A model generated the notes under the pieces. The model was not told where the DNA came from, did not search any database, and saw only the letters and a program-made list of their open reading frames with translations. Both the position numbers and the translations under genes were made by a program. From Candidatus Peregrinibacteria bacterium Greene1014_49 (lineage in GTDB: Bacteria > Patescibacteriota > Gracilibacteria > Peribacterales > Peribacteraceae): a stretch of 35,073 nt of DNA. The stretch is taken from assembly GCA_007376635.1 (NCBI GenBank), contig VMGQ01000010.1, positions 1 through 35,073 of the forward strand, written 5' to 3'. Of the stretch, positions 1 to 35,073 are shown piece after piece (the first letter of the stretch is position 1; each line of letters begins with the position of its first letter).

Positions 1-122
1 GGAGACGCACTTTTTTTGGGCATGCAGAATTGGGAAGAGAATAACTCTTACCCTAGCCTAAAAGTCCGAGAATCATCTCTCATTATTTCCCTATAAACCA
101 ATTTTTCTGGAAATACGTAGTC

Positions 123-572
123 CTATACATCTCCGCTTTGCGTGCAGGAGAGGGAAGCATATTCAATACCTCGATCGTCAAGTTCCTGACGAAGTACCAA
201 GTCACCCGAAGCCATATCCGTAACGTAGTCCTCGACAGCTTGTCCGATCATCTTGATACAAGACTGCACTACATTGCGGTCACAAAGATCCTTATATATT
301 TGATGAGCTAAAGAAACCGAAATGATACCCGTGAATACAGTGGGCGCTATCCATTGTTGGTTGCCAAAAGCAACAAGAAGGGAGGAGAACATAGTGGCAT
401 TGGCATTGATAAGGAGATCGGACACCAAGGCGCGAATTTTGATGCAGATTTGCCTATGGCAGCGAGCATGAATGTCCAGCACTTCGCAAAAATGTTCACA
501 ATGCACATCACCAGCATCCGCACCCCGTGCAGCAAGAACTTGAGCCCGATGAATATCCTCTCTGGATCGCAT
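123..572 (-). CDS. hypothetical protein (149 aa), no recognisable domain
   Basis: ATG at 572. A TAGGAT hexamer (plus 581-586) lies 8 nt upstream, with a second copy as TGcTAGGAT (588-596). Same strand as the helicase gene and 58 nt downstream of it. Central hydrophobic stretch MFSSLLVAFGNQQWIAPTVFTGIISVSLA. No motif recognised. Confidence 0.45.
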   Translation of the reverse strand: MRSREDIHRAQVLAARGADAGDVHCEHFCEVLDIHARCHRQICIKIRALVSDLLINANATMFSSLLVAFGNQQWIAPTVFTGIISVSLAHQIYKDLCDRNVVQSCIKMIGQAVEDYVTDMASGDLVLRQELDDRGIEYASLSCTQSGDV

Positions 573-630
573 GGCCGGACATCCTAGATCCTAGCACTGT
601 TTTGAAAAGCCATATTCTCGAGTAATTTTC

Positions 631-3600
631 CTATACTACGAGTATCAGCTTCTTTTCTTTTTCCAAATCTCCTGGTTTCACTGCAATCGGTGTGAAGTCC
701 AGTGCCGTTATTTTTCCCCAAACCTCTCGGATCAGCTTCCTCAGATCATCTTTCTCTTTTTCTGTAACGCCAAACTGGCGCGTGACCGGATCTTCACCGC
801 GCTCACCGATGAACTCGACTGCAAATGCCTGCGGGGCAAGAAGTGGTTCGGCTTCTTCTAGAAGCAATGCATAGAACGCCATCTGCCGGAAAATGCTGCC
901 GTCCATCGTGCGCGATACGAAGCCTTCCTCAAGCCCTCCGCGGATATCATTCATGGACTTCGGAGCGCCGGTTTTATAATCAATGATAATGACATCGGCG
1001 GACGATTCTGCAACCTGATCGATGCGATCAATCTTTCCCTTTAGAGGAATACTCTCGCCGCCTTTGCTCTTCAATGCGATGTGTCCGCGGTAATCGCGTT
1101 CCACGGCATAGAGAACAGGCAATGTTCCCTGCAATCGCTGGATATAGTATTTTGCAAGGGCGCCTTTCGCCTGTGAAAGCAGATCGCGTTTTTGGAGTTC
1201 CGTGAGGATGGTGTGTTCCTGCAAGTAGGATGCAAAAGAAGCGACGAATTCTTTTTCGGTAAACGGCTCGCGCTTCTGAATGGCATACGCCCACTCCCGC
1301 AACGCCCAGTGCGTCGCAGATCCATAACCGAAGGCACGTAGTTCACTTTCCGTAAATTCCTCGGGTTGCTGCAGAAGATCAATGCGCAGAAATTCCTGCG
1401 GATCTTTCAGGAAACGTGTAAGCGATGTCGCTGAAAGCGCGAAATTTTCAAGTCGCTCATGCAGATACGCACGAAGTTCGGCATCATGATCAGATTTCGG
1501 CGGAAGCAGAAGGAGTGAGGACTGATCAGGATCACGGAGAGAACGATCTTCCTCCGGAAGCGGTCCGGCTTCAGCAAAAAACGCTGATGGAGCAACAGTG
1601 CGAATACGTTCGCCGACAGAAAACTCTTTTGGACAGATCATGATCAATTCTCGTTTAGCCCTCGTCATAGCGACATAAGCGACTCTGCGTTCATCCTGGT
1701 GCTTCTCGAAGCGTTTCTGTTCAGTCTCCCATCCGAAGAGCAAATCCTCCGGAATGGAAAGCCCTGAGGGGCTGCGGCGTTCATCCCAGTGCCCATCGCG
1801 GAAGCTGCTCAAGATCACCGCCTGGAATTCAAGACCTTTGCTTTGGTGTGCCGTGAGGAGTGCTACGCCCTCGGATACGAGATGCGGGATTTGATAGGTA
1901 AGACGAACCTGGCTGAATGCCTCGTCGCGGAAGAATTGCAGCTCTTCAATGAATTGCCGAAGCATGAAATCCGGAGTTTCCAGAGAGCGTTGCTTCACGT
2001 ACTGGAAGAATGCTTCGATGACCGCAAGATCGATGGGATCAATCGTACAGGCAGAAGCGGAAATTCCCGAAAGCCTCAGGGCAGTTTCCACAGTGAGAAG
2101 CACCGTGCGCGATTCCTGCTTCAAGCGAAGATCGAGGAGCGTATCTCTGGCATGGATGAGTTTTTCGCGATCGGCAAATGGGAGCGAGGAAGCTTCGATA
2201 TCGAGGAGGATGTCTCCGATCGGACGCTTCTGCTCGCGCGCCGCCTGGGAAATTCTCCCGAGATCCGAAACGGCGCATCCAAATGTGTCGCACGCCATCG
2301 CCTGAAGGAGAAGTGTATCGCTTGAGCCTTGCGCACACCGGAGCATCAGCAACACCTGCATGACCAGAGGATGGGTGAGTAAATCTGCTTTTCCGTGGAG
2401 AATGACTGGAATGCCACGCGCGCGAAGCACGTCGTAGATCGGGCGCAGTTCATGATTCGTTTGTGTAAGAACGGCAATTTCTTTAAGAGGAATACTTTTC
2501 TTCAATTGCTCCTCAATGCAATCGGCAATAAGCCATGGCTCTGCTGCATCGGAGGGAGATCGCAGAAGCAGCGGATCTGAGCCCTTGTCTTTCGTATGCG
2601 CCACAAGATCTTTGTGAAGATCTGGAATTCTGCCGACCAGGCGCTCTTCGTTATGAGCAATGAGACGACCGGCGGCATCGAGGATTGTCTGCGTCGAACG
2701 GTAACTGGTTTTGAGCACGATGACCGGAGCCTTGGGAAACCGGTCGCGAAACTGCATCAGATGCTCGATATTTGCACCCTGGAACCGATAGATCGCCTGA
2801 TCGTCATCGCCGACGAGGAAGAAATTCGGCTCGTTTGGACTCGCGTCATACGTGGTAAGGCGCTCGATGACTTTCCACTGCGCGCCATTTAAATCCTGCG
2901 CCTCATCGACCAGAATGTACTGATACAGCTCCTGGTAGCCTTGCAGGAGCCAGTCTTCCTCACGGAGAGCCTTGGAAACGACCAAGATCATGTCATCATA
3001 GTCATAGGCACCATGCTTAGAGCAATACTCTTGGTAACGCGCGAAGAGATCAACGAAATCCCGAAATTTTTTCGCCTGCAAGAGATTTTTCACGTGCTGC
3101 TTCGTCGTCGGCTTGCTCTTCTTCGCCATGAGAGCGTCATAGTCCTTCGCAACGCGTTCTAAATCATCGAGGGTTTTCCCTTCCCTCTTGCATTCGCTGA
3201 TTCTGCCGAGGATTGCCGGAATCCTCTCGTACGGATTTTTTGCGTTGATGAGAGCAGAAGAATCACTGATCTGATCAATGATCCCCTGCATCGCCTGGTA
3301 CTTTCTCACATCGGATAGATGCTTTCCTGTATCCCAATCGGAAAATACCGTCGCATTGCGCTTGATGATCGCATCGCAAAACCCATGGACGGTGTTCACC
3401 GTCACGCTGTACGCATCTGATCCAATGAGCGAGCGAAGACGCTCGCGCATGGCTGTCGCCCCGGATGTGGAAAAGGTGAGACAGAGGATGTTACTCGGGC
3501 GTGCATGCGTTTTGCTGAGAATATTCGCCGTACGCATAGCAAGGACTTGTGTTTTTCCCGTACCGGGGCCAGCGATGACCATGACCGGTCCTTCGATCGT

Positions 3601-3657
3601 ATCGACTGCGAGTTTTTGATCGGGATTGAGGTGGAGGTATTGCTCGGTAAAAGACAT
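631..3657 (-). CDS. UvrD/PcrA-family superfamily-1 DNA helicase with C-terminal PD-(D/E)XK (RecB/AddA-like) nuclease domain
   Basis: Walker A IAGPGTGKTQ, Walker B ILVDEAQDLNG, VGDDDQAIYRFQGA, TSYRS, VAMTRAKREL. C-terminal nuclease motif GKIDRID...IIIDYKTG. I trimmed the start to ATG 3657 (MSFTEQYLHLNPDQ). The ORF-track extension to 4008 lies opposite the DUF378 gene and has no helicase similarity. Confidence 0.9.
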   Translation of the reverse strand: MSFTEQYLHLNPDQKLAVDTIEGPVMVIAGPGTGKTQVLAMRTANILSKTHARPSNILCLTFSTSGATAMRERLRSLIGSDAYSVTVNTVHGFCDAIIKRNATVFSDWDTGKHLSDVRKYQAMQGIIDQISDSSALINAKNPYERIPAILGRISECKREGKTLDDLERVAKDYDALMAKKSKPTTKQHVKNLLQAKKFRDFVDLFARYQEYCSKHGAYDYDDMILVVSKALREEDWLLQGYQELYQYILVDEAQDLNGAQWKVIERLTTYDASPNEPNFFLVGDDDQAIYRFQGANIEHLMQFRDRFPKAPVIVLKTSYRSTQTILDAAGRLIAHNEERLVGRIPDLHKDLVAHTKDKGSDPLLLRSPSDAAEPWLIADCIEEQLKKSIPLKEIAVLTQTNHELRPIYDVLRARGIPVILHGKADLLTHPLVMQVLLMLRCAQGSSDTLLLQAMACDTFGCAVSDLGRISQAAREQKRPIGDILLDIEASSLPFADREKLIHARDTLLDLRLKQESRTVLLTVETALRLSGISASACTIDPIDLAVIEAFFQYVKQRSLETPDFMLRQFIEELQFFRDEAFSQVRLTYQIPHLVSEGVALLTAHQSKGLEFQAVILSSFRDGHWDERRSPSGLSIPEDLLFGWETEQKRFEKHQDERRVAYVAMTRAKRELIMICPKEFSVGERIRTVAPSAFFAEAGPLPEEDRSLRDPDQSSLLLLPPKSDHDAELRAYLHERLENFALSATSLTRFLKDPQEFLRIDLLQQPEEFTESELRAFGYGSATHWALREWAYAIQKREPFTEKEFVASFASYLQEHTILTELQKRDLLSQAKGALAKYYIQRLQGTLPVLYAVERDYRGHIALKSKGGESIPLKGKIDRIDQVAESSADVIIIDYKTGAPKSMNDIRGGLEEGFVSRTMDGSIFRQMAFYALLLEEAEPLLAPQAFAVEFIGERGEDPVTRQFGVTEKEKDDLRKLIREVWGKITALDFTPIAVKPGDLEKEKKLILVV

Positions 3658-3663
3658 GCCAAA

Positions 3664-3672
3664 ATGGTAACA
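3664..3672 (-). promoter_or_regulatory. extended -10 (TGtTACCAT) 6 nt upstream of the helicase ATG
   Basis: The minus-strand sequence reads TGTTACCAT TTTGGC ATG. No Shine-Dalgarno site is present. Confidence 0.4.
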
Positions 3673-3733
3673 CGAATCAAGAACACAAAATTTGTTCTTC
3701 TCAAGGCAATCTGCTCTTGTATTCCATGGTGAA

Positions 3734-3742
3734 TGATAGAAT
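3734..3742 (+). promoter_or_regulatory. extended -10 (TGaTAGAAT) upstream of the DUF378 gene
   Basis: TGATAGAAT at 3734-3742 sits 39 nt before ATG 3782. The intervening leader is CT-rich with no SD. Confidence 0.3.
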
Positions 3743-3781
3743 CCGACTGAGAATTTTCTATTCCTTTTCTCCTTTCTCCTT

Positions 3782-4021
3782 ATGGGTTGTTGCTCCTCTG
3801 GCGGCTGTAAAGGCTGCGAAGTCGGTTTTATCCTCGTCATGATCGGTGCTCTCAACTGGGGACTCATCGGTCTCGGCGGTTTCCTTGGGCGTGACTTGAA
3901 TGTCGTCCACATGCTTCTCGGAACCTGGCCAGCAGTGGAATCCATTGTGTATCTGCTCGTCGGAGTCGCTGCACTCGCGAAGATTTTAAATCTCTGCAAG
4001 TGCTGCAAGAAAACTGCTTAA
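3782..4021 (+). CDS. DUF378-family small membrane protein (79 aa) with Cys-rich N and C termini
   Basis: Core ILVMIGALNWGLIGLGGFLGRDLNVVHMLLG...ESIVYLLVGVAALAKI matches the DUF378 signature (GALNWGLVG ... VYxLVGxAAL). Termini are MGCCSSGGCKGC and CKCCKK. A hairpin plus T-run follows the gene. Confidence 0.8.
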   Translation: MGCCSSGGCKGCEVGFILVMIGALNWGLIGLGGFLGRDLNVVHMLLGTWPAVESIVYLLVGVAALAKILNLCKCCKKTA

Positions 4022-4043
4022 TAGTTTTGTAACCGATGAAAAT

Positions 4044-4074
4044 AGCCTTCCGATGAGCGGGAGGCTGTTTTTTT
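4044..4074. terminator. putative bidirectional intrinsic terminator between convergent DUF378 gene and rpoD
   Basis: Stem AGCCTTCC (4044-4051) pairs with GGGAGGCT (4059-4066): 8 bp including one G-T pair, 7-nt loop. It is followed by TGTTTTTTT on the plus strand and preceded by AAAA, which gives a U-run on the minus strand. Confidence 0.55.
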
Positions 4075-5485
4075 AAAACTTTCCCAATTCATACGCACAC
4101 CGATCACACTTCCTATAGGGCTTCCCTTCTCTGATCAAATCCACCAGCGTTCCCTTCCTACATTGCGGACATTCACGGATGGAGAGAGATCTTGGATGAT
4201 CGCGCATTTTCTGGAGCACTTTTGCCTCGATCTGACGGATACGCTCGCGCGTGACGCCGAATTCCTTGCCGACTTCCTCGAGGGTGTGACCTATCCCATC
4301 CTTCAACCCGAAACGCATTTCGATAATCTTGCGTTCGCGCGGAGTGAGGAATTCAAGCATCGCATGAACATTTTCTTTCCTGAGCTGCCGGTTTGTGGCC
4401 TCGAAGGGGTTCACTGCTTCTTCGTCTTCGATGAAATCGCCGAGCTTGGAGTCTTCCTCGGAACCGACCGGAGACTCAAGCGAGATGATGTCCTGGCTGA
4501 TTTTCTGGATATGGCGGACTTTCTTGATGTCCATCGCCATTTCCACAGAGAGTTCCTCGACTGTCGGCTCACGACCGAGCTCCTGAACCAATCTGCGCTG
4601 TGTATGCGTGAGTTTATTGATCGTTTCTACCATGTGCACGGGGATACGGATGGTACGTGCCTGATCGGCAATCGCTCGTGTAATAGCTTGCCGAATCCAC
4701 CATGTGGCGTAGGTCGAGAACTTAAATCCCCGCTCCGGATCGAACTTTTCGACGGCTCGGAAAAGCCCGATGTTGCCCTCTTGGATGAGATCAAGGAACG
4801 ATAGCCCACGTCCTATATATTTCTTTGCAATACTCACGACAAGACGAAGGTTTGCTTCTGCAAGTTGCTGCTTGGCCGATGCATCGCCTTTGCGGATACG
4901 CCTGGCAAGCTCCACTTCCTTACGACCGTCGATGAGCGGCACACGGCCGATCTCCGAGAGATACATACGAACGGAGTCGTTGCTGATTTCAAGAAGATCC
5001 ACTTCCCGTTCCTTACGACGTTTCTGTTTCTCCTCCACACTCTCCTCCTTTTCATCGATGGCGATACCGGCCGTCGCCACCATCTGAAGCATGTCATCAT
5101 CTTCGTCATCCACTTTTCCCGCAACAGATTCCTCCTCGTCGGCTTCGGCCTCGGCCTCTTCCTCACTTTCTTCTTCATTGGTTTCCACACCGGCTGCGAC
5201 GATTTCCGTAAGATCCTGGGTCGGCTCTTCGGTCTTCCCTTTCTTCTCCCAGATAAGAGCATCCTGAACATCGATGACCTGAATCCCGAGATCCGTGAGA
5301 AGTGTGTAGATTTCATCAAGGAGTTCCACATTTTCTTCGGCGTTCGGAACTACAGACATAATTTCCTGATGGGTCACATAACGCTGCTCGCGACCTTTTT
5401 TTATCAAATGTTTGACTGAATCAGGAAATTTCTTCAAGTCGTCATCCGTCGGCTGGGCGATGAATTTACGGGGATGGGAGGCCAT
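4073..5485 (-). CDS. rpoD: primary RNA polymerase sigma-70 factor RpoD with extra C-terminal zinc-ribbon
   Basis: Region 2 [54 protein letters not shown], region 3 [13 protein letters not shown], region 4 [27 protein letters not shown]. Acidic spacer [18 protein letters not shown] at 5485 (MASHPRKF); the track start at 5539 is a TTG. The tail ECPQCRKG...[13 protein letters not shown] lies beyond the normal sigma end. Confidence 0.93.
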
Positions 5486-5567
5486 AGTGCAGGTACGGGC
5501 TATCAAACCCGTCGCGGGACAGCCTACAGGGGATTCCAAGCAAGGAAAAGCGGTATTTGAGTATTAT

Positions 5568-7307
5568 TTATCCCGCCATTTTACTCAGCTTCAATATCTG
5601 CTGATACTGTGTCGACAAGTGCGCTTCGTCCGTCACTTTCCCCTCTCTGCGGGCAATCGCAAGCTTTGCCATCACATCGCGCTGTTTGATGAGGATGGTT
5701 GCGCGATTGGCCTGCTGGCAATTGTTGCGGATTTCATTGGCAGCAAGACTCTCAGACCATTCATGGAATCCATGCTGCTCACAAAAAAGCAAAAGCACGG
5801 CCAACCGTTCGGCATGCTCGGGAGAAAGAGCGGGTTCCGATTCCAGAGCAGCCGTAAGTGCTGTGTGGAGCGCTGCACCGAAGGAATCGTCTGGAGGGAT
5901 CAACTCGGGAAGGAATTTCCGTAATTTCGGATAAAGCGTAAAGAGCGCAAGTGCTATCTGTGCTGGAGAAAAGAGCGATGGAGCAGCCGTTACGGTCGCT
6001 GTCATCGGATGTTTGAGGACAATACGAGGAGGAGTCTGCCCCGTAAGCATGCGGCCGAGATCTTCCTTGAGCGCAGTTTCCGTTGTTCCGAATATTGCAG
6101 CAAAAGATGCGACGTAGTGCTCACGCTCGACTGCTGTAGGAAGAGCCGCAAGCAATGTTAATGCTCGCTGAAGTTCTTGTCTTTTCTCTTCAGGGCGCGA
6201 AAAATTTTTCCCACGCATCCGGAATAATGCGAGTTCAAGATAAGGACGCGCATCATCGGTGATACGCTTTTTCAGATCTTCAGCATCTGCCTGGACCGCC
6301 TCATCCGGATCTTTTGCGGTGATTTCCGCGGCGAGAACCATGATCCCTTCTTTGCTTAAGAGGAGAAATGCACGCTCGGCTGCTTCCTGGCCAGCACGAT
6401 CCGCATCGAGGCAGAGAACAACGGCGTCTGCACCCCGCTTGAGAATGCGGGCATGCTCTTCTGTGAGAGCCGTGCCGCTTACCGCTACAACATTTTTAAT
6501 CCCGATTTTATGACAGGCGACCACATCGAAGTATCCCTCCACCATGATCACGCGCTTCGTCTCGCGAATAGCTTCGCGCGCTAAATGCAGCCCGAAGAGA
6601 ATGCTGCTTTTTTTATAGAGAGGGCCTTCCGAAGAATTGATGTACTTTGCGTCATCCTCACTGAGGGTACGGCCACCAAATGCCACGATCCGCCCCTGGA
6701 CATCGCTAATGGGAAACATCAGACGGTTGCGGAAACGATCGTAGATACGCTCTTCGGAAAGTTCCTTTTGAACTCCAAGTCCTGCAGCAATGATTTCCTT
6801 CCTGCTAAAGCCCTCTTTCAATAAAAATTGATACGTGTCGCTGAAAGAATCGGGTGCAAATCCTATGCCGAATGTTTCGATAAGCTCTGTAGGAACTCCT
6901 CTCTTCTCGATATACTTCGTCGCAAGATCGGAGGACTGTAGATTCCTGCGAAAGAATTTCTGCGCTGCATCAATGCATTCACGTAGCCGCTCTTTCTCGT
7001 CTTTGTCGACAATCGGCGCGTCACTGCGCTTCGGTAAGGGGACACCAGTGCGCTCGGCAAGCTCACGGATCGCCTGCGGAAAATCCACGTTCTCGATTTT
7101 TTGGTAGAACGAGAAAATGTCTCCGCCGGAGTTGCACGCAAAGCAGTACGCGATCCCCTTGTCCGGGGAAATCAGGAAGCTCGGATGCTTGTCGTTGTGA
7201 AACGGGCAGAGCGAAACGAAGCTTCTGCCCTTGGGCTTCATCTGCACATATTGCCCGACGAGCTGCTCGATCGAGAGACGCGCTTTGATTTCAGAGACGG
7301 GATCCAT
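5568..7307 (-). CDS. dnaG: DNA primase DnaG
   Basis: CHC2 zinc finger CPFHNDKHPSF...YCFACNSGGD. RNA-polymerase core GFGFAPD, FRNRLMFPI. TOPRIM VIMVEGYFDV and LCLDADRAGQEAA. Classic dnaG-rpoD order. Confidence 0.93.
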   Translation of the reverse strand: MDPVSEIKARLSIEQLVGQYVQMKPKGRSFVSLCPFHNDKHPSFLISPDKGIAYCFACNSGGDIFSFYQKIENVDFPQAIRELAERTGVPLPKRSDAPIVDKDEKERLRECIDAAQKFFRRNLQSSDLATKYIEKRGVPTELIETFGIGFAPDSFSDTYQFLLKEGFSRKEIIAAGLGVQKELSEERIYDRFRNRLMFPISDVQGRIVAFGGRTLSEDDAKYINSSEGPLYKKSSILFGLHLAREAIRETKRVIMVEGYFDVVACHKIGIKNVVAVSGTALTEEHARILKRGADAVVLCLDADRAGQEAAERAFLLLSKEGIMVLAAEITAKDPDEAVQADAEDLKKRITDDARPYLELALFRMRGKNFSRPEEKRQELQRALTLLAALPTAVEREHYVASFAAIFGTTETALKEDLGRMLTGQTPPRIVLKHPMTATVTAAPSLFSPAQIALALFTLYPKLRKFLPELIPPDDSFGAALHTALTAALESEPALSPEHAERLAVLLLFCEQHGFHEWSESLAANEIRNNCQQANRATILIKQRDVMAKLAIARREGKVTDEAHLSTQYQQILKLSKMAG

Positions 7308-7315
7308 GGGAAGGG

Positions 7316-7321
7316 ATTATA
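7316..7321 (-). promoter_or_regulatory. -10 hexamer TATAAT 8 nt upstream of the dnaG ATG
   Basis: The minus strand reads ATCACA-17 nt-TATAAT-CCCTTCCC-ATG. No SD is present. Confidence 0.4.
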
Positions 7322-7356
7322 GAGGGGAAAATTCCGAATGTGATTGACATCGTCCT

Positions 7357-7420
7357 GGTAGAGACGGCACGTTGTGCCGTCTCACTTGGACCGGAGACGG
7401 CATACCATGCCGTCTCTACC
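7357..7420. repeat. double palindrome: two adjacent 10-bp-stem / 3-nt-loop hairpins sharing the arm GAGACGGCA
   Basis: GGTA GAGACGGCAC gtt GTGCCGTCTC acttggaccg GAGACGGCAT acc ATGCCGTCTC TACC. The outer GGTAGAGACGGCA and TGCCGTCTCTACC arms can also pair. It lies between the rsmF-like stop (7454) and the dnaG promoter. Confidence 0.8.
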
Positions 7421-7453
7421 GCAAGCGATTCCGGCGTTTTCCATTTTACTCAT

Positions 7454-8926
7454 TTACGATCCCCGTAATTGCACAATCCACCGCGATAACCGATTCTTCA
7501 AAAATCCTTCTTTGGCAAGACCTCTTCCAATTGCCAAATTATTCCAATGCAAAATCATATCTCCCTCTACATCCTCTCGGCATTCGATATTCTGCCCTTC
7601 CAATAATTCCTGTAATTCCGCATCGTTCACGATAAGTATTCCCTGCAACGCATCCATGCCACGTGCTGAAGCCAATTCATCGGTGATCCGGAAACGGCCA
7701 TCTTTGAGTCCTTTTGCATACGGCAAGCCCATGCCGTAGTCGACAATCGGCATCGGGAGTGATGCAGCGACCTCGGTAGTCAGTAATACCAAATCACCGC
7801 GATGCACGAGCAGCTCTCCTTCGCGAACAAAATCTGTCCCATACATATCCGATATTCTTTTGCGGATTTCTGCTTCGGTGCTCCGTGGAAAGCGTTCCTC
7901 GCGACGTGGAACCGATGGAACACGTTCGATGCGCCGGGTCGGAGCGGTCTTGCGAAGAACAGCGCAGAAGAAACCTTCGGTGTCGTAGGTCTGGGGCCAA
8001 ATGCGGAGAAGGGGGCAGGGGGTAGCGTGCAAGAAGCAGCCTTCTTTGGTGAGATATTCCTGAACGGTATGCGAGTCTTCTATGGCTCGTTCAAACAATA
8101 ACTGTTCCTTGCCCCCTTCTAATTGCCCCCTCGGATCGATGACCTCCAACTGATCACAAAATTTGTTCATTGTATTCAGCACCACTCCCTCATTTTCTTC
8201 CGGAGTAAGCGTGCATGTGGAGTACACGATTGTGCCACCGACTTTGGTCGCATGGATCGCCGCCTCGAGAAGTTCCATCTGCAGCCGCGCCATCTTCGCG
8301 ATATTTTCTGATCCGCAAAAATTCAGCGCATCGCTGTCTTTGCGCACCGTTCCCTGAGCCGTGCACGGCGCATCGCAGAGCACACGATCAAATTGCTCCG
8401 TCATCTGCTTCCCGAACCACTGTCCGACCTTCTTTGTGAGAATGACATTCGTCACTCCGGAGCGCTGGCACGCAGTGTTTAATGTCCACATGCGTTTTTC
8501 TTGAACTTCATTGGCAACGATGAGTCCCCTACCGCTCATCGCCGCGGCAATTTGTGTCGTCTTGCTCCCCGGTGCAGCGCACATATCGAGTACGGCCTCG
8601 CCGGGCTTGGCTCCAAGCATAACCGGAGGCAGCATCGAGGATGCTTCTTGCAGATACACATGACCGAGGAGATGCAGGAGATCTTTACCAAGGGCTTCGG
8701 TGCGATCCTCTCTGTCGATAAAAAATCCTTCAGGACACCAAGGAACTGGTGTTAGCTTCCATCCTTGTTCGGATGCGCGATGCAGAACTTCCTCGACCGT
8801 CGTCTTAAGGGTATTCACTCGGATACATTTTCGCAGGGGGCGAGCACTTGCAGCTTTCAAGGCAACAAGATCGGTAAAGGGGGCGTAGCGGTCAAGGGGG
8901 ATGAAGAGATTTGAAGACACTGCCAT
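7454..8926 (-). CDS. rsmF: NOL1/NOP2/Sun-family rRNA cytosine-C5 methyltransferase, RsmF-like architecture
   Basis: SAM pocket VLDMCAAPGSKTTQIA. Catalytic motifs DRVLCDAPCTAQGTVRKD and IVYSTCTLTPEENE. No N-terminal NusB-like domain. A C-terminal extra domain ends in GFLKNRLSRW, as in RsmF/YebU. Confidence 0.8.
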   Translation of the reverse strand: MAVSSNLFIPLDRYAPFTDLVALKAASARPLRKCIRVNTLKTTVEEVLHRASEQGWKLTPVPWCPEGFFIDREDRTEALGKDLLHLLGHVYLQEASSMLPPVMLGAKPGEAVLDMCAAPGSKTTQIAAAMSGRGLIVANEVQEKRMWTLNTACQRSGVTNVILTKKVGQWFGKQMTEQFDRVLCDAPCTAQGTVRKDSDALNFCGSENIAKMARLQMELLEAAIHATKVGGTIVYSTCTLTPEENEGVVLNTMNKFCDQLEVIDPRGQLEGGKEQLLFERAIEDSHTVQEYLTKEGCFLHATPCPLLRIWPQTYDTEGFFCAVLRKTAPTRRIERVPSVPRREERFPRSTEAEIRKRISDMYGTDFVREGELLVHRGDLVLLTTEVAASLPMPIVDYGMGLPYAKGLKDGRFRITDELASARGMDALQGILIVNDAELQELLEGQNIECREDVEGDMILHWNNLAIGRGLAKEGFLKNRLSRWIVQLRGS

Positions 8927-8981
8927 ACTGTAGCAATGTTCGGATTGAGGAATGGTATTTACATAAAATGAATGAACTCAC

Positions 8982-9009
8982 TTGTCAATATCCCACCAAT
9001 TTGTAGTAT
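8982..9009 (+). promoter_or_regulatory. putative promoter: -35 TTGTCA, 16-nt spacer, -10 TAGTAT, 6 nt before ATG 9016
   Basis: The hexamers were read directly from the sequence. The start codon sits at the expected transcription start distance, a leaderless arrangement. Confidence 0.4.
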
Positions 9010-9015
9010 GAAACT

Positions 9016-9822
9016 ATGGCAGAGACAATAGAGGAAGCTCTCAGCACCGCAGTGCATATGCCCTATAATTCTGCAGGATCCCTTATGGCGGTCGCTGGAA
9101 AGTTTCAGGAGAAATTGGGGGGAACTTGCGCTCAGCAATTGATACGAACTCGCAAGCTTCTTTCGAACATCGGCATCGAAATGGATTTTCTTAGAGCACT
9201 GAATGGAAGTGTTCACCATGCTGGCATTGCAACCGTCACTGGAGAACAATTTTTTCTGGATCCGTCAAAAGGACAGAGGAAGCCCATTTCACTGACAAAA
9301 CTCTTTGAATCAAAAACACCTCAATTCTCAGAAGCATTTCCTACAAATCTACGCACTCGGAGACTCATTACTCTAGTAAGGGGGGAAGAACCGGAGACAT
9401 TCAGCCAGCATACAACCACATTTAATGCTACCACTGGCCCATCTGGGAAAACGGATTCAGAATTCTTCAATCTGAGAAATAGAGATAGTGAACCTCCGAA
9501 TTCCGAGATCGACTGTGCAACGATCTTACGAGAAGAAGCAATTCGAATGGTAACTGTTCTTCGTTGTAAGAATCCAAAGTATGACAAAGATGTAGGTGTT
9601 GTAAAAGTTACTGCCGACGGAAAATTCACTGCACGGTTTTTGGGAGGCCCTTCGGAAAAAAAGGATGTCGCGTTTAGAATTTTCCGCGAAACAGCTCGTG
9701 CTTGTGGTGTAAAACCCAAAGAATTGCGGGAATACCTTAGAGAGGCATTATTGTTCCTGATTAGAGATCTCGGTACGCCCATAAAGGAAGCATCTGTGCC
9801 AATAGATTCCGTTACCCCCTAA
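9016..9822 (+). CDS. hypothetical protein (268 aa), possible arylamine N-acetyltransferase / transglutaminase-like Cys-His-Asp fold
   Basis: HMPYNS (compare NAT IPFENL), then LGGTC38AQQ (compare RGGYCFE), then VHH67/68AGI, then FFLD82PS. The C-to-H spacing is about 30 and H-to-D about 14 residues. Overall length is similar to NATs. Motif-level similarity only. Confidence 0.6.
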   Translation: MAETIEEALSTAVHMPYNSAGSLMAVAGKFQEKLGGTCAQQLIRTRKLLSNIGIEMDFLRALNGSVHHAGIATVTGEQFFLDPSKGQRKPISLTKLFESKTPQFSEAFPTNLRTRRLITLVRGEEPETFSQHTTTFNATTGPSGKTDSEFFNLRNRDSEPPNSEIDCATILREEAIRMVTVLRCKNPKYDKDVGVVKVTADGKFTARFLGGPSEKKDVAFRIFRETARACGVKPKELREYLREALLFLIRDLGTPIKEASVPIDSVTP

Positions 9823-11104
9823 CCGGATTCCACTCCATCACCCCAAATCCGCTGTACATGTGCGTTTCATGTTTTGGCGGGCAAATGCCAGCTGCAGGAA
9901 AGAGGATGATTGTACCTGGAGCTGGAGGCTCGAACGGTGGTCGACGAAACAGTCCCGCCCGGAGAAGATTCTGCTCCTCAGCCAATACATCCATTTTCTG
10001 CACTCTCTGATCAACGGCAGAAGCAAGTGCCTCTCTATCTTTGCCGAAGGACGGTCGCAATTCTTTGCGCAATCCTTTCGCGATCGCCTCTGAAAGCACA
10101 TCACGTTTATTGTGCTGCATGACCCCGTAAAGATTTGCAAGAATTTGTGGAATGGTACAAGAAATGATATTCGCACAATTCCGAAGATTGATGAGAAGCT
10201 CTCCTCTCCCCTGCTTCCCGTATTCATCGCGCAACGCGTGCACCATCGTACTGCTCGGCTGATGGGGAACCACAAGTTCCGTGCGATCGGCAAATGCTTC
10301 TTGCTGAGAGACATACGCGATCGCATCGATCAGTGCTTTTTCCATAAGCTCTATCCCATGGCGATACACCGCCTCCCCATTCATAAGAATCGTCTGTGAC
10401 TCCGGACGTACTGCACCATCATATCCCGTGGCACTCCTGCGCTCGACCGGGAACATCGGTTTTCCATCACGTGCCTTTGAAGGAATTTCTACCTCTTTCA
10501 ATTCAGCATGCAGCAACGTATGCCCATGTCCGTTTCGAAGCGATGTGGCTGTTGCGGCATCCGCAAAGAGGGCTCCCGTTGCGTGATCACTTGCATCCGT
10601 TTGCAGGCTTTGCGTTTCAATATTGAGGAGGAGCACCTGCTCATCTGAGGGCAAATCCTCCAATGCCTTTTTCCCTCGCATCGCAAGATCCACAAAACCG
10701 CAGCAACCCGTATTCAGTGCAATGATCCGATCTCTACCAATATCGATTTCACGGCCGATACGCTGTGCCAGCTCTTCTGCATCCGCGAGCTCGAACATCG
10801 AATGGCAGACACCGAGCGCGCCGATTTTTGGATTCTCATTTCCCATTTTCGTTCTCCATGCATGAATTGCCGCACGCGCAAGGTCGATCGGCTCTTTGTC
10901 GGGACGTAAAATACGCCGCGAATGCACCCCCGTTATTCTTTCGATCGCCTCGACACTTGCAAATCTGTGCTTCAAAGTATGTGGATCAGCAGGATCGCTT
11001 GGACGTTGCAGGTCGAAAATCTTCTGGTTATCAACCACCTGAAACAGTGCGCCATCGGGATCATCGACGGAGGCAAAGGTGGTGAAGGCAGGTCTGCGAG
11101 ACAT
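9812..11104 (-). CDS. KAS III (FabH)-like thiolase-fold condensing enzyme or acyltransferase with a roughly 60-70 aa insertion
   Basis: ITGVHSRRIL. Active-site Cys in ALNTGC134CGFVDLA (compare AACSGF). GALFADAATA (compare LFGDGAGA). VVPH281QPSS (compare HQAN). RN309CANIISCTIPQIL (compare GNTSAASIP). C-terminal GTIILFPAAG...GFGVMEW. Residues about 325-395 form a charged insertion absent from FabH. Confidence 0.75.
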   Translation of the reverse strand: MSRRPAFTTFASVDDPDGALFQVVDNQKIFDLQRPSDPADPHTLKHRFASVEAIERITGVHSRRILRPDKEPIDLARAAIHAWRTKMGNENPKIGALGVCHSMFELADAEELAQRIGREIDIGRDRIIALNTGCCGFVDLAMRGKKALEDLPSDEQVLLLNIETQSLQTDASDHATGALFADAATATSLRNGHGHTLLHAELKEVEIPSKARDGKPMFPVERRSATGYDGAVRPESQTILMNGEAVYRHGIELMEKALIDAIAYVSQQEAFADRTELVVPHQPSSTMVHALRDEYGKQGRGELLINLRNCANIISCTIPQILANLYGVMQHNKRDVLSEAIAKGLRKELRPSFGKDREALASAVDQRVQKMDVLAEEQNLLRAGLFRRPPFEPPAPGTIILFPAAGICPPKHETHMYSGFGVMEWNPVRG

Positions 11105-11157
11105 AAGGGGAGCATGCTATCCCTACGGCAAGACGCAAACGAGAAAAATAGGAAACA

Positions 11158-11946
11158 TTATCGCCGAAAATGTTCAACATAGAGCTGTCCCGGCTGCCCT
11201 TGTATATCCTTGCTGTGTCCGGCTCCATGGATGACTGTGCCTTTAAAAACGGAAATATTACCGCGAACCGGCAGACGCTCGACTTTATGCATCCTGGATC
11301 GCACATCATCTTCCAGATCGAGGATCGCTCTGCGCTGGGTTGGGAATGCATCAAATGCGTTGTAGAGAGATTGTGTTAATTGCACTGCATGAGTATGGGG
11401 ATCATCGCCATGAGACGTAAGAATTCTCTCCGCACCGGTACCGAGAATCGAACGAATACTGGTGGAAGCCGACAGAATGAGTTCCCTGAATTCACATTCA
11501 TCGAGAACAAATTCTGTAGGTCTATTTCCACTCTCTGTGGAAAGTGCAGCCGTAAAACCATAATGCGTATGCAGGCATTGCGCATGGTAGTCGCTGTTAT
11601 CAGCAGATCGACGCGAAAGCATGTAGGCATCCTTCGATCCATAGACAATGGAAAAACCTGCGTTGTCCCAGAACATCTGATCGGATTCATCAGTCTCTGG
11701 ATCGCAATCTTCTTCCTTCGGATCGAAAACCTCTTCCGGCTGAATAAAAACGGCACGATATCTCTTTTTCTCTAGATCATCTCCTATGCGTGACTTCAAC
11801 TCACGGAGAAAAAGTGCATACAATTGCTCGATAGTGAATTGCCCCTGTAAATGAATGACCGGTGCAAAGAGCTCCCCATTGGAGGAACAATGTTCATCAA
11901 TCTGCTTTGTGCCATCGTATGCGAGAATACTCAGTGATTTCATCAT
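11158..11946 (-). CDS. hypothetical protein (262 aa), His-rich motifs, unknown function
   Basis: Long ORF on the same strand, 53 nt upstream of the KAS III-like gene. Tandem ATG ATG start. Motifs HAQCLHTHYG, SHGDDPHTHAV and IHGAGHS suggest metal binding, but I recognise no family. Confidence 0.6.
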   Translation of the reverse strand: MMKSLSILAYDGTKQIDEHCSSNGELFAPVIHLQGQFTIEQLYALFLRELKSRIGDDLEKKRYRAVFIQPEEVFDPKEEDCDPETDESDQMFWDNAGFSIVYGSKDAYMLSRRSADNSDYHAQCLHTHYGFTAALSTESGNRPTEFVLDECEFRELILSASTSIRSILGTGAERILTSHGDDPHTHAVQLTQSLYNAFDAFPTQRRAILDLEDDVRSRMHKVERLPVRGNISVFKGTVIHGAGHSKDIQGQPGQLYVEHFRR

Positions 11947-12005
11947 CTGGATACAGATTCACAGATAAAAATTTTGAGCATTAAAAACCTTTTAATATAC
12001 ATTGT

Positions 12006-14495
12006 CTAGGATTCTGCAACAAAACTCACTAATTTCCCCTGCACATAAATCTCCTTCTTTATCCCTCCTGCTATGTACTTCTTTACATTCTCCTCCTCCT
12101 TTGCAGCAGCAATAATCTCCTCTTTTGAGGCTTTCGCATCCACCTCCATACTTGCCCGCAGTTTTCCATTCACCTGCACCACAATCGTCATTGTATCGCT
12201 TTTGAGGAGTTTCGGATCGAATGCCGGCCAGTGCTGATCAATAATAAAACCCGTACCGCCTGTCATCTCCCAAAGTTCCTCCGCCAAATGCGGTGCAAGT
12301 GGTGCGAGTAATTTTGCAATGGTTTGTCCAACATCGACAGGAATCGTCTCTTCTTTTTCCAGTTCATTGAGAAGAGACATGAGCGCGCTCAGTGCCGTAT
12401 TAAAATGCAACTGCGCAATATCATCTCCGACTTTTTTGATGGTGGCATGCAACTTCGACATCGTCGCAGCAGGCAATCCCTTTAATCCTTTATTTCCTTT
12501 ATCTCCTTTATTCCCTTTCTCCAACTTCTCTTCAAATAACCGAAAAAGCCTAAACACAAACCGATCAATCCCCTTGATCCCTGCATCATTCCAATCCCCT
12601 CCGTCGGTATAGGGACCGGTGAACATCAGATACATCCGGAAGACATCGCTGCCGTGTCTGTCCACAAACGCATCCGGAGAAACCACGTTCCCGCGACTTT
12701 TACTCATCTTCGCTCCCTTATGCGTAATCGTCCCCTGATGAACAACTTTTTTGAACGGCTCTTCGATTGATACAAAGCCAAAATCCTTAAGTGCCATCAT
12801 GACAAAGCGTGCATAGATGAGATGCATACACGCATGTTCTGCTCCCCCAACATAGCAATCCGCGGGCATCCAGGTCTTTTCCATGTGCGGATCCACCAAA
12901 CTTTCCGCTTTCATCTTCTTGCTTTCCATTTTCATTCCATGTCCTTCTGATTGCAGATACATCAAATAATAAAAGCTACTGCACACAAATGTATCCATCG
13001 TATCGAACTCCGGCGTCCAGCCTTTGCCGAAAATCTTCTCGGTGCGCTCGCGGAATTCTTTGGAATAATACAGAGGCGATTTTCCGGTCGGCTTGAACTC
13101 GACATCGGTCGGAAGAAGCCACGGAAGATGCTCCTCAGGAACCGGATGGGGATTACCTTCCGGATCGTACACAATCGGAATCGGTGCGCCCCAGTAGCGC
13201 TGGCGCGAGACGAGCCAGTCGCGAAGCCGGAAGTGCACAGTGCGCGTACCAAATCCTTCCTCCTCGATGTAGTCGATAATTTCATTGCGTGCGTGATGCC
13301 AGGTTTTGCCGGCAAGTTCAGGCGGATCAATGAGAATACCATCGGGCGCTTTGCAATATGCCACTTCAAAGTTCTCTACTTTGGCTCGGAGCTCTGCATC
13401 GGGCGGAACCATCGCGAGCTTCAAGGGGATGCCATACTTCTTTGCAAACGCGAAATCACGCTCGTCATGGGCGGAGCAGTTCACGATTCCTGTTCCATAA
13501 TCCGCAACGACGTACGATGCAATCCAGATCGGGAGATCGCCGGTGCCGAAGGGATTTTCGATGTAGCGACCGGTGAAAATGCCCTCCATATCCGTTTGAA
13601 TATTGAACCGGTTGCCCGCTTTCTTCTTTCGAATGTATTCCACAAATTCCTGCACAGGTTTTTCATGCGACGTTCCTTGAATCAACTTCTCCACAAGGGA
13701 ATGCTCGGGAGCGATCACCGTAAAGGTTTGCGCAAGAAACGTCTGCGGAACCGTATCGAAGACTTCCACTTCGATGTTCAGGTCTTTGATCTTCTCTTTG
13801 AACTTCACACCCTCGCTGCGCCCGATCCAATTCCTCTGCATCGTCTTCGTTTTTTCAGGCCAATCGAGTCCATCAAGATTCTTCAAGAGTTTTTCCGCGT
13901 ACTGCGTGATCTTCCAGAACCATTGCGTCAGAGGCTTTTGCACAACCGTAGTTCCGCAGCGCTCGCAGGTGCCGTCTTGCGCTTGTTCATTGGCAAGTAC
14001 CGTCTGACAGCTGGGACAGAAATTTACGTTCGCTTCTTTGTGGTAACAAAGCTTGTGACTATACATCTGCAAAAACAGCCACTGCGTCCAGCGGTAATAC
14101 TCCGGGGTAGAGGTATTCACCATCCTGCTCCAATCGAACATGCACCCCATGCGCTTGAGCTGGAGGATCATGGTATCGACATTTTTCCTGGTCGATGCAT
14201 CAGGATGCACGCCGGTCTTCACCGCATGGTTTTCCGCGGGGAGCCCAAACGCATCAAATCCCATCGGCTCAAAAACATCTTTCCCATGCATGCGCATGAA
14301 GCGGTAGTAGCTATCTGCGGGGGCGTAGCTGTACCAATGCCCGATGTGTAATCTATCCCCGCTCGGGTACGGAAACATCATCATTCCATAATACGGATCT
14401 TTGGCTTTCTTTAAATCTGTCTTGTACACGCCGGCGTCCTCCCAGCGCTTTTGCCATTTGGATTCAATCGTAGAGGGGTCGTAGGAGCGGGGCAT
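12006..14495 (-). CDS. leuS: leucine--tRNA ligase (bacterial type, with CP1 editing domain)
   Basis: HIGH PYPSGDRLHIGHWYSY. KMSKS GAKMSKSRGN. CP1 YGTGIVNCSAHDERDFAFAKKYGIP. LRDWLVSRQRYWGAPIPIV. I chose ATG 14495 (MPRSYDPSTIESKWQKRW); the track start at 14513 is a TTG. Confidence 0.95.
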   Translation of the reverse strand: MPRSYDPSTIESKWQKRWEDAGVYKTDLKKAKDPYYGMMMFPYPSGDRLHIGHWYSYAPADSYYRFMRMHGKDVFEPMGFDAFGLPAENHAVKTGVHPDASTRKNVDTMILQLKRMGCMFDWSRMVNTSTPEYYRWTQWLFLQMYSHKLCYHKEANVNFCPSCQTVLANEQAQDGTCERCGTTVVQKPLTQWFWKITQYAEKLLKNLDGLDWPEKTKTMQRNWIGRSEGVKFKEKIKDLNIEVEVFDTVPQTFLAQTFTVIAPEHSLVEKLIQGTSHEKPVQEFVEYIRKKKAGNRFNIQTDMEGIFTGRYIENPFGTGDLPIWIASYVVADYGTGIVNCSAHDERDFAFAKKYGIPLKLAMVPPDAELRAKVENFEVAYCKAPDGILIDPPELAGKTWHHARNEIIDYIEEEGFGTRTVHFRLRDWLVSRQRYWGAPIPIVYDPEGNPHPVPEEHLPWLLPTDVEFKPTGKSPLYYSKEFRERTEKIFGKGWTPEFDTMDTFVCSSFYYLMYLQSEGHGMKMESKKMKAESLVDPHMEKTWMPADCYVGGAEHACMHLIYARFVMMALKDFGFVSIEEPFKKVVHQGTITHKGAKMSKSRGNVVSPDAFVDRHGSDVFRMYLMFTGPYTDGGDWNDAGIKGIDRFVFRLFRLFEEKLEKGNKGDKGNKGLKGLPAATMSKLHATIKKVGDDIAQLHFNTALSALMSLLNELEKEETIPVDVGQTIAKLLAPLAPHLAEELWEMTGGTGFIIDQHWPAFDPKLLKSDTMTIVVQVNGKLRASMEVDAKASKEEIIAAAKEEENVKKYIAGGIKKEIYVQGKLVSFVAES

Positions 14496-14503
14496 CGGGC
14501 GGA

Positions 14504-14512
14504 ATGATAACA
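14504..14512 (-). promoter_or_regulatory. extended -10 (TGtTATCAT) 8 nt upstream of the leuS ATG, inside the palindrome TGATAAcaaTTATCA
   Basis: The minus strand reads TGTTATCAT TCCGCCCG ATG. Confidence 0.4.
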
Positions 14513-14538
14513 ATTATCATGCGGAAGCGGAATTCTTT

Positions 14539-14547
14539 TGCTACAAT
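14539..14547 (+). promoter_or_regulatory. extended -10 (TGcTACAAT) 13 nt upstream of the der ATG
   Basis: TGCTACAAT agcgattcgcaca ATG(14561). Confidence 0.4.
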
Positions 14548-14560
14548 AGCGATTCGCACA

Positions 14561-15973
14561 ATGTCCCACCTCCCCCTCGTAGCCATCGTCGGCCGCCCCA
14601 ATACGGGAAAATCCCGGCTGTTTAATAGAATCATCGGCCAGAGGAAAGCGATTGTGAGCGATATTCCAGGCACGACCAGAGATCAAGTGGCAAGCAAAGT
14701 AGAAACAGACAGCGTCGATTATCTGCTCGTAGATACCGGAGGCATGGGAGGAGGGACGGTGGATACGGACTTTGAAGATGACGTCGAGGCGCAGTCCAAA
14801 CTCGCAATCGAACACGCAGATGTCATTGTCCTCGTACTTTCGGGGAAAGATGATCTCACGAGTGCCGATCATGCAGTGGCAAAAGTATTACGGACGCGAA
14901 AGCGCAGGCATGTGCCGGTGATCGTCGCTGTCAACAAGATCGATAACCCGTCAAAAATCGATGAACTTCTGCCACAGTACTACGAGCTTGGCATCGGGGA
15001 TCCGTTGATTCCTGTGAGCGCAGCACACGGTTCGGGATTCGGCATGCTTGAGGATGCGATCGCGGAAGAACTTAAGAAACTACACTTTACAAAAGGAGAA
15101 GGAACACCTTCGATCCATCCTGAAACCATCGAAGATGAGGAAGCTCTCATACAAAAGCAGACAGCAGCAATTCCCCGGATTGCAGTAGTCGGCAAACCCA
15201 ATGTGGGGAAAAGCTCGATTGTGAATGCATTGATGTCCGATCCGCAGCGTGCAGTCTCTCCGCGCATCGTTTCAGAAATTCCCGGGACAACCCGGGATGC
15301 GGGAGACACAATCATTCGCTACAAAGACCGCGATTACATTTTTGTGGATACCGCGGGTATCAAAAAAAAGAAAGAAGAGACGCCGGGACTGGAGACCCTC
15401 GCCTACTTCCGCTCGATCCAAGCCATAGGCAACAGTGATGTCGTCGTTCTTGTGCTCGATGGAACACAAGCAATCACGCGCCAAGACAAGCGGATCGCAC
15501 AAATGTGCATAGAAGAAGGTAAAGGCCTCATTCTCGCCGTTAACAAATCCGATGGCATGAGTCTGGAGCAGAAGAAAAACACGATCGAGGATGTGCACCT
15601 CACCATCCCCTTCTGCCGCTTTGCATCCGTGATTCTCTGCTCCGCAACATCGAGAGACGGACTCCTAAAGCTCTTCGATGCGATAGAAACTGTCGAGCGC
15701 AACCGCAGTCGCAGAATTCCGACGAAGGCACTAAACGACTGGTACAGCGCCACTATTCGCGGGCAGCCCATGGGCGAACTCGCCAAGAGCAAATACATTA
15801 CGCAAACTGATGGTGTCCCACCGACCTTCGTGGTCTTTGTAAAAGATCCAAAGAAAGTGAAAGTTTCGGAGCTGAAGTTTCTGGAGAGAAGGCTGCGAAG
15901 TACGTTTGCGTTTGAGGGAACAACCGTGCGATGGATAACGAAAGCCAGTGCAAAGGGGGAAGTGCGATGGTAG
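14561..15973 (+). CDS. der: ribosome-associated GTPase Der/EngA (two tandem G domains plus KH-like domain)
   Basis: G1 motifs GRPNTGKSRLFN and GKPNVGKSSIVN. DTGG and DTAG. NKID and NKSD. I chose ATG 14561 (MSHLPLVAIVGRPN) because the upstream extension has no homology logic. Confidence 0.93.
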   Translation: MSHLPLVAIVGRPNTGKSRLFNRIIGQRKAIVSDIPGTTRDQVASKVETDSVDYLLVDTGGMGGGTVDTDFEDDVEAQSKLAIEHADVIVLVLSGKDDLTSADHAVAKVLRTRKRRHVPVIVAVNKIDNPSKIDELLPQYYELGIGDPLIPVSAAHGSGFGMLEDAIAEELKKLHFTKGEGTPSIHPETIEDEEALIQKQTAAIPRIAVVGKPNVGKSSIVNALMSDPQRAVSPRIVSEIPGTTRDAGDTIIRYKDRDYIFVDTAGIKKKKEETPGLETLAYFRSIQAIGNSDVVVLVLDGTQAITRQDKRIAQMCIEEGKGLILAVNKSDGMSLEQKKNTIEDVHLTIPFCRFASVILCSATSRDGLLKLFDAIETVERNRSRRIPTKALNDWYSATIRGQPMGELAKSKYITQTDGVPPTFVVFVKDPKKVKVSELKFLERRLRSTFAFEGTTVRWITKASAKGEVRW

Positions 15974-15979
15974 TGGAAA

Positions 15980-16589
15980 TTACCCTCGTCCTTGTCTCAG
16001 ATCCTTCACTCTCCCATCTTCGTGAATGGGCAGCGGGAATGCCTTGATTACCACTTCGAGTTTGGTCAGGAGCACCTTCGGATCGTCGTCGAAGACCATA
16101 TTCGGAGGGACCTTTCTTTTGCACAGCTCCTCGACAATGTGCGGGATGGAATTGCTGACGCCGCCGGTATTCGTGAGAATCCCGATCGGGCGACCTTCGT
16201 CATAGGCGATGGTGAATTCATTGAGCGTTGCCGATGCCCCCGCCGACAATGATGATGCCATCGCTACTCCGGATATTGATGATGTCGCGCTCCATGAACC
16301 CCTGCCCCGTGTAGAGGATAATGTCATTGTCATGCGGGGAAAGGTATTCGTTCACATGCTCGTACTCAGAAAACGCCGGCGATACACCGATCGTGAGTCC
16401 CCCTGCTTCTTCCGCACCAAGGAGCGCATCATGCGGCAACCCCGGACACGCACCGTTGATGAGGATATGTCCACGCTTGGCGATTTCTTCACCAAGTTTA
16501 TGCGCCGCAGCACGTGCATGTGGATCCTCCGTCTGTGGACCGGATGCCGAACCCATCACGCCGATTTTGAGTTTGTGGTGGTAGCTCAC
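15980..16589 (-). pseudogene. LOG/TIGR00725-like Rossmann-fold (SLOG) gene interrupted by a 1-nt frameshift
   Basis: ORF 16218..16589 ends ...IIIVGGGIGNAQ*. The overlapping ORF 15980..16333 in another frame continues ...TLNEFTIAYDEGRPIGIL. Removing one A from GGC AAC GCT (plus 16227-16232) restores GGGIG-TLNEF, the family PGGxGTxxE-type motif. The start is a GTG at 16589. Confidence 0.7.
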
Positions 16590-16691
16590 AGCAGGAGTAA
16601 GTGTAGAACGAATAGAACCTTTAATGATATTGATGTTCTCTTTTGTATTATACCATATTTGATGGTACTTTGCACCATCACCTCCATGTGC

Positions 16692-17723
16692 TTATTTGTT
16701 CAAATACTCGATCCGATTCAAATTGTGCTCCTCATTGGTCACCGCATAGTGAATCTTCCCGTTGCGATCATGAAGGTAGTACCAGTATGAAGAATCTGTA
16801 GGGCGTAATGCTGCCTCGATACTTCTTCTCCCAGAATTGGCAATCGGCCCCGGAGGAAGCCCACGAAATTTTCGGGTGTTGTAAGGGGAATCCACATTCA
16901 GATCTCCTGCAGTAATCGTGGAAGAAGGTTTCTGCAGAATGTACCGGATGGTGGCATCCACCCCGAGTCCCCGGCCATCATCGAAGCGTTTCCAAAGGAT
17001 GCCGGAAATGACAGGGCGCTCGGCATCGGTGATTGCTTCTTCTTCTATGAGGGAAGCCATTGCGAGAATTTCATGGAAACTCCGACCGGATAGTCCCACT
17101 TCTCCCCCAAGCTCATCGATCACCTTCATACGAAAATTCGTAAGCAAGCGATGAAGGAAAGCTTCAGGGGAAAATGATTCCACGCTGACGAAATAGGTAT
17201 CGGGAAAGAGATATCCTTCGACCTTTCCTCCGCGAGGCGCAAAGCCATCGGATAGCGGAAGGAATGCAAATTCTTGAAGATCGCACTCCTGTGTGCAGCG
17301 GAGAAATGCCCCTGTCGCTGAGAGATTCTTTTTCACGAGTAAGGCATCGATATCCGTAACGGTAAACCCTTCAGGGATGGTAACGGCGATCTCTAGTGCC
17401 TTGCCGCTTTGCAATGCTTCGATGATTTCTCCCTGTGTCATTCCGGAATGTAGAATAAATGTCCCTGCTTGCAGACTTGCATCAGCACCAAGGAGTCTCG
17501 TATGAATGCGAAATGCCAAAGGAGAGCGCAAAACGCCACGGTCATGCAGAACTTCAGCAATACCTCGTGTGGATGTTCCCGCTTCGATGCGCACACTCAC
17601 GCGGTCGTTATTCCCGAAATCAGCGGGTCTCAGAGAGAAACGGTACCAGACAAGGCTACACGCCAAGATCGCTGGGATGAGGAGGAAAAGCTTTCTCACG
17701 AAAAGAGTATCGCGGAAAAACAT
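16692..17723 (-). CDS. mltG: endolytic murein transglycosylase MltG (YceG-like)
   Basis: N-terminal TM LFLLIPAILACSLVWY. YceG motifs ASLIEEEA, SPYNTRKFRGLPPGPIANSG, YWYYLHDRNGKIHYAVTNEEHN. I chose ATG 17723 because the longer track ORF overlaps ybaB. Confidence 0.9.
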   Translation of the reverse strand: MFFRDTLFVRKLFLLIPAILACSLVWYRFSLRPADFGNNDRVSVRIEAGTSTRGIAEVLHDRGVLRSPLAFRIHTRLLGADASLQAGTFILHSGMTQGEIIEALQSGKALEIAVTIPEGFTVTDIDALLVKKNLSATGAFLRCTQECDLQEFAFLPLSDGFAPRGGKVEGYLFPDTYFVSVESFSPEAFLHRLLTNFRMKVIDELGGEVGLSGRSFHEILAMASLIEEEAITDAERPVISGILWKRFDDGRGLGVDATIRYILQKPSSTITAGDLNVDSPYNTRKFRGLPPGPIANSGRRSIEAALRPTDSSYWYYLHDRNGKIHYAVTNEEHNLNRIEYLNK

Positions 17724-17736
17724 GCAACGCGGAATG

Positions 17737-18048
17737 CTAATTCCCCATTTCCCGCATTCCCTTCTCCGTCGGTAAACCCATCTCTTTATATACTCCCTGC
17801 ATTTTCTCTGCAGAAACAATCTGTGCCTTCTTCAAGGCACGATTTAAGGCATCTTTGAGAAGAGCGGGTACGCGTTCGCGCGGTACGCTTTCTCCAATGG
17901 CAATCGAAAGGATTTCTTGCTCTCCGGAGACAACGACCGCCACGCCCTCGGCTTCTGCTTCCACCTGAATCTTCTGCAAATCTTTCTTCACGCGCTTGGC
18001 TTCGCGCTGAATGCGGAACATGTCACGTGCTTGGGAGAGAGAGACCAT
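17737..18048 (-). CDS. ybaB: YbaB/EbfC-family nucleoid-associated protein
   Basis: 103 aa: MVSLSQARDMFRIQREAKRVKKDLQKIQVEAEAEGVAVVVSGEQEILSIAI...LLKDALNRALKKAQ, typical of the YbaB family. ATG at 18048 with TATACT 10 nt upstream. Confidence 0.85.
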   Translation of the reverse strand: MVSLSQARDMFRIQREAKRVKKDLQKIQVEAEAEGVAVVVSGEQEILSIAIGESVPRERVPALLKDALNRALKKAQIVSAEKMQGVYKEMGLPTEKGMREMGN

Positions 18049-18169
18049 AGGAGAAGAAAGTATAAACAGTGTTGCAGAAGAGAGCTTCGGAGTGAAGGGC
18101 AGAAAGAGTAGGAAAGGCAGAAATGCATCGTATTTTTTGCCTTTCCTGCCCTTTCTCACGTTTCTGCCT

Positions 18170-20767
18170 TTATCGCACAATCCCAATCCGATCCTCTATT
18201 TCCTGATCGACAAACACCTTCTTTCTTCCATATTTCATTCTGCTGTATTCCTTAATGAGCGCCGCAAGCTTTTCGTTGCGCGTGGATTCGTCGTAGATGG
18301 TGGCAAGCGAGAAAGCACGTGAGGTAACGTTATTGATATTGAGCTTGCAGTAGCAGTTGAAGTTCGGGATACCGATAGCATCTTGATCGGAGATAGCTGG
18401 TGCCATTTCCTTTGCCATGTATTCAGCGTCTTCCGCACCGATCTTGAAACTCATGATCGTACCGACGTTACCGAAGACTGCATCGCGCATCTTCGTACCT
18501 GCCTGGCCGTAGGCTTCGGTTTTCCCGACGAGCTGCCCGATGTACTGGTGCGCCATGATGAGCGCTAGCTCGTACTTGCGCGCCTCAGAGAGGATCGTGG
18601 CAAAAGCGTCCGTAACGAAATTTTGGAACTCGTCGACGTAGAGGTAGAAACGACGACGCTGCGTACGGGGGATATCTGCCCTGCTCATGGCAGCCATATT
18701 CACTTTATTCACAAAGATCAATCCGAGGAGCTGTGCGTTTACGTCGCCGATCTTTCCCTTGCTGAGGTTTACCAGAAGTACCTTGCCTGTGTCCATAATT
18801 TCGCGGATGTTGAAGGCGGACTTCGGCTGGCCGATAATATTACGCATCGTGGTATTCGTGATGAAAGGACCGAACTTCGCACTGAAGTATGGAATCATCT
18901 CCTCCTTTTCGCGCTGCCCTGTCTTCGCGATTTCATGCTCCCAGAAACTCCGCACGACGACATTTTTGCACTTGGCTACTTTATATTTCTGGAATTCCTC
19001 GTCGACGAAGAGGCGCGGCACGTCGATGAGGGTCGCACCTTCCTCCTCATCGTCCATTAATGTCAGACAGCCGTTGCGGAAGTAGTGCTGGATGCGCGGA
19101 CCGAAGATTTCATTGCCAAAGAGTTTGAGAAAGATTTCCATGGCATCGAGCGATGCGCGATCCTTCTCTTCCATGGTTTTTGCCTCAAGAAGATTTAAAC
19201 CCATTGGACGTTGGCCATCAGAGGGATCGAAGACAATGATGTCTTTCGCGCGCTCCTTCGGGGTATGAGCGAGAGCATCCTCGATAAGATCCCCGTGGGG
19301 ATCCACGATGCAGAGCCCTTCACCATTGGCGATATCTTGTCGCGACATCCAGCTGATAAGCGAAGATTTTCCACAACCAGATTTTCCGATAATGTACTGA
19401 TGTCGCGTTCGATCGCCACCGCGAAAACGGATGGGCGTCTCGACTGCTCGGTAGCGGTTATAGCCCAGGAGAACGCCCTCCGTTGGAGCGTCCGGCGGAG
19501 GAGGAAGTACGCGGTAGGTAATCCACTGAATGATAGGGATCTTGTTATAACGGCTGTCGGGGAAATGGTAGAGTCCGGCAAGCTCCTTCTCCGTCATCAT
19601 GCAGTCTTTGTGCAGGAAACAGTTTATGCGATTTTTCCAAAGCCAGTGGATAATTGGCCCATTGATTGCATGCGGAAGAAAATCTATAAACATGCGCTTA
19701 TTCACGAGCACATTTCCATAGAGATCCTTGAATGCATTGAAAGCGACTTGGATATTATTCGTGAGCTCGTTGGCGCGCTGCGCACTCTTTGAAGAAGTCA
19801 TGATACGGATGGAGGCATGGTAGAAACTCATTCCCCCTTTTTCTGCCATGCGCTTGTACAGCTCCTCTTCGGGCTGAACCATACGCACAAAAGAGTCACC
19901 GCCTTTTGCACCGGGAGCATTGGTGCCTGTCGCAAAATCCGCAAAGCCGCTCAAGAGGAAACCGATGATCGGAACATGGGCAAAGAGCCCCTCTTTCTTC
20001 CCTTTGAATCCGGAACTCGCGGCACGTTTGGTGACCTTGTTCCACTTCTTGCGAATTGCGGGAGTGAGCACGATCTGTATGGATGCGACTTCGTCACGTT
20101 CCATTTTGGAAAGGACGTTGGCAAGACCATTCAAGGGATCATCCTGCATGAGCTCGTACGTACGAAGCGGAAAACAAAATTTCTTCTGAAATTTCATATA
20201 ATACCCGACAAGGCTGTAGCCTTTGGGCTTCACTTCAGGGGTCTTTTCGAGAGTGACTTCTGCGTCGGAATAGAACGCCGTGATCTGCTTTTCCACGATA
20301 GAGACGAGCCTCGGATGCGTAACAACATAAAAACTAAGCAACCCTTTATCCACATACATTTCAAAACTAATACGGATGTCTCTCGTGATCCAAAAATAGA
20401 ATGTCTGCCAGAAATCGAGATTGCGCACTTCCCAGAGCGCACGATAGAGCTGCTCCATCACGGCGACTTTTTCTTTGAAATCCTTCTCGGTGCGCTTCTC
20501 CTGGTCGAGCTTCGTATCGGATCGCGGCAGTATCACCTTCATGGAAACAAGATTGCGGCTCTGGTACCACGCGAAGGTAAACCGTGCCTCGAACTTGATG
20601 AAAGCCCAGGCAAAATAGAGCGAAACCAGAAATAGCGTCTTATCCATCGGATCTGTGCGATACCACTCCCAGATGTCGATCCAGATATGGGCATTCACGA
20701 TCGTCGTAGAGAGGACAACAACAATCCAGAGAACCGGCCAGAAGAGGATGCGGAGGAGTACGAGCAC
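18170..20767 (-). CDS. type IV secretion coupling-protein-like (VirD4/TraD/TrwB-type) P-loop ATPase with a large N-terminal membrane-anchored domain
   Basis: Two N-terminal TM segments (LVLLRILFWPVLWIVVVLSTTIV and LFLVSLYFAWAFI). Walker A IIGKSGCGKSS followed by CIVDPHGDL. Walker B FYLYVDEFQNF. ARKYELALIMAHQYIGQL. GTG start at 20767. Assigning it to VirD4 rather than the VirB4/HerA branch would need an HMM search. Confidence 0.75.
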   Translation of the reverse strand: MLVLLRILFWPVLWIVVVLSTTIVNAHIWIDIWEWYRTDPMDKTLFLVSLYFAWAFIKFEARFTFAWYQSRNLVSMKVILPRSDTKLDQEKRTEKDFKEKVAVMEQLYRALWEVRNLDFWQTFYFWITRDIRISFEMYVDKGLLSFYVVTHPRLVSIVEKQITAFYSDAEVTLEKTPEVKPKGYSLVGYYMKFQKKFCFPLRTYELMQDDPLNGLANVLSKMERDEVASIQIVLTPAIRKKWNKVTKRAASSGFKGKKEGLFAHVPIIGFLLSGFADFATGTNAPGAKGGDSFVRMVQPEEELYKRMAEKGGMSFYHASIRIMTSSKSAQRANELTNNIQVAFNAFKDLYGNVLVNKRMFIDFLPHAINGPIIHWLWKNRINCFLHKDCMMTEKELAGLYHFPDSRYNKIPIIQWITYRVLPPPPDAPTEGVLLGYNRYRAVETPIRFRGGDRTRHQYIIGKSGCGKSSLISWMSRQDIANGEGLCIVDPHGDLIEDALAHTPKERAKDIIVFDPSDGQRPMGLNLLEAKTMEEKDRASLDAMEIFLKLFGNEIFGPRIQHYFRNGCLTLMDDEEEGATLIDVPRLFVDEEFQKYKVAKCKNVVVRSFWEHEIAKTGQREKEEMIPYFSAKFGPFITNTTMRNIIGQPKSAFNIREIMDTGKVLLVNLSKGKIGDVNAQLLGLIFVNKVNMAAMSRADIPRTQRRRFYLYVDEFQNFVTDAFATILSEARKYELALIMAHQYIGQLVGKTEAYGQAGTKMRDAVFGNVGTIMSFKIGAEDAEYMAKEMAPAISDQDAIGIPNFNCYCKLNINNVTSRAFSLATIYDESTRNEKLAALIKEYSRMKYGRKKVFVDQEIEDRIGIVR

Positions 20768-20778
20768 AGATTCCTAGT

Positions 20779-20787
20779 ATTCTAGCA
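20779..20787 (-). promoter_or_regulatory. extended -10 TGCTAGAAT 11 nt upstream of the GTG start of the coupling-ATPase gene
   Basis: The minus strand reads TGCTAGAAT ACTAGGAATCT GTG. The identical 9-mer precedes the 3D-domain gene. Confidence 0.4.
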
Positions 20788-20852
20788 TAAATCCTTGTTT
20801 CTCGGAAGAATGCATACTACAAAAAGCATAGAGTAAAAATCGTCTTTATGCT

Positions 20853-21974
20853 TTATGCATTTTGCTGTTGGCACTCAATGGCCTCCATCCGCATCTGCCT
20901 CTTGATCCCCTGCGCCGTCGCAAACATAAACACGTATTCCCCCGGCTCTGCAGGGTTAAACGTGAATTGTTCCTCCGGGGATACCCAATCCTGCATCCGA
21001 ACGAAGTGACCATCGGGATAGGTAACACCCCGCACAACAAACCACCGGTTTGCTTTTAAGACAAGCAGAGATCCCGCAGCGAGGCGGTGGGGAATGCCGC
21101 GCTGAAATCGGACGTCCCTGGTGAGACGCTGCTGGAATCTTGGAACTTCCGTTATTTCTTGGCTTACAGAAAGTGAGCATCCGGAGACAAGCGTCGCATC
21201 TCCAAGACGCTGGAAGCGTGCGCGGATAACGCCCTTGGATCGCTCGGCAATCGATGTGAATGCCGCGACGCTCAAATCCATGTCGCGTCCGTCCACGTAC
21301 GGACCGCGATCATTGATCCGCACAGTGACGCTTTTTTCATTCTCCACGTTGGTCACTTTCACGAGAGTATTCTGGGGAAAACTCCGATGTGCCGCCGTGA
21401 TCGCATACATATCAAACGTCTCGCCGAATGCCGTTCCCTGGCCATGGAACTGCTCACCGTACAGACTAACTTCGTGGACTTCCTCTGACAATTTTTGATC
21501 GAGGGAGCGCATAAGAGCGAGAAGTTCCTCAGATGAAACGATCTCCGACAAGGTTGACCCAGTAGCGGAAGATCGCGATCTTCCGCTATCAGACATGAGG
21601 GAATATCGCTCCATCAATGAGGACAGATGCTCGCGCTGCATTTCCGGAAGCTCCGCGATATTGCGCGTGCGATAGAGCCAGAGGAGTGCATCTTCGAGTG
21701 TGAGAGAATCATCCGGGTAAAATGCTCCATCACCCGGACTCTTCGAAGAAGAATCTCCATCAAGTAAACCCCTGTTCTTCGCGTAGGTGATTTCAAGGAA
21801 TCCCCTGTCCCCTTCGGGTACATCGGAAAACGGCTGTTCGCGCGTTTCGTATGCAGCACGGTTGATGCTCTGCCAGAGCAGAAGAAATCCGTCGCGACGA
21901 GTGATGCCTTCCGCAGCAAAGGCTTGCGGAATACCGAGAATCAGCATGGTAAAAATCGCAAGGAGATTCTTCAC
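20853..21974 (-). CDS. secreted RlpA-like double-psi beta-barrel (DPBB) lytic transglycosylase-family protein
   Basis: Signal peptide MKNLLAIFTMLILGIPQAFA. SLH-like N-terminal segment (ITRRDGFLLLWQSI...FSDVPEGD). DPBB core YGEQFHGQGTAFGETFDMYAITAAHRSFPQNTLVKVTNVENEKSVTVRINDRGPYVDGRDMDLS. GTG start. Confidence 0.85.
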   Translation of the reverse strand: MKNLLAIFTMLILGIPQAFAAEGITRRDGFLLLWQSINRAAYETREQPFSDVPEGDRGFLEITYAKNRGLLDGDSSSKSPGDGAFYPDDSLTLEDALLWLYRTRNIAELPEMQREHLSSLMERYSLMSDSGRSRSSATGSTLSEIVSSEELLALMRSLDQKLSEEVHEVSLYGEQFHGQGTAFGETFDMYAITAAHRSFPQNTLVKVTNVENEKSVTVRINDRGPYVDGRDMDLSVAAFTSIAERSKGVIRARFQRLGDATLVSGCSLSVSQEITEVPRFQQRLTRDVRFQRGIPHRLAAGSLLVLKANRWFVVRGVTYPDGHFVRMQDWVSPEEQFTFNPAEPGEYVFMFATAQGIKRQMRMEAIECQQQNA

Positions 21975-22012
21975 GTCTAAATAGTCTCAGAAAAATGGGA
22001 AATTATCTATTG

Positions 22013-23383
22013 CTAGAGAGCTTTCCATCCTTCCGCACGCACAATCCGATATGCCTTCGTTCTCTCTTCTCTCCGCAAACTCTGCAATGTTTCCGGACCT
22101 ACCGATCCCGCTCCATCATCAGTTTCTGTAGCGACGATTCCCTGTGCCACTTGATAATCGAAGACTGCCTCTCGGGTGAGAGAACCGAAGTTGCCATTGA
22201 TCTTGTTCTCGGGGAAATAACCACGCTCCGTAAGCAGATGCTGGAGAAGACGAACGTAGGGACCGGTGTGTCCTTCCGTGAGAAACATATCGAGTGATTC
22301 GCCGCGTTCTTGCATGAGTTTTTCCACTGCATGCACCGTCATGTATTTATCTGCACGAACGGCTACGAGTCGGCGGTTCCATTCGGTTTGCATCGCACGC
22401 TTCGTAAGAGGTCCTATACGCCCTGCACCCGGATCGATCGCCGTTCCCACAAGTCCCTTCTCCTGTTGGAAGCGAAGAATGGCATCATGCAGAGTAAGAG
22501 AATACAAGCCATCCGTTCGTCCTTCGTAATACCCAAGAAACCGGAGAATGCGCTGCGCTTGAGAAACTGCATTCTCGTTACTTTCCATATCGACAATGCC
22601 ATCAATAGGGAGGATGGCATCGCTACGCCGTGATGCCGCAAGAAGAAATGCTGCCGTATGTTCCGTGAGTCGATCCGTAGATTCATGAAGAACAAAATCA
22701 CTGACAAATCTCTTCAGAGCCTCCTCCGTATCCGGACCAAAGTATCCCGAAGATGCGCGATCAAAATACCCGGCACTCCGCAGATGATCTTGAAGGATTG
22801 CTGCAGAGAGATTGCGATCGCCTGCTTTCGGCGTGAGCGCGAGCAAATTTTCAGACTCAACCCCAAAGGGCGTGAGCCTCTGAAAAGGGGCTGGAAGCCT
22901 TGCGAGGTCAAAATCATTTTGGGGCTGTCTCGATCCGAGCGGATACACCGTTCCGCGGATATGCTGCACGCCGAAGGCAAGAGCACGTGCAAGTCCTTCT
23001 TCACCGTGCCCCACCCAAACATCGAGCCTGTGCGCATGGGAATGGAGAACCTGGATCGCTCCACCACGGTCATGAACGGTAAGTGTACCCAGCCCCGGCA
23101 AGACGACATCTGTGCCGAATGCATAGGATGGAGGAGCCGCGAGCATACCCGGATACACCGCCGTTCCATCGGCCGCCGTGTGTCCTTCGCCATTCAAGAT
23201 TTTATCGGCTTCGTAGCCTCCTCGAACGTAGCAACATTGTCCCGGCAGCGGCGAGTAGTAAGCTGTCAGAATGAACTCTTGTTCGTAGGGAGCTGTGGGG
23301 TCGATACCTACGACATTGGTCGGAGCGATGATCGCAACGAGAGCAATCACTGCGCGAACACGGAGAGGAATTTTGTTTTTCAT
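22013..23383 (-). CDS. secreted 3D-domain (MltA/YabE-like) protein with three peptidoglycan-binding (PG_binding_1-like) repeats
   Basis: Signal/TM segment VRAVIALVAIIAPTNV. 3D domain ILTAYYSPLPGQ...LNGEGHTAADGTAVYPGMLAAPPSYAFGTDVVLPGLGTLTVHDRGGAI. PG-binding repeats LQDHLRSAGYF...GYFGPDTEEALKRF, AQRILRFLGYYEGRTDGLYSLTLHDAILRFQ, LQHLLTERGYF...GNFGSLTREAVFDYQ. Confidence 0.85.
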   Translation of the reverse strand: MKNKIPLRVRAVIALVAIIAPTNVVGIDPTAPYEQEFILTAYYSPLPGQCCYVRGGYEADKILNGEGHTAADGTAVYPGMLAAPPSYAFGTDVVLPGLGTLTVHDRGGAIQVLHSHAHRLDVWVGHGEEGLARALAFGVQHIRGTVYPLGSRQPQNDFDLARLPAPFQRLTPFGVESENLLALTPKAGDRNLSAAILQDHLRSAGYFDRASSGYFGPDTEEALKRFVSDFVLHESTDRLTEHTAAFLLAASRRSDAILPIDGIVDMESNENAVSQAQRILRFLGYYEGRTDGLYSLTLHDAILRFQQEKGLVGTAIDPGAGRIGPLTKRAMQTEWNRRLVAVRADKYMTVHAVEKLMQERGESLDMFLTEGHTGPYVRLLQHLLTERGYFPENKINGNFGSLTREAVFDYQVAQGIVATETDDGAGSVGPETLQSLRREERTKAYRIVRAEGWKAL

Positions 23384-23393
23384 GTTTCTCGCT

Positions 23394-23402
23394 ATTCTAG
23401 CA
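23394..23402 (-). promoter_or_regulatory. extended -10 TGCTAGAAT 10 nt upstream of the 3D-domain gene ATG
   Basis: The minus strand reads TGCTAGAAT AGCGAGAAAC ATG. Confidence 0.4.
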
Positions 23403-23433
23403 AATTTTACAGGGTTGGTCTGTAAGGTTTGGT

Positions 23434-24429
23434 TTACTCAACAATAATCTCCTCCTCCACCCGCATCCCGAACCTCCCCGGAAAGTACACCCCTGGCTCT
23501 ATCGTAATAATTTCCCCTTTCAATAATTTCCGATCCGGGGCTTTTTTCGAAAGCGTCGACCCTTCGTGGATTTCTAAGCCGACTCCATGCCCGAGTGCGT
23601 GACAGAAAAATTCCTCGTAGCCATAGCTCTTCAATACTTCGCGTGCTATGGAATCCAAATCTCGCACCGAGACACCCGGTTTGAGCTTGGCTATCGCCTC
23701 ATCCTTGGCTTCACATATTGCGGTAAATACTCTGCTCTGAATCGGCGTCGGTTTCCCTGTGAAAAATACTGCACTCTGATCGGCGCAATATCCCCTGTAC
23801 TTCGCTCCACAGTCGATCTGGACGATGTGACCCTGTTTGAGCATACGACCCGTAGGTTTATGATGCGGACTGCTCGTATGGGTACCAAATGCAACAATAG
23901 GATCGAAGGAAAGCCCTTCCGCTCCCAGCTCCCTCGCCCATACCTGTAGCTGCCATGCGAGATCAATCTCACGAATAGGACACTTCAGAAGAGAAGGCAC
24001 GCGACGAATCATTTCGCGCGTAATGCGCTGTGCACGACGAAATTTCGCGAGTTCTTCAGGATCCTTACTTCTCCGAAACTCGGCAATGAGGCCTGAAGTA
24101 TGAACAAATTTTGTGTTCTTAAATTTTGCCTTCCACCTATGGAATCTTTCGATAGAGAGTCCTTCATCTTCGATGCCACATATACGTACACGTTTCATTG
24201 CTGCATCGATGGCGGCACCGTCTTTGACCGAGATCCCCCGATAAACGCTGCGGGAAGCCACTTCGATGTAACGACCATCGGTGAAAAGCGTCATGGTCTT
24301 AGGTTCTAGTAGGAGCAAAGCAGAACTCATGTCTAATCCTGTAAGAAAGCGGATATTGACAAGATTACTGACGAGAAATGCAGGGGTGCCGGATGCATCA
24401 AGTATTGCCGATGGACGTTTGGGGCGCAT
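23434..24429 (-). CDS. M24-family Xaa-Pro aminopeptidase/dipeptidase
   Basis: Metal-ligand context IVQIDCGAKYRGYCADQS, HALGHGVGLEIHE, ITIEPGVY, MRVEEEI. Start is uncertain: ATG 24429 (TATACT 6 nt upstream), ATG 24444, or TTG 24459. Confidence 0.85.
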   Translation of the reverse strand: MRPKRPSAILDASGTPAFLVSNLVNIRFLTGLDMSSALLLLEPKTMTLFTDGRYIEVASRSVYRGISVKDGAAIDAAMKRVRICGIEDEGLSIERFHRWKAKFKNTKFVHTSGLIAEFRRSKDPEELAKFRRAQRITREMIRRVPSLLKCPIREIDLAWQLQVWARELGAEGLSFDPIVAFGTHTSSPHHKPTGRMLKQGHIVQIDCGAKYRGYCADQSAVFFTGKPTPIQSRVFTAICEAKDEAIAKLKPGVSVRDLDSIAREVLKSYGYEEFFCHALGHGVGLEIHEGSTLSKKAPDRKLLKGEIITIEPGVYFPGRFGMRVEEEIIVE

Positions 24430-24463
24430 GGGGGAAGTATACATTGTCTCAAACCCCAAAATC

Positions 24464-24472
24464 TGCTATCAT
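24464..24472 (+). promoter_or_regulatory. extended -10 TGcTATCAT 7 nt upstream of the poly-pilin ATG
   Basis: TGCTATCAT tgtggga ATG(24480). It is divergent from the aminopeptidase -10 (plus 24436-24441). Confidence 0.4.
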
Positions 24473-24479
24473 TGTGGGA

Positions 24480-26405
24480 ATGCTCCGAATATTCCTCGCT
24501 ACCCATCGGATCCGGCGTTCCACCCGTGCAATCAGGAAGATTGCCTCTACGTGCGCGATTCTCTTTGGTCTCGGTATCCTGACACTCGCGCAGGCTTCGG
24601 TCTACTCAGGACCTGGCATTGACTCCGGAGTCACCACAGCACAAACGACCATCCCCGGTGTATCGGCAACGGCTCCATCGGGCGTCATTAACAGTATCAT
24701 CACCCAGGCGATTTCGTATTCGAACATCCTCGCCTTCGCAGTCATTGTGATCGCCGGGTTCTACCTGATTCTTGGACTCGGCAACGAGACATCAAAAGAA
24801 ACAGCGAGGAAGATTATTCTCTACACCGGTGTCGGACTCGTAATCATCAATCTTGCAGCTGGCATCCGCGATTTCCTCGAGGGCGTCGGCCCGGGAACCA
24901 GCGCATCTGGAGGCGCAACTGCGCTTGATGCAGCCATCAACACCATCATCGGTGTCTTCACGAGTTACACAGGTCTGCTCGCATTTGGCGTCATTTCGAT
25001 CGCCGCGTTCTACCTGATCCTCGGACTGGGAAATGAAAGTTCGAAAGGAACAGCGAGGAGCATCATTCTCTATACCGGCATCGGCCTCGTGATCATGAGT
25101 GTTACCGCCGCTATCAGAAATTTCCTACAAGGTATCGCTACGGGAACCAGTACATCCGGAGGCTCGACGGCTCTTGACGTGATCATCAACGGAATCATCG
25201 GTGTCTTCACGAGTTACACAGGTCTCCTCGCTTTCGCAGTCATTGTGATCGCCGGGTTCTACCTCATTCTGGGACTGGGCAATGAAAGTTCGAAAGGAAC
25301 AGCGAGGAACATCGTTCTCTACACCGGCATCGGCCTCGTGATCATCAGTCTTGCACCTGCCATCCGCAATTTCTTCTTCAGCATCAATGCGGGAACAAGC
25401 GGATTCGGAGGCTCAACGAGTCTCAATTTGGCTATTAATGCCATCATCAATACGTTTAAGAGTTACGTCGGGATTCTTGCTCTTGCGGTCATCATCATTG
25501 CTGGTTTCTACCTGATCCTTGGACTCGGTAACGAAAGCTCAAAAGGAACAGCGAGGAACATCATCCTCTATACCGGCATCGGCCTCATCATCATCAATCT
25601 CGCAGTCGCCATCACTGCATTCCTCGGAGGCATCGTCACGAGTGGTGCCGGCACCAGTACCAGCGGAGCTGGAGGCACAACAGGTCTTGACGTGGCAATC
25701 GACACTATCATCGGCGTCCTCAAGAGTTACGTCGGAATTCTTGCGCTCGCGATGATCGTGATTGCCGGATTCTACCTGATCCTGGGACTCGGTAATGAAA
25801 GTTCGAAAGGAACAGCAAGGAGCATCATTATTTATACTGGCGTCGGGCTTATTATTATTACGCTCGGAGTCGGCATTCGCAATTTCCTTGGAGGTATCGT
25901 GACGAATGCTGCCGGCGGCAGTACCAGCGGATTCGGTGGCTTGACGGGTCTGAACGTGGCTATTAATGCCATCATCGATGTTTTCACAAGTTATGTGGGT
26001 CTGCTTGCGGTCGCAGTCATTGTCATCGCCGGATTCTACCTGATCTTGGGACTCGGCAATGAAAGTTCAAAAGGAACAGCGAAGAATATCATTCTCTACA
26101 CAGCTGTCGGCATCATTGTCATCATCCTTGCCAATGTGATTGTCAGCTTCTTCCAGAGTATCCCATCGGGAGTAGATGCCAGTGGCCTCTATGGAACGAT
26201 ACGCACGATTATTGTCTACATCACGACGTTCGCTGCACTCCTTGCGGTAGCCGCAATAGTCATTGGGGGGATCATGCTCATCACAAGCATTGGCGACGAA
26301 GGGCGCAAAGACACAGCAAAGAAAGTCATTCTCTATGCCATCATCGGCCTCTTTGTGATCGCACTCTCTTCAGCATTCGTGCACTTCGTCTTCGACATCT
26401 TCTAA
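24480..26405 (+). CDS. polytopic membrane protein: signal peptide plus seven tandem VirB2/TrbC-type (T4SS-pilin-like) two-helix modules
   Basis: Signal peptide MLRIFLATHRIRRSTRAIRKIASTCAILFGLGILTLAQA. It is followed by seven units of the form (amphipathic lead)-TM-GLGNESSKGTAR-TM-(G/S/T linker). The last unit, LLAVAAIVIGGIMLITSIGDEGRKDTAKKVILYAIIGLFVIAL, looks like a canonical CPR-type T4SS pilin. Confidence 0.85.
   Translation: MLRIFLATHRIRRSTRAIRKIASTCAILFGLGILTLAQASVYSGPGIDSGVTTAQTTIPGVSATAPSGVINSIITQAISYSNILAFAVIVIAGFYLILGLGNETSKETARKIILYTGVGLVIINLAAGIRDFLEGVGPGTSASGGATALDAAINTIIGVFTSYTGLLAFGVISIAAFYLILGLGNESSKGTARSIILYTGIGLVIMSVTAAIRNFLQGIATGTSTSGGSTALDVIINGIIGVFTSYTGLLAFAVIVIAGFYLILGLGNESSKGTARNIVLYTGIGLVIISLAPAIRNFFFSINAGTSGFGGSTSLNLAINAIINTFKSYVGILALAVIIIAGFYLILGLGNESSKGTARNIILYTGIGLIIINLAVAITAFLGGIVTSGAGTSTSGAGGTTGLDVAIDTIIGVLKSYVGILALAMIVIAGFYLILGLGNESSKGTARSIIIYTGVGLIIITLGVGIRNFLGGIVTNAAGGSTSGFGGLTGLNVAINAIIDVFTSYVGLLAVAVIVIAGFYLILGLGNESSKGTAKNIILYTAVGIIVIILANVIVSFFQSIPSGVDASGLYGTIRTIIVYITTFAALLAVAAIVIGGIMLITSIGDEGRKDTAKKVILYAIIGLFVIALSSAFVHFVFDIF
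24684..26402 (+). repeat. in-frame tandem coding repeats, 7 units (216-264 bp)
   Basis: Unit starts are 24684, 24924, 25173, 25422, 25686, 25950 and 26187. Exact shared runs occur, for example ggtgtcttcacgagttacacaggtct at 24951 and 25200, and aatgaaagttcgaaaggaacagcgagga at 25031 and 25281. The units are not identical and the linkers differ in length. Confidence 0.9.
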
Positions 26406-26414
26406 AGACTTTCC

Positions 26415-28826
26415 ATGTCCGCGCGCTCCCCATTCCTCCGGCAGCTCACGGTCTCGGCACTGCTCTTTGTTGGAATCGTCGCAGGCAAGCAAATGGTGGA
26501 TGCTCAAAGTACTCCCGCAACGGAAAAGATCTCACTTCCTCTGGGATCCGTCTTTGAAGTCCTCGCACAGGAGGGTGCACCGCAAACGCAGTACGCCTGG
26601 GTACTTTCATATGAACGCACCTTTCTCCAGGCGGGTAGAGGCAGATCTCTGAGGACGCGCTTTGCACAACCGGGTCGTTACCTCCTGAGCGCTGAGGTCG
26701 CTCCGCCTGGAGGCAAAAGTATCCGTCAATCGTTTGCCATCACTGTTGTGTCCGGCACGGAAGACCTTTCAGGATCGGGAACGGCTCTCGAGACTGTTCC
26801 AGGGAACCTCAATGGTGCCATTGTGGTTACCGAAGAACAGCGACTTGTCTCTATCCGCCCGACTCCCGGAATGCTCGCAGATATCACGCTCGATGCAGAT
26901 CTTTCTGTGGATGAAGATGCTGATGGGAATGCCGAAAACGATAGGAGTGCAGAGGGAACATATTTGATCTCGGATGGCCTTCCTCTCTTTCTCTGGATCA
27001 CGAGCGATCTTCCTGCGTCATTCGCGGTTTCCGGAACAAACGAAGACGGGTCACCGCTCCTCCGTCAGTTTACCGTGAGTCTTGCTTCTGCCCCTGTTGC
27101 CCCCCCTGCGCCCGTACCCGAGTCGCAGCCTCTTACCGGTGGGATAGAGGTAACGGAAGAGGAAGACGGCAGCCTGCGTTTCAGCATCCTTGACCGACCC
27201 CCGATGCAAACCCCAGTGGTACCCATTTGGGATTTCGGGGATGGAACGCAGAGCATGCTCATGGAACCTGTGCATCGTTTCACGCAATCCGGAACCTACG
27301 TCGTTCGTGCGCGTCTCAAGGATCTTCGTAATGGCATAGATATCCGCGATCTCGCCGAGGAGGTGACAGTGCAATCTCCAGAGATCTCTGCACCCGTACC
27401 GACAACCAAAAAGCCTCCAGCAGATGAAATTCCTTCAAAGGGATCCTCTCGCCTCGCGATGATCTTGAAGATCCTCATGGGACTGATAATGGTTGCTATG
27501 ACCGGTGGTGTCATCACCGTGGTGACTCTCAAACTCCGAAAAGGAAAATCGCTCGCGGAGCGCTTGGAGGCGGCGGACAAGAAAATGGCGATACCCAAGC
27601 CTGAGGCCGGATCGACAACTGCACCGATGAGCCTTCCTGATAGCCCTGAGGTGATCGACGCAGAAGCGGAGAAGACTGCCCCTCCTGCAGCGACACTTCC
27701 CGCTCCCGCAGGCGCCGGACCTGTTCCCGATTGGCTCCAGAATGTACCAAAAACGCCGAAGGCAACTCCTTCGACCATGCCTGTGGCTCCCCCTGCTCCT
27801 GCAACACCATCCGCACCCGTTGCACCTGCGACTCCTATTCCCGTACGTACAAAGGAGTCAGAACCACTCCTGTCAGAAAACTCCATGCCCGATTGGCTGA
27901 CACCGAATGCAGAAAAAAAGGATGCACAGTCAGTCATACCTGCTCCAGCCAAGGCGACTCCATCCCCTGTACCTGCGGCGGTGCCACAGCCTGCTACACC
28001 ACAAAAACTTGAAACCCCATCTCCTGCGCCAGTCGCCACAGCAATACCGGTTCTTATTTCTCCAAAGGCAGAAACTTCAACTCCTTCCGCGGGACGACCT
28101 CTTCCTGCATGGCTTCAGCCCAACACGGGCACTTCGATGCCTCCTCCTACTCCAGCTCCTGCAACATCTCCAAACCTCGCTCCTGCACCAGTAAAAGCAG
28201 AGCCAAAATCACCCGTTGTTGCTCCTCCCAATACATCACCACAACCACAAATCATTGTAAAAAAGAACAACATTCCTCCTCCAGAGCCAAAACCTCAAAT
28301 AGATCCGATATCCGAGGAGAAGGCACAGGAAGTTTCCGGAGCTCTCCCTGCGTGGTTGCAGCCGCAGACCACACCCAAAGAGGTGCCCCCCGCGCCGATG
28401 CTCGAGACATCGAAGCCCGCTCCTACTCCTGTGACCCTGGTACAACCTAAAAATCCTCCTGTTCCCGCTCCGGTGAAAACTCCGGAGCCGAAACCGGAGT
28501 TACAAACAAACACCACCACTCCCGCAACCTCCGTACCCCCTCCCCCTCCTGCTGCCCCCAAAGTCCTCAGCGAAAAGGAACGCGAGCGCCGTCGCCTGAA
28601 GAGACAACGATATCGCCAAAATAAGCAGCACAGAGAAGCTGCTGCGGGGACTCCTTCAGCAGATCCTTCAACGTTACAAACTCCGAAACCTGCGTCCATT
28701 GCTCTCTCTCCGGACGAAGCACCTGTCGCATTCATTCGCGCAGAGAGTATTGAAAATAATCCCCCCTTCGCTCCTGAGGGAGCTACGGCGGGCAAGCCAA
28801 ACCCAACACCGGATATCCCTCAGTAG
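26415..28826 (+). CDS. single-pass membrane protein: signal peptide, PKD/Ig-like ectodomain, TM, roughly 430-aa Pro-rich tail with repeated P[DA]WL motifs and a terminal basic patch
   Basis: Signal segment LTVSALLFVGIVAGKQMVDAQS. PKD signature VVPIWDFGDGTQSM...FTQSGTYVVRARL. TM LAMILKILMGLIMVAMTGGVITVVTL followed by KLRKGK. Tail is rich in P/A/T. Starts 9 nt after the poly-pilin stop. Confidence 0.8.
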   Translation: MSARSPFLRQLTVSALLFVGIVAGKQMVDAQSTPATEKISLPLGSVFEVLAQEGAPQTQYAWVLSYERTFLQAGRGRSLRTRFAQPGRYLLSAEVAPPGGKSIRQSFAITVVSGTEDLSGSGTALETVPGNLNGAIVVTEEQRLVSIRPTPGMLADITLDADLSVDEDADGNAENDRSAEGTYLISDGLPLFLWITSDLPASFAVSGTNEDGSPLLRQFTVSLASAPVAPPAPVPESQPLTGGIEVTEEEDGSLRFSILDRPPMQTPVVPIWDFGDGTQSMLMEPVHRFTQSGTYVVRARLKDLRNGIDIRDLAEEVTVQSPEISAPVPTTKKPPADEIPSKGSSRLAMILKILMGLIMVAMTGGVITVVTLKLRKGKSLAERLEAADKKMAIPKPEAGSTTAPMSLPDSPEVIDAEAEKTAPPAATLPAPAGAGPVPDWLQNVPKTPKATPSTMPVAPPAPATPSAPVAPATPIPVRTKESEPLLSENSMPDWLTPNAEKKDAQSVIPAPAKATPSPVPAAVPQPATPQKLETPSPAPVATAIPVLISPKAETSTPSAGRPLPAWLQPNTGTSMPPPTPAPATSPNLAPAPVKAEPKSPVVAPPNTSPQPQIIVKKNNIPPPEPKPQIDPISEEKAQEVSGALPAWLQPQTTPKEVPPAPMLETSKPAPTPVTLVQPKNPPVPAPVKTPEPKPELQTNTTTPATSVPPPPPAAPKVLSEKERERRRLKRQRYRQNKQHREAAAGTPSADPSTLQTPKPASIALSPDEAPVAFIRAESIENNPPFAPEGATAGKPNPTPDIPQ

Positions 28827-28858
28827 ACTTCTCCTGGAGAGTTCGATAGCGTTCCTCC

Positions 28859-30364
28859 ATGCTATCACTTTCGCGTTCCGGATTTCTGCTGCGCGCACTC
28901 GTTACCTACACCGGTGCCTGCGTTCTCGTGATTGAAATACTGGCAACCCGCATCCTCGCGCCGCATTTCGGCAGTTCCCTCTACACCTTAAGCAGCGTGC
29001 TCGGAGTAACGCTCGGCGCACTCAGTATCGGCTACTACGCGGGAGGAATCCTCGCAGATCGCAATCCCTCCTGGTACACGCTTGGAATTCTTCTTACGTT
29101 CGCAGGCGTTACAACGCTCCTCATCTGGCCTCTGTCCATAGTCCTTCTCCCGCTCCTCGGTTCTGCATTCGCTTCCGGAGCGGGTCCACTCATGGGATCG
29201 ACTCTGCTCTTCCTTATTCCCTGCGGATTTCTTGGTACATTTTCTCCCTATGCTGTGGGACTTGAGCAGCGCTTTGCCCCTGCGCTCAGTGCAGGTCGCG
29301 CCGCCGGCAATATCTTCTTTTGGTCCACACTCGGGAGTATCGCCGGGAGCATCGCTGCGGGATTTCTCCTGATTCCGCTGCTCGGGATCCACATACTCAT
29401 CGGCAACATCGGCACATCGCTCCTCGTTATTGGCATCGTGATCGTGTTGCTCAATGGAAAAGTGAAGGCACGGGGAAAGGGTTTTATCATTTCTTCCATG
29501 TTCATCGGAGCATGTTCTCTGGCTATTCCCTACACGAGTAAGGCGGTCTTTGCGGTGGACGGCGTGTACCAGCGCATGATCGTGCAAGATACACAGATAG
29601 AAGACCGAAAGATCCGCATTCTCTGGCAGGATCGCAATGCGTCTTCGGGCATCAACCTCGAAAACGACGATCACGCCTTCCAGTACACTCGGATTGTTGC
29701 TGCTGCATGGAAAGGAAAGGAGCCGCCCAAGCGTTCCCTGGTCATTGGTGCCGGAGCCTTCGTCATTCCACGCGTCATTGCGGCAGCCTCGCCGGAATCA
29801 AACGTGGACGTTATCGATATCGAGCCGGGATTGGAAGATATTGCGAAGCGTTTCTTTCGTTACATACCGAGTGACCGTATCCACTCCATCATCGCAGACG
29901 GCAGAACATTTCTCCGAGACAGCGGTCAATATGATCTGATCATCGGAGACGCCTACCAGGCGACCCACTCCATTCCCGCGCATCTCACGACCCAGGAATT
30001 CTTTGCACTTGTTAAAGATCATCTGACCGAGAATGGCATCTTCATCGGGAACTTCATAGGATCCGTGGATACGTCCAGAAACTCCTATCTCCCGGCGGTC
30101 ATGCGGACATTGCTGAGCGTATTTCCTGCCGGCCGTTTCTACGCGATGAATGATTCGAGGAGTGTAGCGCAACAGAATGTCATGTTCATCGCCTGTAAAA
30201 GTGACCCATGCATTGATCCTTGTTCGTCCGCGATGAAAAGCAGTCCGGATCCGATTCTCTCGACGCTCTGTGAAAGAGATGTGCCTGTCTATGCCGCCGA
30301 TCTTGAGGATCACCCCATTCTCACGGACGACTATGCGCCGGTGGAGTGGTTGACGGTGCAATGA
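28859..30364 (+). CDS. fused polytopic-membrane / spermidine-synthase-like (SAM-dependent aminopropyl- or methyltransferase fold) protein
   Basis: N-terminal roughly 210 aa hold multiple TM helices (LVIEILATRILAPHFGSSLYT...). C-terminal Rossmann motifs SLVIGAGAFVIP, VDVIDIEPG, DLIIGDAY. This is the typical 'fused MFS/spermidine synthase' architecture. Confidence 0.85.
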   Translation: MLSLSRSGFLLRALVTYTGACVLVIEILATRILAPHFGSSLYTLSSVLGVTLGALSIGYYAGGILADRNPSWYTLGILLTFAGVTTLLIWPLSIVLLPLLGSAFASGAGPLMGSTLLFLIPCGFLGTFSPYAVGLEQRFAPALSAGRAAGNIFFWSTLGSIAGSIAAGFLLIPLLGIHILIGNIGTSLLVIGIVIVLLNGKVKARGKGFIISSMFIGACSLAIPYTSKAVFAVDGVYQRMIVQDTQIEDRKIRILWQDRNASSGINLENDDHAFQYTRIVAAAWKGKEPPKRSLVIGAGAFVIPRVIAAASPESNVDVIDIEPGLEDIAKRFFRYIPSDRIHSIIADGRTFLRDSGQYDLIIGDAYQATHSIPAHLTTQEFFALVKDHLTENGIFIGNFIGSVDTSRNSYLPAVMRTLLSVFPAGRFYAMNDSRSVAQQNVMFIACKSDPCIDPCSSAMKSSPDPILSTLCERDVPVYAADLEDHPILTDDYAPVEWLTVQ

Positions 30365-30881
30365 TCTTTGCATCTGGACGGCGGTTGGATCTTTTCAAGC
30401 GGCCGAAGAATTGGGGCGATGCTCCCTTTCCATAGGCAATCATGTCCTCTGGAGAGCAAAATTCAATGTTTTCTGTACCAATTTTATGGATAGCGAGAAG
30501 TGTGTCGCTCTCCGTTTTCCCGAGAATCAGGCCGCTGTGTGTGTCGTGCCGAGCGGATAGGTACATACCAATGGGAAAGCGAAACGTCTCAACTGCCTGT
30601 TCCAAACTGATCTCTACAGAATGCTTCGGCTCCCACTTTTCACAGTACCAAAGATGATGAACCTGACGTAGTAAATATTGGGTGAGTCCGTGGCAATTAT
30701 ATTCCCGCATGTCCAAATGTTGCTCTTGATGCAATGTACACAACGCATGGATACGTCGTGCCACCATTCCCGAAAGAATACCAATGAAGGATCCTGCATC
30801 CCACAATTCAAATCTGCTTACTCCTTTCCCTTCTTCGGGAATAAGGGTGTAGTGAAGCAGTTGGACATTCTGGTAATCCAT
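30321..30881 (-). CDS. hypothetical protein (186 aa); possible papain-like Cys/His motif (YNCHGLTQYLL ... HSGLILG ... AIHKIG)
   Basis: ATG at 30881 is preceded by a strong promoter-like element. The track ORF start at 30974 would run into the tRNA gene. The 3' end overlaps the convergent gene by 44 nt. The family assignment is a guess. Confidence 0.55.
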   Translation of the reverse strand: MDYQNVQLLHYTLIPEEGKGVSRFELWDAGSFIGILSGMVARRIHALCTLHQEQHLDMREYNCHGLTQYLLRQVHHLWYCEKWEPKHSVEISLEQAVETFRFPIGMYLSARHDTHSGLILGKTESDTLLAIHKIGTENIEFCSPEDMIAYGKGASPQFFGRLKRSNRRPDAKIIAPSTTPPAHSRP

Positions 30882-30888
30882 TAAAATT

Positions 30889-30916
30889 ATTATGAAAATA
30901 TTGATATTTTTGTCAA
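30889..30916 (-). promoter_or_regulatory. putative strong promoter: -35 TTGACA, 16-nt spacer, -10 CATAAT, 7 nt before ATG 30881
   Basis: The minus strand reads TTGACA AAAATATCAATATTTT CATAAT AATTTTA ATG. It lies between the tRNA-His 3' end and the CDS. Confidence 0.5.
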
Positions 30917-30931
30917 TAATTTTGCATGATC

Positions 30932-31009
30932 TGGGGCGAGCGAAGGGGATTGAACCCTCGACCTTCTGGGCCACAGCCAGACGCTCTAACCAACTGAGCT
31001 ACGCCCGCC
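30932..31009 (-). tRNA. tRNA-His (anticodon GTG) with genomically encoded G-1 and 3' CCA
   Basis: Minus strand: G(-1) GCGGGCG TA GCTC AGTTGGTTA GAGC G TCTGG CTGTGGC CCAGA AGGTC GAGGG TTCAATC CCCTT CGCTCGC C CCA. All four stems pair, with one G-T in the acceptor stem and one in the T stem. G-1 lies opposite C73, the His identity element. Confidence 0.93.
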
Positions 31010-31164
31010 ATAAGAAATTTGGAGAAGGAACAACTGCTATTCGCTTGCCGATTGTATCGAAGAATGGATTAGAAAGAAGTGCTTTCCCTTTTTTCACTGC
31101 AGATGCTTGGTGATTTTGCCCTCTCATGAATGTACTGTAGGAAATATACCTAAATAACCTATTA

Positions 31165-31193
31165 TTGTATATATGTACAAAATATGTTATAAT
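31165..31193 (+). promoter_or_regulatory. putative promoter: -35 TTGTAT, 17-nt spacer, extended -10 TGtTATAAT, 8 nt before TTG 31202
   Basis: Read directly from an AT-rich intergenic region. An in-frame stop at 31193-31195 leaves TTG 31202 as the only start upstream of the first TM helix. Confidence 0.45.
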
Positions 31194-31201
31194 AATACAA
31201 T

Positions 31202-32908
31202 TTGGAACACACACCATTCTCCAATCTCTGGCATTCCCTACGAGGGAAACTATCGCAGCATACAAAGAATATCACCAGAGGTACGGCCTATCTTCTGGTA
31301 TGCATCTTCCTCGCGTGGGCATTCGGCAGAATCGTTACACCAAATATGGATGAGTTCCTCTTTTACCATGTGCTGGCGTGTCGATTTTATCCTCTCAATG
31401 CCCTGAATAGTTTCCGTGAGGCATGCGGGAGCTACGACCTGAATCTGCTGAACACGGGATGGATCTTGCCCCTTCGATCAAATGCCTATGTGGGGAGCTT
31501 CCCGTCTCTCTATTATTTGCCGATTTTCCTCCTGTGGCGAAGCCCGGATTCCGCGCGACTCGTGGGGCTGCTATTTTTACTGGCGCAAGCAATGATTCTT
31601 GCACGGCTGTTTTATCGAAAGACCGCAGTCCTCTTCGGGGTGTTGCTGCTCTTCTTTCCCTACGCGTATCAGCATATTGCGGACACCGGCCCGATCAGTT
31701 TTCAGATCACGAGTATATTTTTAATCATTTTGCTGACGCGCCGATGGTTCCGGGATCAACGCATGCACTGGCTCCTGTGTTGCACTGCGCTTGTGTTCCT
31801 CGGCATCTGGACGAAGCTCGTATACTTCTGGCTCCTTCCAGGCATTGCTCTCAGTGTTCTTCCCACCGTGTTGGAACATGCAAAAAAGAGATACCAGGAC
31901 GGTACGTACGTGAAGTTAGGAGTGCAGGCCATCGTACCAGGCGCAGTCCTCCTTGCGCTGCTCACTACACTCTTTCTCAGTACAGATCCCACGGATGCAA
32001 GCGTCCGGCCGCTTTTGAACCAAGTGCTGGGGGGAGAGATGTACAGTCTTTCAGAGCTTGCTAAAAACTTTTGGAACCTAGGCGTTACCCATGCACTGCT
32101 GAATCCTCTGGAGGCCACGCAACGTGTATTTGATGTACACGCTCCAACAACGTTCGTCTATCTGTGGAATGCCGTAATGTTCCTATCCGTCCCGATCCTG
32201 CTCCTCCTCTGCACGTTCACCGGTTCATCGCGACGGAACATTCTCAAAGCAACTATATATTATGTCGCCTTCTGGCTCACATTTTTTATCATCGCACGAA
32301 CCAAAGCTGCATGGGCGATGCATCATACGGTTCTCTCATTCCCCTTCCTCATCCTCAGCGTACTTGCAACCTTGCACTGTTTGCGAGATTCACACTGGCA
32401 TGCACAATGGAAGAATCAGCTGAGAGACTGCGCAGGAGTCATCCTTGCCTGTTTTATCGCCGGAAACATCGCCTGGTATCTCACGTTTCCCTTTGAGCAG
32501 AGGCATGCCAACGACGATTTCTCGAAAGTCACGCTCAACAGGCTTCTCGAGGATCATACATTTGCCAGCAACCATCTCTACGTCGTGACGCACTGGGGCA
32601 TGTACTACTACCAAGTGCTCTTCGGGGACCGTTCCCAAGCAGTAGTCTACATAGAACCACTTGACTCCATGGGGAAGGTTCATTCTCTACGGAACACTGC
32701 AATGTCGCACGGTAGAAAAATCGCTTTCCTCTACGATGCAACGGCCGCCGCGGCGGATCTGACGCTCGCCCGGGACTCCTTTAACCTCGGAAACGATACA
32801 TGTATTGCGACCGATGCCACGTGGCAGATGCTTCTTGAAGATCCAACGGATTCTGTGTGCAAGACGAGGAAAGACCCCTCTATGGCGGCAGCAGTAATTG
32901 TACCGTAA
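31202..32908 (+). CDS. polytopic GT-C-fold glycosyltransferase-like membrane protein (ArnT/PMT family 39-like)
   Basis: About 12 or more hydrophobic helices. A first-loop acidic motif PNMDEF follows TM1 (TAYLLVCIFLAWAFG), as in GT-C enzymes. There is a soluble C-terminal domain. TTG start. The family call is by architecture only. Confidence 0.7.
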   Translation: MEHTPFSNLWHSLRGKLSQHTKNITRGTAYLLVCIFLAWAFGRIVTPNMDEFLFYHVLACRFYPLNALNSFREACGSYDLNLLNTGWILPLRSNAYVGSFPSLYYLPIFLLWRSPDSARLVGLLFLLAQAMILARLFYRKTAVLFGVLLLFFPYAYQHIADTGPISFQITSIFLIILLTRRWFRDQRMHWLLCCTALVFLGIWTKLVYFWLLPGIALSVLPTVLEHAKKRYQDGTYVKLGVQAIVPGAVLLALLTTLFLSTDPTDASVRPLLNQVLGGEMYSLSELAKNFWNLGVTHALLNPLEATQRVFDVHAPTTFVYLWNAVMFLSVPILLLLCTFTGSSRRNILKATIYYVAFWLTFFIIARTKAAWAMHHTVLSFPFLILSVLATLHCLRDSHWHAQWKNQLRDCAGVILACFIAGNIAWYLTFPFEQRHANDDFSKVTLNRLLEDHTFASNHLYVVTHWGMYYYQVLFGDRSQAVVYIEPLDSMGKVHSLRNTAMSHGRKIAFLYDATAAAADLTLARDSFNLGNDTCIATDATWQMLLEDPTDSVCKTRKDPSMAAAVIVP

Positions 32909-32953
32909 TCGTCCGTAACTATCCGGCATGATAATGGATCCATCAACAAATAT

Positions 32954-33826
32954 TTATTTCCGCCGATGGTGATACACCTCCCGCAATTGGCTGCGCGTCC
33001 TCCACCCGATCTTGCGCATATGCATCAAGAGATCATGTGCATGCAAACGCTCTGAGGCATTTCTCTTGGCCTTGAGCGGTGATGCTACTTTTTCATGCAC
33101 AAGCTCCCGTGAAACATCACCCATATCGGCCGATCGTTGAACAGGCTTCTTTGCAAGCGCACTTCTCCATCTCTGCAATCTCTCACTGAGTGAAGGCTTA
33201 TATTGACGGAGAGATTCTGTAGTAGAAACAGCGCGCACTTTGGTTTTTCTGAATACTTCTTGGACGCTCCGGCGCACATTCCTGCTGCGCGGATCTGATG
33301 ATCGTAATTTTTGCACCGTTTCACGCACACGTTTCGGACCATCTTCTCGTACCCGCTTGACGGTGCGCTTCACCCTTTTCTTCAGAGATCTTCCCATATC
33401 CGTTATTGCCTTTCTGGTACGCACGGTTGCGGCCTTCGACTGTTGCCGAAGATTGTGCGCAGGACGGGAATCCATCACAGAACGACTTGAACGCTTGAGC
33501 CACAAGAAAGTGATTTTCGCTCTTTTCCGTAATCTCCCCTCTTCGTTGCGATCCGACCGTTCCTCCCGCTCGCGTGTGAGAAGCCAGCGAATACCGAGAT
33601 ACGCACCATACGCGAGGGCAATGACAAGTACGATACCGAGAAGGATCGGTAAAAAGAGAATGATGCCAACAATGAGTAAAATGATGACGGGAATCATCAC
33701 GAGAGCACCAAGCAATGCCGTGTTCATTTCCCCTTTGCCATCCTCTCCTGCAGGATCGGTAAAGAGGATCCACACTGCAAAGATGCCTCCGGCGATCAGT
33801 GCGGCAGTGGTCAGGATTTGGTTCAT
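32954..33826 (-). CDS. membrane protein with N-terminal TM helices and a roughly 200-aa extremely Arg/Lys-rich tail
   Basis: TM segments ILTTAALIAGGIFAVWILF and ALLGALVMIPVIILLIVGIILFLPILLGIVLVIALAYGAYLGI. The tail contains RKRAKITFLWLKRSSRS...KKRVKRTVKRVRE...HHRRK. ATG at 33826 with TATAAT 8 nt upstream. Confidence 0.65.
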   Translation of the reverse strand: MNQILTTAALIAGGIFAVWILFTDPAGEDGKGEMNTALLGALVMIPVIILLIVGIILFLPILLGIVLVIALAYGAYLGIRWLLTREREERSDRNEEGRLRKRAKITFLWLKRSSRSVMDSRPAHNLRQQSKAATVRTRKAITDMGRSLKKRVKRTVKRVREDGPKRVRETVQKLRSSDPRSRNVRRSVQEVFRKTKVRAVSTTESLRQYKPSLSERLQRWRSALAKKPVQRSADMGDVSRELVHEKVASPLKAKRNASERLHAHDLLMHMRKIGWRTRSQLREVYHHRRK

Positions 33827-33834
33827 AATAGCTC

Positions 33835-33842
33835 ATTATATA
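33835..33842. promoter_or_regulatory. overlapping divergent -10 elements (ATTATAAT)
   Basis: On the minus strand, TATAAT (plus 33835-33840) lies 8 nt from ATG 33826. On the plus strand, TATAAT lies at 33837-33842. Confidence 0.35.
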
Positions 33843-33874
33843 ATAAATGGGGCTTTTTCGATACTCGAACTTCT

Positions 33875-33883
33875 GATAGGCTT
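33875..33883 (+). promoter_or_regulatory. extended -10 TGaTAGGCT 12 nt upstream of the hisS ATG
   Basis: TGATAGGCT ttaccaaagatc ATG(33896). Confidence 0.3.
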
Positions 33884-33895
33884 TACCAAAGATCA

Positions 33896-35073
33896 TGGCT
33901 GAGCCCCTTTTCCGCACGCCCAAAGGCACCCACGATGTCCTCCCCGAGGATCATCAGTATATGACGTACATCAAGAAGGCCGTGCGTCACCGCGCACGTC
34001 AAGCAGGGTATAAACGCATCGATCCGCCGATCTTCGAAAACCGCGCGATCTTCGAACGCGGCATCGGGCAGCACACCGATATCGTGGAGAAGGAACTCTT
34101 CGTCGTCTCTGGAAAACAGGCGGGAACAGAGGAGAGCGAAGGTGGTGTGGCGTATGCCCTGCGCCCGGAACTCACGGCCGGAATCTGCAGAAGCTACATC
34201 GAGCACGGCATGCAGCAGCTCCCGCAACCCGTAGAGCTGTATGCTATCGGGCAATGCTTCCGCTACGACCGTCCCCAGAAAGGACGCTACCGGCAGTTCC
34301 ACCAGGTGGATCTCGAAGTGATCGGACTGAAAGACCCGAGTCTCGACGCACAGCTCATCCATGTATGCATGAAAATTTTCAAAGACCTGAGAATTGATGA
34401 ACGCCTCACACTCCAGCTCAATAACATCGGCACTGCCGAAAGCCGAAAAACTTTCCTCGCTGCTCTTAAGGATTTCTTCATTGGCAAGGAGCGTCACCTT
34501 CCGGAGCTCGATCGCAAGAGGCTAGAAACCAATCCTCTCCGACTTCTCGACAGTAAAGAGGAAGACACACGGATTCTTCTGAAGAGTGCTCCCACGCTTG
34601 AACAATTCATTGATGAAGATTCGAAGCAATACCACGCGCTACTCTTGGAATACCTCGACGAGCTGCAAGTGAAGTACATTCTCAATCCCAGCCTCGTCCG
34701 CGGTCTCGATTACTACGGCCAGACGGTCTTTGAGTTCTGGGATAGTTCTGCAGGAGCACAAAATGCGGTCGGTGGCGGAGGTCGCTATGACGGGCTTATG
34801 GAACTTCTCGGGGGCGCTCCCACGCCCGGAGTGGGCGCCGCACTCGGCGTTGAGCGGATGATCTGGCATATGAAACAGGCCGGCATCACCGTTCCCAATA
34901 AAGACCAAGTCGATGTATTCGTCGCGCAGCTGGGGCCCGATGCCAAGAAAATCTGTCTCAGCTTGATCTCTGCCCTCCGCGAAAAAGGAGTGCACACCAT
35001 CGGTGCCCTCGGGGAGGCAAGCCTCAAAAGCCAGATGCGTCTTGCCGATAAATTCGGCGCTCGTCACACACTG
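33896..35073 (+). CDS. hisS: histidine--tRNA ligase, 3'-truncated by the window end
   Basis: I translated this by hand from ATG 33896 and found no stop to the window edge (392 codons): MAEPLFRTPKGTHDVLPEDH...LRPELTAGICRSY...FRYDRPQKGRYRQFHQVDLEVIG...RGLDYYGQTVFEF...GGGGRYDGL...GVGAALGVERM. These are the class II motifs 1-3 and the HisA/HisB signatures. It is absent from the ORF track because it is open-ended. Confidence 0.93.

What the first reader, a model, noticed from the sequence alone, without database searches (positions are those of the whole stretch)
24480..26405. Seven VirB2/TrbC-like (T4SS-pilin-like) two-helix modules fused into one polypeptide: a 'poly-pilin'
After a cleavable-looking signal peptide (…LTLAQA|SVY), the protein consists of seven consecutive units of about 72-88 aa. 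Each unit has an amphipathic lead (LDAAINTIIGVFTSY), TM1 (LLAFxVIVIAGFYLILGLG), a short basic loop (NESSKGTAR), TM2 (IILYTGIGLVIINLA) and a Gly/Ser/Thr linker (GTSTSGGSTA). The seventh, most divergent unit (AIVIGGIMLITSIGDEGRKDTAKKVILYAIIGLFVIAL) has the layout of the stand-alone 100-150-aa T4SS pilins seen in CPR and Gram-positive genomes. The positive-inside rule would put every basic loop in the cytoplasm and every G/S/T linker outside, so the seven units are topologically compatible (14 TM helices). The repeats are not an assembly stutter: units differ in sequence and linker length. Many differences are synonymous; for example, R2 ctgatcctcggactgggaaat and R3 ctcattctgggactgggcaat both encode LILGLGN. 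That pattern implies selection on each copy. VirB2-type pilins are normally monomeric precursors, so a covalent heptamer has three possible readings: a polyprotein cleaved in the linkers, a pre-assembled filament or pore segment, or a new polytopic membrane scaffold.
Basis: partly seen in the sequence, partly recalled or inferred. Interest (0 to 1): 0.85.

Follow-up and report, generated by a model that had tools for sequence, protein, structure and literature searches.

The report
Seven secretion-pilus subunits fused together
One gene of an uncultured, ultra-small bacterium (Peribacteria, candidate phyla radiation) encodes seven copies of the small two-helix subunit that normally builds type IV secretion pili, joined head to tail in a single membrane protein; this fused form recurs in related genomes but I found no published description of it.

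Summary
The ORF at 24480-26405 (+) encodes 641 aa: one Sec-type signal peptide followed by seven 73-88-aa helix-loop-helix modules. The whole protein hits Pfam T4SS_pilin (PF18895) at E=6.6e-33, and every module hits it when scanned alone. It is not an assembly artefact: modules are 50-80% identical in DNA, share at most 32 identical bases, show dN/dS of 0.14-0.51, and the gene is base-identical in three independent assemblies. In 29 Peribacteria species the same locus (VirD4-like ATPase, two cell-wall enzymes, M24 peptidase | pilin slot | PKD membrane protein) holds one of two things. Some carry one to three separate single-module pilin genes, each with its own signal peptide. Others carry one fused gene of 2, 3, 4, 5, 7 or 10 modules. 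Fused forms of 6-7 modules also sit inside pilin gene arrays of other CPR lineages. So this is a recurrent fused variant of the known Patescibacteria VirB2-like pilin arrays. My best inference is that it works uncleaved, as a covalently linked block of pilin subunits. Cleavage into monomers is not excluded. The literature I searched describes arrays of separate pilin genes but no fused pilins.

The parts
24480..26405 (+). Poly-pilin coding sequence, 641 aa, stop codon included
   Evidence: ORF list. Identical 641-aa gene call on 5 public contigs. PF18895 at E=6.6e-33.
24480..24596 (+). Sec-type signal peptide (aa 1-39). The n-region has 7 K/R, the h-region is IASTCAILFGLGILTL, and the predicted cleavage is AQA|S.
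   Evidence: Sequence and hydropathy. The same position and A-x-A motif occur in relatives. Cleavage itself is inferred, not shown.
24600..24629 (+). Conserved motif VYSGPGIDSG at the mature N-terminus, present once per protein
   Evidence: The motif [VF][YF]xGxG[ILV]xxG lies about 20 aa before the module of stand-alone 'gene A' pilins and before the first module of fused proteins. It never precedes an internal module.
24669..24917 (+). Module 1 (83 aa, linker included)
   Evidence: PF18895 E=3.9e-5
24918..25166 (+). Module 2 (83 aa)
   Evidence: PF18895 E=0.026, the weakest of the seven
25167..25415 (+). Module 3 (83 aa)
   Evidence: PF18895 E=3.2e-6
25416..25679 (+). Module 4 (88 aa)
   Evidence: PF18895 E=2.7e-5
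25680..25943 (+). Module 5 (88 aa)
   Evidence: PF18895 E=1.2e-3
25944..26183 (+). Module 6 (80 aa). This penultimate module is closest to the penultimate module of the 3-module relatives.
   Evidence: (PF18895 E=2.5e-9)
26184..26402 (+). Module 7 (73 aa). This divergent terminal module is orthologous to the last module of the other fused proteins.
   Evidence: (PF18895 E=8e-9). NCBIfam NF045849 pilin-like conjugal transfer protein, E=6.8e-9, below its cut-off.
26415..28826 (+). Conserved downstream partner, 803 aa: signal peptide, PKD domain, one TM helix, and a 428-aa tail that is 23% proline with four [PA][DA]WL motifs
   Evidence: Pfam PKD and sequence analysis. It lies immediately downstream of the pilin slot in most related loci, and its start overlaps the pilin stop in L006 and L007.
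18170..20767 (-). VirD4/TrwB-like type IV coupling ATPase, 865 aa, part of the conserved locus
   Evidence: Pfam TrwB_AAD_bind, T4SS-DNA_transf and TraG-D_C. NCBIfam VirD4-like hits, all below cut-off. Present at the same position in at least 20 related loci.
20853..21974 (-). RlpA-like (DPBB) lytic transglycosylase, part of the conserved locus
   Evidence: Pfam DPBB_1, TIGR00413 rlpA at 109 bits, synteny
22013..23383 (-). Protein with three peptidoglycan-binding repeats, part of the conserved locus
   Evidence: Pfam PG_binding_1, three stretches, synteny
23434..24459 (-). M24 (Xaa-Pro) peptidase, transcribed divergently from the pilin gene. It is a conserved neighbour and probably housekeeping.
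   Evidence: Pfam, synteny. It also flanks the slot in species with separate pilin genes, so it is not tied to the fused state.

Best explanation
The gene encodes a Sec-exported membrane protein of 14 transmembrane helices, made of seven VirB2-like pilin hairpins joined head to tail. It occupies the pilin slot of a chromosomal locus conserved in Peribacteria: VirD4-like coupling ATPase, two cell-wall enzymes, pilin(s), PKD surface protein. It arose from the separate-gene pilin arrays typical of Patescibacteria. The route was loss of the internal signal peptides and N-terminal extensions, followed by lineage-specific tandem duplication of internal modules. All basic loops would face the cytoplasm and all linkers the outside.

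My inference on function is that the chain is not cut. It would work as a covalently linked block of pilin subunits: held in the membrane, then fed hairpin by hairpin into the T4SS-associated pilus or wall-spanning conduit. [quoted passage not shown]

Shown: architecture, family, topology logic, authenticity, evolutionary series. Inferred: export, absence of cleavage, incorporation into a filament.
For: Identity. PF18895 hits the whole protein at E=6.6e-33 and every module alone. All 42 related modules hit PF18895 and 29 of 42 hit TrbC/VirB2. The nearest single-module relatives are 78-132 aa, and some sources name them VirB2 pilin. Module 7 resembles a Mycoplasma ICE pilin-like conjugal transfer protein.

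Locus. The same gene order occurs in 29 species-level loci, with the slot holding either separate pilins or a fused gene of 2-10 modules.

Authenticity.

Topology. There is one signal peptide plus 14 helices, and K/R residues concentrate in the intra-module loops. The AF2 two-module model has pLDDT 80 and shows two hairpins of roughly 32-36-residue helices joined by a 7-residue loop.

Against release as ordinary monomers. The N-terminal motif conserved in stand-alone pilins occurs once per fused protein and is missing from internal modules. No cleavage motif is shared by all junctions. First, penultimate and last modules keep positional orthology.

Geometric plausibility. In solved conjugative pili the positively charged loop faces the lumen, layers rise 12.1 A, and N- and C-termini are close enough to be peptide-bonded in cyclic pilins (PMC12037004).

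Precedent. Methanopyrus kandleri has 13 fused hairpins in its ATPase rotor subunit (PMC3639240).
Against: There is no protein-level evidence of any kind. Whether Patescibacteria VirB2-like proteins form pili at all is unproven. No VirB4 or VirB6 gene lies in the window. The module profile finds no solved pilin by sequence, and the two-module model finds none by fold. The full-length AF2 model is unreliable at pLDDT 47. The linkers are rich in small residues, so signal-peptidase-like sites after each second helix cannot be excluded. In other lineages fused and stand-alone pilins sit side by side, which fits either a special role for the fused form or simple redundancy.
Confidence: 0.5

Rival explanations
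1. Polyprotein precursor. The chain inserts in the membrane and is cut in each external linker, for example by signal peptidase I using each second helix as an internal signal sequence, or by another exported protease. This would release six similar pilins and one divergent pilin in a fixed 6:1 ratio from one transcript.
For: The same locus in sister species encodes separate pilins, so the fused form could be a different way of making the same products. Each second helix runs in-to-out and is followed by small residues such as SGGA|T, SGGS|T and AGA|G. The terminal modules end about where the linkers begin. Module number varies freely from 2 to 10, as expected if only dosage matters.
Against: No cleavage motif is conserved across junctions or lineages. 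Internal modules lack the N-terminal segment conserved in every stand-alone 'gene A' pilin, so the released products would be truncated relative to normal pilins. The 6-14-residue linkers begin about ten residues beyond the hydrophobic core of the second helix, farther than the usual 5-7 residues to a signal-peptidase site (the spacing rule is from my own knowledge). No dedicated protease gene accompanies the fused state; the adjacent M24 peptidase has no signal peptide and also flanks unfused loci.
Confidence: 0.25
2. Static polytopic membrane scaffold or channel. The 14-helix protein stays in the cytoplasmic membrane as a platform or pore for the T4SS or for the PKD partner protein, having lost the ability to polymerise.
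For: The gene is tightly coupled to a single-pass PKD protein with a long cytoplasmic tail. VirB6 homologues were reported as absent or unrecognisable in the class Gracilibacteria (PMC12102498). Placing Peribacteria in that class is from my own knowledge, but if correct, another polytopic protein could fill that role. AF2 packs adjacent hairpins with moderate confidence.
Against: The modules retain the full pilin signature, including the conserved loop, and remain under purifying selection like stand-alone pilins. A copy number that varies from 2 to 10 among close relatives is unusual for a defined channel architecture.
Confidence: 0.2
3. Assembly artefact, or a decaying pseudogene made of collapsed or expanded repeats.
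For: Tandem repeats in metagenome assemblies are error-prone in general.
Against: Modules share at most 32 identical bases. The gene is base-identical in three independent assemblies built with k=119 and k=139. The 1.9-kb frame is intact, with dN/dS of 0.14-0.51. Orthologues with 2-10 modules exist in many genomes.
Confidence: 0.02

Closest known systems
Patescibacteria VirB2-like pilins and their gene arrays (Pfam PF18895; Quinonero-Coronel et al. 2025, PMC12102498; the six-gene pilin cluster of Southlakia epibionticum as cited in PMC12857230)
   Same: Same Pfam family for every module. Same helix-loop-helix layout with a short basic loop, and Sec signal peptide. Chromosomal, relaxase-free T4SS context. 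Sister species carry separate pilin genes at the identical locus.
   Different: The modules are fused in one reading frame with a single signal peptide. Internal modules lack the mature N-terminal extension. The reported arrays are 2-11 separate genes, and I found no report of fused ones.
Conjugative pilins VirB2, TrbC, TraA and TrhA of diderm T4SS
   Same: Two long hydrophobic helices, a positively charged connecting loop, and termini on the opposite side from the loop. The Pfam TrbC model hits many related modules. Cyclic TrhA and TrbC show that pilin termini can carry a peptide bond.
   Different: Those are single-hairpin subunits. In cyclic pilins the bond joins the two ends of one subunit; here it joins successive subunits. 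No solved pilin is recovered by sequence or fold search. The host is a monoderm.
Fused-hairpin rotor subunits of A/V-type ATPases (13 hairpins in Methanopyrus kandleri; PMC3639240)
   Same: Tandem fusion of a two-helix membrane hairpin that normally oligomerises as separate subunits. Copy number varies between lineages.
   Different: Unrelated family: there is no ATP-synt_C hit, no membrane-embedded carboxylate, and no ATPase operon. This is an analogy only.
Mbov_0395-family pilin-like conjugal transfer protein of Mycoplasma ICEs (NCBIfam NF045849)
   Same: Module 7 aligns over 68 of the model's 80 positions at E=6.8e-9. It belongs to a monoderm conjugation system, which fits the proposed monoderm ancestry of the Patescibacteria T4SS.
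   Different: The score of 35.3 bits is below the 40-bit cut-off. That family is single-module.

Membership tests
Pfam PF18895 T4SS_pilin | Profile score above the gathering threshold of 26.6 bits | tested here: met
   The whole protein scores 113.1 bits, E=6.6e-33. Alone, modules 3, 6 and 7 exceed the threshold (27.6, 37.5, 35.9 bits). Modules 1, 2, 4 and 5 score 15-24.6 bits; PF18895 is the top hit for all of them except module 2, where MatE scores marginally better.
Pfam PF18895 T4SS_pilin | Two hydrophobic helices joined by a short charged loop, preceded by a Sec signal peptide | tested here: met
   Hydropathy and charge analysis. AF2 secondary structure. There is one signal peptide for all seven modules.
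Pfam PF18895 T4SS_pilin | Small single-module protein of about 100-130 aa | tested here: not met
   This protein is 641 aa with 7 modules. The best 120 profile hits are all 78-132 aa.
Pfam PF04956 TrbC/VirB2 pilin | Profile match to bona fide conjugative pilins | tested here: inconclusive
   None of the window's seven modules reaches E<=1. Of 42 related modules, 29 do, best 6.8e-6. A 'faint' precomputed hit is on record for the fused relatives P0002 and P0005.
Pfam PF04956 TrbC/VirB2 pilin | Similarity to solved pilus subunits | tested here: not met
   The profile search against PDB sequences gives only noise, E>=0.85. Foldseek with the two-module model gives no hit below E=0.3.
Pfam PF04956 TrbC/VirB2 pilin | Encoded with T4SS machinery (VirB4, VirB6, VirD4) | tested here: inconclusive
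   A VirD4-like ATPase and two cell-wall enzymes lie 4-6 kb upstream and are syntenic in at least 20 loci. No VirB4 or VirB6 was recognised in the window.
Pfam PF04956 TrbC/VirB2 pilin | Polymerises into a pilus, usually with phospholipid | not testable with these tools
   This needs purification or cryo-EM/cryo-ET.
Patescibacteria pilin gene array (PMC12102498) | Two or more separate pilin genes, in tandem or nearly so | tested here: not met
   The window has one ORF. The orthologous slot in L020-L027 and L030-L037 holds 2-3 separate genes. Fused genes sit inside such arrays in L038 and L040.
Cleaved polyprotein | A recognisable, conserved cleavage motif at every junction | tested here: inconclusive
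   Junctions are rich in small residues but share no single motif within or between lineages. No signal-peptidase predictor was available.
ATPase proteolipid (c/K subunit) fused hairpins | ATP-synt_C profile match and a membrane-embedded carboxylate in the second helix | tested here: not met
   No such Pfam hit. By direct reading, neither helix of any module contains D or E.

The most novel reading that the evidence does not exclude
The fused chain is never cut and enters the T4SS filament or wall-spanning tube as a pre-linked strand. Each chain would supply n successive layers of one helical strand, about 12 A per module, so about 85 A for seven. Module number (2-10) would then act as a genetically encoded ruler, or a unit of assembly, for a conduit matched to the envelope of a monoderm epibiont. 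That would be a mode of T4SS pilus assembly from polytopic precursors with no known precedent.
Probability: 0.15. Interest if true: 0.85.

Novelty: new variant of a known kind. Interest (0 to 1): 0.62.

Why it matters
[quoted passage not shown] What the pilins build in a monoderm cell is unknown. Current models of T4SS pilus assembly assume free two-helix subunits that are pulled one at a time from the membrane. A natural series runs from separate genes to covalent chains of 2, 3, 4, 5, 7 and 10 subunits at the same locus. This provides a test. If the chains are used uncut, subunit termini must be adjacent in the assembled structure, and the machinery must be able to handle polytopic substrates. 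If they are cut, there is an unrecognised pilin-processing step. The result also matters for annotation, because surveys that count pilin genes will undercount pilin modules.

Tried and rejected
1. The full-length search of the 5.8-billion-protein set returned only 5 proteins, a limit of the word index. The exhaustive representative search was needed.

2. The full-length AF2 model has pLDDT 47 and is unusable beyond secondary structure.

3. The module profile against PDB sequences gave no pilin. Foldseek with the two-module model gave only generic helical bundles, E>=0.3. The fold is too simple for this test.

4. I tried to assign fused modules to stand-alone gene types A, B and C by identity. 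The differences are too small to decide. Only the separate clade of last modules is clear.

5. Cluster look-ups for taxon names of distant fused proteins were mostly unnamed. One is Candidatus Andersenbacteria.

6. I considered the adjacent M24 peptidase as a processing enzyme and rejected it. It has no signal peptide and is equally present next to unfused pilins.

7. I rejected the ATPase proteolipid reading: no profile hit and no carboxylate.

8. The promoter and terminator scan around the gene is not above the shuffled background.

9. The share of the family that is multi-module could not be estimated. Both ranked lists are biased: 146 of the top 150 are multi-module with a two-module query, and all of the best 120 are single-module with a one-module profile.
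Full report
**1. What is in the sequence**

An ORF runs from 24378 to 26405 on the + strand. Public gene calls, and the position of the divergent upstream gene, place the start at ATG 24480, giving 641 aa.

The protein begins with a typical Sec signal peptide. The n-region has 7 K/R, a hydrophobic core follows, and the predicted cleavage site is AQA|S. Seven modules follow, anchored on LGLGNE (six times) and SIGDEG (once). Their lengths, linkers included, are 83, 83, 83, 88, 88, 80 and 73 aa. Tandem Repeats Finder sees the same array at periods of 249 and 264 nt.

A hydropathy scan finds the signal peptide plus 14 hydrophobic helices. The intra-module loops are 9-12 aa with 2 K/R each. The inter-module segments are 19-35 aa with 0-1 K/R. 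Because each module has two helices, all linkers must lie on one side of the membrane. The charge bias puts the loops in the cytoplasm and the linkers outside.

AF2 on the full chain is unreliable (pLDDT 47) but predicts 15 helices. AF2 on modules 6-7, with 24 aligned two-module rows, reaches pLDDT 80. It shows two hairpins of roughly 32-36-residue helices, with 4-residue intra-hairpin loops and a 7-residue connection between the hairpins.

**2. It is real, not a stutter**

- Module pairs are 50-80% identical in DNA, with dN/dS of 0.14-0.51.
- No two modules share more than 32 identical bases, so assembly at k=119 or k=139 is unambiguous.
- The gene is base-identical on contigs from three separate ENA assemblies.

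**3. Family**

Pfam T4SS_pilin (PF18895) hits the whole protein at E=6.6e-33. It also hits each module on its own, at E=2.5e-9 to 0.026, and is the best-scoring family for six of the seven; in module 2 MatE scores marginally better.

In a set of 42 modules from this protein and its relatives, all 42 hit PF18895. Twenty-nine also hit TrbC/VirB2 (PF04956), best 6.8e-6. The window's own modules do not reach PF04956 at E<=1.

A profile of the modules finds 899 proteins at E<=1e-8. The best 120 are all single-module proteins of 78-132 aa. Several are named 'VirB2 component (pilin)', 'TrbC/VirB2 family protein' or 'pilin' by their sources. Module 7 also resembles the NCBIfam Mycoplasma ICE pilin-like conjugal transfer protein, at E=6.8e-9, just under the model's cut-off.

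There is no support from solved structures. The profile search against PDB sequences gives noise only, and Foldseek with the two-module model finds nothing below E=0.3.

**4. Genomic context and comparative series**

The window looks chromosomal and CPR-like. It carries LeuRS, EngA, sigma-70, DnaG, RsmB, YceG and an AddA-like helicase-nuclease.

Upstream of the pilin gene, on the opposite strand, lie:
- an M24 peptidase;
- a protein with three peptidoglycan-binding repeats;
- an RlpA-like lytic transglycosylase;
- a VirD4/TrwB-like coupling ATPase.

Nine bases downstream starts an 803-aa protein with a signal peptide, a PKD domain, one TM helix and a long proline-rich tail.

A scan of species-representative genomes returned 29 loci. 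Nearly all are labelled Candidatus Peribacteria or Peregrinibacteria, and they show the same gene order. The slot between the M24 peptidase and the PKD protein holds one of two arrangements.
- **Separate genes.** One to three single-module pilin genes, each with its own signal peptide (L020-L037).
- **One fused gene.** Two modules (L016, L017, L019), three (L010, L011, L013, L015), four (L012), five (L014, L018; also L007), seven (this window) or ten (L009).

Fused proteins have a single signal peptide. The conserved mature N-terminal motif [VF][YF]xGxG[ILV]xxG occurs once per protein. It precedes the first module of fused proteins and the only module of stand-alone 'gene A', and never precedes an internal module.

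Module trees show that the last modules of fused proteins form their own clade. First and penultimate modules are also positionally conserved between close relatives, while internal modules are lineage-specific duplicates. The closest relatives have flanking proteins 81-93% identical and carry three modules. The pilin itself evolves much faster, with orthologous modules 58-70% identical.

**5. Beyond Peribacteria**

An exhaustive search of 1.84 billion representative proteins with modules 6-7 gave 5465 hits at E<=1e-3. Of the top 150, 146 carry 2-10 modules. This ranking favours multi-module proteins.

Two distant examples lie inside arrays of five to seven stand-alone PF18895 genes. They have 7 modules (606 aa) and 6 modules (501 aa). 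The 6-module protein clusters at 90% identity with a Candidatus Andersenbacteria protein. The sources that name any of these proteins call them hypothetical or uncharacterised.

**6. Literature**

[quoted passage not shown] A 2025 review describes a cluster of six VirB2-like pilins in Southlakia (PMC12857230). Neither paper mentions fused pilins, and no other paper found by full-text search does. My search covers open-access papers and bioRxiv only.

**7. How it most likely works**

- **Shown:** the architecture, the family, that the gene is real, and the evolutionary series.
- **Inferred:** Sec export, the 14-TM topology with external linkers, and a role with the T4SS.

I favour use of the uncut chain, at roughly 0.5, for four reasons.
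- Internal modules lack the N-terminal segment that every stand-alone 'gene A' pilin conserves.
- No cleavage motif is shared by the junctions.
- Gene fusion of separately encoded proteins usually marks physical partners.
- In solved conjugative pili the charged loop faces the lumen, while N- and C-termini lie together and can even be peptide-bonded (cyclic TrhA; layers rise 12.1 A; PMC12037004). A short external linker between successive subunits is therefore geometrically plausible.

The fused 13-hairpin ATPase rotor of Methanopyrus kandleri is a precedent in an unrelated family (PMC3639240).

Two rivals remain. A polyprotein cut in the linkers (about 0.25) would give a fixed 6:1 ratio of two pilin types. 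A static membrane scaffold (about 0.2) would work with the PKD partner. An artefact is effectively excluded.

**8. Verdict**

The observation and the core interpretation are correct. The feature is a fused variant of a known kind (Patescibacteria VirB2-like pilins and their arrays). It is recurrent in public data but, as far as I could find, undescribed. Its interest lies in what it implies for pilin handling by T4SS and in the natural series of 1 to 10 modules. The mechanism needs protein-level data.

Noticed in passing
window 26415-28826 (+): The conserved downstream partner has a signal peptide, a PKD domain, one TM helix (aa 353-371) and a 428-aa tail. The tail is 23% proline, carries four spaced [PA][DA]WL motifs (aa 438, 492, 564, 645) and has a highly basic stretch near the C-terminus. 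Its start overlaps the pilin stop codon in L006 and L007. Its function is unknown.
   Followed up: partly
window 24444-24472 (+): A promoter-like site (TTGTCT, 17-nt spacer, TG-TATCAT) ends 7 nt before the ATG at 24480, so the mRNA could be leaderless or nearly so. The scan is not above the shuffled background.
   Followed up: no
L038 9005-14262 and L040 8321-12663: In other CPR lineages, 7- and 6-module fused pilins lie inside arrays of five to seven stand-alone PF18895 genes. One array member (L038 9005-9643, 212 aa) has a cysteine-rich N-terminal domain in front of its pilin module. L040 8321-8926 (201 aa) has two modules.
   Followed up: partly
L038 10001-11821; window 26150-26200: Many junctions carry a hydrophobic-Pro motif just after the second helix: SFDIPS, SFGIPT, YYDLPG and SFGFPT in L038; FFQSIPSG in the window at the junction of modules 6 and 7; FFQGLPTG in L013. 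It could be a helix cap or a processing site. Most other junctions in the window lack it.
   Followed up: no
L021 (JAIPIN010000032.1): A contig labelled Kiritimatiellales carries the complete Peribacteria-type locus (YceG, YbaB, VirD4, DPBB, PG-binding, M24, pilins, PKD). It is probably a mis-binned contig.
   Followed up: no
window 30932-31008 (-) and about 33894 to the window end (+): The only RNA gene in the window is a tRNA-His (GTG anticodon). A histidyl-tRNA synthetase gene starts about 3 kb away and runs off the window end (seen in L001 at 19416-20762).
   Followed up: no
window 28859-30364 (+): A 501-aa protein has a spermidine-synthase-like domain only at aa 281-397, behind a long N-terminal region. 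It is conserved immediately downstream of the PKD gene in several relatives (L010, L016).
   Followed up: no
window 12001-13000 and 28001-29000: Two 1-kb windows have strongly negative GC skew (-0.29). The second corresponds to the proline-rich (CCN) tail of the PKD protein. The first lies in the leucyl-tRNA synthetase gene on the minus strand.
   Followed up: no
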